Shown here in pieces: positions 1 through 53,848 of a DNA stretch of 53,848 nt. The position numbers and the translations under genes are program-made. The notes under the pieces are model-generated. The model had not been told where the DNA came from, ran no database searches, and was given only the letters and a program-made list of their open reading frames with translations. This DNA comes from a virus. Lineage: Duplodnaviria > Caudoviricetes. Numbering within the stretch: position 1 is the first letter of the stretch; the number at the start of each line of letters is the position of its first letter. The stretch spans positions 1 through 53,848 of the IMG/VR virus record IMGVR_UViG_3300032829_000014; one strand, written 5' to 3'.

Positions 1-209
1 TTACCAGCCATATTACTTCTATCATTCATATCAATATTTTCATTTGTTTGAAGTTCCCACATTTTATCCATCATAACAGATGAAAAAATATATAATGCAG
101 CTCTAAAACCTTCAATAGTATATTCAGGTTTTAATTTAGTATTAACATCAAATTCTAAAATAGCATTTTCTATTTCTACTAATATTGGACTTAATTCTTT
201 ACCAATCAT
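1..209 (-). CDS. hypothetical protein (runs off window edge)
   Basis: Open frame from ATG at 209 (MIGKELSPILVEIENAILEF...) to the window start; not in the ORF track. Confidence 0.7.
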   Translation of the reverse strand, partial: MIGKELSPILVEIENAILEFDVNTKLKPEYTIEGFRAALYIFSSVMMDKMWELQTNENIDMNDRSNMAG

Positions 210-219
210 AATTTTAATT

Positions 220-456
220 TTATTTTTGAATTATAGGCCAATCCCATTCTCCGTGATTAATACCTTGTAAAATACCATATTTCCATAAATCTAATTCGCC
301 ATCAACAAATACTTTTAAATTTATTGCTTTTTCAAAAGTTGCAACGACAATTGCTGGTAATTTTTCTTGTACATTACAATTTTTAGTTTTAATCATTTTT
401 TGTCGGTCTTCTTCTGTTGTATTGTAAATTACAATTCTTCCTATTGTTGGTAACAT
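220..456 (-). CDS. small phage hypothetical protein
   Basis: ORF track; PTIGRIV...PAIVV...NLKVFVDG...WDWP pattern; tightly packed with neighbours. Confidence 0.75.
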   Translation of the reverse strand: MLPTIGRIVIYNTTEEDRQKMIKTKNCNVQEKLPAIVVATFEKAINLKVFVDGELDLWKYGILQGINHGEWDWPIIQK

Positions 457-467
457 AATTATAAAAT

Positions 468-716
468 TTATATTAATTTAATGTTAATTTCTTTTAATTT
501 TTGATTTATAAATTCTTTAACTTCTTCAATATTTTTTTCATCATAATCTTTATCATAAAAAACATTAAAAATAGGATTATCAGTATTACATTTATATATT
601 AAAATATAATAATCATTTTTTAAATATTCTGCAACTTGAGAATTTACTTCATAAAGGTAAGCATCATCTACATCTATTGATAATCCAATACAAAAAATAG
701 GTTTAATATTATTCAT
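468..716 (-). CDS. hypothetical protein
   Basis: ORF track gives 468..740, but 740 lies inside a promoter; ATG at 716 (MNNIKPIF) is the more plausible start. Confidence 0.65.
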   Translation of the reverse strand: MNNIKPIFCIGLSIDVDDAYLYEVNSQVAEYLKNDYYILIYKCNTDNPIFNVFYDKDYDEKNIEEVKEFINQKLKEINIKLI

Positions 717-737
717 AAATTTTATAATTTTAAACAG

Positions 738-769
738 CAAATATAAAATATTATTTTAAATAAAACAAT
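738..769 (-). promoter_or_regulatory. Bacteroidetes-type housekeeping promoter (-33/-7)
   Basis: Minus strand ATTG-N20-TATATTTG matches the TTTG-N19-21-TAnnTTTG consensus. Confidence 0.7.
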
Positions 770-790
770 TTTTTTTATAAAATTTTTTGA

Positions 791-1039
791 TTAATAAAAA
801 AAATATTATTAGATCATTTTTTAAAAATATATAAGCCTAAAGAATTATATTTATATATAGATAGAAGATTTGATAATAAACTATATGAAAAATTAAATTT
901 TATAAAAATAGAAAATACTGAACCTAATTGTTTTTATTTAGATATTAAAAATAATAAACGCTTAAAAATAAAAAATCTAAATAAAAATAATTTAAAAATA
1001 TTTGATTGTGGTAATATATTATTTAAATTAAATAATTAA
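791..1039 (+). pseudogene. C-terminal remnant of a Hef-like homing endonuclease gene
   Basis: ATG-less 82-codon frame KILLDHFLKIYKPKELYLYIDRRF...LYEKLNF...TEPNCFY...KIFDCGN resembles the KLLKHF..Y.P..I.SYADRR..LY.KLGF..PNY.Y..IYDCG tail of phage Hef-like proteins. Confidence 0.6.
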
Positions 1040-1065
1040 TTCTTTGTTAGTTTTGAAAAAATTTT

Positions 1066-1080
1066 AGTATTTATAATAAA
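1066..1080 (+). promoter_or_regulatory. putative phage late promoter (AGTATTTATAATAAA)
   Basis: Recurring (C/G)TATTTAT motif, 33 nt upstream of the sheath ATG. Confidence 0.6.
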
Positions 1081-1107
1081 AATAATATATACTAAAAATT
1101 AAATAAA

Positions 1108-3840
1108 ATGGCAAATGGTTTTGTATTTACATCTCCTGGTATAAAATACAGAGAAACAGATATTACACAAATTCAAAAACAATTAGGCATAACAACATTA
1201 GGCCTTGTTGGAGAAACATTAAAAGGCCCGGCATTTGAACCTATTTTTATAGAAAGTCAACAAGATTTTTATAATAGATTTGGTGGTCAAAGTATTGAAA
1301 GGTTTAAAGGAAATAATCAATTGCAATATCAATTACCTTATGTAGCTAATGCATATTTAAATGAATCTAATCAGCTTTATGTAACAAGAATATTAGGTTT
1401 ATCTGGTTATCAAGCTGGTACTGGTTGGGCAATTGTAATGGAAGCTGGTGTTGATTTAACAACAACAGGTACTACTGGAAATCCTGTAACAGGCACTAGT
1501 AGTTTTTCGAATAATGTTTATTTAGGTACTTCATTGTATCAAGTAGGTGATCATGGAGTATATTTTAGTGGTTTTACTAAAGTTTCTCTTACTGGATTTA
1601 GTGGTAATAAAATTGCTTTTACTGCTACAACAATTAATAATGGATCAGGAACAGTAAAAACTAAAACTTATACTTTAACAGGATCTTCATTAACTGAATA
1701 TGAAAATATGGTATTAGCTGTTATACGTTCAAGAGCAACTGTTACAGATAATATTAATTTACCATCAACAACTACATTTGTTACAACAAATTTATCAATT
1801 TCTGCAAATACAACAGTTATTGGTATTGGAGATTTATTTGGTAAATTTACATTAACAGCATCTAAACCATCGGGTACTACTGAATCTTATATTGTTTCAT
1901 TAAATCCTAATGATAGTAATTTTATTTCAAATGTTATAGGTAGTGAAGCAAAAGATAAAAACAGTAAAATATGGGTTGAAGCAATTTATCCTGATTTAAT
2001 AAAAAAATTAGATGCGGATGGTTTAGGATATGGTATCAGATCAACTGTTGTTGATTTAAAATCAGATGCATATACTAATTATGTTGAACAGTATAAGACA
2101 CCTGAAACGCCTTGGATTGTTTCACAATTACAAGGTAATAAAATATCAAGATTATTTAAATTTATTTCAATTTCTGATGGTAATTCAGCAAATCAAGAAA
2201 TAAAAGTTGAATTATTAAATATTAATCCAATTACACAAGAATTTGATATTTATGTTCGTGATTTTAATGATACTGATGATAATTTAAATATTTTAGAATC
2301 ATTTACAAATTGTTCAATGATTGAAGGTACTAATAATTTTGTTGCTCAACGAATAGGTACAACAGATGGTATTTATACTTTAAATAGTAATTATATTATG
2401 CTTGAAATGGCTGATAATATTCCAGAAGGTTCATATCCAGCTGGTTTTGAAGGCTATAACTTTAAAGATTATAGTATAAGTGGAACAAGCACAACATCAG
2501 GTATTAATGCTGTTAAGCCTAAAATATTTTATAAACAATCATATAGTTCTAATGATAGAATAAGTAGGGTTTGTTTAGGTATTTCAAATTCAGCATATAA
2601 TGCAACTAGTTTAATTGGTACTGGTATAAATCAAAATTTCTTTAATTATAATGGTCAATCTGGTTTTGAAAAAACTAAAGGTTTTCATTTAGATATTAAT
2701 GCTACTGGAGATTATTATGAAGGAATTGAACATATTGGAGAATTTGAAGTAGGCGTAGGCGGATTTAGTAATATTTCTGATATTGTTTCACCATCATCAA
2801 CATATTATGCTCTTAATACTAGAAAATTTGTTTTAGTTCCTGCTGGTGGTTTTGATGGTTGGGATGTTAATAGAGAACAAAGAACAAATGGAGATTTATA
2901 TACTAAAGGTGGCATTTATGATGGTGTTTCAGTTGGGGTTACGCCCAAAAATGATTTTCAAGCATGGGAAACTGCAATAAATACTTTTAGTAATCCTGAA
3001 CAAGTAACAATTAATTTATTTGCAACACCTGGTATTAATTGGAGTGATCAAAATTTAATTGTTAAAGATACTATAATAATGATTGAAGAACAGCGTGCTG
3101 ATAGTTTATATGTAATTGATTCACCTGATATTACTATAGAACAAACAATTGGGGATGATAAACCAGATATTATAGCTGCACAAGATATAACAGATTTATT
3201 AGATACTGCTGATATTGATTCTAATTATTCAGCAACTTATTTTCCTTGGATTCAAATAAGAGATACTCAAAATAATGTAAATGTTTATATACCGTCAACA
3301 AGTGAAGTTGTAAAATCAATGGCATATACAGATAATACATCATTTCCTTGGTTTGCTCCAGCTGGTTTAAATCGTGGTGTAACAAATGCTCGTAAATCTA
3401 AATATAAATTATCACTTGATGCTAGAGATATTTTATATGAAAATAGAATTAATCCTATAGCAGATTTTCCAGATGTTGGAACAGCAATTTTTGGACAAAA
3501 AACTTTACAAGTTAAAGATAGTGCTTTAAATAGAATTAATGTTCGTAGATTAATTTTACAAATGAAAGTTTTAATTTCTAATGTTGCGGTAAGATTATTA
3601 TTTGAACAAGATGATCAAACAACAATTGATCAATTCTTATCAAAAGTTAATCCTATATTAAGCAATATTAAAAGAGAAAGAGGCCTTCAAGATTTCCAAG
3701 TTGAAATGCCATTACCAACACCAGAACAAATAGACAGAAATGAATTATATGGTACAATTAAAATTAAACCAAGTCGTTCATTAGAATTTATCGGAATTGA
3801 GTTTGTAATTACTCCAACTGGTGCTGAATTTAATGCATAA
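1108..3840 (+). CDS. contractile tail sheath protein (T4 gp18-like)
   Basis: N-terminal SPGI..RETD and GLVGETLKGPAFEP; C-terminal PWFAPAGLNRG, LYENRINPI, FGQKTL, LNRINVRRL, IKPSRSLEFI. Confidence 0.95.
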   Translation: MANGFVFTSPGIKYRETDITQIQKQLGITTLGLVGETLKGPAFEPIFIESQQDFYNRFGGQSIERFKGNNQLQYQLPYVANAYLNESNQLYVTRILGLSGYQAGTGWAIVMEAGVDLTTTGTTGNPVTGTSSFSNNVYLGTSLYQVGDHGVYFSGFTKVSLTGFSGNKIAFTATTINNGSGTVKTKTYTLTGSSLTEYENMVLAVIRSRATVTDNINLPSTTTFVTTNLSISANTTVIGIGDLFGKFTLTASKPSGTTESYIVSLNPNDSNFISNVIGSEAKDKNSKIWVEAIYPDLIKKLDADGLGYGIRSTVVDLKSDAYTNYVEQYKTPETPWIVSQLQGNKISRLFKFISISDGNSANQEIKVELLNINPITQEFDIYVRDFNDTDDNLNILESFTNCSMIEGTNNFVAQRIGTTDGIYTLNSNYIMLEMADNIPEGSYPAGFEGYNFKDYSISGTSTTSGINAVKPKIFYKQSYSSNDRISRVCLGISNSAYNATSLIGTGINQNFFNYNGQSGFEKTKGFHLDINATGDYYEGIEHIGEFEVGVGGFSNISDIVSPSSTYYALNTRKFVLVPAGGFDGWDVNREQRTNGDLYTKGGIYDGVSVGVTPKNDFQAWETAINTFSNPEQVTINLFATPGINWSDQNLIVKDTIIMIEEQRADSLYVIDSPDITIEQTIGDDKPDIIAAQDITDLLDTADIDSNYSATYFPWIQIRDTQNNVNVYIPSTSEVVKSMAYTDNTSFPWFAPAGLNRGVTNARKSKYKLSLDARDILYENRINPIADFPDVGTAIFGQKTLQVKDSALNRINVRRLILQMKVLISNVAVRLLFEQDDQTTIDQFLSKVNPILSNIKRERGLQDFQVEMPLPTPEQIDRNELYGTIKIKPSRSLEFIGIEFVITPTGAEFNA

Positions 3841-3865
3841 TTAAATTAAAAACATTTAAATAATT

Positions 3866-3900
3866 AAAACCTATATTAATAAAATAATGTAGGTTTTTTT
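3866..3900 (+). terminator. intrinsic terminator after sheath
   Basis: Stem AAAACCTATATTA / TAATGTAGGTTTT followed by a T-run. Confidence 0.75.
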
Positions 3901-4062
3901 ATTTAAATAAATGGTTTCATTAAATCATATGATATAATTATATAATTATCATCATAAGAAATAGAAGATATTTGGCATCCATAAAAATAATAATCTATAT
4001 TATTAAAATTCATAAAAGAATCAAATACTATATCTCTTTTTAATTTTATTACAAATTTAAAT

Positions 4063-4095
4063 AAAAAAAACCGTAAATAAAAAATATTTACGGTT
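4063..4095 (-). terminator. intrinsic terminator after tail tube
   Basis: Perfect stem AACCGTAAATA / TATTTACGGTT with a T-run on the minus strand. Confidence 0.8.
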
Positions 4096-4116
4096 AAATA
4101 ATTTAATAAATTATTA

Positions 4117-4605
4117 TTAAATATTGTGTATACAACGAAATGGTTGAATAACTATAGTAGGCATAACAATTGCATCACTACCATAACTATTACTTCCAAA
4201 ATCAGCACTAACTATTTGTGCATCTTCTATGGTCCATTTATCAATTTCGATACCTGTTGGATCTAAGCTCTTTAATAATAATGACTTTTTATAGCCAGCA
4301 GCATAACCCATCCTTCCAGTAAGACTTTCAAAATGTAAACGTACCCATTCCATTAATTGTTGTGATGTTGATGGACCAATTACATCAAGAAATTTTAATT
4401 CCATTTCATCCCAAATTGATTTTCCTGCAACCCAATTTGATGTATTCATATATGGAATTTCAACTTTATTTATTTTTAACGAAGGTCTTTTAAATTCTTG
4501 TATTTTCCATACTTCAATTCCAAGTTCAGCTGGAAATTCACAAATAAATCTATTTTCTCTTTTAGGCTCATATTGTACTGGAATACCTCTAAGTTGTTCT
4601 GCCAT
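4117..4605 (-). CDS. tail tube protein (T4 gp19-like)
   Basis: EPKRENRF, RPSL, EIPYMN...VAGK..W, LMEW, YKK..LK.LDPTG..IDKW; 162 aa; adjacent to sheath. Confidence 0.9.
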   Translation of the reverse strand: MAEQLRGIPVQYEPKRENRFICEFPAELGIEVWKIQEFKRPSLKINKVEIPYMNTSNWVAGKSIWDEMELKFLDVIGPSTSQQLMEWVRLHFESLTGRMGYAAGYKKSLLLKSLDPTGIEIDKWTIEDAQIVSADFGSNSYGSDAIVMPTIVIQPFRCIHNI

Positions 4606-4681
4606 AATTAGTTATATTAAAAAATTTTAAATATTAATTTTCTTATTTATTATAATAATCTACAAGTAGATATTATATATT

Positions 4682-4696
4682 TTTAATATAAATAGT
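4682..4696 (-). promoter_or_regulatory. putative phage late promoter (ACTATTTATATTAAA)
   Basis: Same motif on the minus strand, about 82 nt upstream of the tube ATG. Confidence 0.55.
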
Positions 4697-4742
4697 CTAT
4701 TTTTAAAAAAAATAAATTGATTAGATATTATTATTAAATTAT

Positions 4743-5630
4743 TTAATTTATAACAATATTTTTTTGTAATATAGATTCTAAATTTATATTTTCTAAATCA
4801 AGAATAATATTTGATTTATCTGCTTTTAATGTTGAATGTGGATGAAGATGTGTTAAAAGAGCATTTCTATATATTTCTAAAATTTTTACAAGTATATCAG
4901 CACGTGCTAATGGATGAGCATTATTAAATAAATCAACTCTATCATTATCTGTTAATAATGCTGATTTTATTTTTGGTACACCGCTATGAGAAATTAAAGC
5001 TATTTTATCTGCCATTAAAATATTATAACTTGTATAATCTTCAGAATTTTTATTTTGTTGAAAAGTTAATCTTATACTTGCAGGATTTTTTTTATTTAAT
5101 TTAAGATTATTATTTGGTTCATGTTTACCAACTCTTAATTCAATATCATTTTCTCTTAAAATTATATCATTATTTAGTCTTCCTAAAATAGCAATTTCAT
5201 CTAATTTTGGGTATATACCTTCTGCATCTGGATATGTTGAAGGTGCTTTATCGGGTTTTGTAATACCCATATTTGTAGTAGATAAAGCAGTATATATAGA
5301 ATCATAATTAATTTTATGTGGTTGTGAAATTATACTGCCAATCCAAAATCTTCCTCTTTGTGGATATTTAATATCTTCAAAATAAATTCTTACTACTTCG
5401 CCTATTTTAGGATATACATGAAAAAATTTAGATTGCATTGGATAAGCATATGCTAAATTTTCATTTGCTATTTTATTATCTATACCTGGAATTCTTATTT
5501 TTATTCTTCCTCCATCAGTGGAATCATCAATTGATATAACTTCTCCATAATAAATTGTCCTACTATCACTTATATCAACTCCATCTCTTTTAAATGGACT
5601 ACTTTCATATATTTTTTTATTTTCGTACAT
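4743..5630 (-). CDS. baseplate central spike, gp5/VgrG-like OB-fold protein
   Basis: GEVISIDD...GRIKIRIPG and PKIGEVV OB-fold motifs; C-terminal HLHPH metal-binding tip motif. Confidence 0.8.
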   Translation of the reverse strand: MYENKKIYESSPFKRDGVDISDSRTIYYGEVISIDDSTDGGRIKIRIPGIDNKIANENLAYAYPMQSKFFHVYPKIGEVVRIYFEDIKYPQRGRFWIGSIISQPHKINYDSIYTALSTTNMGITKPDKAPSTYPDAEGIYPKLDEIAILGRLNNDIILRENDIELRVGKHEPNNNLKLNKKNPASIRLTFQQNKNSEDYTSYNILMADKIALISHSGVPKIKSALLTDNDRVDLFNNAHPLARADILVKILEIYRNALLTHLHPHSTLKADKSNIILDLENINLESILQKNIVIN

Positions 5631-5632
5631 TA

Positions 5633-5842
5633 TTATGTTCTTTTATTAAGTTCATCAATTAATAATATATATTTATCTTCTAATATTTTTAATTTATTTA
5701 AATTAGTATTAATTAAACTTTCATTTTCTTCAATAATTTTTAATGAATTTAAAATTTCATTTTTTATATTTTCATGATTAATTTTAGTATCATTAATCAA
5801 TTTTAATAATTCAGTTGGAGTTAATATTGTATAATCTGGCAT
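5633..5842 (-). CDS. small coiled-coil hypothetical protein
   Basis: ORF track; heptad-like; abuts the spike gene. Confidence 0.65.
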   Translation of the reverse strand: MPDYTILTPTELLKLINDTKINHENIKNEILNSLKIIEENESLINTNLNKLKILEDKYILLIDELNKRT

Positions 5843-6404
5843 ATTCTTTTAAAGATTTAATAATAAAAAATTCTTTTTTTATAAAATATATTGCTTTTTT
5901 TTCAGTTATTTTTCTTGTATAATTTAAAAAATATTTTTTAAATAAATCAATGATAAATTTATTATTAATTTCATTATTAATTTCAATTAATATTGTTTCA
6001 TTATGTTTTTTTACATATAAATTTAATAATTTATAGATTTTATTAATAATATTTATTTTTTCTTTTTCAGATAATTCATATTCGTTTTCTATTTTAAATC
6101 CTATTTGTAAATTTTCAGCAAGTATTCTTTTTTTATGTAATAGATTTAAATTTAATTTAAATTTATCATATTCAATATTAGGAATTTTATAATTTAAATA
6201 TAAAAAACAATAAAAATTTGATTCCATAAATTTTATTTCACTTCCCCAAACATAATTATTTTTATAAATATCTTCAATATATTCTAAATATATATTATCA
6301 TTTAATAAAATATTATCTAAATTAATATTCAATTTATTAAAATCATTATTATAAACATATTTAAAATAATCCAAATAATTTATTGGTAATGGTCTTATGC
6401 TCAT
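5811..6404 (-). CDS. hypothetical protein
   Basis: ORF track; co-oriented within the operon. Confidence 0.6.
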   Translation of the reverse strand: MSIRPLPINYLDYFKYVYNNDFNKLNINLDNILLNDNIYLEYIEDIYKNNYVWGSEIKFMESNFYCFLYLNYKIPNIEYDKFKLNLNLLHKKRILAENLQIGFKIENEYELSEKEKINIINKIYKLLNLYVKKHNETILIEINNEINNKFIIDLFKKYFLNYTRKITEKKAIYFIKKEFFIIKSLKEYARLYNINSN

Positions 6405-6438
6405 TTTATTATATTTTTATTTCTTTACTTTTCATATA

Positions 6439-6849
6439 TTATTGAATTACTCCATATCCATTTAAAATATTTATTATTGATCCGGTAATAACAACAGGAC
6501 CACCTGCATTTGCACCAGCACCGCTAATTAATCCGCCTGGCGTTATAGCTATTGATAATTTTGCTTCTTGTTGAATAGCTTTAATAATTTCTTCTACTGT
6601 TATTCTTATCATAATATCATTAGGATCAATAACACCTGATGGTAAAGTTCCTGTTGTTGGTAAACCTGCTTCACCTTTTCTTGCTATAATTCTTGATGCA
6701 ATTTTTGTTGCTGATAATCCATTTCTATTTGGTACTCCAAATAATATTAATGGTGTTGGTATATTTGGAGATTTATTTACTGATTCAGATTTTAATATTT
6801 TATTAAAACCATCAATAATAGAATTCATATTATTATAATCAATTGCCAT
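6439..6849 (-). CDS. putative virion structural protein
   Basis: Gly-rich C-terminus (GAGANAGGPV); lies in the late operon upstream of the spike gene. Confidence 0.6.
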   Translation of the reverse strand: MAIDYNNMNSIIDGFNKILKSESVNKSPNIPTPLILFGVPNRNGLSATKIASRIIARKGEAGLPTTGTLPSGVIDPNDIMIRITVEEIIKAIQQEAKLSIAITPGGLISGAGANAGGPVVITGSIINILNGYGVIQ

Positions 6850-8159
6850 TATACTAAACTTTTAATAATATTTATATAATTATTTATTCTTTCTAAGGCA
6901 ATTTTTTTTAGAGCAGGTATTATTAAATCAATTAAACTTTGCTTTACTAAATCAAATAAAAATTTATTAATATTTTCATTAATTGTGTTACTTATACAAT
7001 TAATAAATGTTTGATTATTTTTTATATCATTTTCTGGATTATTTGTTATGTTTGAAATTTCATTATTATTTAAAGATGATGAAATATATAATAATAATCT
7101 AATTTGTGGCGTTACTGTTAATGATTGGGTTAATGTTGATGTAATTAATTTTATAATTTTTGTAAAAAAATTATCTTTAATTGTTTGTTTATTATTATTT
7201 GCAGTATCTGAATTATCATTATTATTTAATGTATTAGATAAAGTATTATCTAAAGTATTAGATATTTGATTTGGGTCAGTTGAATTATTAATGGTATTAG
7301 CACTATTTATTAAATCATTTAAACTTAATGAAGTTTCTAAAATACCACATCCTAAATCATTATATGAAACACCACTATTTATTTCAGTAGCTTTATTTTC
7401 AATATCATTTAATTCATTTTGATTAATTGTAATATCATTATCATTTTCAATAATTTTATCTATTATTGTATTAATTTTTATTTCATTTATTATTTGTGAT
7501 TTTGTTTTATTTTGATTATTACTAACAGTTCCAAAAATTTCATTTAAAATTTTTGTTGTTAATTCTTTTATACTAAATAAAATTAATCCATCTATTAATA
7601 AAATTAAAAAATCATTTATATTATAAGATGATGTTGAAGGTGTTGGTTTTACTATTAATGAATCAGTTCCTTCATTATATCTTAAAATTAAATTATTATA
7701 TGTAATATCAGTATTTGGAGCAGATATTGCTTGATAAACATTATAATCAAAATCATTATTTGTTTTATTATAAATTAAATTTCCAATATCTGAATTAGGA
7801 TTTTCTTTATACTTATTATAAGTATCTATATTTTTTAATGGAACAACATATCCATTATTTACAAAATTTGATGATAATTGATTATTTGATGAAGGTTGTA
7901 TTACTTGTTTTTTTAATTGTGTTTTTAAACTTGGTTCTATTGTTTGTAAAACATTAGTAAACATTAAGCCACTTGTTTTTTTTATAGATTCAGAACCATT
8001 TAATAATTTTAATAAATCAATTAAATAACTTACAATATCATTTTTATTATTTAATGAAGAAAAAATATTAGTACTATCAGGCAAATTTTTCTGTTCTTTT
8101 AAAGAATTATATGCTCCAATTTCAGTAAAAACATTTTTTTTATCATCAATAACTGACAT
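6849..8159 (-). CDS. hypothetical, probably virion/baseplate-associated protein
   Basis: 436-aa ORF translationally coupled to the next gene, downstream of a late motif. Confidence 0.65.
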   Translation of the reverse strand: MSVIDDKKNVFTEIGAYNSLKEQKNLPDSTNIFSSLNNKNDIVSYLIDLLKLLNGSESIKKTSGLMFTNVLQTIEPSLKTQLKKQVIQPSSNNQLSSNFVNNGYVVPLKNIDTYNKYKENPNSDIGNLIYNKTNNDFDYNVYQAISAPNTDITYNNLILRYNEGTDSLIVKPTPSTSSYNINDFLILLIDGLILFSIKELTTKILNEIFGTVSNNQNKTKSQIINEIKINTIIDKIIENDNDITINQNELNDIENKATEINSGVSYNDLGCGILETSLSLNDLINSANTINNSTDPNQISNTLDNTLSNTLNNNDNSDTANNNKQTIKDNFFTKIIKLITSTLTQSLTVTPQIRLLLYISSSLNNNEISNITNNPENDIKNNQTFINCISNTINENINKFLFDLVKQSLIDLIIPALKKIALERINNYINIIKSLV

Positions 8160-8169
8160 TTAATAAAAA

Positions 8170-8544
8170 TTAATTATTATTTTTTCTATTATTTAAATCT
8201 TTATTAACCATTTCAATTAAAGCCATTCTTTCTTCAGCTGAAATAGTTCTAGGTTCCTTTTCTTCATCTTTTTTACCTAATGTTTCTTTATTATAAACAA
8301 CTTCTTTAAGATATTTTAAAAGCATTATTTTTTGATCAGTATTTTTTGCTTCTTGTGCAATAAGTTTAACAATTTGATCGCCCATTGCAGCAATATTACC
8401 TTCTTCCTTAACTTTAACTTCCCATTTTGTAAATAATCTTAAAATGGTTGCTCTAATGTTTTGTGTATCATTATATATTTCTTGAAGAAGATTATTAGCA
8501 CTTTCTTCATCATCAAATTTAAGTTTATATCTTTTAGGTCTCAT
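8170..8544 (-). CDS. hypothetical helical protein
   Basis: ORF track; first gene after a late motif. Confidence 0.7.
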   Translation of the reverse strand: MRPKRYKLKFDDEESANNLLQEIYNDTQNIRATILRLFTKWEVKVKEEGNIAAMGDQIVKLIAQEAKNTDQKIMLLKYLKEVVYNKETLGKKDEEKEPRTISAEERMALIEMVNKDLNNRKNNN

Positions 8545-8580
8545 ATTTTAAAATTTTTAATTTAAATGTACTATAATAAA

Positions 8581-8594
8581 TTTATTATAAATAC
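8581..8594 (-). promoter_or_regulatory. putative phage late promoter (GTATTTATAATAAA)
   Basis: Identical to the 14-mer upstream of the sheath; 42 nt upstream of ATG 8544. Confidence 0.6.
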
Positions 8595-8607
8595 ATAATT
8601 ATAAATT

Positions 8608-9381
8608 TTAATCAGAATCTGATAAAAATATTGATTTTTCTAAAAAATATAAATCTTTAAAAGGTTTTAATGATATTCTGATGTCTTTAGTTGATAAATC
8701 AGTTTGTTCTTTTAAATATAATAGTATTTTATTTTTAGCATATTTATTTGTTACTTTTTTATTATATTTACCTGTTGGGGTTTCTTCTAAAAATAAACTA
8801 TTCCAATTATTTAAAACATTAATTATAGCTTCACCAACTATAATTTCATTTCTTTTTAAATTAATATTATTATTAATTGTTGTTTGAATTTTAAGTATTA
8901 TTTTTTGTAAAAAATTATCTATATTATCATCAGACGATTCATCAATTTCATATAAAAAATCATCTTTAGATTCTAATTCATCAACAAAATCATCAAAACA
9001 TTGATTTATTTTTTTATCATTATATGTTCTTTTAGAATGATCTTTACAAAAATTTCTAACTATTGTTTGGCAATAACTATATGCTTTAGCTTTTTCGCCC
9101 TTTTTTGTTATTCTATTAGGATCATATTTAATCATATGTTCAATCAAATGACTTAATGCATTTGATTCAACTTCTGTTATATCATAACCACCCATATGTA
9201 TAGGATAACGTCTTATAATTGACTCGACCATTATTCTAAATGGTCTTTTTAATATTTTTTCATATATCAAATTTTTTTCTTCTAAAGAATCTGAATTGTT
9301 ATAATCAATAACTGCCTTTTCTTCTCTTTCTCCAAAATAAATTTTATCTTCTTTATTCTGATTCTTTTTTTTTCTACCCAT
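8608..9381 (-). CDS. phage late-transcription sigma factor (T4 gp55-like)
   Basis: YF...EE.AV..YN, MVESIIRRY, KYDP...KAYSYCQTIVRNF resemble sigma region 2 of gp55-like proteins. Confidence 0.7.
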   Translation of the reverse strand: MGRKKKNQNKEDKIYFGEREEKAVIDYNNSDSLEEKNLIYEKILKRPFRIMVESIIRRYPIHMGGYDITEVESNALSHLIEHMIKYDPNRITKKGEKAKAYSYCQTIVRNFCKDHSKRTYNDKKINQCFDDFVDELESKDDFLYEIDESSDDNIDNFLQKIILKIQTTINNNINLKRNEIIVGEAIINVLNNWNSLFLEETPTGKYNKKVTNKYAKNKILLYLKEQTDLSTKDIRISLKPFKDLYFLEKSIFLSDSD

Positions 9382-9454
9382 TTATTATTTTTCGTTACAT
9401 ATAAATTATTTTTAAAGGTTAAACAATCTATTTATTAACACAATATATAAAATT

Positions 9455-10270
9455 TTATTTATTTTCTTCAACAATTAATTTTGTTATAGTTCTATCATTA
9501 TTAAAATTATATTCTTTTTTTGCAATTTCAAACCAAAATTTTCTTTCAGCAATATTTACAGTTTTTAAATATTTATCTGTTAAACTATCTACTCTTGTTG
9601 ATAAATGTTTATATAATATTTTTGGCATACTATATATTTTAAGAGCATTATTTAATGCACGATATAAAAATTCAAGCATAAATGTCATTTCAATATTTGA
9701 TTTAAAACCACCAATTTCTAAAAATTCTTTAGTTTTAATAATACTACCTGATAATTTAAAATCACTATATTGATTTAAAATATTATTATTTAAATATCCT
9801 GCTTCACCATTTTCGCCAATTAATTGTTGTGCCCAAGAAGCTTCATTTGTTAATTTTAAAGCTTTATTTTCATTATTAACTTCAACTATCATTGAAAGAA
9901 AAATATCAACATTATCAAAAAATGTTATATATTTATGTACATTTTTTATAAATGTTTTACTATATTCATCATCAAATTCCAATATTGAAAAATATTTTGT
10001 TTTAATATTTTTAGCAGCTAAATTTATTTGAGATTGAAAATCAGTTTTATTTTCATTAATAAGTACTTGAATTTTATAATCAAAAATATTATTATTTAAA
10101 AAATCATTTATTTGATCTTTTATATTATTAGAATAAACTAATAAAACTTCAGGTTTAATATTAATTTCTTCTTGATTATCAATACTTTTTATAGCATTTA
10201 ATAAATAGCCTTTTATTTCATCATTAAATTCATGAATCGGAATTATAATTGTTAAATTTTCTATATTCAT
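9455..10270 (-). CDS. glycosyltransferase family 2
   Basis: LTIIIPIH, AIKSI..Q, SQINLA, FSILEFDD (DxD-like), IGGF. Confidence 0.85.
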   Translation of the reverse strand: MNIENLTIIIPIHEFNDEIKGYLLNAIKSIDNQEEINIKPEVLLVYSNNIKDQINDFLNNNIFDYKIQVLINENKTDFQSQINLAAKNIKTKYFSILEFDDEYSKTFIKNVHKYITFFDNVDIFLSMIVEVNNENKALKLTNEASWAQQLIGENGEAGYLNNNILNQYSDFKLSGSIIKTKEFLEIGGFKSNIEMTFMLEFLYRALNNALKIYSMPKILYKHLSTRVDSLTDKYLKTVNIAERKFWFEIAKKEYNFNNDRTITKLIVEENK

Positions 10271-10347
10271 TTTATATTTATTTTATTATTTTTATTATTA
10301 ATTTTTATCTTGTCAAAATTCTCGCCAAATGGCGAAATAAATATTTT

Positions 10348-11460
10348 TTATTTTAAAGCATTTTTAAAATTATTTGCTCTTTCTTCTAAAAAACTTAAAT
10401 ATGCTTCTTGAACTTGTTTTTCAGAATTATTAACTGAATATTTAAGAGCTATTTTTTCCATACCATCATATAATTCATCAGTTATTGAGTCATCTAAATA
10501 TTTTGTTATTACATCTCCTATTAATAAAGGAAGTGTATAAATATCATTTGTCCAAACTCCAATATTTTCTGCATAATTATTTTTTTCTTCATTTAAAATA
10601 TATTCAGGTGTAATATCTGGTTTAATAGCTATAGGTATACAACCAGATTTCATACATTCAAGTGGAAATGTTCCAAAAGATGCAATTCTATCAACCCAAA
10701 CAGCAGCAATATTTGTTCTTAATCTTTCAGCAAAATCTTTTCTTCCTAATGGTTGTGGCGGTTTTGAAGTTGTTATCATTGTATCAAAACTAACAAATGT
10801 ATATTGCGGAAATTTATTATAAAATAATTTTACTATTTTAGATATTTCATTTGGATTTCTACCTATTAAAGAAATTATAGGTCTTTGTGGTTTATCAGTT
10901 CTATAAAAATAATCAGGTATTCCAATATTATATGTTTTTATATTAAATTTATTACCATAATAATTAGTAATTAAATCTTTTAAAGTATTTGATGTTGTTA
11001 TAATATTTTGAATATTAAAATTACTCCAATCCATACCAGGTATTAAACTATTAAGCATATAATCTATTGATTGAAGAAACCCAACTTTTATACATGTTAA
11101 TTCTTTTATTTGTTCCATAACATTTGAAAATACTTCTGGAATAATAATCATATCTTCAGGACCAACAGAAATATTTGATTTTTCCATTGATGTATGTTCT
11201 ATTTTAGTTAATTCATCTTCAATCCATGATGGAATAATATAATCATTTTTTTCTGTTAACATTTTAACATCAAAACCTAATTTTTTCATTGATGTAGCAT
11301 GAAAATATATTTCATATACTGATGCAACTGGTGTTGTTGAATCGGGTACTACAAATAAAATTTTAGATTTTTTATTTTCTATTTTTTCTAATGATAATTT
11401 AATTTTTTCTAATTTAGAATTATCAACTTCATTAATTTCTTTTTTTATTTCTTCGTTCAT
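10348..11460 (-). CDS. GT-B fold glycosyltransferase (GT4-like)
   Basis: KILFVVPD, DMIIIPE, SFGTFPLECMKSGCIPI (E.FG...LEAM..G.P-like). Confidence 0.8.
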   Translation of the reverse strand: MNEEIKKEINEVDNSKLEKIKLSLEKIENKKSKILFVVPDSTTPVASVYEIYFHATSMKKLGFDVKMLTEKNDYIIPSWIEDELTKIEHTSMEKSNISVGPEDMIIIPEVFSNVMEQIKELTCIKVGFLQSIDYMLNSLIPGMDWSNFNIQNIITTSNTLKDLITNYYGNKFNIKTYNIGIPDYFYRTDKPQRPIISLIGRNPNEISKIVKLFYNKFPQYTFVSFDTMITTSKPPQPLGRKDFAERLRTNIAAVWVDRIASFGTFPLECMKSGCIPIAIKPDITPEYILNEEKNNYAENIGVWTNDIYTLPLLIGDVITKYLDDSITDELYDGMEKIALKYSVNNSEKQVQEAYLSFLEERANNFKNALK

Positions 11461-11464
11461 TTTA

Positions 11465-11917
11465 TTATTTATTTTTTAATCTTATTAATTTATTTTCTTT
11501 TATAAAATTTTCTGTTAAAATAGCACAACAATTTACTTCATAATCAATATCATTATCATCAAAGGTCGTATATTGATATTTATCAGACATTTTCATTTTT
11601 TCTATTTCTTTTTCATAATTATTTATAATATATTTATACAAATTATATATTTTAAAATTTTGATTTAATTTAATATCTGTTATAATTCTTCTTATAATTG
11701 GAAATAATAATGTTTCTACTTCTATAAAATTATTTCTAACTAATAAATCTAAATTATTTACTTTTAAACATAAATTAATTGCTTTTTCAAAATATAAAGC
11801 ACATTTTTCTTTTCTTTTTTTATATAAACCTTCTAATAAACCTATTTCATTCCATTTATTAATAATATTTGAAATATTTCCAGTTAATTTATTTTCAAGT
11901 ATAAAAGATTTAGTCAT
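11465..11917 (-). CDS. protein resembling the N-terminal segment of a gp23-type major capsid protein
   Basis: ILE..LTGNI...INKWNEIGLLEGL...KEKCALYFE...ETLLFPIIRRI; only 150 aa, no capsid core. Confidence 0.55.
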   Translation of the reverse strand: MTKSFILENKLTGNISNIINKWNEIGLLEGLYKKRKEKCALYFEKAINLCLKVNNLDLLVRNNFIEVETLLFPIIRRIITDIKLNQNFKIYNLYKYIINNYEKEIEKMKMSDKYQYTTFDDNDIDYEVNCCAILTENFIKENKLIRLKNK

Positions 11918-11918
11918 A

Positions 11919-12671
11919 TTATTTCTTATAATTTATTAATTTTTCAAATTCTTTATTATCAATTAAATTTTTTAAATGAATAAAATTATAATTTTTAAAT
12001 ATATTTTTATTATATGGTCTATTAATTTTAATAACTTCTTTTCCAAATGGAACATTATTTAATAATTCAGGATCAGTTGTTATTAAAATATCAATATTTT
12101 TCCATATATCTTTATTTGTTTCAACTAAAAAGAATTTTTTTGCTCTAAACATTAATTTAGATAGAAAAAATAATGTTGGAGGTATTGTTACTGAAAGTTC
12201 TTTTGAAACAATTACAAAATTAACACAATTAAAATATTTTTGATAAAATTGTTGTATATCATTTTCCATACCTTTATACATTAAAGGAGCTGCTCCAAAT
12301 ATTTCAAATAAATAATCCTGATATAAAAATCTTTCATATACTTGTTTAGCAGTTAAAAATCTTTTTTCTTTTTTTAAAATTAAAGAATCAACAGGTGCTT
12401 CATTTGTTTTTGAATCTACTTGATAATAAATAGGATTTATATCATCAGGAAAATCATCTTTTAAAACTTTATCAATTTCTTCTACATCATTAAATTTATA
12501 AGTATTAAAAAAATCATAACAATATAATTTATCATCTTCTGGAAGACCTTCTTCTCCAAATTCTTCAACATAATAACGATCAAACATTTGCCATCTTGAT
12601 CTTAAAACTTCATTGATATCAATACCAACAATTAATTTTTTCTTTAAAATTTTTTTTAAAATTGTATTCAT
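11919..12671 (-). CDS. HAD-family 5'(3')-deoxyribonucleotidase-like protein
   Basis: IVGIDINEVLR (HAD motif I-like), DILITTDP, IKINRPYN. Confidence 0.7.
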   Translation of the reverse strand: MNTILKKILKKKLIVGIDINEVLRSRWQMFDRYYVEEFGEEGLPEDDKLYCYDFFNTYKFNDVEEIDKVLKDDFPDDINPIYYQVDSKTNEAPVDSLILKKEKRFLTAKQVYERFLYQDYLFEIFGAAPLMYKGMENDIQQFYQKYFNCVNFVIVSKELSVTIPPTLFFLSKLMFRAKKFFLVETNKDIWKNIDILITTDPELLNNVPFGKEVIKINRPYNKNIFKNYNFIHLKNLIDNKEFEKLINYKK

Positions 12672-12674
12672 TAT

Positions 12675-12740
12675 TTATAAATTTTTTATATTATTATTTA
12701 ATATTTTCATTTGTTCTTCGTGTTCTAAAATTAATAGTTC
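12675..12740 (-). pseudogene. orphaned 3' end of the gene at 14006..14296 (ELLILEHEEQMKILNNNIKNL*)
   Basis: Ungapped match to KNLIKEHENLLIKLNNNL; its stop lies 3 nt before the next ATG (12671). Confidence 0.7.
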
Positions 12741-14022
12741 TGTAAAATTTTTTATTAATTACATTTTTTTCTTGCTTCTTCCTATCACTACTTTTTAGGG
12801 ATATTTCTATCTTGTCATCCATAGTTGGATAGTCCACAAGCTTAAATTCAGGCGAACTCAACCTTATTTTATTATTTAATTTATTTTCTTTAATATTTAA
12901 TATTCTTTTTCCTTCATTTAATATATTAACTGCTGCATTAATATCTCTATCATGAATAGTATTACAATTAGGACAAGTCCATGTTCTATCATTCAATTCA
13001 ATATCATTATTTTTATAATTACAACAATTACATAATTTACTTGATGGATAAAATTTATTTATTTCAATTATTTGTCTACCATACCAATTAGCCTTATATA
13101 TCAATTTTCTTTTAAATTCATACAATGATAACTCTTGTATTGATTTTGCTAATTTATGATTCTTTAACATATTACTTATACTTAAATCTTCCATTACTAT
13201 AACTTGATTTTCGTTTAGTAATTTATTTGTTACTTGATGTAAATAATTTTCTTTTTTATTATTTAATTTTTCATATGCTTTTGCTAATTTAATTCTTGCT
13301 TTATTTTTATTTTTACTTCCTTTAACTTTTCTACTTAATTGTTTATGTAATCTCTTTAATTTCTTTTCATTATTTTTTTTAATTTTAATGTTTTCAAATT
13401 TATTACCATTACTATCAATAATAAAATCTTTAATACCTAAATCAATACCAATAATATCATTTATTGATTTTGGTAATATTTTAGTTATTTCTTTATCAAT
13501 TAATATACTTAAAAAATATTTATTACTTTTTGTTTTTGTTAATGTTGCTGATTTAATATTTTTTCTATTTTTATTTAAATATTTTTCATCTTTTATTGAA
13601 CATTTAAAATGAATATTTTTTAATTTTTTAATTAATGTTATTCTATTACCTTTAAAAGCTTTTTTGCTTATTCCATTATAAGGAAATCTACAACTTTGTT
13701 TATTATCTTTTTTTGATTTAAATTTAGGAAATCCTGTTTTTTTAATAAAAAAATTATAATAAGCACTATTTAAATCTATTAATGATTGAGCAATAACTTT
13801 TGAGTGCATTTCATTTAACCAAGAATATTCTTCTTTTTGTTTTAAATTTGTTAAATATTTACCAAGTTCACCCCAAGAAACAGAATATTTATTTTTATTA
13901 TATTCTTCAATTTTATATGCTAAAAGATTATTATAAATAAATCTACATGAACCAAGTAATTTATTAATATAAATTATTTGATCAATATTAGGATAAATTC
14001 TTATTTTAATAGCTTTTAACAT
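12694..14022 (-). CDS. tnpB: TnpB RNA-guided nuclease (IS200/IS605 family), no adjacent TnpA
   Basis: N-terminal HTH (KAIKIRIYPN...LGSCRFIYN); RuvC GIDLGIKD, VMEDL, HDRDINAAVNI; Zn finger CNCC...CPNC. Confidence 0.95.
   Translation of the reverse strand: MLKAIKIRIYPNIDQIIYINKLLGSCRFIYNNLLAYKIEEYNKNKYSVSWGELGKYLTNLKQKEEYSWLNEMHSKVIAQSLIDLNSAYYNFFIKKTGFPKFKSKKDNKQSCRFPYNGISKKAFKGNRITLIKKLKNIHFKCSIKDEKYLNKNRKNIKSATLTKTKSNKYFLSILIDKEITKILPKSINDIIGIDLGIKDFIIDSNGNKFENIKIKKNNEKKLKRLHKQLSRKVKGSKNKNKARIKLAKAYEKLNNKKENYLHQVTNKLLNENQVIVMEDLSISNMLKNHKLAKSIQELSLYEFKRKLIYKANWYGRQIIEINKFYPSSKLCNCCNYKNNDIELNDRTWTCPNCNTIHDRDINAAVNILNEGKRILNIKENKLNNKIRLSSPEFKLVDYPTMDDKIEISLKSSDRKKQEKNVINKKFYRTINFRTRRTNENIK
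12717..12870 (-). ncRNA. predicted TnpB omegaRNA (scaffold plus ~20-nt guide); boundaries approximate
   Basis: GC-richer segment overlapping the tnpB 3' end; TGTAA/TTACA terminal stem then GAAC (12740-12737), which can pair with GTTC (12857-12854). Confidence 0.6.
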
Positions 14023-14296
14023 TTAAATTATTATTTAATTTTATTAATAAATTTTCATGTTCTTTTATAAGATTTTTATTTTTTATATAAATTGGGTTTA
14101 TACATTCAATTTTTGTATTTTGTGAAAAAATAGGTATTATAATAAATTCTCCTTCAACATTTGAAGGTATTACTTTTTTTGAAACTTCTTGACAATATTC
14201 ACCAATATTATTAGAAATAATATTATTATTTTGGTCTAATATTCCAATATATATAACAAATATTTTATATTCTTTATTTTTAAAAAAATTAATCAT
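14006..14296 (-). CDS. hypothetical protein; its 3' end overlaps the tnpB start
   Basis: ORF track; coupled to phoH upstream. Confidence 0.75.
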   Translation of the reverse strand: MINFFKNKEYKIFVIYIGILDQNNNIISNNIGEYCQEVSKKVIPSNVEGEFIIIPIFSQNTKIECINPIYIKNKNLIKEHENLLIKLNNNLNVKSY

Positions 14297-15137
14297 TTAA
14301 TAATAATTTTTCATTATTATAATTATTTTTCTTTTGTCCATTACCATTATTAATATTATTTTTAAAATTATATTCATTAAATTTATTTTCAATAATATCA
14401 ATAATTGGATTTCTAACATTTGTATCTGAATCATTCATTTCAACAATGCCAATATTAGGAATATCTTTAAATATTTTAATTAATAATGATAAAGAACTTT
14501 CTTCTTTATTTTTAATATCAATTTGATTAGTATCTCCTAACATTATTATTTTAGAATTTTCGCCCAAACGAGTTAAAAAAGTTCTTGAATTGGAAATACT
14601 TAAATTTTGGCTTTCATCTAAAATCATTATACAATTATCTAAACTTGCACCTCTCATATATGCTAATGGAAATGGCTGTATAAATTCTTTTTCTAATAGT
14701 TGATTTAATACTAATTTAGAAATCAATTTTTCAATATTAATATAATATGACCACATGAATGGTTCTACTTTTTCTTTATAAGAACCCTTAAGCCAACCAA
14801 TTTCTTCACCTGGTAATGAAGTTACAGATTTTATTAAATAAATTTTTTTATATGGACTTTCTTGTTTCATTAATAATGATAATGCATAACCTACTGATAA
14901 AAAAGTTTTTCCAGTACCTGCTTTACCACTACATATTGTTATTTCATTATTTTTTATAGATTGTATTAATTCTTTTTGACTTTCATTTTTTGCTATTATT
15001 TTTATATCTTTATTTATAATATTTTTTATTTCATCTTTAATACCATTATTTAAATTTTTTTCAGTATTATTTTTTAATTCTTCAAAATCTATTTCTTCTT
15101 GTTGTTTTTTTGCTAATTTATTATTTCTTTTAGCCAT
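14289..15137 (-). CDS. phoH: PhoH-family ATPase
   Basis: GKAGTGKT Walker A, IGWLKG, LAYMRGASL, ILDESQN, LTRLG, GDTNQID, VRNP. Confidence 0.95.
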   Translation of the reverse strand: MAKRNNKLAKKQQEEIDFEELKNNTEKNLNNGIKDEIKNIINKDIKIIAKNESQKELIQSIKNNEITICSGKAGTGKTFLSVGYALSLLMKQESPYKKIYLIKSVTSLPGEEIGWLKGSYKEKVEPFMWSYYINIEKLISKLVLNQLLEKEFIQPFPLAYMRGASLDNCIMILDESQNLSISNSRTFLTRLGENSKIIMLGDTNQIDIKNKEESSLSLLIKIFKDIPNIGIVEMNDSDTNVRNPIIDIIENKFNEYNFKNNINNGNGQKKNNYNNEKLLLND

Positions 15138-15194
15138 AAACTTTAATTATTTAAAAGCATTATTTATATATTAATAATTATTTTTTATATATTA

Positions 15195-15226
15195 CAAATA
15201 TATAAAATTTTATTTAAATTGTCAAG
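15195..15226 (-). promoter_or_regulatory. Bacteroidetes-type promoter for the phoH operon
   Basis: Minus strand CTTG-N20-TATATTTG. Confidence 0.7.
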
Positions 15227-15261
15227 TATTTTTTATAATTTAATATAAAAAATAAAATTCT

Positions 15262-15276
15262 ACTATTTATTATAAA
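15262..15276 (+). promoter_or_regulatory. putative phage late promoter (ACTATTTATTATAAA)
   Basis: Recurring motif, 38 nt upstream of ATG 15309. Confidence 0.55.
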
Positions 15277-15308
15277 TAAATATAAAATTTTATATAAAAT
15301 AAATACTT

Positions 15309-16175
15309 ATGAATGAAGAATTAAATAATTTATTAAATAAACATAAAGAAAATAAAAATTTAAATATTATTAGTCCAGAAAATAAAGCTAATATTATACA
15401 AAATGATATACAAAAAAATTTAGAAATGGAAACTGATCCTGATTTAATTATAGGTTATGAAATAATTAAATTACCATCAGAAGGAATTTTTTATAAAAAT
15501 AAAATAAAAGAATTAACTATTGAGTATTTAACATCTAAAGATGAAGATATATTAACAACACCTTCTTTAATTGAAAATGGAACAGTACTAGATATTTTAT
15601 TAAAAAGAAAAATTAAAACTCCGAATATTATTGTTGATGATTTATTACCTGGTGATAAAGATGCTATACATTTATTTTTAAGAATGTCATCATATGGGCC
15701 AGAATATAAAGTTCAAGTTATTGATCCTAGAAATGGAAATACATTTAATAGAACAGTAGATTTATCTAAACTTAAATATAAAGAAATAATTGAAAAACCT
15801 GATGAAAATGGTTTATTTTATGTTGAATTACCAATGCGTAAAAAAATTGTAAAATTTAAATTATTAACATCTGGTGAAGATGATTTAATATTTAAAAAAG
15901 CAGAAGCAATAAAAACAGCATATAATCAAGAATATAGTCAATATAAATCAATGAAATTAAAAGCAAGTATTATTGAAATAAATGGAAAAACAGATAAAAT
16001 TTATATTGAAAAATTTGTTGATGCTATGCCAGGTTTAGATGTTTTTACAATAAGAAAAAAAATACTTGAGGTATCACCGGGTATTGATATGAAATATGAA
16101 TTTATTACTGATGATGGATTTAAATTTATAACAAATTTAACAATGGGCATAGATTTTTTTTTCCCAAATCTTTAG
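15309..16175 (+). CDS. baseplate hub/tail assembly chaperone (T4 gp26-like)
   Basis: IKLPSEGIFY, YLTSKDEDIL, duplicated module, ends DFFFP; directly upstream of the tape measure gene. Confidence 0.8.
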   Translation: MNEELNNLLNKHKENKNLNIISPENKANIIQNDIQKNLEMETDPDLIIGYEIIKLPSEGIFYKNKIKELTIEYLTSKDEDILTTPSLIENGTVLDILLKRKIKTPNIIVDDLLPGDKDAIHLFLRMSSYGPEYKVQVIDPRNGNTFNRTVDLSKLKYKEIIEKPDENGLFYVELPMRKKIVKFKLLTSGEDDLIFKKAEAIKTAYNQEYSQYKSMKLKASIIEINGKTDKIYIEKFVDAMPGLDVFTIRKKILEVSPGIDMKYEFITDDGFKFITNLTMGIDFFFPNL

Positions 16176-16357
16176 CAGGCAATTATAAAGAACTTGTTAA
16201 AGAAGAAATATATTTATTAGTTAAACATGGAAATTATGATGCAAATTATATTAATAATATTCCTATTTGGGAAAGAAGATTAAATTTAAAATTTTTACAA
16301 AAAGAATTAGATGAAATAAAAAAGAATCAAGAACAACAAATGATAAAATATAGATAA
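16154..16357 (+). CDS. -1 frame extension of the chaperone (gp51/gpGT-like)
   Basis: T9 run at 16154-16162; the -1 frame reads PKSLAGNYKELVKEEIYLLVKHGNYD...IPIWERR...* and has no ATG near its start. Confidence 0.75.
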   Translation, partial: FFFPKSLAGNYKELVKEEIYLLVKHGNYDANYINNIPIWERRLNLKFLQKELDEIKKNQEQQMIKYR

Positions 16358-16367
16358 TATATTTTAT

Positions 16368-16402
16368 AAAAGCTGAAATAATATTTATTTTCAGCTTTTT
16401 TT
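16368..16402 (+). terminator. intrinsic terminator
   Basis: Stem AAAAGCTGAAA / TTTCAGCTTTT plus T-run, just after the stop of the -1 frame. Confidence 0.8.
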
Positions 16403-16428
16403 ATTAAAATTTATTAAATAAATAATAA

Positions 16429-16443
16429 ACTATTTATTATAAA
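16429..16443 (+). promoter_or_regulatory. putative phage late promoter (ACTATTTATTATAAA)
   Basis: Identical to the 15-mer at 15262; 20 nt upstream of the tape measure ATG. Confidence 0.6.
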
Positions 16444-16457
16444 ATATAATATTATTA

Positions 16458-19019
16458 ATGGCTGAAAGAGTTAAAATAAATGAGTTAAGAAAAGAATTTC
16501 AAGAATTAAATAATTTACAAGAAAAAATGCTTGAACTTGAAAAAAATGAAATTAATAATATAAATGATATTTTTAATTTAAAAAAGAAATTATTAACAGC
16601 ACAATCAGAATGTAATGCTGAACAAGCAAAATTAAATAATATTTTAGATACTTACAAAAAGAAAATTAATGAAGGATTTATTACAACAAAAAATACTAAA
16701 GATGCTTTAGATAAAGAAATAAAATCACAAGAAAATTTAGTTAAAATAGCCGAAAAAAATTTAAAAGTTCAACAAAGAATTAATAATACATTATCATTAA
16801 TGAAATTAAATTATGATGGTATTATAAAAAATGCTAATTCATTATGGAAATATTTAATGGAATCAGATAAAGTAATAAAACAAACTACATTAAATTTAGG
16901 ATTAAGTGGAGAAAAATCTGAAATATTAAGAACAAATTTTGAACAATCAGCAGGTTTTGCTGCAAGATTAGGTGCTAATTTAAGTGATATAGGTACAATT
17001 ATAACTTCATTTGCTAATGAAACAGGAAGAGCAAAGTTATTAACATCTGAAATGCTTAAAGATTTTGTTTTAATTGGAAAAGGAACTGGATTAGGTGTTG
17101 AAGAAGCTGCTAAATTAGGCGGACAATTAGAATTAATGGGTTTAAATGCAAAAGCTTCAATGGAGTATGTTCAAGGAATTGTAAATACATCTGAAAAAAT
17201 GGGTATTAATACAACAATGGTATTAAAAAATATTTCAAATAATTTTAAAGCATTACAAAAATTTACATTTCAATCAGGTGTTGCAGGTATTGCAAAAATG
17301 GCAGAATATTCTGCTAAATTTAAAATTGATATATCTCAAGCATTAGATTCTGCTGAAACAGCAAGAACATTAGAAGGTGCAATTAATATGATGGCACAAT
17401 TACAAGTAATGGGTGGTGAATTTGCTAAAGCAGATCCTTTTGAAATGTTATATTTATCAAGAAATGCACCTGAAGAATATACAAAAAAAATAAATGAAAT
17501 GACAAAAGGAATGGCTCAATTTAGAAAAACAGCCAGTGGTACTTTTGAAACATTTATTTCACCTGTTGATTTAGATAGATTAACAGTTGTTTCTAAAACA
17601 TTAGGAATAGATAAAGTACAATTAGTTGAACAAGCTAAAAGAATGGCTGAAATTCAAAGAATGCGCCAACAAATGATTGGAACTAATTTAACATCAGCAC
17701 AAAAACAAATTATTGAGGGTTTAGCTAATTTTGATAGTAAAACAGGTAGATTTACAGTACAAATAGGTCAAGGATTTAAAGATATTTCACAAGTAACAGC
17801 ACAAGAAATAAAAGTAATACAACAACAATCATCATCATTAGAAAAAAGAGCACAAGCAGCACAAACTTTTGATGAAACTTTTAAAAATACTATAAACGAA
17901 ATAAAAGCTGCTTTATTACCATTATTAAAAGGTGTTAATGGAGTATTAGAACAGATAAGGCCATTTTTATCAGCTTTAGGTGATGGCATTAATCATTTAA
18001 GTAAAATAACCCCAAATTGGGTTAAAATAGCTGGTGGTATTGCTCTTTTAGGAACAACAAAATTAATTGGTCCATTAACAACTATTCTTGGAAATAAATT
18101 ACAACCAACATTTTATAAAAATTTAAAAACAACAGCTGCTGGAATTGGAGGTGGTGGAAAAGTTAAAGGAATAAAAGGAGGCGGATTAAGTGGATTAGCA
18201 ACAGGTGCTGGTATGGGATTAGCTGGTTTAGGTGTTGGAGAAGGTATAAATTTAGCATCAAAAGGAATTGAGGGAATTGCAAATGCAATGAGTAAATTAA
18301 CACCTGAACAGGCTAAAACATTAGCAAGTATAGTTTCTTCATTAACTCTTGCAACAGGTATTGCAGCAGCATTAGCTTTTGGAGTTGCTTTATTAGGAAC
18401 AACTGCAACAGCAGCATCAGTTGGATTATTAGCTTTTGGTGGTGCAGTTGCATTAATTGGGGTAGGAATAGGAGCAGCAGCAGCTGGCATTGGATTTATG
18501 GGATCAGGTTTAGCTAAATTAGTTGAATCAGGTAAAGGATCTGGAGATTCTTTATTAAAAGTTGCAGCTGGAATAACAGCAATACAATTAGCAATGGCTG
18601 GTGGTGGTTTAGCTACAATATTTACAGGTGGTGCTGGTATTGCAGCATTTGCAGCTACAATGAATTCTATTTCAAAAAATGCACCTGCAATAGCATTAGT
18701 TGGAGATTCTTTTAAAAATATTGCAACTGTTTTATCTGGTAATAAAGAACAATATAATGATATAGAAAATTTAGTAAAAACAATAGCATCATTAGAAGGT
18801 AAAAAAATATCTCCATTAACAGATTTAGCTAATTTATTTAAACAACCAATAAAAGTAGAATTTGCAAATAAAGAAGTATCATTAGTATCTAATATTACAT
18901 TAAATGTTGATGGTAATAAAATAGCATCAGCTATTAATATTGGAGGTACTGGTATGATTCAATTAGATGGTCAAAAAACAGGAAAATTACCTCCAAAAAC
19001 AATAAACAAATATTCATAA
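16458..19019 (+). CDS. tail tape measure protein
   Basis: 853 aa; coiled-coil N-terminus, Ala/Gly-rich hydrophobic C-terminal half, NITLNVDG..IA end; follows the frameshifted chaperone. Confidence 0.85.
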   Translation: MAERVKINELRKEFQELNNLQEKMLELEKNEINNINDIFNLKKKLLTAQSECNAEQAKLNNILDTYKKKINEGFITTKNTKDALDKEIKSQENLVKIAEKNLKVQQRINNTLSLMKLNYDGIIKNANSLWKYLMESDKVIKQTTLNLGLSGEKSEILRTNFEQSAGFAARLGANLSDIGTIITSFANETGRAKLLTSEMLKDFVLIGKGTGLGVEEAAKLGGQLELMGLNAKASMEYVQGIVNTSEKMGINTTMVLKNISNNFKALQKFTFQSGVAGIAKMAEYSAKFKIDISQALDSAETARTLEGAINMMAQLQVMGGEFAKADPFEMLYLSRNAPEEYTKKINEMTKGMAQFRKTASGTFETFISPVDLDRLTVVSKTLGIDKVQLVEQAKRMAEIQRMRQQMIGTNLTSAQKQIIEGLANFDSKTGRFTVQIGQGFKDISQVTAQEIKVIQQQSSSLEKRAQAAQTFDETFKNTINEIKAALLPLLKGVNGVLEQIRPFLSALGDGINHLSKITPNWVKIAGGIALLGTTKLIGPLTTILGNKLQPTFYKNLKTTAAGIGGGGKVKGIKGGGLSGLATGAGMGLAGLGVGEGINLASKGIEGIANAMSKLTPEQAKTLASIVSSLTLATGIAAALAFGVALLGTTATAASVGLLAFGGAVALIGVGIGAAAAGIGFMGSGLAKLVESGKGSGDSLLKVAAGITAIQLAMAGGGLATIFTGGAGIAAFAATMNSISKNAPAIALVGDSFKNIATVLSGNKEQYNDIENLVKTIASLEGKKISPLTDLANLFKQPIKVEFANKEVSLVSNITLNVDGNKIASAINIGGTGMIQLDGQKTGKLPPKTINKYS

Positions 19020-19077
19020 ATTTTATAATATTATATGCTAAAAAACATATAATATTATTATTTTTTTATTAAATTTT

Positions 19078-19109
19078 CTTGTTTTTTTAAAAAATTTTTT
19101 ATAACTTTG
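19078..19109 (+). promoter_or_regulatory. Bacteroidetes-type promoter firing into a non-coding region
   Basis: CTTG-N20-TAACTTTG. Confidence 0.6.
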
Positions 19110-19652
19110 CTAAAATTGTTTCAACAAATTTCTTTAGAAGAAAAAAAAAGAAATTGTTTATTCACATTTGTTAAGTAAATAATTTGTTACACAAATTTAT
19201 AAATTAATTTAAATATAAGGGCAAATATTTTTAAAATTTTCTTATAATTTATTATTTTAATAAATTTTTAAATTAAAAGTACTATAAACTAGTTAGATTT
19301 ATTTTTAAATTAAAATATATATTATATTAAAACTTATAATTATTAATTATATATTTAATTTATCTTAATTTTATTAAAATATTAAAATTTATACTATATT
19401 AACTTTCAATTTTTAATATTTTATACTAGTTAAAAGGATTTTTCAATTTAAAATATTATTTTAATTTTTAATTAAATTTATTAATTAATTTTATTATTTT
19501 ATTTAATATTTTTAAAATTTAAAAAAAATATAAAATATTATATAACCCTCCAATTTTTTTTCAGTTTAAAAAATAAAATAATTTTCCGCCGCATTATTTT
19601 TTATATTTAATAGTGTTATTTAAATAACAATAAATTATTAATTCTAATTTAA

Positions 19653-19666
19653 ACTATTTATTAAAA
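19653..19666 (+). promoter_or_regulatory. putative phage late promoter (ACTATTTATTAAAA)
   Basis: Recurring motif, 22 nt upstream of ATG 19684. Confidence 0.55.
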
Positions 19667-19683
19667 ATGATATATATAATAAA

Positions 19684-22600
19684 ATGTCACAATTAGAAGT
19701 TAATTCTATAAATTTAAGATATAATTTAGAAACACGTAATTTATATACGCCAGATAATCCTTATACGATTGAAACAAATAAAGTTATTAAAACTTTAAAT
19801 GCTTTAAGTGATATTATTATGCCTTTTAAATCAATAGATTTATCTAATACTGTTATTGGAAGACTTGCATTAAATGATACACCATTAGGAAAAATAGGAA
19901 TTAAAATGTTAGGTAGTCAAATAGCATATAATATAGCTTCTAATGTTGCAAGACAAACATTACCTGTTATTGATTTTAATAATTTATTTGATAATGATCC
20001 TAATACTAAATTAATTACAAATACTATTGATTTTACTATAACAATTAATAGTAATGAAAATTTTTTAACTAAAGTATTAAATACATTAGATAATTATACT
20101 CCAATATATAGTTATCCTTTTAATAAAAATTCAAATAATATTGATTTTATAAAAAATACAGGTAAAGGACAATTAAAAATTTTTTATAGTATAATAAATC
20201 AAAATATTTATAAACAATCTGATGATAGTTTTAAAAAAATTACAAGTGATAAAGGTTTTAAAATAAATAATATAAGTAATTATTTTAATAATAAATTTTG
20301 GTTTATTGATCAAATAAAATATCCTAACTATATAAGTGCTAATATTAATTTAAGAGACGGATTTATTTCTGATTATAATAAATATAATACTCAAGAATAT
20401 GGAACTATTAATATAGATTATGAAAAAAATATAAAATATTTTGAAGGAGAAAATTTATGGATAGATTCAAATAATTATGGATTTAATGATAATTTTAATA
20501 CTAATATTATTTGGGGTAGAGATGGTATTGATAATAAAACAAATAATAAATCATCACAATTAAGAACAGAAACTGTTACAAATGATGATTATAGTAGATT
20601 TAATTCAAAATCTGATTTATTATTTTTTACATCTCAATTATTAAATGCAACAGAAGGTAATATTATAGATAATACAAAAAAAGTTTTTAAAGAAGGAAAT
20701 AAATTAAGAGGTTTTAATGGATCTGGTGTATATATTGCGCCATCTGATTCATTACCTGAATTTGCTGATAATAAAGGTATAAGACAGCATACATCTCTTG
20801 ATGAATATAATAGATTTAGTAAAGCTATTAGATTTAATGGAAATATTGAATATAATGGAAATGAAAATTCTGTAATATATAAATCTGTTATTCCTAAGAT
20901 ACATCCAATATTTAATAGTAATGGTGATATTGATAATAAAAATTTAATGTTTTCAATTGAAAATTTAGCTATTGATATAATAAAAGATGATAAATATAAA
21001 GTAGGATATTTAAAAGATGATTATTCAACAATAATACCTGCATCTGAAATAGGACAAAATAATTGTAGAATGATGTGGTTTATGCCATATGGTGTAGATA
21101 TATCTGAAAATGCTATTGCTAAATATACAACAACTGAAATTATTGGAAGAGGTGAACCAATATATACATATAATAATAGTGAAAGAACTGCAACATTATC
21201 ATTTAAATTAATAATTGATCATCCGCCACAATTATCAGTTTTTAGAAATAATTCTGATTATCATAAAAGAGTAGCTGAATTTTTTGAATTTGGTTTATCT
21301 GGTGTTGAAACAACAAATGTAAATTATGCACAAAATGAATTAAAATTAAAACAATTAATAGCACAAAAAGAAACATTAAATAATATAGAAAAATTAAATA
21401 AACCTGAAATTACTGCCAGTCCTGAAATATTTATTTCATTCCCAAATGATAAACCAAATAATGATGAAATAAATAATATATTTAATATTATGTTTAATGA
21501 CTATAGTTATGAAATTTCTGATAGTATTATAGGTAATGATGGTACTAGTTTTGGATTAAATAATAATATTTATAATGGTATTTCAGAAATAACAATTGAC
21601 CCTCAAACAAATACTGGAGTAAAACCATTAAATGTTGATCAATATAATTATGAAGGAATTATTACAAATTTAGATAGATATATTGAAACATATTTAAATG
21701 AAACAAATAGAAATTTTGTTGAAATTGAATTAATTGGTTCATCATCAAAATTATTTGATATAAATAGTAATCTTTCTGAAAGTGATTATAATTTACAATT
21801 AAGTAATAGAAGAATTGATGCTGTATTAAATCTAATTGACTCAAGATTACAAAAAATATATAAAACAACAATTAAAGATTCAAATATATCTATTAATAGA
21901 ATTGCATTAGGATCAACAAATGCATCAGATAATAATGCTACTGTTGAAAGAATTGCTGCTATTGATACAAAAAAAGAAAGATCTGTTTCATTAAAATTTA
22001 AACCAAATACTAAAATTAATTATAAAGAAAAATCTATAACAGCTGAAGATGATAAAAATAGAATAAATTTAGATAATGAAATTGCTGCATTAACAAAACA
22101 AATTCAATCATCACTTAATCAAAGAAATTTAACCAATAATGATTATTATAATTTATATACTAATGATGATACAAATAATATAGGATTTAAAAATGTTGAA
22201 AAAAATAAATTAATATCAAGTTTTTATAGTCAAACACCTGAAGATTTACATAAAAGATTAACTTTTTTACATCAATGTACAAGACAAGGTAATGCTATAA
22301 GAAGAACATCATCAAATAGTACTACTAGTTCAAATAATTCTGTATTTGGAAAACAACCTGTTTGTGTATTAAGAATTGGAGATTTTTTTCATACTAAAAT
22401 TATAATTGAAAATATTGCATTTACTTATGAAGATATGACATGGGATCAAAATCCTGAAGGTTTTGGAATGCAGCCTATGCTAGTAAATATAAGTATGCAA
22501 ATTAAGGTTATTGGTGGTCAGTCATTAGCAGGTCCAATTAATGTATTACAAAATGCTGTATCGTTTAATTATTATGCTAATTCAACATATAGTAAAAATG

Positions 22601-22725
22601 GAACATACTCAACGCCATCTCTTGTTGAAGCATTACAATATTCTGATAATAAAGAAATTGATACTTTAACTGCTGAAAAAATAAAAAGACAAGTTGCAAG
22701 AAGAGACGCTGAAACAAACAAATAA
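19684..22725 (+). CDS. large baseplate/tail-tube initiator-like protein with an OmpA-like insert
   Basis: IIGRGEPIYTYNNSERTATLSF and PVCVLRIGDFF...WD.NPEG..MQPM tube-like motifs; internal YNLQLSNRRIDAV. Confidence 0.65.
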   Translation: MSQLEVNSINLRYNLETRNLYTPDNPYTIETNKVIKTLNALSDIIMPFKSIDLSNTVIGRLALNDTPLGKIGIKMLGSQIAYNIASNVARQTLPVIDFNNLFDNDPNTKLITNTIDFTITINSNENFLTKVLNTLDNYTPIYSYPFNKNSNNIDFIKNTGKGQLKIFYSIINQNIYKQSDDSFKKITSDKGFKINNISNYFNNKFWFIDQIKYPNYISANINLRDGFISDYNKYNTQEYGTINIDYEKNIKYFEGENLWIDSNNYGFNDNFNTNIIWGRDGIDNKTNNKSSQLRTETVTNDDYSRFNSKSDLLFFTSQLLNATEGNIIDNTKKVFKEGNKLRGFNGSGVYIAPSDSLPEFADNKGIRQHTSLDEYNRFSKAIRFNGNIEYNGNENSVIYKSVIPKIHPIFNSNGDIDNKNLMFSIENLAIDIIKDDKYKVGYLKDDYSTIIPASEIGQNNCRMMWFMPYGVDISENAIAKYTTTEIIGRGEPIYTYNNSERTATLSFKLIIDHPPQLSVFRNNSDYHKRVAEFFEFGLSGVETTNVNYAQNELKLKQLIAQKETLNNIEKLNKPEITASPEIFISFPNDKPNNDEINNIFNIMFNDYSYEISDSIIGNDGTSFGLNNNIYNGISEITIDPQTNTGVKPLNVDQYNYEGIITNLDRYIETYLNETNRNFVEIELIGSSSKLFDINSNLSESDYNLQLSNRRIDAVLNLIDSRLQKIYKTTIKDSNISINRIALGSTNASDNNATVERIAAIDTKKERSVSLKFKPNTKINYKEKSITAEDDKNRINLDNEIAALTKQIQSSLNQRNLTNNDYYNLYTNDDTNNIGFKNVEKNKLISSFYSQTPEDLHKRLTFLHQCTRQGNAIRRTSSNSTTSSNNSVFGKQPVCVLRIGDFFHTKIIIENIAFTYEDMTWDQNPEGFGMQPMLVNISMQIKVIGGQSLAGPINVLQNAVSFNYYANSTYSKNGTYSTPSLVEALQYSDNKEIDTLTAEKIKRQVARRDAETNK

Positions 22726-22738
22726 AAAAAATTAAATT

Positions 22739-23053
22739 ATGCCAACCAAAGATTATAATTTTTATGAATTATTAACAAATAATGATGGTACTATAGATCC
22801 AATGCCATTTATAAGTATACCAATATCTTCAACAGATAAGTATGAGGAATATATATTAGGTGTAACTCGTTTTGATAAATTAAGCCAAAAGTATTATGGA
22901 AGTCCTATTTATAGAAGATTTATTGAAATTGCAAATCCACAATTTTTAAATGAAGATGAAATAAATGATGGAGAAATAATTAGAATACCCTTTCCATTAG
23001 ATAGTGTTAAAAATTATTTTGAATCTGGAATAAAAAAAATAAAAAATCAATAA
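22739..23053 (+). CDS. LysM-like baseplate wedge protein (gp53/gpX-like)
   Basis: RFDKLSQKYYGSP...IANP...IIRIP. Confidence 0.8.
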   Translation: MPTKDYNFYELLTNNDGTIDPMPFISIPISSTDKYEEYILGVTRFDKLSQKYYGSPIYRRFIEIANPQFLNEDEINDGEIIRIPFPLDSVKNYFESGIKKIKNQ

Positions 23054-23070
23054 AAATATTTAAATATAAT

Positions 23071-23673
23071 ATGGATTTAAGAAAATTAATACAAACAACA
23101 ATATATAAATATTTAGATGAACAAGAAATATTAAAATATGGATATCCTTTATTTTATCATGGTGCAACTGATAAAAATTTAAATGGTAAAACCGGAATAC
23201 ATATAGGAACTAAAATGGCAGCATTACAAGCTTTACAAGCAAAAATTGGAGTACCAGCTAAAGGTGAATGGGATGGCACAAGAGAATATGGTAAAACATT
23301 ATTAGCAGGTAAAAAAACATTAAAGAAAATGAATTATATAATAGGATATGATCCTATTATTAATTTTAATGCAACAAATGATGTTCCTGAAGAAGATTAT
23401 TATCCAACTCAAAGAAAAAAAAGAGCTACATATTTTTCAAGTAATGAATTAATTCCTCTTAATGTAAAACCAATTATTTTTCAAGTTATAATAATTGGAG
23501 AAATGTTAAATACATATGATAAACCATATAGTGATGAAATGGCTAATAAAAAAATGAATCATGATTTAAAACTTGGAATTGCAAAAAAAGGATATTATTA
23601 TATTAATATATGGGAAGATGAAGGAAGTATATCAGCAGTTGTTCCAAATGGTTCATTTCTTAAAATTATATAA
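23071..23673 (+). CDS. putative ADP-ribosyltransferase-fold protein
   Basis: FYHGAT...GIHIGT...GYYYINIWEDEGSISAVV pattern; N-terminal leader MDLRKLIQTTIYKYLDE. Confidence 0.45.
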   Translation: MDLRKLIQTTIYKYLDEQEILKYGYPLFYHGATDKNLNGKTGIHIGTKMAALQALQAKIGVPAKGEWDGTREYGKTLLAGKKTLKKMNYIIGYDPIINFNATNDVPEEDYYPTQRKKRATYFSSNELIPLNVKPIIFQVIIIGEMLNTYDKPYSDEMANKKMNHDLKLGIAKKGYYYINIWEDEGSISAVVPNGSFLKII

Positions 23674-23701
23674 TATATTTTATAAAAAATCAATAAAAAT
23701 A

Positions 23702-23733
23702 TTTGTTATTTTAAAATATTATTTTTAATTTTG
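23702..23733 (+). promoter_or_regulatory. Bacteroidetes-type promoter at the head of the glycosylation tract
   Basis: Exact consensus TTTG-N20-TAATTTTG. Confidence 0.75.
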
Positions 23734-23757
23734 CTAAATTAAATTTTTAGTATAATA

Positions 23758-24054
23758 ATGAATGAAAAATTATTAAATGAATTTTTATTATATAAAAATA
23801 ATAATATTTTTTCTGAAAATTTTAAATTTCTTATAACAGAAATAATAGAAAAAGAATCTTTAAAAAAATTAAAATATTTAGATAATTTAAAAATAAAACA
23901 ATTTAAAGAAAATGCTTTTAATTTTTGTTATAAAAATATTAATAAATTTGATTTAAAAAAATCAAACAATATATTATCTTATATTATTATAATAATTAGA
24001 TGTTCTTTTAGTAAAGATATTAATAAATTAAAATATGAAAATGAAAAAATCTAA
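23758..24054 (+). CDS. short degenerate gp55-like sigma region-2 protein
   Basis: NINKFDLKKSNNILSYIIIIIRCSF resembles gp55 NFDPEKS.NPFAYFTQI...AF. Confidence 0.5.
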   Translation: MNEKLLNEFLLYKNNNIFSENFKFLITEIIEKESLKKLKYLDNLKIKQFKENAFNFCYKNINKFDLKKSNNILSYIIIIIRCSFSKDINKLKYENEKI

Positions 24055-25669
24055 AATAGCAATAGTTTATTCAACACCAAAAGTAGGTTCTTTTATTGAA
24101 GAATATAATGAAAAATTATTAAAAAATACTTTTAATAAAAATAATATTAAAATTTTTCCAATTATTAATAAAAAAGAATATTCATTATCAGAAGCATATA
24201 ATATTTGTATTAATAAAATAAAAGAATATACAAATAATAATTTAGATGAATGGATTTTACTTTTTATACATGATGATATAACTATACTTAATAAGTATAA
24301 TTGGGATAAAATTTTATTAAATAATTTTAATAATACAAATTATGATATTACAGGTGTCGCCGGTACTAAAGAATTATATAAACATGGAATTTGGTGGCTT
24401 ACTCCTGATGGTAAACAAATGAATAATGGTAAATTATATGGTAAAGTTTGGCATACTGATGGTTTAAAACAATGGGAATCTGTTTTTGGTAATAGTAATA
24501 AAATTATTGATGATGTTGTAACAATTGATGGTGTTTTTATAGCTGTAAATCCTGATAATATAAAATATTGGTTTGATGAAAGATTTAATGATTATCATTT
24601 TTATGATATTCCTTTTGTAATTAATAATTATTTAGAAGGATGTAATATTGGAGTTATGAATAATATATTAATATTACATAATTCAATTGGAGAAGTTAAT
24701 CAAAAATGGGAAGAAAATAGAAAACAATTTTGTGAATTATATAAAGATGAATTACCAATAATATTAGGACAAGATAATAATAAATTAAATGTTTTAATTT
24801 GTTGTCAATTTTTTAGTAATTATACTGGTTCTGAAATGTCTAATTTTGAATTAGCTAGAGAATTAGTAAAACAAGGATGTAATGTGTCGTTAATATCAAC
24901 AGTTGTTGGCGAACCATTATTAAGTAAAGCAAAAAAAGCTGGAATAAATATGTATAATATACAAGATATTGTAAATCTTCAATATTATAAATTTGATATT
25001 ATTCATATTAATCATAAACCAATTGGTGAAATAGTATTACAATATTTTCCAAATACACCAGCTGTTATGCATATTCGTTCTGAAGTAATTCCAGTTTTTG
25101 AAGAACCAATATTACATAATAATATTAAAAAATATATATCAATTAGACCAAGTGTTAAAGAATATATTAAATCATTTGGAATAAATGAAGAAAATATAAT
25201 ACATATTGATAATCCATTTGATACAAATAGATTTAATATTAATTATAAACAACAAAAAAATAATAAAGAAATAATATTGTTTATTGGAACATTAGATTAT
25301 TTAAGAAAAAATATTTTATTTGATCTTAAAAAACAAGTTGAAAAAGAAAATAAAATACTTTGGATAATTGGAGATAATAGTGGTAATTATGCTAATGAAT
25401 TAATATCTGAAAATGTTAAATATTTTGGTATTAAATCAAATGTTGAAGATTATTTAAAAAAATGTGATTATACAGCAGGAATATTTACTGGAAGATCAAC
25501 AATTGAAGGATTTTTATGTGGAAAAAAAGGATATATTTATACTGTTGATAAACAAGGAAATATTTTAAATAAAGAATTAATGGATGTTCCAAAAGATATT
25601 GAAAAATATTCAGCAGAATATTCAGCAAAAAAAGTAATTGAATTATATAATAATATTTTAAATAATTAA
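24035..25669 (+). CDS. fused GT-A (GT2-like) plus GT-B (GT4-like) glycosyltransferase
   Basis: SLSEAYN, FIHDDI, GVAGT, TIDGVF, FDERF..YHFYD; then TGSEM..ELA..L, FDIIHINH, GRSTIEG.LCG. Confidence 0.85.
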   Translation: MKMKKSKIAIVYSTPKVGSFIEEYNEKLLKNTFNKNNIKIFPIINKKEYSLSEAYNICINKIKEYTNNNLDEWILLFIHDDITILNKYNWDKILLNNFNNTNYDITGVAGTKELYKHGIWWLTPDGKQMNNGKLYGKVWHTDGLKQWESVFGNSNKIIDDVVTIDGVFIAVNPDNIKYWFDERFNDYHFYDIPFVINNYLEGCNIGVMNNILILHNSIGEVNQKWEENRKQFCELYKDELPIILGQDNNKLNVLICCQFFSNYTGSEMSNFELARELVKQGCNVSLISTVVGEPLLSKAKKAGINMYNIQDIVNLQYYKFDIIHINHKPIGEIVLQYFPNTPAVMHIRSEVIPVFEEPILHNNIKKYISIRPSVKEYIKSFGINEENIIHIDNPFDTNRFNINYKQQKNNKEIILFIGTLDYLRKNILFDLKKQVEKENKILWIIGDNSGNYANELISENVKYFGIKSNVEDYLKKCDYTAGIFTGRSTIEGFLCGKKGYIYTVDKQGNILNKELMDVPKDIEKYSAEYSAKKVIELYNNILNN

Positions 25670-25675
25670 TAAATT

Positions 25676-26557
25676 ATGAATAGAAATAAATTAAATTATA
25701 TAATAATTTTATTATTAAGTATTTTAATTTTTTCTTGTAATACAAAAAAAGAAAAATTAAATTTTCCTAGAACAATTATAATTAATAATATTAATAATGA
25801 TAAAAGAATTGATACTGTTTTAATGGTATTAGTTAATAAAATATATAATTATGATACATTATAAATTATTACAGTTCCTATGATTTCATCAATAAATAAT
25901 AATATTAAATATATTGCTTTTACAATAAAACATCCATTTAAAAAACATAATTATATGATATTATATGATATAAATTTAAAATATAATGATTTAAAGGAAA
26001 CATTATGTCATGAATTTGTTCATATTGATCAATTAGAAAGAGGCGATATTATTGATCCACAAAATGGTGAATATGTTATTTATAAAAAAGATACATTTTT
26101 TTTAAATAAAGTAAAATATTTTGATAGGCCTTTTGAAATAGATGCATTTAATAAATCAAAAAATTTATTAAAAATATTAATTATGAAAATTTTAAGATTA
26201 TTTATTGTAAGACAATTTGCATTAGGACATATAATTAAAATATTTAAATTAGAAATAAGTATTTTAAAAGCTGCTCGAATTATGTTTCCTTATTTTTTAT
26301 TAAGTGCAATTTTTATAAAAAATGTAACACCTGATGTTTTTAATTGGTATGATTGGATATTATTAGGATTATGGATTTTTCAATTATGGATTGGCTTTTC
26401 ATGGTTTGGTTTAGGATATTTTGAATTATGGCCAATAAAATGGAAAGAATTAGATGAAGAACAAAAGTTACAATATGGATTTTTGAATTATGATAAATTA
26501 TCATATTATGAAAAAAATGAATATAAACTTATATCTAAAAAATATTTAAATAAATAA
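25676..26557 (+). pseudogene. lipoprotein HEXXH metallopeptidase-like gene with an in-frame TAA, fused to a membrane-protein ORF
   Basis: Lipobox-like LIFSC; TAA at 25862-25864 is in frame with 25880..; TLCHEFVH...PFEIDA; second ATG in a typical start context at 26183 begins a hydrophobic ORF. Confidence 0.55.
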
Positions 26558-26564
26558 TAAAATT

Positions 26565-26858
26565 ATGATGAAAATATTTGAATTTCAATGGATAGATGAT
26601 GAAAAAGAATGGATTGCTGCAAATACAATAATTGAAGCAATTCAAACATATTGTTTAATAACAGGTATTGATTTAATTGAATTAGATGCTGAAGGTGATA
26701 TTATTGAATTGCCTAAAGAAAAATGGTCTGAAATGAAAGTTATTAATACTGAATATGATCCAGAAGAAGATCCTGATGATTGGGAAGAAAAAACATATGA
26801 AGAATGGATGAAAGAGCATACAAAACCAGATATTATTGCAGGTACAATGTATGAATAA
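26565..26858 (+). CDS. acidic hypothetical protein
   Basis: ORF track. Confidence 0.7.
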   Translation: MMKIFEFQWIDDEKEWIAANTIIEAIQTYCLITGIDLIELDAEGDIIELPKEKWSEMKVINTEYDPEEDPDDWEEKTYEEWMKEHTKPDIIAGTMYE

Positions 26859-26884
26859 TTAATATTATAATAAATTATTAAATA

Positions 26885-27637
26885 ATGATAATAAATCAAG
26901 GCTATAATCATATTGAAATTTGTAAGCAAGCATTAATAGATGAAAATTTGTTTAATACTTTTAAAAGTAATAATAAGTATAGAATAATTTTAGAACATGT
27001 TGGATATGAAACAGGTTTAGAATATTTAAATAAAATTAAATCAAATAAAGATTACTCAATAATTGAAAAATGTTGGACTAAATTTTTAGAAAATGATGTT
27101 ATTGGTACTCCAATAAAATTTAAATATAATTTAAGTGATAATTTAATAAATACTAATGTTTCTCCAACTACATTAAGATATATTTCTATTGGATTAGATA
27201 TTATAAAATATATTCAAGAAAAAAAATTAAATAATATTAATATTTGTGAAATAGGAGGAGGATATGGTGGCCAAAGTAAGATATTATTTGATTTATGTAA
27301 TATTTTTAATATTAATATAATTAAATATAAAATTATTGATATTCCTGAAGTTAGTAAATTTCAAGAAAAATATTTAACAAAATTAAATATAAAAAATGTA
27401 ACTTTTGAATCTTGTTTAAGTATAAATATCGAAGAACATGATTTATTAATTTCAAATTATGCATTAGGTGAATTTAATAATGAAACTCAAGAAGAATATA
27501 TTGAAAAAGTTGTTAAATATTGTAAATATTATTATATGATATGGAATAATCATGGTATAAATGAATATTTTAAAGATGCAATAATATTACCAGAAATACC
27601 TGAAACAGCAGAATTTAATAAAGTAATATGTAAATAA
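26885..27637 (+). CDS. putative sugar O-methyltransferase
   Basis: ILEHV, SPTTLRY, ICEIGGGYGG SAM motif, IIDIPE, ISNYALGE. Confidence 0.8.
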   Translation: MIINQGYNHIEICKQALIDENLFNTFKSNNKYRIILEHVGYETGLEYLNKIKSNKDYSIIEKCWTKFLENDVIGTPIKFKYNLSDNLINTNVSPTTLRYISIGLDIIKYIQEKKLNNINICEIGGGYGGQSKILFDLCNIFNINIIKYKIIDIPEVSKFQEKYLTKLNIKNVTFESCLSINIEEHDLLISNYALGEFNNETQEEYIEKVVKYCKYYYMIWNNHGINEYFKDAIILPEIPETAEFNKVICK

Positions 27638-27652
27638 TATATATATAAAATT

Positions 27653-27793
27653 ATGAATAAAAATACTAATAAAGTAGATAATCTTAAGAATTCATTATCT
27701 ATTGAAGAAATTAAAAAATTAATTTATCAATTTAAGGAAGAAGAATTACCATATGCAGATGCACCTTTTCATTTTCAAGCTGAAATTTGGTCT
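27653..27793 (+). pseudogene. 5' part of a 60-aa ORF split by IS607
   Basis: MNKNT...FHFQAEIWS joins in frame to GMEEFIQWLETKK* after the element. Confidence 0.7.
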
Positions 27794-27845
27794 ATAAATT
27801 ATTTTTAATAAAAAATAGAAAATTATATCTTTTAATGAAAATTTT

Positions 27846-27860
27846 ACTATTTATAATAAA
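27846..27860 (+). promoter_or_regulatory. phage late-type motif inside the IS607 left end (ACTATTTATAATAAA)
   Basis: 14/15 match to the sheath motif; 15 nt upstream of tnpA. Confidence 0.55.
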
Positions 27861-27869
27861 TATTATTTT

Positions 27870-28439
27870 ATGCAAAATTATATAAAATTATCGGAATATG
27901 CAAGAAAAAAATCAATAACTTATAAAACAGCATGGAATCATTTTAAAAAAGGAATGATTGATGGTGCTTTTTTAGATAATACTAATCATGTGTTAATACC
28001 TATTAACAATAATTTAAATAATAATTGTATTATATATGCCAGAGTATCATCAAATGATAGAAAACAATCATTAATTGATCAACAAAAAAGATTGGAAGAA
28101 TTTGCAAATTTAAAAGGTTATAATATTGTTGGTTCATATAAAGAAATTGCTTCTGGTATGAATGATAAAAGAATTATTTTAAATAAAATATTAAATAATG
28201 ATGATTGGAATATACTTATTATTGAAAATAAAGATAGATTAACCAGATTTGGGTTTAATTATATTAAAACTTTATTAAATAAACAAAATAAAGAAATCAT
28301 TATACTTAATACTATAGATAATGATAAACAAGATTTAATGAAAGATTTAATATCAATATTCTATTCCTTTTCTGCCAGAATGTATGGCCTAAGAAGAAAA
28401 AAAAATAAACAAGATATAATTAAATTTATTGAAAATTAA
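27870..28439 (+). CDS. tnpA: IS607 serine-recombinase transposase
   Basis: N-terminal HTH, IYARVSS, EIASG, ENKDRLTRFGF, SFSARMYGLR. Confidence 0.93.
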   Translation: MQNYIKLSEYARKKSITYKTAWNHFKKGMIDGAFLDNTNHVLIPINNNLNNNCIIYARVSSNDRKQSLIDQQKRLEEFANLKGYNIVGSYKEIASGMNDKRIILNKILNNDDWNILIIENKDRLTRFGFNYIKTLLNKQNKEIIILNTIDNDKQDLMKDLISIFYSFSARMYGLRRKKNKQDIIKFIEN

Positions 28440-28448
28440 AAATAATTA

Positions 28449-29690
28449 TTGCAATTAGTTGAACAACATATTATAAAATCTAATAATCCTTTCTTTAAAG
28501 AATGTGATAATATTTGTTTTAAATCAAAAAATTTATATAATTCTTGTTTATATAATATCAGACAAGAATATATAAATAATAAAATAAATATTATTAATAA
28601 TTTATATCATATAATGAAAAATACTGATGAATATAAATCATTGCCAAGAAAAGTATCATCATCAGTATTATTAATGGTTCAAAAAAATTTTAAATCATTT
28701 TTTAATTCATTAAAAGAATATAATAAAAACTTAAATAAATTTAAAAATAGACCACATTTACCAAAATATTTGGATAAAATTGATGGAAGATATATGGTTT
28801 CATATACCAATCAAGCAATATCTAAAAAAATATTTAAAAAAGTTAATAAAATTAAATTATCACAATCTAATATTGAATTTAAAACAAAAATTAATGATTT
28901 TAATATTATAGATTGTATAAGAATAGTACCTAAAATAGGTTATTATGTTATTGAAATTGTTTATACTATTAAAGAAAAAGGATTATTAAATGATAATAAT
29001 CAATATTTAAGTATTGATATAGGATTAAATAATTTAGCTACATTAACAAGTAATAAAATTAATTTTGACCCAATAATTATAAATGGTAAGCCATTAAAAA
29101 ATATAAATCAATATTATAATAAAAAAAGATCAGATTTACAATCAATATTAAAAATTAGAAATAATAAAAATAATTCAAATAAATTAAATTTATTAACATT
29201 AAAAAGAAAAAATAAGATAGATAATTATTTACATAAAGCAAGTAAAAATATAATTAATATATGTAATGAAAATAATATAAATACGATAATAATAGGTAAA
29301 AATGATAATTGGAAACAAGATATAAATATAGGTAAAACAAATAATCAGAATTTTGTAAATATACCACATAGTAGATTTATAGAGATAATAAAGTATAAAT
29401 GCGAAATAAGTGGTATAAAATTTATAACTATAGAAGAAAGTTATACAAGTAAAGCAAGTTTTTTAGATTTAGATAAGATACCAAATTATAGTAAAAATAA
29501 TAAAACTAATTATAATTTTAATGGTAAAAGAATATCAAGAGGGTTATATAAAACTAATAAAGGTATAATTATAAATGCTGATGTAAATGGTAGTTATAAC
29601 ATATTAAGAAAAGCAATTCCAAAAGTATTTTCCAATGGGGTAGAGGGTGTTAGAGTACATCCAAAAATCATAAAAATTTTAAAGGGATAA
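28449..29690 (+). CDS. tnpB: IS607-associated TnpB (TTG start)
   Basis: SIDIGLNNL, IIIGKN..WKQ, EESYTSK, INADVNGSYNI. Confidence 0.93.
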   Translation: MQLVEQHIIKSNNPFFKECDNICFKSKNLYNSCLYNIRQEYINNKINIINNLYHIMKNTDEYKSLPRKVSSSVLLMVQKNFKSFFNSLKEYNKNLNKFKNRPHLPKYLDKIDGRYMVSYTNQAISKKIFKKVNKIKLSQSNIEFKTKINDFNIIDCIRIVPKIGYYVIEIVYTIKEKGLLNDNNQYLSIDIGLNNLATLTSNKINFDPIIINGKPLKNINQYYNKKRSDLQSILKIRNNKNNSNKLNLLTLKRKNKIDNYLHKASKNIINICNENNINTIIIGKNDNWKQDINIGKTNNQNFVNIPHSRFIEIIKYKCEISGIKFITIEESYTSKASFLDLDKIPNYSKNNKTNYNFNGKRISRGLYKTNKGIIINADVNGSYNILRKAIPKVFSNGVEGVRVHPKIIKILKG

Positions 29691-29710
29691 TATTATATAT
29701 TATTTCATAC

Positions 29711-29755
29711 TCTGGAATGGAAGAATTTATTCAATGGTTAGAAACTAAAAAATAA
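29711..29755 (+). pseudogene. 3' part of the IS607-split ORF; also the predicted TnpB guide source
   Basis: SGMEEFIQWLETKK* immediately after the element end. Confidence 0.7.
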
Positions 29756-29759
29756 TAAA

Positions 29760-30137
29760 ATGAGTACAAATAATTGGGATGATAAAATTTTTGGAGGATT
29801 AAGTAAAAATTAAATAAGAAAAATATCAAAAGGTTTGTTTTATGATTATATGATTTTTGCTACTTTGACAGATTGTGAAAATATTGATGATGAAAATTCA
29901 ATATTAATTATTGAATTAGCAAACGCCAATATTAACAAATTAAATAAAATAATGGGTGAAATTTATGCCGAAAAATTATCTTCAGAATCTAAAACACATA
30001 AATTTATATTTAATAGTTACAAAACAGATAAAAATATTGTTGATTTACATGAATATGAATCATCAAAAATATCTATTGGAACATATACTGAAATAACAGA
30101 TGTTTATATTGTTTTAGATGTAAAAAAAATAATATAA
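29760..30137 (+). pseudogene. hypothetical gene with an in-frame TAA at 29811
   Basis: ATG 29760 is in frame with the tracked TTG ORF at 29835: MSTNNWDDKIFGGLSKN*IRKISKGLFYDY. Confidence 0.55.
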
Positions 30138-30166
30138 AATTTAAAAACTTTAATAAAATTTATAAT

Positions 30167-30757
30167 ATGAGTTCTCAATCACAAGTAGGCCAAGATTTAT
30201 GGGCTTTAGAAGTATTAAAAAATAAAAAAAATGGATTTTTTATTGATATTGGAGCACATAATGGAGTATTTTTTAGTAATACATATATGTTTGAAAAAGA
30301 ATACGAATGGAATGGGTTAGCTATTGAAGCTGATCCTGTTTTATTTGAATCATTAAAGAAAAATAGAAATTGTATATGTATTAATAAAGCAATTACAAAT
30401 TATAATGGTAAATGTAAATTTGATGGTAAAATTTGTAATTCAAATAGTAGTATTGAAGTTGATGGAATAACATTAAGTGAATTGTTTAAGCAATATAATG
30501 TTCCTAAAGTTATTGATTATATATCTTTAGATATTGAAGGTGGAGAATATAATGCATTATTAGGTTTTCCATTTAATGAATATAAATTTTTAACATTAAC
30601 TGTTGAACATAATATATATAATGGAGATAAACAAAATTTAATAAATAAAGAAAAAATATTTGATTTATTAACAAATAATAATTATTTTCGTATAAAAAAT
30701 AATGTTGCTGATAATGGTAATGAATTTGAAGATTGGTATATTTTAAAAAATATATAA
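30167..30757 (+). CDS. FkbM-family methyltransferase
   Basis: SQVGQD, GFFIDIGAHNG..FSNT, IDYISLDIEGGE, TVEHN. Confidence 0.9.
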   Translation: MSSQSQVGQDLWALEVLKNKKNGFFIDIGAHNGVFFSNTYMFEKEYEWNGLAIEADPVLFESLKKNRNCICINKAITNYNGKCKFDGKICNSNSSIEVDGITLSELFKQYNVPKVIDYISLDIEGGEYNALLGFPFNEYKFLTLTVEHNIYNGDKQNLINKEKIFDLLTNNNYFRIKNNVADNGNEFEDWYILKNI

Positions 30758-30774
30758 TTTCTACTATAGTAGAT
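30756..30774 (+). CRISPR. solitary Cas12a (type V-A)-like repeat handle; not an array
   Basis: AATTTCTACTATAGTAGAT matches the AATTTCTACTnnnGTAGAT crRNA handle; intergenic. Confidence 0.6.
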
Positions 30775-30841
30775 AAGATTTTGATAATAAAATTATTTTA
30801 AAGAAAATTTACTAAATAATAAATAAATTAAAATAAAAAAC

Positions 30842-31216
30842 ATGAAAATAAACGTAGTTGAAGAAAAAGTTGATTTTGAAGAAAAGGAACTCGAAATTAA
30901 ATTTCCATTTTATTATCAAATGGAATTATCTAATGATGATGAATCTTATAAACATCTTTATACTAAAGTAACTGAAGATGGTAAAATAGTTAAAATTGTT
31001 GAAATTTGTCTTCATGATGAACATGAAATTTTTACTATTGATGTTGGTTATATTGATTTAGAAGATTTAGATTATGAAGATGAATTAAATCTTATTTTTC
31101 AAAATGAAAAAAATTTTGAATTGTCTGAAGAAGAATATAGTGAAATTGAAAATAGATTTTTAAATTTTGTTAATGAAAATTTTAAAAATAGTTTATTTGC
31201 TATTGGAACAAATTAA
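30842..31216 (+). CDS. acidic hypothetical protein
   Basis: ORF track. Confidence 0.7.
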   Translation: MKINVVEEKVDFEEKELEIKFPFYYQMELSNDDESYKHLYTKVTEDGKIVKIVEICLHDEHEIFTIDVGYIDLEDLDYEDELNLIFQNEKNFELSEEEYSEIENRFLNFVNENFKNSLFAIGTN

Positions 31217-31225
31217 AAAAATATT

Positions 31226-31414
31226 ATGAAAGAAAAGGGTTTTAAAGTGTATTGTAAATCTTGTAAAAGAAATCATATAATGATAATGCAACCTTGTCCA
31301 GATTGTGAAATTTCTTTTACACCACAACCTAAAAGTGATAAAGTTTATGATAAATGTATGTCATTACATTATTGTTGTGAAGGTTGTGAAGCATATAAAG
31401 ATCATTTAAGATAA
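31226..31414 (+). CDS. small Cys-rich (Zn-binding) protein
   Basis: CKSC, CPDC, CCEGC. Confidence 0.65.
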   Translation: MKEKGFKVYCKSCKRNHIMIMQPCPDCEISFTPQPKSDKVYDKCMSLHYCCEGCEAYKDHLR

Positions 31415-31447
31415 AATAAATTAAATTAAAATTTAAAACTAAATAAA

Positions 31448-31669
31448 ATGATTATAATTATTTTAGCTATTGTGTGGTATATAATAGGATGTTTATCTTT
31501 TATATATTGGTGGATAAAAGAATTTGATTTTGATGTAAGTTGTATAATTATTATGTTGAGTGCAGGTGTTTTAGGCTTACTTGCTTGGCCAATAGGTTAT
31601 ATAATACATGGTGATAAATCTAAAATTTTTAATAGTAATAAAGTTTTAATAAAACAACGTAAAAAATAA
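31448..31669 (+). CDS. small two-TM membrane protein
   Basis: Two hydrophobic segments and a basic tail. Confidence 0.65.
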   Translation: MIIIILAIVWYIIGCLSFIYWWIKEFDFDVSCIIIMLSAGVLGLLAWPIGYIIHGDKSKIFNSNKVLIKQRKK

Positions 31670-31808
31670 AATTTTATGAAAATTAAAAATATTTATACTG
31701 AAGTATCATATTGGGATGAATTTAATAAAAATAATTTTCCTTGGTTTAAAAAAGGTAAAATGAAAAGAATGTTAAGAAAAAGATTTATAAAAAATCAAAT
31801 TAAAAATA

Positions 31809-32549
31809 ATGAATAATAGAGATGTATCAGTAATATTAAATGTTTATAAGCGTCCAGAAACATTAGAATTACAAATTAATTCTATATTAAATCAAACATA
31901 TAAAATAAAGCCAGAAAATATACATGTTTGGTATAATAAATCAGATGTTATACAAAATCTACCAAAAAATGAACAAATAAAAACATATAATTGTAATTGG
32001 AATACTAAATTTTTTGGAAGATTTACAATTCCTTTATTATTAGATACAGAATTTATTGCAATGTTTGATGATGATATGTTACCGGGTAGTAGATGGATTG
32101 AAAATTGCATTGATTCAATTGAAAAAGTTAATGGTATAATGGGTGGTAGCGGTGTTATATTAGATAAAAAAGCTTATTTTCCAAATCATAAAGTTGGATG
32201 GAATGGTTTACATAGTAATAAGATTGAAAGAGTTGATCTTGTTGGCCATGCATGGTTCTATAGAAGAGAATGGATAAAATATTTTTGGATGAATAAACCA
32301 TATAATATGAATAATGGTGAAGATATTCATTTTTCATATATGTGTCAAAAATATGAAAATATAAATACATTTGTACCACCACATCCAAATACTGATATGT
32401 CATTTTGGTCTACAGATCCAAAATTTGGAACAGAAAAAGGTATGGATAATAATGCAAGTTCATTAATTATTAATAATCATATTAGTGTAAGAGATGAAAT
32501 TTGTAAATATTATATATATAATGGATGGAATACAGTAAATTTAATTTAA
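31809..32549 (+). CDS. glycosyltransferase family 2
   Basis: VSVILNVYKR, SILNQT, AMFDDD, VDLVGHAWF, GEDIHFS. Confidence 0.88.
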   Translation: MNNRDVSVILNVYKRPETLELQINSILNQTYKIKPENIHVWYNKSDVIQNLPKNEQIKTYNCNWNTKFFGRFTIPLLLDTEFIAMFDDDMLPGSRWIENCIDSIEKVNGIMGGSGVILDKKAYFPNHKVGWNGLHSNKIERVDLVGHAWFYRREWIKYFWMNKPYNMNNGEDIHFSYMCQKYENINTFVPPHPNTDMSFWSTDPKFGTEKGMDNNASSLIINNHISVRDEICKYYIYNGWNTVNLI

Positions 32550-32556
32550 AATAAAT

Positions 32557-33390
32557 ATGTTAAAAGAAGCTTATAATAATAATGATATTGATTTATTAAT
32601 TATTTATTTAAAAAAATTAATAAAAAAAGAAATAAAATTAAATAATATTTTTATATTAAAACATAAAATAAAAAATGAAAAGCAATATATAAATTATATT
32701 AAATCTAATATACAAGCTGCAATAATTTATCTTAATTTTTTAAAAGATGAAATGATTATTAAAGAAAATGTTTTAAATTGTGTAATAGCTGATTTAATAC
32801 CATATATTGAAGAATTAGATAAAAATGAAGATTTGACTTTTTTATTTGCTAATACTAATGTATTATCATCTTCAATACATTATAAACATGTTGAAGAATT
32901 ATTTTATAATAGAGAATTAAGAAATGATCATAAAGATCATTATAATATTAATATTTTAATACTTTATGGTATTAGATTAGCTTTAGAAAAAAGAATATTA
33001 GGCATTTTAGGTATAAGACAAATACAAAAAAATAATAAGCCAATAATAGGTACATCAAAATTATTAGAAATTATAAAAAAATTAAAAAATATTGAATATA
33101 ATAATATTGATTGGAATTTAATAATTAAAATTAATAATTGGTTGAATTATTATATTCATAATCAAATAAGACCTGAATCATGGATAATTCATCAAGTTTT
33201 TATAGTATTAAATAATTTATTTAATTCAAAACAATATAAAAATATTTGTAGTATTTATGGTTCAACAATAATAAATGATATGAATAAATTAGATGATGAA
33301 ATAAAAAACAAAATATATAAAAAATTTGGTGAAGAAATTAAAATAATTTATGATAGTGTGACTACTAGAGAATTATTAGAAATTAAATAA
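32557..33390 (+). CDS. hypothetical helical protein (possibly HEPN-like)
   Basis: IRLALE and WLNYYIH weakly recall HEPN motifs. Confidence 0.55.
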   Translation: MLKEAYNNNDIDLLIIYLKKLIKKEIKLNNIFILKHKIKNEKQYINYIKSNIQAAIIYLNFLKDEMIIKENVLNCVIADLIPYIEELDKNEDLTFLFANTNVLSSSIHYKHVEELFYNRELRNDHKDHYNINILILYGIRLALEKRILGILGIRQIQKNNKPIIGTSKLLEIIKKLKNIEYNNIDWNLIIKINNWLNYYIHNQIRPESWIIHQVFIVLNNLFNSKQYKNICSIYGSTIINDMNKLDDEIKNKIYKKFGEEIKIIYDSVTTRELLEIK

Positions 33391-33405
33391 TAAATATAAT
33401 TATAT

Positions 33406-33951
33406 ATGAAAAAATTTAAAATAGAAGTTATTCGTACAGATTTTTATGAAATTGAAGTTGATGAAAATGTTTGGACAAAAGAAGAATTAAAAAAATGGTC
33501 TAATGTATTTTATCCAGCTGAAAATCAAAAAGAATTAGCTGAAAATTTAGCTAATTCAATTATGAGACTTGGTAGTGATTATGGTTTTATTGAAGGTTTT
33601 GGTTATGTAAAAACTTTTAGATGTGATGGAAGTCAAAGAAAACATTTTGAAGGATTAAAAGAAGTTCCAGATGATAAATATGCAAATGGAATTTCAATAA
33701 AAATTATTAATGAAAATGATGATTATGAAATTAATTCTTATGAAGTAAATAATATGAATAAAGATTTAACATTATTAGAAAGAAGAATAATAGCAAAAAA
33801 TACATTATCTGCATATAAATGGTATAAAATAATTAAAATGGGGCATAAAAAAGAAACATATGATTATTTTAAAATTCCTAAATATTATTATGAATTAAAA
33901 TTTTATTTAAAAAATAATCCAATTATAACAAAATTTTTACATTTAATTTAA
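33406..33951 (+). CDS. hypothetical protein, possibly two ORFs fused in frame
   Basis: Composition switches from acidic to basic at the internal ATG 33754. Confidence 0.6.
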   Translation: MKKFKIEVIRTDFYEIEVDENVWTKEELKKWSNVFYPAENQKELAENLANSIMRLGSDYGFIEGFGYVKTFRCDGSQRKHFEGLKEVPDDKYANGISIKIINENDDYEINSYEVNNMNKDLTLLERRIIAKNTLSAYKWYKIIKMGHKKETYDYFKIPKYYYELKFYLKNNPIITKFLHLI

Positions 33952-33956
33952 ATAAT

Positions 33957-34190
33957 ATGGATAGTATTAATATTAAAGATTATGATAGTTATAAATTTCT
34001 TTTTAGATTAAAAAAATTTAAATCTCCAACATATATAGATTTTTTTAGCGAAGATATTTATGAATGGTTTATAAGAGTTGTTGTATATTTACATAAATCG
34101 GGTAAAATTAATGATACATATACAATAATAAAAAAAGATTTGGAAAATCATTTAGAATTTTATAAAAATAAAGGTTTTAATAAAAAATAA
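33957..34190 (+). CDS. hypothetical protein
   Basis: ORF track. Confidence 0.65.
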   Translation: MDSINIKDYDSYKFLFRLKKFKSPTYIDFFSEDIYEWFIRVVVYLHKSGKINDTYTIIKKDLENHLEFYKNKGFNKK

Positions 34191-34225
34191 AAATTATAAA
34201 AAATAATTAAATTAAAAAAAATAAT

Positions 34226-34585
34226 ATGTGTAATATTATCATGTATAATAGTCCACCATTGGATTATGAAAAAATAAATATTGTAAAAGAACATATTTTA
34301 TATAAAAATCTATTAGATTTTGAAGAATTTAAACCATTAGTAGATATGTTTTTAAATGAAGATGATAGAAAATTTAAATTAAAAAAATATTGTAAAAAAT
34401 GTAATAAAAATTATGATAAATTATTAAGAGAAAAATTTGAAATAATTGAAACAGAACGTGGATATTTTACAATAATATTACCATATTTTATGACTTTTAT
34501 GTTATTTATCAATAATGAAAATAAATATTATAAATTATGGAATAAATTAGTTAATAATGTAATAATTAAATATATTAATCAATGA
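34226..34585 (+). CDS. hypothetical protein
   Basis: ORF track; ATGA overlap with the next gene. Confidence 0.6.
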   Translation: MCNIIMYNSPPLDYEKINIVKEHILYKNLLDFEEFKPLVDMFLNEDDRKFKLKKYCKKCNKNYDKLLREKFEIIETERGYFTIILPYFMTFMLFINNENKYYKLWNKLVNNVIIKYINQ

Positions 34586-35295
34586 CAAAAGATTTTAAAC
34601 AAGAATTTTTTAAATTATTGGATAGAGTTAAATCAAATAAGCCATTTGCTTTTTCTAAATATGCTGATGGAGAATATTTAATATTTAAAAATATTAATAT
34701 TGATAATGGAGAATTTTCATTTATACAAGGCCAAGATGAATTATATAGGCAAAAATTAATTGAATCAATTAAGTATAAACATCCTGATTATGTTGTGGCT
34801 ATAGGCTGTAAATGTTGTATAGGTGATGAAGCTTTTAATTGGTATAAAGAATTTTCAGAACAAGATGAAGAAAATAATCTTACATTTGCTAATGTATTTG
34901 TAAATAGTAATTTTAAGTATTATGTTGAATATATGATTCCTGAATATAATAATCATGATATTATTATTGTATGTAATGAAAATTCAAATATTGATAATTT
35001 ACCATTTAAGCATAAAATTGTAAAAGATTTTAGAATTGGAATTAAAGCATGGGTGAATAATTATAATTTGATTGAAGAAATTAAACAATATATTTCAGAT
35101 AATAATATTAAAAATCATTTATTTTTATTTTGTGCTGGACCATTTGGAAATTTGTTAGCACATCAATTATTTGATTTTAATAAAGAAAATTTATATATAG
35201 ATATTGGTAGTACATTAAATCCTTGGTTAAATACAGGTAATTGGCGAGGATATTATTCAGGTGCTCCAACCAAAAATAAAATTTGTATTTGGTAA
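34582..35295 (+). CDS. GT-D fold (DUF1792-like) glycosyltransferase
   Basis: FAFSKYADGE, LFCAGPFG, YIDIGS.L.P. Confidence 0.7.
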   Translation: MTKDFKQEFFKLLDRVKSNKPFAFSKYADGEYLIFKNINIDNGEFSFIQGQDELYRQKLIESIKYKHPDYVVAIGCKCCIGDEAFNWYKEFSEQDEENNLTFANVFVNSNFKYYVEYMIPEYNNHDIIIVCNENSNIDNLPFKHKIVKDFRIGIKAWVNNYNLIEEIKQYISDNNIKNHLFLFCAGPFGNLLAHQLFDFNKENLYIDIGSTLNPWLNTGNWRGYYSGAPTKNKICIW

Positions 35296-35308
35296 ATATA
35301 ATAAAATT

Positions 35309-35539
35309 ATGAAAAATTTTAGTATTAGTATAGAAGAATTAATAAAAAAACCTATTATTAGAAATGATAAATTTCCTAATTTTTTAAATAAAATGACAGA
35401 TGAAGAAATTAAACAATTTGATAAAGAATTAGATGAAATTTTATTAGAAGAAAAAAATATAAAAGAAAATTTTGATTATCAAACTGAATGGTTAACAAAA
35501 GTTATTAATAGAGATATATTATATAATTTAAATTTATGA
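35309..35539 (+). CDS. hypothetical protein
   Basis: ORF track 35261..35539; ATG 35309 preferred as start. Confidence 0.6.
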   Translation: MKNFSISIEELIKKPIIRNDKFPNFLNKMTDEEIKQFDKELDEILLEEKNIKENFDYQTEWLTKVINRDILYNLNL

Positions 35540-35718
35540 AAACAATAACAATTAAAATTCCTAAAAATTTTATGAATACAGCAATAACAAAAGATAATTA
35601 TTTTATTGCTGATACTAATGATAGTAAAAATTGGGATACTATTAAGTTTCCATTACCAAAAGGTAAATGGAAATTTAAAAATATTATCGATAAAGAAATA
35701 ACATTAATAAAATTTTAA
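35536..35718 (+). CDS. hypothetical protein
   Basis: ORF track. Confidence 0.6.
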   Translation: MKTITIKIPKNFMNTAITKDNYFIADTNDSKNWDTIKFPLPKGKWKFKNIIDKEITLIKF

Positions 35719-35721
35719 TAT

Positions 35722-36000
35722 ATGAATAAAGAAATAACACAATTAGATTATGACATGATACGTGAAGCTATTGATCTTGATAGTTGGAAACATTCATGGC
35801 ATTTAAATGTTTTTATGGCAAATCAAAAAACATTAAATAAAAAATTATTAGATATTATTGAAGAAAAAATAAATAAAAGAAATAAAGAAATAGAATTTCT
35901 TAATAAAACAAAAAATATTTTATTAGATTTAGAATTAATTGAAGATAGCGAATTTAAATATGATTATAAAAATAATGAAGAAGATAATTTATCCTTTTAA
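35722..36000 (+). CDS. hypothetical protein
   Basis: ORF track. Confidence 0.6.
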   Translation: MNKEITQLDYDMIREAIDLDSWKHSWHLNVFMANQKTLNKKLLDIIEEKINKRNKEIEFLNKTKNILLDLELIEDSEFKYDYKNNEEDNLSF

Positions 36001-36008
36001 ATAAAAAA

Positions 36009-36233
36009 ATGATTAATGAAATAAATAAAGATTTATTATTAAAATATTGTAAAATATTATCAATTAAAGAAAATTATGAAGTTTTAGATGTATTAAATAT
36101 TAAAATATATAATAATATAATATATTATAACATGAAAATAAAATATTATACATCAGAAATTCCTGAAATTACTACATTATATTATATGAATGAATTTTCG
36201 TATAATAAATTTAATGAAATTATAAATAATTAA
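36009..36233 (+). CDS. hypothetical protein
   Basis: ORF track. Confidence 0.55.
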   Translation: MINEINKDLLLKYCKILSIKENYEVLDVLNIKIYNNIIYYNMKIKYYTSEIPEITTLYYMNEFSYNKFNEIINN

Positions 36234-36240
36234 TTATATA

Positions 36241-36897
36241 ATGCTTATTATGAATATAGAAGAAAAAAGAGAAGATTTTTTAAAAAGTTATTTTGATAGC
36301 TTTAAACAAATATTTCCTGAATTAACAGAAGAAGAATTTTTAAGTTATTATGATGAAATATATGAATTAGGTTTATTAGGTTATCCCCAAAAGCAAGGTG
36401 GTTCAATGTGGGCAAGTGAACTTCAGAATCTTTATGTTTTAATTAGATTATTAAAACCAAAAAATATATTAGAATTAGGTAATTTTATTGGAGTTTCAAG
36501 TAATGCAATATTGGCAGCAGTTAAAAAAAATAAATTTGGCGAAGTTACATTAGTTGATATTGAAGAACGATTACAATATGAAAATTTATGTAGTAAAAAT
36601 TTTATAAGAATTTTAAGTGATTCTCAATCATATTTAAATAATAAAATTAATTTTGATTTAATAATTCAAGATGATGATCATTCATATGAAAATGTTTCAA
36701 AAGAACTCGATTTAATTAAACAAAATAATATTAATAAAAATTATTTAATTTGGGCGCACGATTACTTCGTGGATTGTAGCAAATCTACTTGTAAAGTTCG
36801 TGAAGTATATGATGATAGAAAAGATGAATTTAATATATTTTTACCACAAAAAGACTCAATTAGTGATTGTGGACTTATTATAGTAAAATTTAAATAA
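36241..36897 (+). CDS. class I SAM methyltransferase (Methyltransf_24-like)
   Basis: KPKNILELGNFIGVSS, FDLIIQDDDHSYE, WAHDY. Confidence 0.82.
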   Translation: MLIMNIEEKREDFLKSYFDSFKQIFPELTEEEFLSYYDEIYELGLLGYPQKQGGSMWASELQNLYVLIRLLKPKNILELGNFIGVSSNAILAAVKKNKFGEVTLVDIEERLQYENLCSKNFIRILSDSQSYLNNKINFDLIIQDDDHSYENVSKELDLIKQNNINKNYLIWAHDYFVDCSKSTCKVREVYDDRKDEFNIFLPQKDSISDCGLIIVKFK

Positions 36898-36905
36898 AAT
36901 ATTAT

Positions 36906-37361
36906 ATGGGCGGTTATATAGGACAAATTGGAAATTATAGTTTATATTTACATGATTCAATTTATGATTGTGTGAAAAAAAATAAGCCTATAGAATATTA
37001 TGAAAATTATAAAGTTAATTTAACATTAAAAAATAATTTTAATGATGAAGAAGAAATTGAAATATCATTATTAGAATTAGGAAAATTAAATAAATTAAAA
37101 AAATATTATAAATTTGATTTTGAATTTAATTTAACTAAAATACTTTGGAATATATTAGAAGAAAGGCATATTAAATTATCTGGTAAAGTATTTTTATATC
37201 AATTTATTGATAAAGATAATTGTTACTATTATTATTTACAATCAAAAATTGGAGATGTTGAAGTAATATTAAAAAATGCTTGTTTAATATTACATAATTT
37301 AAATTCATATGATGATATTATTTGGTTAGATAATCATGCTTTAAGATTTGAACAAATTTAA
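36906..37361 (+). CDS. hypothetical protein
   Basis: ORF track. Confidence 0.65.
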   Translation: MGGYIGQIGNYSLYLHDSIYDCVKKNKPIEYYENYKVNLTLKNNFNDEEEIEISLLELGKLNKLKKYYKFDFEFNLTKILWNILEERHIKLSGKVFLYQFIDKDNCYYYYLQSKIGDVEVILKNACLILHNLNSYDDIIWLDNHALRFEQI

Positions 37362-37373
37362 AAATAAAATATT

Positions 37374-38249
37374 ATGATTACATTTAATTCTGTTGGATTA
37401 TTGGGTCGTCTTGGAAATCAATTATTTCAATACTCAATATTATTAGCTGTACAACAAAAACGAGGATTTGAAATAAAATTACCTAATTTTAATGGAAGAA
37501 TTCATCATGGCCAAGAATGTTTATTAAATAATTTTAATATTTCATCTAAATTTTTAGATAAAAATGATATAATTCAATATCAATATATAGAACCTGAAAT
37601 AGATCAATTTAAATATAATCCAAGTGTATTTTTAACGCCGGATAATACAGATTTTTATGGATTTTTTCAGCATGGAAAATATTATGAAGATGAAAAATGT
37701 TTTGAATTAATAAAAAAAGAATTATCTTTGAAAGAAAATATTTTATTACCTAATATTGAAAATTTTAATAAAATTAAAGAACAATATAAAGGATATCTAA
37801 TTGTATCATTACATTTAAGACGTGGAGATAGTTCGAAAGATATGTTTGGTAATGATTTAAATATTTTAGATAAAAATTCATTATGGTATGAATATTTTAA
37901 TAGAGCAAGTAAATATTTTGAAAATAAAAAAGTAAAATTTCTTTTATTTACTGGCGGAATACGTGGAAATGAAGATCCATCAAGTGAATATCAATGGTGT
38001 AGAAATAATTTTAAAGGAGAAGAATTTATAATACTTGATGAACAAAGAGATACAATAAACGATTTTGCATTAATGAAAGAATGTGATCATCATATTTTAT
38101 CACCTGTTTCAACATTTAGCTATATGGTTGGATATTTAAATAAAGATAAAGTTAAAGATGGTAAAATTATTATAACACCCGAAAAATATCGTTTTTTACG
38201 GGAATCTCATGGAAAAGATTTTTATCCTCCTGAATTTATTTTAGTTTAA
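37374..38249 (+). CDS. GT11 alpha-1,2-fucosyltransferase-like
   Basis: GRLGNQLFQY, YGFFQ, SLHLRRGD, DFALMKECDHHI, STFSY. Confidence 0.9.
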   Translation: MITFNSVGLLGRLGNQLFQYSILLAVQQKRGFEIKLPNFNGRIHHGQECLLNNFNISSKFLDKNDIIQYQYIEPEIDQFKYNPSVFLTPDNTDFYGFFQHGKYYEDEKCFELIKKELSLKENILLPNIENFNKIKEQYKGYLIVSLHLRRGDSSKDMFGNDLNILDKNSLWYEYFNRASKYFENKKVKFLLFTGGIRGNEDPSSEYQWCRNNFKGEEFIILDEQRDTINDFALMKECDHHILSPVSTFSYMVGYLNKDKVKDGKIIITPEKYRFLRESHGKDFYPPEFILV

Positions 38250-38436
38250 TAAATATATAATTATGAAAAATAAAATAAAATTATTAATTTTGAATATTAA
38301 AATATATTATTATATAATAATATTATATTTTAAATATGATATGAAACGAAATAAAGAAAAAACTTATGATTTAAAAGTATATCCTAGTTTTAAAGATGCT
38401 ATTATAAAAAATATTGAATAATTAAAATTTAAATAT

Positions 38437-38955
38437 ATGAAAAATTTAGATAATAATACAGTATCAAAAATTTCAACAAATTTTTTAAGAGGCGTTGAAT
38501 TAGTAAATGAAGCAATTGAAAAATATGACATAGCTAATGAAAATTGGGCATATCCATATATGAGATTTGGTGATTCTGATTTTGATGATTATTATGCTGA
38601 AATTTGGGATAATGGTATGGATTATAATTTAGTATTATGGCTAATTGAAAGAAATTCATGCGATGATCCTGAAGTTTATCCATTATTAATTATTGATGGT
38701 GATGAAAGACAAAAATTTAATGATTATGATTTTAAAAAATTATTGCAATATATAGTTTATTGTAGACGAAATATTAAATGGGTTAAACATAAAGTTGATG
38801 ATTGGAAATATAAATTTGAACATGTATATGCATATTTAAAAGAAAATTCTGTTCAATATTCAGATGATAAAAAATATATGATTCAATTTGAGTTTGAACA
38901 TAATTCACAAGAAAAAGTAATATTTTATATAAATAAAAAAATGATAACATTTTAA
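38437..38955 (+). CDS. hypothetical protein
   Basis: ORF track. Confidence 0.65.
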   Translation: MKNLDNNTVSKISTNFLRGVELVNEAIEKYDIANENWAYPYMRFGDSDFDDYYAEIWDNGMDYNLVLWLIERNSCDDPEVYPLLIIDGDERQKFNDYDFKKLLQYIVYCRRNIKWVKHKVDDWKYKFEHVYAYLKENSVQYSDDKKYMIQFEFEHNSQEKVIFYINKKMITF

Positions 38956-38968
38956 AAATAAAAATAAT

Positions 38969-39238
38969 ATGAAAAATTTTGAATTAGTTGTTGAATTTGA
39001 AGGTGGAATGTTTGTAAATGTTGAAGCAGAAACACCTGAAGAAGCAAAAGAAATATTTTTAAAAAATATTGATAAAGAAAATCATATAAATATGTATGGA
39101 AATCCTTCATATAGTTTAGAAAATATTAATTTACCTATTGGTTCAGGAATAAAAGTAGAAGAATTTAATATTGAAATTAAAGATCCTAAAATTGCTGATA
39201 TTGAAGAATTAGATGAAAATGGAGAATATATTTTATGA
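38969..39238 (+). CDS. acidic hypothetical protein
   Basis: ORF track; VEAETPEEAKE motif. Confidence 0.65.
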   Translation: MKNFELVVEFEGGMFVNVEAETPEEAKEIFLKNIDKENHINMYGNPSYSLENINLPIGSGIKVEEFNIEIKDPKIADIEELDENGEYIL

Positions 39239-40491
39239 TTAGTAATAATGTTAATATAGAAGAATATAAAGAAACACGTAAAAACATTATAATAAAAAAA
39301 TGTAAAGAAAAAAATTATATATTAATTGAACCTTTTATATATTCAAAATCTAAAGATAAAAATATTCATCTTAAATGTTTAAATGATAATTATGATTGGT
39401 TTGTTTCATATGATAATTTTATTAATGGTAATAAAGGTTGTCCTAAATGTGGTAAACAAGTTAAACCAACTCAACAAGAAGCTAAAAAAAGGATTTTACA
39501 AATATGTGAAGAAAAAAATTATACTTTATTAAATAAAGATTTTATATATATTGGAGGACATAAAACAAGATTATATTTTAAATGTAATATTGATAAATAT
39601 GAATGGAATTGTTCTTATAATAATTTTATAAATAATTATGGGTGTACTAAATGTGGAAAAGAAAAATTGCATAATTTATTTAAATTAACACAAGAAGAAG
39701 CAGAAAATAATGTTAGGAAAAAATGTAAAGAAAAAAATTATAAATTAATAAAATCATTTATTTATATAAATAATAAAACTGTTTTATATTTAAAATGTTT
39801 AAAAGATGAATACGAATGGAAAATAGCATATTTTAATTTTATTAATGGAGATTATGGCTGTCCTAAATGTAGTGGTGTAGCAAAAATTACACAAAAACAA
39901 GCAGAAAATAATGTTAAAAAAAGATGCGAAGAAAATAAATATGAATTAATTAAATCATTTATATATAAAAATGAAAAAACAAGATTATATATTAAATGTA
40001 ATATTCATAATTGTGAATGGAATTGTTCATATAGTAAATTTATACATGCTAAACATGGTTGTCCTGAATGTGCAAAAGAAAAAAGAGTAGAAACAATGAT
40101 CGAACGTTATGGTGAAATTTGGTTAAAATATATTCCTAAATATAATTCAAATTCAATATTATATTTAGATATGATTTCTGAAAAATTAAATATTCCAATT
40201 CAACACGCATTAAATGGTGGTGAAATGAAATTTAAACGATATTTTGTTGATGGTTATATATCTGATTACAATATATGTATTGAATGGAATGAATATGTAC
40301 ATTATCATTCAAAAAAATATATTAATAATGATATTAAAAAGAAACAATTTATTGAAGAAAATTATAAATGTCATATCATTTATATCAATGAAAAAGAATT
40401 TTTAAATGATATAGATAATCAAATTAATCTTATTTGTGATAAAATAAATGAAATAATTAATAATTTAAAAATAAATAAAATAATAAATTAA
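39235..40491 (+). CDS. homing endonuclease-like protein: four Zn-ribbon repeats plus a PD-(D/E)XK/Vsr-like domain
   Basis: Four ~68-aa units ending GCPKC/GCTKC/GCPKC/GCPEC; C-terminal YFVDGY...CIEWNE..HY...D..K. Confidence 0.75.
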   Translation: MISNNVNIEEYKETRKNIIIKKCKEKNYILIEPFIYSKSKDKNIHLKCLNDNYDWFVSYDNFINGNKGCPKCGKQVKPTQQEAKKRILQICEEKNYTLLNKDFIYIGGHKTRLYFKCNIDKYEWNCSYNNFINNYGCTKCGKEKLHNLFKLTQEEAENNVRKKCKEKNYKLIKSFIYINNKTVLYLKCLKDEYEWKIAYFNFINGDYGCPKCSGVAKITQKQAENNVKKRCEENKYELIKSFIYKNEKTRLYIKCNIHNCEWNCSYSKFIHAKHGCPECAKEKRVETMIERYGEIWLKYIPKYNSNSILYLDMISEKLNIPIQHALNGGEMKFKRYFVDGYISDYNICIEWNEYVHYHSKKYINNDIKKKQFIEENYKCHIIYINEKEFLNDIDNQINLICDKINEIINNLKINKIIN

Positions 40492-40502
40492 AACATAAAA
40501 TT

Positions 40503-41135
40503 ATGTTATTAAACTTTGATGATTTAGTAATGAAATATAAAATTTCTACAGATTCTATAATTCATATAGGCTCACATACAGCACAAGAACATAAAACATA
40601 TTTAAAACATGGTATTAAAAATATGATGTATTTTGAGCCTAGTCCAAAAACATATAAAAAATTATTAGAATATTTATCTTTTGATAAAGAAAGTAATATT
40701 CAAACATTTAATTTTGCATTAGGTAATGAAAATAAAATTGTAGATTTTAATGTTTCAGATAATGATGGTGCATCTTCTTCAATATTAGAGCCTAAATTAC
40801 ATTTAATACAACATCCACATGTTCATTTTATTGAAAAAATACAAGTTGAAATGAAAAGATTTGATGATTTAAATCTTGATGTTACAAATTTTAATTTTAT
40901 TAATATTGATGTTCAAGGATTTGAATATGAAGTTTTTGAAGGAATGCTAAAAACTTTAGAAAATAATCCACATATTAAATATATTATGTCAGAAGTGAAC
41001 ATTGCCGAGACATATGCGGGAAATAAAACATTAGATAAATTATTAGAATTGTTAGGTCGATTTGGATTCGAACTTAAAGAACTTCGTCTCGACGGAATTA
41101 TATGGGGTGACTGCTTTATGATTAAAAATCAATAA
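40503..41135 (+). CDS. FkbM-family methyltransferase
   Basis: IIHIGSH, FEP, NFALG, SSSILEP, INIDVQGFEYEVFEG, WGD. Confidence 0.9.
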   Translation: MLLNFDDLVMKYKISTDSIIHIGSHTAQEHKTYLKHGIKNMMYFEPSPKTYKKLLEYLSFDKESNIQTFNFALGNENKIVDFNVSDNDGASSSILEPKLHLIQHPHVHFIEKIQVEMKRFDDLNLDVTNFNFINIDVQGFEYEVFEGMLKTLENNPHIKYIMSEVNIAETYAGNKTLDKLLELLGRFGFELKELRLDGIIWGDCFMIKNQ

Positions 41136-41157
41136 CTTACGTTAAAATTTTAAAATT

Positions 41158-41982
41158 ATGATAGAAAAAAGAGATTTTTGGGAATTGCATAAAAAATATT
41201 CATATTGTTTTAATTTTGACTATGCAAAAAATAATAAAAATTGGAATACAATAAAAAATATATATGATGATTTTGAATTAAATGAACAAAATAAAATTCC
41301 TAAAATTATACATCAGGTATGGCTTGGTAAAAATAAATATGAATATGATTTATTTTCTAATACATGGAAAAATTTTTGTTTAGATGGATGGGAATATAAA
41401 CTTTGGACTGATGATAATATTGAAGAACTTGAATTAAATGAAATAAATAAAAGAAATTTAGATAAAATAATAAATATTGGAATGAAATCTGATTTTATCA
41501 GATATTTGGTGCTACAAAAATTTGGAGGTATTTATTTTGATGTTGATTTTGAAAATATAAAAAATATAAATGATTATAATGAATTAACAAAACTATCATT
41601 TTTTAGTTGTCTAACTTATTCAAAGGAAATTGAAGTTGCTATAGGTGTTATTGGTTCAGTTCCAAATCACCTAATTATTAATAATTGTATTGATAGTTTT
41701 AATTATATTGGAGAAAATAATTGGTTTGATATTTTTAATACAACGGGTTCTTGGTTTTTTACTAAACAAATTTTAAATTATATTAATAGTAATGATAAAG
41801 AAAATTTAAAAGATTTATGTATTTTTCCTGTTAATTATTTTTATTCGTTTCCAAATAATAAAAGATATAATTATAATTGTTTTGATAATAATAGATTAAA
41901 TAATATTAAGCAATATATTACGCCTGAAACATATGCAATTCATTGGTGGTGTGGTAGTTGGTTGTCTAAAGAAACGAAATAA
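41158..41982 (+). CDS. GT32 (DXD sugar-binding) glycosyltransferase
   Basis: IPKIIHQVWLG, EYKLWTD, SDFIRYLVL..FGGIYFDVD, YAIHWW.GSW. Confidence 0.92.
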   Translation: MIEKRDFWELHKKYSYCFNFDYAKNNKNWNTIKNIYDDFELNEQNKIPKIIHQVWLGKNKYEYDLFSNTWKNFCLDGWEYKLWTDDNIEELELNEINKRNLDKIINIGMKSDFIRYLVLQKFGGIYFDVDFENIKNINDYNELTKLSFFSCLTYSKEIEVAIGVIGSVPNHLIINNCIDSFNYIGENNWFDIFNTTGSWFFTKQILNYINSNDKENLKDLCIFPVNYFYSFPNNKRYNYNCFDNNRLNNIKQYITPETYAIHWWCGSWLSKETK

Positions 41983-42115
41983 TATGTATAATAAAAAACA
42001 AAATTTTAATAAAAAATTTCTAAAGAAAAAAGATATTTGTCCTAATTGTGGACAAAAATTTAAAAAAGATGAAACAAATAGTAGTTTATGTAAAAAATGT
42101 AGACCATTTTAAAAT

Positions 42116-42976
42116 ATGATAAATATGAATGATTATATTTCAGGTGAAAAATTTATACAAATTGCTGATTTAGCTTTTTGTTATAATAATGATGATTTTA
42201 ATTTATTTAAAAATACATTTACTATTGAAAATGTTAATAATTATAAAAAGGATATAATATTTGTATATACTCATACACATTGGCTCGAATATTTATTTTT
42301 ACAAATTGATTATTTTTATCCTAATAAAAATTTTATTATTATATCTCATAATAGTGATCATGAATTTAATGAAAATTTATTTAATAAAAAGCCTAAAAAT
42401 GTTGTTAAATGCTATTCGCAAAATGTAAATTACAAAAACGAAAATTTAATATCAACCCCAATTGGATTAGAAAATAATCGTTGGTTTTCAGAAATTAATA
42501 AAAAACAAAAAATGATTAATAAATTAAATGAAGAAAAAAAATATAAAAATCTTTTATATATTAATCATTCAATTCGTACATATCCAAGAGAACGTGAAAA
42601 ACCATATCAAATTTTTAAAAATAAATCTTGGTGCACATTAGAATATGGAAGTAATGGACAAAATTTTGATCAATATTTAAATAATATTTATAATCATAAA
42701 TTTACATTAAGCCCACGTGGGAATGGGATCGACACGCATCGTTGTTGGGAGAGCCTGTATATGAGATCTATACCTGTTGTAATAAGAAATATTAATAATT
42801 TTCAATATTCAGATTTACCAATTGTATATGTTGATGATTGGGAAGAAATAACCGAAGATTTTTTAAATAAAAAATATATTGAAATAAATTTGAATATTCA
42901 AAATAATTTATATAATTTTGAAAAATTAAAATTTGAATATTGGAAAATTTTAATTTTAAATAGTATTAATAATTAA
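42116..42976 (+). CDS. exostosin/GT47-like glycosyltransferase
   Basis: ISHNSD, PIGLEN, KFTLSPRGNGIDTHRCWESLY..SIPVV. Confidence 0.8.
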   Translation: MINMNDYISGEKFIQIADLAFCYNNDDFNLFKNTFTIENVNNYKKDIIFVYTHTHWLEYLFLQIDYFYPNKNFIIISHNSDHEFNENLFNKKPKNVVKCYSQNVNYKNENLISTPIGLENNRWFSEINKKQKMINKLNEEKKYKNLLYINHSIRTYPREREKPYQIFKNKSWCTLEYGSNGQNFDQYLNNIYNHKFTLSPRGNGIDTHRCWESLYMRSIPVVIRNINNFQYSDLPIVYVDDWEEITEDFLNKKYIEINLNIQNNLYNFEKLKFEYWKILILNSINN

Positions 42977-42992
42977 TTTAAAACTTTATATT

Positions 42993-43235
42993 ATGAATTA
43001 TAAAATTATTGAAACATCAGAAAAGTATCCAAATGTATTGTTATATAGGGATAGAGATGAAAATGGTACTGAATTTGTTTATATTAGTGCCATTGGAAAA
43101 ATAGAAAATGAAGAAGACATGTTTGCTTTTGAATGTGTTGAATTTGAAAATAATAAAACAGCACAATCATTTATTAATGATTATTCAAAAGAATCTGCTG
43201 AAGAATGGTGTGAAGAAAATGAAATTTATTATTAG
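42993..43235 (+). CDS. acidic hypothetical protein
   Basis: ORF track. Confidence 0.65.
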   Translation: MNYKIIETSEKYPNVLLYRDRDENGTEFVYISAIGKIENEEDMFAFECVEFENNKTAQSFINDYSKESAEEWCEENEIYY

Positions 43236-43240
43236 TAATT

Positions 43241-43483
43241 ATGAAATTTAGAATAAAAGAAATTAAAGAGGATGAATTATCTGCTCCTAAATTTTATCCA
43301 CAATATAAATCGGGATTATTTTGGAAAAATATAAATAATACTTGGTGGGCAAATTCTATTTTTAATAATAATAAAAATGATAATGAATATGTATTTAGTG
43401 AATTTAGAGCTAAAAAAATAGTTAATGATTTTAAAGAATATTTAGAAAAGAATAAACCATATGAAATAGTTCACACTTTATAA
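43241..43483 (+). CDS. hypothetical protein
   Basis: ORF track; FYPQYK...FWK motif. Confidence 0.65.
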   Translation: MKFRIKEIKEDELSAPKFYPQYKSGLFWKNINNTWWANSIFNNNKNDNEYVFSEFRAKKIVNDFKEYLEKNKPYEIVHTL

Positions 43484-43490
43484 AATACTT

Positions 43491-44177
43491 ATGATAAATA
43501 TTGATAAAATATATGTTTGTCATCATAAACCTTTAATAGAAAGAAAAGAAATATTATATAAATATTTTAAAGAAAAAAATATAGATGTTGAATGGGTTGA
43601 AAAATATTTACCCGAAGAAATATCTGATAAATATGATGAATTAGTTGGATATTTTAATATTGATCCAGAAGCAAAATTTATATGTTATGGACAATATAGT
43701 TATTTTCCAAATGTAGGAAAAAAAATAAATTTAGGTGAATTATCTTTATATTTAAAACATTTATATTGTTTTGAAGATCAAATAAAAAATAATTATGAAA
43801 ATATTTTAATATTGGAAGATGATTTGTTAATACCAACAGAATATGATTTTATTAAATATTTAAATAATTGCATTGATGAATTTAAAAAAATAAAAGCTGA
43901 TATGATGTTTTTGGGTTCTTGTTGTGAAATTCATGTTGATTGGGCAAATAGAAAAAATAATAAATATGTTTATTTAATAAAAAATCAATTAACAAGATGT
44001 ACACATGCATATGTTACAAGTATTGAAGCAACAAAAAAAATATTAACAAAAGTATATCCTAAAAATATGCCTATAGATTTTAAATTAAATGAAATTATAA
44101 TCGTTGAAAATTTAAAAGTTGCTTGGACTGAACCAAGTTTTAGCCAAAATCCAAAATTTAAATCGGAATTAAGATAA
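43491..44177 (+). CDS. GT25-like glycosyltransferase
   Basis: IDKIYV, GELSLYLKH, ILILEDD, CTHAYV, PID. Confidence 0.85.
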   Translation: MINIDKIYVCHHKPLIERKEILYKYFKEKNIDVEWVEKYLPEEISDKYDELVGYFNIDPEAKFICYGQYSYFPNVGKKINLGELSLYLKHLYCFEDQIKNNYENILILEDDLLIPTEYDFIKYLNNCIDEFKKIKADMMFLGSCCEIHVDWANRKNNKYVYLIKNQLTRCTHAYVTSIEATKKILTKVYPKNMPIDFKLNEIIIVENLKVAWTEPSFSQNPKFKSELR

Positions 44178-44178
44178 A

Positions 44179-44997
44179 ATGAATTATTATTCAATATTTA
44201 ATGAAAAAAATGATTTAGAAATTTATTGTTTTAATAATAAAAAAGTTTTTATAACATCATTTTTTAATTCAAAAACAATATCTAAAGATATTGCTGAATA
44301 TCAAAAGAAAGTATTTAATAAATTTAATATTTTATTAAATCAATTTGATGATGATATAAGGCATCCTGAATTTATGGATTATATTATGAATAATATTAAT
44401 GCAGATATTTTTATATTTTTTGATATTGATTGTATTCTATTAAGAAAAAATATTATTAATGAAATATTATTAGAAGTTAATGATAATAGTATTTTTGGCC
44501 TTGCACAATGTGATAATTCAAATGATTTAAATCATATATATGCTGCTCCTTCATGTTTTGGAATTACAAAAAATTTATATAATAATTTAAGTAATCCATC
44601 GTTTGTTGAAAGACAAAGATATATATCAAATTATAATAATAAAATTGAAAATACTAAGAATTTAATATCAGCATACGGAATAAAAGATATTGGATATGGT
44701 AGTGAGTTTTATAATCAATCAATGAAAATAGCTCAAAGATTAAATCTTAAACTTATTTGTGATACTGCTGAAGAAATAACATATTTATGTGAAGAAAAAG
44801 GATATAATATTAATTTGTGGTATCCAACAAATTATGATAAAAATAGTAATACTTGGAGATTAGGAAATAGTAATATATTGTTTGGAAATGGTACAATATA
44901 TAATAATTGTATTTATCATAATTTTCAAATAAGAAAAAATGAAGAATCTCAAAGATTTATTAATAAATGTAAAGAAATATTAAATAATTTAAATTAA
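44179..44997 (+). CDS. putative GT-A glycosyltransferase
   Basis: FIFFDIDC DxD motif, CDTAE, IYHNFQ; position in the tract. Confidence 0.6.
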   Translation: MNYYSIFNEKNDLEIYCFNNKKVFITSFFNSKTISKDIAEYQKKVFNKFNILLNQFDDDIRHPEFMDYIMNNINADIFIFFDIDCILLRKNIINEILLEVNDNSIFGLAQCDNSNDLNHIYAAPSCFGITKNLYNNLSNPSFVERQRYISNYNNKIENTKNLISAYGIKDIGYGSEFYNQSMKIAQRLNLKLICDTAEEITYLCEEKGYNINLWYPTNYDKNSNTWRLGNSNILFGNGTIYNNCIYHNFQIRKNEESQRFINKCKEILNNLN

Positions 44998-45004
44998 AAG
45001 AATT

Positions 45005-45322
45005 ATGACACAAGATCAAAAAGAAGCATTTGATGCAGTTCAAAGAATAAATCAAGAATTATATGAAAAGTATAAATTATTGAGTAAAAAAGATGAATCA
45101 AGTATGCCAATTTTATCAATTACATTTGCTGATAGTATGATATTTATTTCAATATCATTAGTATCAACTGATTCATTAGATTTACCTGAAATTAATTTAT
45201 ATTCTTCTGTAAATGATGATAGAATTTATTATGAAAAATCAAATAAATATGAAACTTTTTATAAATTTATAAAACGTAAATTTAATTTAATAAAAAAAGA
45301 AATTTATAATATAAAACTTTAA
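45005..45322 (+). CDS. hypothetical protein
   Basis: ORF track. Confidence 0.65.
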   Translation: MTQDQKEAFDAVQRINQELYEKYKLLSKKDESSMPILSITFADSMIFISISLVSTDSLDLPEINLYSSVNDDRIYYEKSNKYETFYKFIKRKFNLIKKEIYNIKL

Positions 45323-45327
45323 AAATA

Positions 45328-46068
45328 GTGATTTCAGTAGAATTTATAGGTAGACTTGGTAATCAAATGTTTCAATATACAATATTGAGAATTGTTGCTA
45401 AATTAAAAAACTATAATTATTGTATTAAAGATAATTGGTTAGGATATAATATTTTTGATTCTAATATGAATTATAATAAAAATTTTAATACAAATAAAGT
45501 ATATAATGGTCATGGTAGATATTCTGAAGATGTTTTAAAAATTGATGATAATACATTAATATGTGGATATTTTCAAAATATTGAATATTTTGAAAATTAT
45601 TATAATGATATTTTAGAATGGTTTAAAATAAAAGATAATATTAATATTGATAATTTTTTAAATAAATATAACATTAATGATTATTGTTACATACATTTTA
45701 GAGGTACTGATTATAAAGAAATTCCAGGATTTTTTTTACATAAAGAATATTATGAAAAAGCTAAAAATAAAATATTAAATGATTATAAAAATTTAAAATT
45801 TTTAATTATAACAGATGATATACCCACAGCTAAAGAATATTTTTCAGATGATGAAATTTTATCAAATTCGATGGAAATAGATTTTAAATTATTAAATAAA
45901 GCTAAATATTCAATAATATCAAATTCAACATTTTCTTGGTGGTCAAGATATTTAAATAATGATAAAAATAGTATAACAATAGCACCAAAAGGATTTTTTA
46001 ATTATAATACAATAAAAAAACCTTCTTTTGAAAATTTAGAAACAAATAAATTTATTTGGATAGATTAA
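45328..46068 (+). CDS. second GT11 alpha-1,2-fucosyltransferase-like (GTG start)
   Basis: GRLGNQMFQY, GYFQ, IHFRGTDY, ITDD, SNSTFSWW. Confidence 0.9.
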   Translation: MISVEFIGRLGNQMFQYTILRIVAKLKNYNYCIKDNWLGYNIFDSNMNYNKNFNTNKVYNGHGRYSEDVLKIDDNTLICGYFQNIEYFENYYNDILEWFKIKDNINIDNFLNKYNINDYCYIHFRGTDYKEIPGFFLHKEYYEKAKNKILNDYKNLKFLIITDDIPTAKEYFSDDEILSNSMEIDFKLLNKAKYSIISNSTFSWWSRYLNNDKNSITIAPKGFFNYNTIKKPSFENLETNKFIWID

Positions 46069-46069
46069 A

Positions 46070-46753
46070 ATGGAAAAAAATAGAAATATACATTTAATTA
46101 TTACAACAGCAAATATTTCTAAAAATATTTGTAATAAAATATATGGATCAGGATATTCATATGAAAAAAGAATAAATGATTATAAAAAATCATTTGAAAT
46201 TGTATCATCATTAAGAAAATATTTTACAACAATTACAATTTTAGAAACATGTTCAAAAGAAAAAATTGATTATTTACATGATTATAATTTTATTGTTTAT
46301 TATTCAAATCAAAATAATTATTTTGTTAATAAAGGATTGAATGAAATGAATCATATAAATAATTATTTATGCGATAATTCATTTATTAAAGATGATGATA
46401 TTGTTATTAAATTATCTGGTAGATATTTTATAACTAATACTAATATTTTAAATTTTACAAATAAATATAATATTATTGTTAAAGATGATAGAGATATTTA
46501 TACATCTGGTTTAGGCGTTCATACTTTTTATTTTGCTATAACAAAAAAACTATTTTTTGATTTTTATAAATTTATTGATTTAAAATTTGATGATATTGAT
46601 TATAAAAAAAATATAGCTATTGAATGGGAAATGAAAAAATTTTTCGAATCATTAAATGATGAAAAATATATGATATTACCACAAGAAAAAATAGGTATAA
46701 TAACAAATACTTATTATGGAGATATTAATTGTTGTAAAATTGAGTATGTGTGA
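46070..46753 (+). CDS. putative glycosyltransferase-related protein
   Basis: IITTAN, NKGLNE, VIKLSGRY motif typical of glycan-cluster proteins. Confidence 0.5.
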   Translation: MEKNRNIHLIITTANISKNICNKIYGSGYSYEKRINDYKKSFEIVSSLRKYFTTITILETCSKEKIDYLHDYNFIVYYSNQNNYFVNKGLNEMNHINNYLCDNSFIKDDDIVIKLSGRYFITNTNILNFTNKYNIIVKDDRDIYTSGLGVHTFYFAITKKLFFDFYKFIDLKFDDIDYKKNIAIEWEMKKFFESLNDEKYMILPQEKIGIITNTYYGDINCCKIEYV

Positions 46754-47018
46754 AAATAAAGAATTAAGAATAAATATAATAAATATGAATAAAAAAGATT
46801 TAGTTAATAAAGGATTTATTTCATTGATTGAATGGGAAAATAAATATGAAGATAGATTAATGATATTTAGTCCATCAAAATGTTATAGAAAAAATAATAT
46901 TATTGCAAGAATGTTAGATGAAAATAATATTAAATTTTATAAAATATTTAAAGTAAATATGAATTCATTAGGTTACAGAATACCTGAATTAATAGAAATA
47001 AAGAATTATGAAGAATAG
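46746..47018 (+). CDS. hypothetical protein
   Basis: ORF track 46716..47018; ATG 46746 preferred as start. Confidence 0.55.
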   Translation: MCENKELRINIINMNKKDLVNKGFISLIEWENKYEDRLMIFSPSKCYRKNNIIARMLDENNIKFYKIFKVNMNSLGYRIPELIEIKNYEE

Positions 47019-47754
47019 AAAAGAATATTTAGATTTAAATTTAACATTTTATAATATATTAATAGATTGTAATAAAAATTTTTCGCATGTTAAGATTGGT
47101 GATGGAGAAATATTTGCTATGAGATATTGGCAAGGAGAAAATGCTGATAAACATTCATATTCAAAAAAATTGGGTGATGAATTAAAAGAATCGTTAATTT
47201 TTTTATCAAAAGGATCCAATGTTTTTATAGCAGATTGGTTTTATTCTAATCCTTGTAAATATCCACATGATTTTGATAATAAAAATTTTTTAGATAATTT
47301 TTTAAAAGAAAATAATTTAGAACCTAGTTTTATTCAGCCATTTGAATTACTTATGTTTGGTTGGGAAAATCAAAAATATAATTATTTATTTAAATTTTAT
47401 CAAAAAATTAAACAAAGTAATCGAAAAAAAGTTTATATTTGTAATGAGAAATTTAATAGTTTAAAAAATATATTAAATATTAATGAATTTCTTAATATAC
47501 CTTTAATAAATGCATATTCTGAAATAGATAATATATATAATGAAACAATTAAAATTATTGAAGATAATAGTATTATTTTAATGAGTGTTGGTATGATGTC
47601 TCCAATTTTAACAAATAGATTATTAAATTATAATGAAAATATTACTATTTTAGATATTGGTAGTGGCCTCGATCCTTTAGTATTAAATTCTAAAAATAGA
47701 GGAGATGTACAAGGAAGCCATAATGAAGCATTAGAATATTTTAAAAATATATAA
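47008..47754 (+). CDS. second GT-D fold (DUF1792-like) glycosyltransferase
   Basis: FSHVKIGDGE, LMSVGM, LDIGSGLDP. Confidence 0.7.
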   Translation: MKNRKEYLDLNLTFYNILIDCNKNFSHVKIGDGEIFAMRYWQGENADKHSYSKKLGDELKESLIFLSKGSNVFIADWFYSNPCKYPHDFDNKNFLDNFLKENNLEPSFIQPFELLMFGWENQKYNYLFKFYQKIKQSNRKKVYICNEKFNSLKNILNINEFLNIPLINAYSEIDNIYNETIKIIEDNSIILMSVGMMSPILTNRLLNYNENITILDIGSGLDPLVLNSKNRGDVQGSHNEALEYFKNI

Positions 47755-47758
47755 ATAT

Positions 47759-47944
47759 ATGAAAAAGAAAGATAGATTTATAATAATTAATAAATTAGAA
47801 AATAAATTAATTTGTATTGCTGTTTTAATATGTATTACAGCCCCAATATTTATTTTTTTAATACCATTATGTAATTATCATACTTATTTAGAAAATGAAA
47901 TAGCTAAAAATAATTGGCTATATAATTGGAGTGATGTTGATTAA
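47759..47944 (+). CDS. small membrane protein
   Basis: One hydrophobic segment. Confidence 0.55.
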   Translation: MKKKDRFIIINKLENKLICIAVLICITAPIFIFLIPLCNYHTYLENEIAKNNWLYNWSDVD

Positions 47945-48086
47945 TTTTATAATTTATGTATAACATACCAATTATAGGACAAAAAATATTAATTTTATTA
48001 ATAATAATAGGATTTATATATGCTATGATTAAAATAATATTAAGAAAAGATAAAGATAAATCTATTTAAAAAAATAAATTATAATT

Positions 48087-48335
48087 ATGGCAGTACAAAG
48101 AAATATACCAACTTGTCCTTTTTGTGGAAAAAAAATTGCAAAAGCAATATATAGAAAACATTTACCTTGGGAATCTCCTTTTTATGAAGATGATTTTATA
48201 GAATGGAAATATATAAAGCATAATTGTAAAGAAAGAAAAAAATTTATAAAAGATAATAAAAAGGATAATGAATTTAAAGATTTATTATTAAATATTTTTA
48301 AAAATGAAAAAACAAATAAATCCAGTAATATATAA
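48087..48335 (+). CDS. small Zn-finger protein
   Basis: CPFC...HNC. Confidence 0.6.
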   Translation: MAVQRNIPTCPFCGKKIAKAIYRKHLPWESPFYEDDFIEWKYIKHNCKERKKFIKDNKKDNEFKDLLLNIFKNEKTNKSSNI

Positions 48336-49203
48336 AATAATAAATCTAATAAATAATAAAATATATATTGGAAAAGATTTATATAATAATCCTAAATATA
48401 TGGGTTCTGGAAAATTATTAAAACAAGCTTTTAAAAAATATGGTAAAATAAATTTTAAAAAAGAAATTATTGAAAAATGTAATGATATAAATCAATTAAA
48501 TGAAAGAGAAAAATTTTGGATTAAAAATTTAAATACTTTTTCTCCTAATGGATATAATATTAATGTTGGTGGAAAAGGTGGTGATACATATACATATCGT
48601 TCTCAAGAAGAAAAACTTAAATTTAGAGAAAATTTAAAAATTAAAAAATTAGGTAAAAAATGTTCAATTGAAACAATTGAAATTTTTAAAAAAGCTAGAA
48701 AAGGAAAACCACAAAAAAGAAGAGAAAATGTAGAATGTCCTTATTGTCATAAAATAGGTGATAAATTAAATATGATGAGATGGCATTTTGATTTTTGTAA
48801 AGAAAATCCAAATAGAATAATAAAAAATATAAAAAAAATAAAATGTTGTTTTTGTAAAAAAGAAATAAATATAGCAAATGCATATCAATGGCATTTTGAT
48901 TTTTGTAAGGAAAATCCAAATAGAATAATAAAAAGAGGTCATCCTCAATCAATAGAAAGTAAAATTAAAATAGGAAATAAAAGTAGAGGTAGAAAACATA
49001 CAATCGAAACAAAAATTAAAATAGGTAATAAAAGTAAAGGTAGAAAAAAAACTGAAGAGACTAAAAATAAACTTAGTATTAGTATGAAAAAAAGATGGAA
49101 AAATAATATAAACATATATAAATGTATTTATTGTAATAAAAAATCAAAATCTTTAGGAAATATAAATAGATGGCATAATGAAAATTGTAAATTTAAAAAA
49201 TAA
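48304..49203 (+). CDS. GIY-YIG (Seg-like) homing endonuclease with NUMOD3-like and CxxC..H..C repeats
   Basis: VIYKIINLINNKIYIGK, YMGSG, E.FWI, GYN; HTIETKIKI repeats. Confidence 0.85.
   Translation: MKKQINPVIYKIINLINNKIYIGKDLYNNPKYMGSGKLLKQAFKKYGKINFKKEIIEKCNDINQLNEREKFWIKNLNTFSPNGYNINVGGKGGDTYTYRSQEEKLKFRENLKIKKLGKKCSIETIEIFKKARKGKPQKRRENVECPYCHKIGDKLNMMRWHFDFCKENPNRIIKNIKKIKCCFCKKEINIANAYQWHFDFCKENPNRIIKRGHPQSIESKIKIGNKSRGRKHTIETKIKIGNKSKGRKKTEETKNKLSISMKKRWKNNINIYKCIYCNKKSKSLGNINRWHNENCKFKK
48780..48933 (+). repeat. 46-nt direct repeat x2 (108-nt period) encoding WHFDFCKENPNRIIK
   Basis: 48780-48825 vs 48888-48933, one synonymous mismatch. Confidence 0.85.
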
Positions 49204-49220
49204 TAATAAAAAATAAGATT

Positions 49221-50114
49221 ATGAGTAAAAGAGTAATAATTTATGGAGTAAAAACAAATGATGATAAATTTCATTATATTGGTAAAACTGAAAAAAAAGT
49301 AAATAAAAGAAATGAACTTAATAAATCTGATGTTACTAGACAATATTTAAATAATGATATTAGAACTATTTTTAATGAAAATGTAAATGTTATACCTATT
49401 GAATATGTTAAAGAAAATGAATGGTATGATAAAAAATTAATTAATATTGTAAAAAAATATAATGAAAAACATCCATTAAAAAATGCTAAATGGATGTTAG
49501 AAGGAAAACGTGGATTTTGGGAAGGTACTGGTGGTTATTGGAAAGGAAAGAAAAAAGATGATTTTACATTGCAAAGATTATCAGAAAGTAAATTTAAAAA
49601 AATAGCTCAATATGATAATGAAGGTAATTTAATAAAAATTTGGAAATCTGGAAAAGATGTTGGAATTGAAATATTTAAAGATTATAAAATTATAAATGGT
49701 TCTGGATGTACTAATTTATATATAATTTTAGAAAATAAAACATTAAGGGGAAGATTTAAATATAATTTTTATTGGTTTAAAGAAGATGAACTAATATATT
49801 ATTTTAATAATATTCCAATTAAATTAAATTTAAACAATATTAAAGAAAAAGAAAAAATAGTTAGAAAAGAAGCATCAAAAAAAGCTTTAAATAATAGATT
49901 AATATTTGGACAAAAAAAATATACAATAGAGCAATTTAATAAAAATGGAAAATTAATAAAAACATATATAAATGTTGAAGATGCATCAAAAAAATTAAAA
50001 AAAAGTATTCATACAATTCGTGATATTTGTAATAATAAAAGAAAAAAATATGATGAAAATTGTATATTAAAATATGGTGAAAAAATTTTACAACCAATAA
50101 AAAAGAAAGATTAG
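49221..50114 (+). CDS. divergent GIY-YIG protein with NUMOD1-like domains
   Basis: IIYGV...HYIGKT; IAQYDNEGNLIKIW and IEQFNKNGKLIKTY. Confidence 0.7.
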   Translation: MSKRVIIYGVKTNDDKFHYIGKTEKKVNKRNELNKSDVTRQYLNNDIRTIFNENVNVIPIEYVKENEWYDKKLINIVKKYNEKHPLKNAKWMLEGKRGFWEGTGGYWKGKKKDDFTLQRLSESKFKKIAQYDNEGNLIKIWKSGKDVGIEIFKDYKIINGSGCTNLYIILENKTLRGRFKYNFYWFKEDELIYYFNNIPIKLNLNNIKEKEKIVRKEASKKALNNRLIFGQKKYTIEQFNKNGKLIKTYINVEDASKKLKKSIHTIRDICNNKRKKYDENCILKYGEKILQPIKKKD

Positions 50115-50125
50115 AGATATATTTA

Positions 50126-50917
50126 ATGAAAGAATTTTATTATCAAATAAAGGGAAAAAGAGATGAGAATGATCACAATGGATTATCCAGATGGATGTTT
50201 CCTCCTATTTTTTCTGGTAAAGTTGAAGCTGAAAATAGAGATGAAGCAAAAAAATTTATTGAAGAAAAATATAATAAAAAATTTCCTTTAAAAGTTTTAA
50301 AAAAAGACTTGGATAGTAATGAATTTTTATTAAGTATTGAAGAAATTAAAGAAGACAGTCATATAAGAAGATTATTTGAAAAACAAATATGTAAGCATTG
50401 TAATAATGCTTTTTATGTTATTGACAAATACAATGATAAAAATTGCTTAAATAAAGGATTTGAATTTTGTTCTGATGAATGTAAAATTGAATATAATGAA
50501 ATAAAAAAATATATGTTTAATGATAGACAAAATTTATTATATGAAATAAATAATATAGAAAAAATAGATGAAAATATTGAAATTGATAATATCATTGAAA
50601 AACATTTAGATAATAAAAAAACTATTCCGATAATTTATAAAATTACAAATAAAGCAACAAATTTATCATATATTGGTAAAACAATACAAATTTTTACATT
50701 AAGATGGTATCAACATTTTTATCAAAAAGGTAATTGTAAATTTCATAATGCAATTAAAAATAGTAATTTAATTGATTGGAATTTTGAAATTATTGAAATT
50801 GTTAAAATACCTAAAAATGCCAAAACAATAAATGAAATTGATACAATAATATTAGAAAGAGAAAGATATTGGATAAATTATTATAATACAATAAATGAAG
50901 GATATAATACATTATAA
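50126..50917 (+). CDS. Zn-binding domain plus C-terminal GIY-YIG endonuclease
   Basis: CKHC...FCSDEC; IIYKITN...SYIGKT...RWYQH...ERYWI...GYN. Confidence 0.78.
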   Translation: MKEFYYQIKGKRDENDHNGLSRWMFPPIFSGKVEAENRDEAKKFIEEKYNKKFPLKVLKKDLDSNEFLLSIEEIKEDSHIRRLFEKQICKHCNNAFYVIDKYNDKNCLNKGFEFCSDECKIEYNEIKKYMFNDRQNLLYEINNIEKIDENIEIDNIIEKHLDNKKTIPIIYKITNKATNLSYIGKTIQIFTLRWYQHFYQKGNCKFHNAIKNSNLIDWNFEIIEIVKIPKNAKTINEIDTIILERERYWINYYNTINEGYNTL

Positions 50918-50919
50918 TT

Positions 50920-51180
50920 ATGAGTCATATAAAAAGAAAAATAAAATATAGTGAAGAAGGTAATTATGGAAATGTTGATGAAAAATATCTTTATTGTGAT
51001 ATGAATGGATGTAATGATATTACAACATTTTATTATGAAGATGGAACTTCAATATTTTCATTTAATGATACATTAAATAATAATTTAGTTGATGCTATTA
51101 TAAATATAATAAAAGATAATTCAAATGTAGAAATTTGGAATGGAGAATTTAATAATAAAAATTATGAAAAAATTAAATAA
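50920..51180 (+). CDS. hypothetical protein
   Basis: ORF track. Confidence 0.6.
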   Translation: MSHIKRKIKYSEEGNYGNVDEKYLYCDMNGCNDITTFYYEDGTSIFSFNDTLNNNLVDAIINIIKDNSNVEIWNGEFNNKNYEKIK

Positions 51181-51340
51181 AAAAGAAAAGGAAGAATTTA
51201 TAAATTTTATTAAAGAAGAATTTGGCGAAACTAATACATATGATCAAAATAATTATCCTTTATATTTTGATAAAGAAGGAAAAATGTTAATATATGATTT
51301 AGAAGAAGGATATAATATATATAAATTAAAATTAAATTAA
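51140..51340 (+). CDS. hypothetical protein
   Basis: ORF track; the start may be the second Met. Confidence 0.55.
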   Translation: MENLIIKIMKKLNKKEKEEFINFIKEEFGETNTYDQNNYPLYFDKEGKMLIYDLEEGYNIYKLKLN

Positions 51341-51345
51341 TAATT

Positions 51346-51594
51346 ATGAATGAAAATAAAGTTTATTTAAATGGAATCTTAGTAGATTCAAAAGAAATTG
51401 ATCCAAGTAAACATAAATTTATTGGGACTTTTAGAGAAGCAAAACAGCCTGATTTTACTTATTTTGAAAATGATATTAAAAAAAATGTAGATGTTTATTT
51501 ATGTCCTTGTGGTCAGTTTTTATGGACTAAAGAAGGCGTTTTTAGTCATTATAATGCTGGTCATATGGATAAATTACAATATATTGATATTTAA
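51346..51594 (+). CDS. hypothetical protein (CPCG...H..GH)
   Basis: ORF track. Confidence 0.6.
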   Translation: MNENKVYLNGILVDSKEIDPSKHKFIGTFREAKQPDFTYFENDIKKNVDVYLCPCGQFLWTKEGVFSHYNAGHMDKLQYIDI

Positions 51595-51605
51595 AAATAT
51601 AAAAC

Positions 51606-52160
51606 ATGAAATTAATAAAAGAAGAAATTTTAAAACAAGATGTATCATTTTTTAATGATGAATTGAAAACATTTCCATATTTAAATGGTAATGGAGAACA
51701 TTATAAATTATTAAAATATATATCATTTTTATATGATAATAAAATAATGTTAGATTTAGGTACTGCTTGCGGACATTCAGCATTAGCATTAGCTCAAAAT
51801 AAAAGTAATAGAATTATTACTTATGATCTTAATAAAAGATCTAATCTTTTAGATAATGTAGAAAATATTAAAAGAGTATTATTAGATTGTAATTTAATGT
51901 CAAATGATGTTATTGAATTCTCTAAAATAATATTACTTGATATTGATCCGCATAATGGAATTCAAGAAATTAAATTTTATAATAAATTAAAACAAACAAA
52001 ATTTAAAGGAATATTATTATGTGATGATATTAATCTTAATCAAAATATGAAAAATTTTTGGAATCAAATAACAGAAGAAAAATATGATATATCTGATTTA
52101 GGGCATTTATCAGGAACAGGATTAGTAAATTTTAGTGATGAAAAAATTGAAATAGAATAA
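51606..52160 (+). CDS. class I SAM methyltransferase (Methyltransf_24-like)
   Basis: EHYKLL, LDLGTACGHSALAL, LLDIDPH.G, LLCDDI, GH.SGTG. Confidence 0.82.
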   Translation: MKLIKEEILKQDVSFFNDELKTFPYLNGNGEHYKLLKYISFLYDNKIMLDLGTACGHSALALAQNKSNRIITYDLNKRSNLLDNVENIKRVLLDCNLMSNDVIEFSKIILLDIDPHNGIQEIKFYNKLKQTKFKGILLCDDINLNQNMKNFWNQITEEKYDISDLGHLSGTGLVNFSDEKIEIE

Positions 52161-52176
52161 ATTAAAAATAAAAAAT

Positions 52177-52431
52177 ATGAAAAAAATAAATATTTTAATA
52201 TCAGGAAAAGCAGGAAATGGAAATTCATATTTAGTTTATGAAATTCGTAGATTATTACGTGAAAATGGTTTTAATGTTATTCATGATTATAATGCAGAAG
52301 AAAATCAAACTGAAATTGATTTAGATAATTGTTTTGTTGAAAATTTAGAAGAAAAAATAAATAAATTAAAATCTAATTTAGTAATTAATTTATATGAAAA
52401 ACAATTACATCGTAATGATCCAAATGGATAA
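52177..52431 (+). CDS. small protein with a degenerate P-loop
   Basis: ILISGKAGNGNS (GK(S/T) lysine absent). Confidence 0.55.
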   Translation: MKKINILISGKAGNGNSYLVYEIRRLLRENGFNVIHDYNAEENQTEIDLDNCFVENLEEKINKLKSNLVINLYEKQLHRNDPNG

Positions 52432-52442
52432 AATATAAAATA

Positions 52443-52672
52443 ATGATTCAACAAATTAAACAAAAGTATAGATTAAATTCTTTTAAAATTATAAAACATT
52501 ATAGTTGTGATGGTAATGAAACATTTATAAGAACAGGTAATCTTATTTGTAAAGATTGCGGAAAAAATATTCAGAACATTCGTATTGTTCTAATTCTAAA
52601 TTTAAAGATAATTTAGATAGAGATAATTACTATTTACATGTATTGTGTGATGGTACACATATTAAACTATAA
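52443..52672 (+). pseudogene. small Zn-finger gene frameshifted at an A6 run
   Basis: Frame 0 ...LICKDCGK continues in the -1 frame as KYSEHSYC...YLHVLCDGTHIKL*; A6 at 52562-52567. Confidence 0.6.
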
Positions 52673-52687
52673 AATAAAATTATAATT

Positions 52688-53737
52688 ATGTCATTATTAA
52701 TAAGTTATGGCTGTAGACCGGAATGGCTTAAAATTAAACCATTAATTAATGTTCTTAATAAAAATAATTTTAAATATAAGACATTATTTACTGGCCAGCA
52801 TCAAGATTTAATAAGAATTGAAAAAAATATTATTTGGGATTATAATTTTAATCCAGAAAATGGCGAAAATAGACTGGATAGTATTATTCAAGCCTGTATG
52901 AATAAATTAGGTAATATTGTTAATATTGAAAAAAATGAATATAACAATCAAATAAAATATATTATGGTACAAGGAGATACAACATCTGCATTAGGTGTTG
53001 CATTATCAGCTTTTCATCATAATATTAAAGTGATTCATTTGGAGGCGGGACTAAGATCTTTTAATAATGAGAATCCATATCCAGAAGAAGTAAATAGACG
53101 AATAATATCTCAAATTGCTTCAATACATTTATGTCCAACAAAAGAAAACTATGAAAATTTAATAAATGAAAAAATATTAGGTGATAAATATGTTGTTGGT
53201 AATACAGCATTAGATAATTTATTAGAATATAAAGATAAAATAAATTATAAAGATATTGTATTAGTGACATTACATCGTAGAGAAAATCATGATATTATTA
53301 ATAAATGGTTTATTGAAATAAATAAATTAGCAGAAAAATATGATAATATTCTTTTTATATTACCTTTACACCCAAATCCTAATGTTCAAAAATATAAAGA
53401 TTTATTAATGAATGTTGAAATTGTTAAACCATTAGATCATAAAGAATTATTAAATATTTTAGTAAAATGTAAATTAGTTATTACAGATAGTGGAGGATTA
53501 CAAGAAGAATGTTCATTTTTACAAAAAAAATGTTTGGTTTGTCGTAAAGTAACAGAAAGACCGGAAGCATTAGAAACATCATCAAGATTAATAATATCAC
53601 CCGAAAATCTTGAAAAATGGTTTGATTATATTATTGATGGACATTATGAAATATTACATAATAATTGTCCATTTGGAGATGGCTATGCATCTGAAAAAAT
53701 TTATAAAATATTGGAAAAATATTATAATGAAAGATAA
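52688..53737 (+). CDS. wecB: UDP-N-acetylglucosamine 2-epimerase (non-hydrolysing)
   Basis: GCRPEWLK, TGQH, VQGDT, HLEAGLRS, PEEVNR, TLHRREN, HPNP, TDSGGLQEE, TERPE, FGDG.AS. Confidence 0.93.
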   Translation: MSLLISYGCRPEWLKIKPLINVLNKNNFKYKTLFTGQHQDLIRIEKNIIWDYNFNPENGENRLDSIIQACMNKLGNIVNIEKNEYNNQIKYIMVQGDTTSALGVALSAFHHNIKVIHLEAGLRSFNNENPYPEEVNRRIISQIASIHLCPTKENYENLINEKILGDKYVVGNTALDNLLEYKDKINYKDIVLVTLHRRENHDIINKWFIEINKLAEKYDNILFILPLHPNPNVQKYKDLLMNVEIVKPLDHKELLNILVKCKLVITDSGGLQEECSFLQKKCLVCRKVTERPEALETSSRLIISPENLEKWFDYIIDGHYEILHNNCPFGDGYASEKIYKILEKYYNER

Positions 53738-53848
53738 AATATATTTAAAAGAATTATATTTAACATATCCTATTATGGATTTGTTTCATACTTTAACAAA
53801 AAACTTAGTTGTTAAAATTGATGAAAAAGAATATCCAAATTTTATTTT

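Follow-up and report, generated by a model that had tools for sequence, protein, structure and literature searches.

The 3′ handle of a Cas12a repeat has the consensus AAUUUCUACU-(3-5 nt)-GUAGAU with a stem of 5 bp. It has reportedly been found by Fonfara et al. in 2016 and by Zetsche et al. in 2017 that Cas12a cuts its own crRNA from longer transcripts. Virus-borne mini-CRISPR arrays, whose spacers match related competing viruses, are said to take part in inter-virus conflict, as reportedly described by Medvedeva et al. in 2019. Solitary repeat units of phages, RacrVA1-3, were shown to inhibit the type V-A Cas12a of Moraxella bovoculi (Camara-Wilpert et al. 2023, PMC10651486). The study catalogued 2,103 viral solitary repeat units and describes RacrIC1 as being transcribed together with an acr gene in a bicistronic RNA. 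In CracrVA1, as described by Liu et al. (bioRxiv 10.1101/2024.10.29.618823), a phage psi-repeat is followed by a guide, Cas12a processes the RNA to a 19-nt handle plus about 21 nt, and the product acts as a guide that represses cas12a. Single-transcript Cas12a systems have also been described (PMC6576101). Thus, the general statement in the initial annotation of the present locus, that phage solitary repeats can act as RNA anti-CRISPRs, has experimentally proven precedents in the V-A class, namely RacrVA1-3 and CracrVA1.

The locus is on a virus contig in IMG/VR that comprises 53,848 bases and is estimated to be 17% complete. The whole contig was analysed and is called the window below. As far as the Racr units are described in the source above, the window resembles them in having a putative solitary repeat mimic that is intergenic and is carried by a virus with no cas genes in the window. 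It differs from them in that only the 3′ 19-20 nt of a repeat are matched and no promoter is detectable. A Racr RNA is typically a small RNA, often made from a promoter of its own, that binds a Cas protein of the matching subtype in the host and inhibits interference. The SRUFinder program uses a coverage of at least 90% and a bit score of at least 41.1; in a comparison with one bacterial array alone (L051, see below), the window agrees with the repeat only over the 3′ 19-20 nt. The likeness to the Cracr element, as far as that element is described, is that a single psi-repeat limited to the handle is followed by a spacer-like stretch. However, a rho-independent terminator belongs to the Cracr element, whereas no terminator-like site is present in the window within 110 nt downstream of the handle. 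A Cracr spacer is further expected to match a promoter of a host cas or toxin gene, beside a PAM, over 9 or more PAM-proximal nt.

The 3′ part of the repeat of the type V-A array in L051 is the same as the window handle except for one loop base. In contrast to the 20 repeats and the cas genes in L051, the window contains a single unit, lacks cas genes, and shows unrelated sequence in place of the 5′ half of the repeat; by reading, the 17 nt upstream of the window handle do not resemble that half. The locus is also like a mini-CRISPR array in that a repeat and a spacer-like sequence occur on a virus without cas genes, but the only full match of the spacer-like sequence was found in a giant-virus-like contig.

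The Handle and Its Surroundings

It was found that AATTTCTACTATAGTAGAT at positions 30756-30774 on the + strand matches the Cas12a crRNA handle at all 16 fixed positions and is the sole perfect copy in the window. The slightly longer TAATTTCTACTATAGTAGAT spans 30755-30774 on the same strand. The handle consensus with its 5-bp stem is present at this site, and the same consensus is visible in the L051 array. As the initial annotation had noted, the handle begins at the stop codon of the FkbM gene: the TAA at 30755-30757 terminates the ORF 30167-30757, and the last two bases of this TAA are the first two bases of the handle. The window has one match to the pattern AATTTCTACT-N3-5-GTAGAT, and none of 100 shuffles has any. 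The features of the locus are summarised in Table 1.

Table 1. Positions of the handle, its neighbours and other features discussed in the text (positions in the window unless another record is named)
Feature	Position	Strand	Remarks
Cas12a-type crRNA 5′ handle (psi-repeat)	30756..30774	+	AATT, 5-bp stem TCTAC/GTAGA, loop TATA, T
Spacer-like 23 nt after the handle (AAGATTTTGATAATAAAATTATT)	30775..30797	+	No credible target found
Intergenic gap holding the handle	30758..30841	+	84 nt; next ATG ORF starts at 30842
FkbM-family methyltransferase, upstream gene	30167..30757	+	Pfam PF05050 Methyltransf_21/FkbM, E 9e-16
Acidic 124-aa protein (ORF124), downstream gene, co-directional	30842..31216	+	No relatives and no Acr similarity found
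IS607-type insertion	27791..29710	+	Serine-recombinase (resolvase-type) TnpA 27870-28439; TnpB 28449-29690
Second TnpB	12694-14022	-	HTH_OrfB_IS605, OrfB_IS605 and Cas12f1-like TNB domains
Handle in 640-kb phage record (G029)	156925-156943	-	
Handle in 640-kb phage record (G029)	176029-176047	+	
Handle in 640-kb phage record (G029)	283032-283051	-	

The initial annotation had also reported that there is no cas gene and no convincing second repeat, and both statements agree with the present searches. When up to 2 mismatches were allowed, the forward pattern recovered only the site itself in the window, versus 3 matches of the reversed control. None of the repeat families in the window takes in the handle, and neither an array nor degenerate copies were found in the window. 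A search with TIGR04330 found no cas12a gene in the 53,848-base record. As in a solitary repeat unit, the handle is intergenic, lies on a mobile element, and has no partial repeat within 100 nt. Rfam gave no match at the handle. The 5-bp hairpin is part of the minimum free energy (MFE) fold, and the fold of the whole gap is not unusual in comparison with shuffles (z -1.27).

The gap had been called unusually long, which does not hold: 11 of the 15 gaps of at least 25 nt in the + strand block are at least 84 nt long. The handle had further been said to lie in the transcribed orientation. It is indeed on the same strand as both neighbours, so that this part of the claim stands, while transcription itself is expected from gene orientation only. 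Promoter-like sites are at background level (19 versus 21.5 in shuffles). TAnnTTTG, a promoter element of the Bacteroidota type, is not enriched in the gaps of the window, as 4 of 45 + strand occurrences are intergenic versus an intergenic share of 9.5%. The only terminator-like site is located at 30314-30336 inside the FkbM gene. The handle does not have the form of an intrinsic terminator, a G+C-rich stem followed by a T run. The small proteins encoded nearby were considered as Acr candidates, and neither a PDB sequence match at E <0.03 nor an informative Atlas match was obtained for them.

The handle sits in an island of glycosyl- and methyltransferase genes. Upstream of it lies an IS607-type element. 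In the contig of one run (X2), position 27790 is followed immediately by 29711, and TCT is present at both junctions. Thus, the IS607 insertion is polymorphic. The IS-free form restores an ORF of about 60 aa that is interrupted by the element. With the second TnpB gene, which lies in the gene block of the - strand, two genes for relatives of Cas12 are present in this 54-kb fragment, which the initial annotation had missed. The handle was ruled out as a guide RNA of the IS607 TnpB because it lies 1,045 nt outside the element.

Expected Number of Chance Matches

A hand estimate had given 2e-4 chance matches per window, and Markov models of order 0-3 are in line with it, yielding 1.7e-4 to 5.1e-4 matches per window on both strands. 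For sites that are not wholly inside an ORF, the expectation falls to 3.3e-5 per window, since intergenic DNA makes up only 9.5% of the window and has a G+C content of 12%. Very many windows were scanned to reach this finding, and therefore a few chance matches outside ORFs are expected across the scan.

Handles in Other Viral and Bacterial Sequences

Base rates for perfect handles in viruses were taken from IMG/VR, which I searched with the general pattern and, as a control, with the same pattern reversed; the proportions among the matches listed are usable here, and the totals are not. Among the matches listed, 36 of 114 forward matches were inside ORFs of at least 100 codons versus 108 of 117 matches of the reversed control. 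After removal of duplicates, 85 of 117 listed forward matches and 6 of 86 listed control matches were outside ORFs. A terminator-like site within 110 nt was found for 48 of these 85 listed forward matches and for 0 of the 6 control matches. The IMG/VR samples are dominated by one dataset; when it was left out, 35 of 62 listed forward matches were outside ORFs, and 10 of these 35 had a terminator-like site. The commonest loop length among the listed matches outside ORFs was 4 nt (49 of 59). Judging from these samples, viral handles that are perfect and lie outside ORFs are more often real than due to chance, although the extent may differ in wetland phages.

As a solitary unit, the exact 19-mer was found in 44 viral stretches, which represent 11 sequence contexts. 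Several of the solitary 19-mers are flanked closely by an upstream promoter and, on the other side, by a terminator, and some directly follow a promoter of the form TTGACA-17-TATAAT. One common context accounts for 29 of the 44 viral stretches (L002, L003, L007-L009 and 24 more) and is also found in a Prevotella MAG (L060). It lies mostly on contigs of about 60-107 kb, and its elements are, in order, two hairpins ending in GAGCCA, the handle, a GAGCC-GGAA-GGCTC hairpin, and a strong terminator. From this arrangement, the context looks like that of a conserved small RNA with a Cas12a handle at its core. In L002, no tRNA was detected and no Rfam family was found at threshold. In another context (L005 2211-2332 and L044 3442-3555), a phage tRNA-Ile(tat) gene precedes the handle by 26 nt on the same strand, so that the two would be co-transcribed.

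Among 185,579 species genomes, the exact 19-mer was found in 21 stretches, once in each. An array with the TATA loop was not found among these genomes, and the one clear array (L051) has the consensus loop TATT. This array consists of 20 repeats with a spacing of 62-63 nt, adjacent to a gene that matches the Cas12a family and to ORFs of the sizes of Cas4 and Cas1, and the TATA loop occurs in 1 of the 20 repeats. Judged from the repeat spacing of 62-63 nt, its natural spacers are 26-27 nt long. In a Ruminococcus species, a unit of promoter, handle, spacer, and hairpin (4901-4919 in L046) is located about 382 nt upstream of a Cas12a gene (G026:C1:237301-241086). This unit fits the CreR autoregulatory element as it is described in bioRxiv 10.1101/2024.10.29.618823.

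I found three dispersed perfect handles with different loops in a 640-kb phage record that is rated complete (G029; Table 1), with a GC content of 0.26 at the locus. ATTATAT precedes two of them, and one begins within the TAA that ends an upstream ORF, like the handle in the window. A TAnnTTTG motif is located 6 nt before one of the handles, and downstream of one, within about 75 nt, there is a sequence that, by eye, resembles the start of a tRNA. A near match of this phage was not found among deposited phages. Its tail sheath indicates that it is unrelated to the window phage, although both are very large AT-rich phages with solitary handles. The three copies are far beyond chance, whereas the window shows a single copy in 17% of the genome.

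The Phage and Its Relatives

The G+C content of the window ranges from 18 to 27% and is about 20% overall. The window encodes a tail sheath protein of 910 aa (PF17482), whose best cultured relative is that of a Microcystis myovirus with 30% identity. In IMG/VR, 328 relatives of the tail sheath were found, the best with 76% identity. Among the related records searched, five are rated at least 90% complete and are 266-366 kb in size. Thus, the window is a fragment of a T4-like huge phage. The stretch is present in three wetland-metagenome DNA runs, and no RNA run is listed for it. Contigs of two other DNA runs are identical to the window to the letter across the handle site and are therefore uninformative on selection.

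A Shine-Dalgarno-like 4-mer at -16 to -4 was found for 2 of 71 genes, and the upstream regions are A-rich. The scarcity of such motifs suggests a host that may initiate translation without them, and Bacteroidota are the textbook case of hosts that do not rely on the Shine-Dalgarno motif. A Bacteroidetes host is an assumption, for which the 2 of 71 genes are the sole hint and weak evidence.

It was then asked whether relatives keep the handle and vary the spacer, as the initial annotation had suggested checking. None was found that does so: the locus is absent from 24 tail-sheath relatives and the motif from FkbM relatives. With up to 1 mismatch, none of the 24 records of related huge phages, of which 5 are complete, showed the handle pattern, and the reversed control gave 2 matches. 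The FkbM gene and ORF124 are both absent from all 24 records. ORF124 has no relatives in the viral or metagenome collections, and the relatives of the FkbM protein are at most 40% identical over long matches. In 127 further loci, among which are those of FkbM relatives, the handle was found in 0 of 127 with up to 1 mismatch; with up to 2 mismatches, 5 forward versus 6 control matches were obtained. A cas12a gene was found in 0 of the 24 related phage records by a profile search that was validated on 2 of 3 control genomes. Cas12a encoded by the phage itself was rejected because none is present in the window, which is 17% of the genome, or in the 24 relatives.

The Spacer-Like Sequence

The 23-mer that follows the handle occurs in the window at its own position and at one site with 3 mismatches. 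The 20-nt prefix of the 23-mer has 12 exact viral matches, which encode DFDNKI in frame. One of them extends to a 23/23 match after TTTC, a canonical PAM of Cas12a (10629-10651 in L435, also seen in L428), and the flanks diverge sharply on both sides. The two loci belong to a 377-kb viral contig that has 21.6% G+C over 21 kb and is as AT-rich as the window. The matched gene encodes a eukaryote-type fused topoisomerase II (best PDB E 7.5e-78 versus 3e-24 for bacterial enzymes), and its neighbours encode ankyrin, U-box, and serpin domains, which point to a giant-virus-like contig. Given the 12 DFDNKI-encoding 20-mer matches, a 23-mer with TTTV would arise by chance with a probability of about 0.03. 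A topoisomerase II gene of this type was found in 0 of the 24 relatives of the window phage. This site was rejected as a target because of the eukaryote-type gene, the giant-virus-like surroundings, the absence of such a gene from the 24 relatives, the longer natural spacers (26-27 nt) of the L051 array, and the chance of about 0.03; the 23/23 match is probably a coincidence. The other 11 20-mer matches, which likewise encode DFDNKI, were rejected as well, since neither the PAM nor the full 23 nt is present. Thus, the suggestion of a guide against a competitor, with TTTV-flanked protospacers as its expected sign, found no support beyond a single match in a giant-virus-like contig at a chance of about 0.03.

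A perfect inverted repeat of 14 nt connects 30780-30793 with 30907-30920 inside ORF124, 113 nt apart. The rough chance of such a 14-nt pair involving the 23-mer is below 0.01. The two complementary segments could pair within the mRNA. The site at 30907-30920 was rejected as a Cas12a self-target because the PAM-proximal (seed) end is mismatched and TTTV is missing.

Discussion

The window has a perfect Cas12a-type handle that lies outside ORFs in the sense orientation and is rare by chance. The observation is confirmed, and its interpretation is plausible but unproven. I tentatively favor the reading that the 19 nt are a genuine solitary mimic of a type V-A repeat, bound and processed by the Cas12a of the host and acting as a Racr-like decoy, and consider its probability to be just short of even. 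That the phage keeps the mimic in a strain-specific accessory island is part of the same reading and is put forward equally tentatively. The handle would be transcribed within a polycistronic mRNA of the FkbM gene and ORF124. A host Cas12a, if the host has one, would bind the 5-bp hairpin together with the AAUU 5′ part, cut just 5′ of A30756, and stay loaded with a phage intergenic guide. The loaded Cas12a would be withdrawn from the pool that carries phage-targeting crRNAs, and the phage RNA may inhibit interference in this manner as a Racr-like decoy or competitor.

The proposal of a host Cas12a that uses the RNA as a decoy or a guide was already made in the initial annotation. It fares well as to the sequence claim, the statistics, and the known class of such RNAs, and less well in that no relative carrying the locus was found, and no promoter or terminator at the handle. 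My estimate for the mimic is what it is because the low chance expectation and the favourable base rates are weighed against this lack of phage-specific support. A narrower version, in which a T4-like huge phage of wetlands has a Cas12a repeat mimic with no promoter or terminator embedded in a polycistronic mRNA, between two of its genes, seems rather unlikely. If the mimic is so embedded, the RNase activity of Cas12a would both cut the phage message and load an RNA chosen by the phage.

The handle may also be a product of chance, which has a probability below even and almost as high as that of the mimic: an AT-rich 14-nt palindrome (TCTACTATAGTAGA) would happen to follow the FkbM stop codon, with no CRISPR role and at most the function of a weak hairpin at the 3′ end of an mRNA. 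The locus was found only in the window phage when 24 related records and the FkbM relatives were searched; at the handle, there is no promoter, terminator, or second repeat; and the fold of the gap is ordinary. The finding was picked from a very large scan, and its only PAM-flanked "target" is implausible. The reversed control also has at least 117 matches in IMG/VR and is thus plentiful there, so that 16-base patterns of the handle's make-up are common overall. On the other hand, the expectation outside ORFs in the window is just 3.3e-5, and listed control matches are rare outside ORFs (6/86 versus 85/117 forward). The loop length, the preceding T, and the sense orientation also fit the real examples. 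If the match is nonetheless due to chance, it calls for caution, as scans of such size occasionally yield a sequence that fits a famous motif at all 16 positions, and context alone (relatives, host, RNA ends) decides such motif matches.

It is improbable that the RNA is instead a hijacking guide, like a Cracr RNA or a mini-CRISPR, in which Cas12a would use the 3′ 20-23 nt as a real guide. Its target could be the promoter of the host cas genes or another defence gene, repressed through a partial match, or a competing virus. CracrVA1, a single psi-repeat with a 21-nt guide, is a precedent as described in bioRxiv 10.1101/2024.10.29.618823, and the 23/23 match with a TTTC PAM in the 377-kb viral contig ends sharply on both sides. 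However, that contig is giant-virus-like and hardly a competitor within a bacterium, and a 23-mer with TTTV has a chance of about 0.03. Moreover, the spacers in the L051 array are longer (26-27 nt), and the handle lacks a terminator, unlike the described Cracr element. Less probable still is an inert relic, a repeat fragment captured together with the accessory island from another mobile element or a host array, which would neither give rise to a functional RNA nor be selected. Such an origin would accord with the limited extent of the match, as a repeat has 36 nt and no more than its 3′ 19-20 nt can be recognised here, and with the variable island beside the polymorphic IS607 element. But without selection at 12% GC, G or C should have been lost at some of the 4 positions, in contrast to the perfect match, and contigs of two other runs are identical across the handle.

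Decoys and guides of this type are both already described as Racr and Cracr, so that what would be new here is, at best, the habitat, the huge-phage carrier, and the position inside an operon. If the handle is a genuine repeat mimic, an environmental huge phage would join the phages that use RNA instead of protein against Cas12a. It would mean that an anti-Cas12a RNA can ride inside an ordinary mRNA. The handle would also aid the prediction of the host, which should carry a type V-A system. In the narrower version above, RNA anti-CRISPRs would no longer be limited to the phages in which they have been studied but would include environmental jumbo phages, and the phage would reveal an AT-rich wetland host lineage armed with type V-A.
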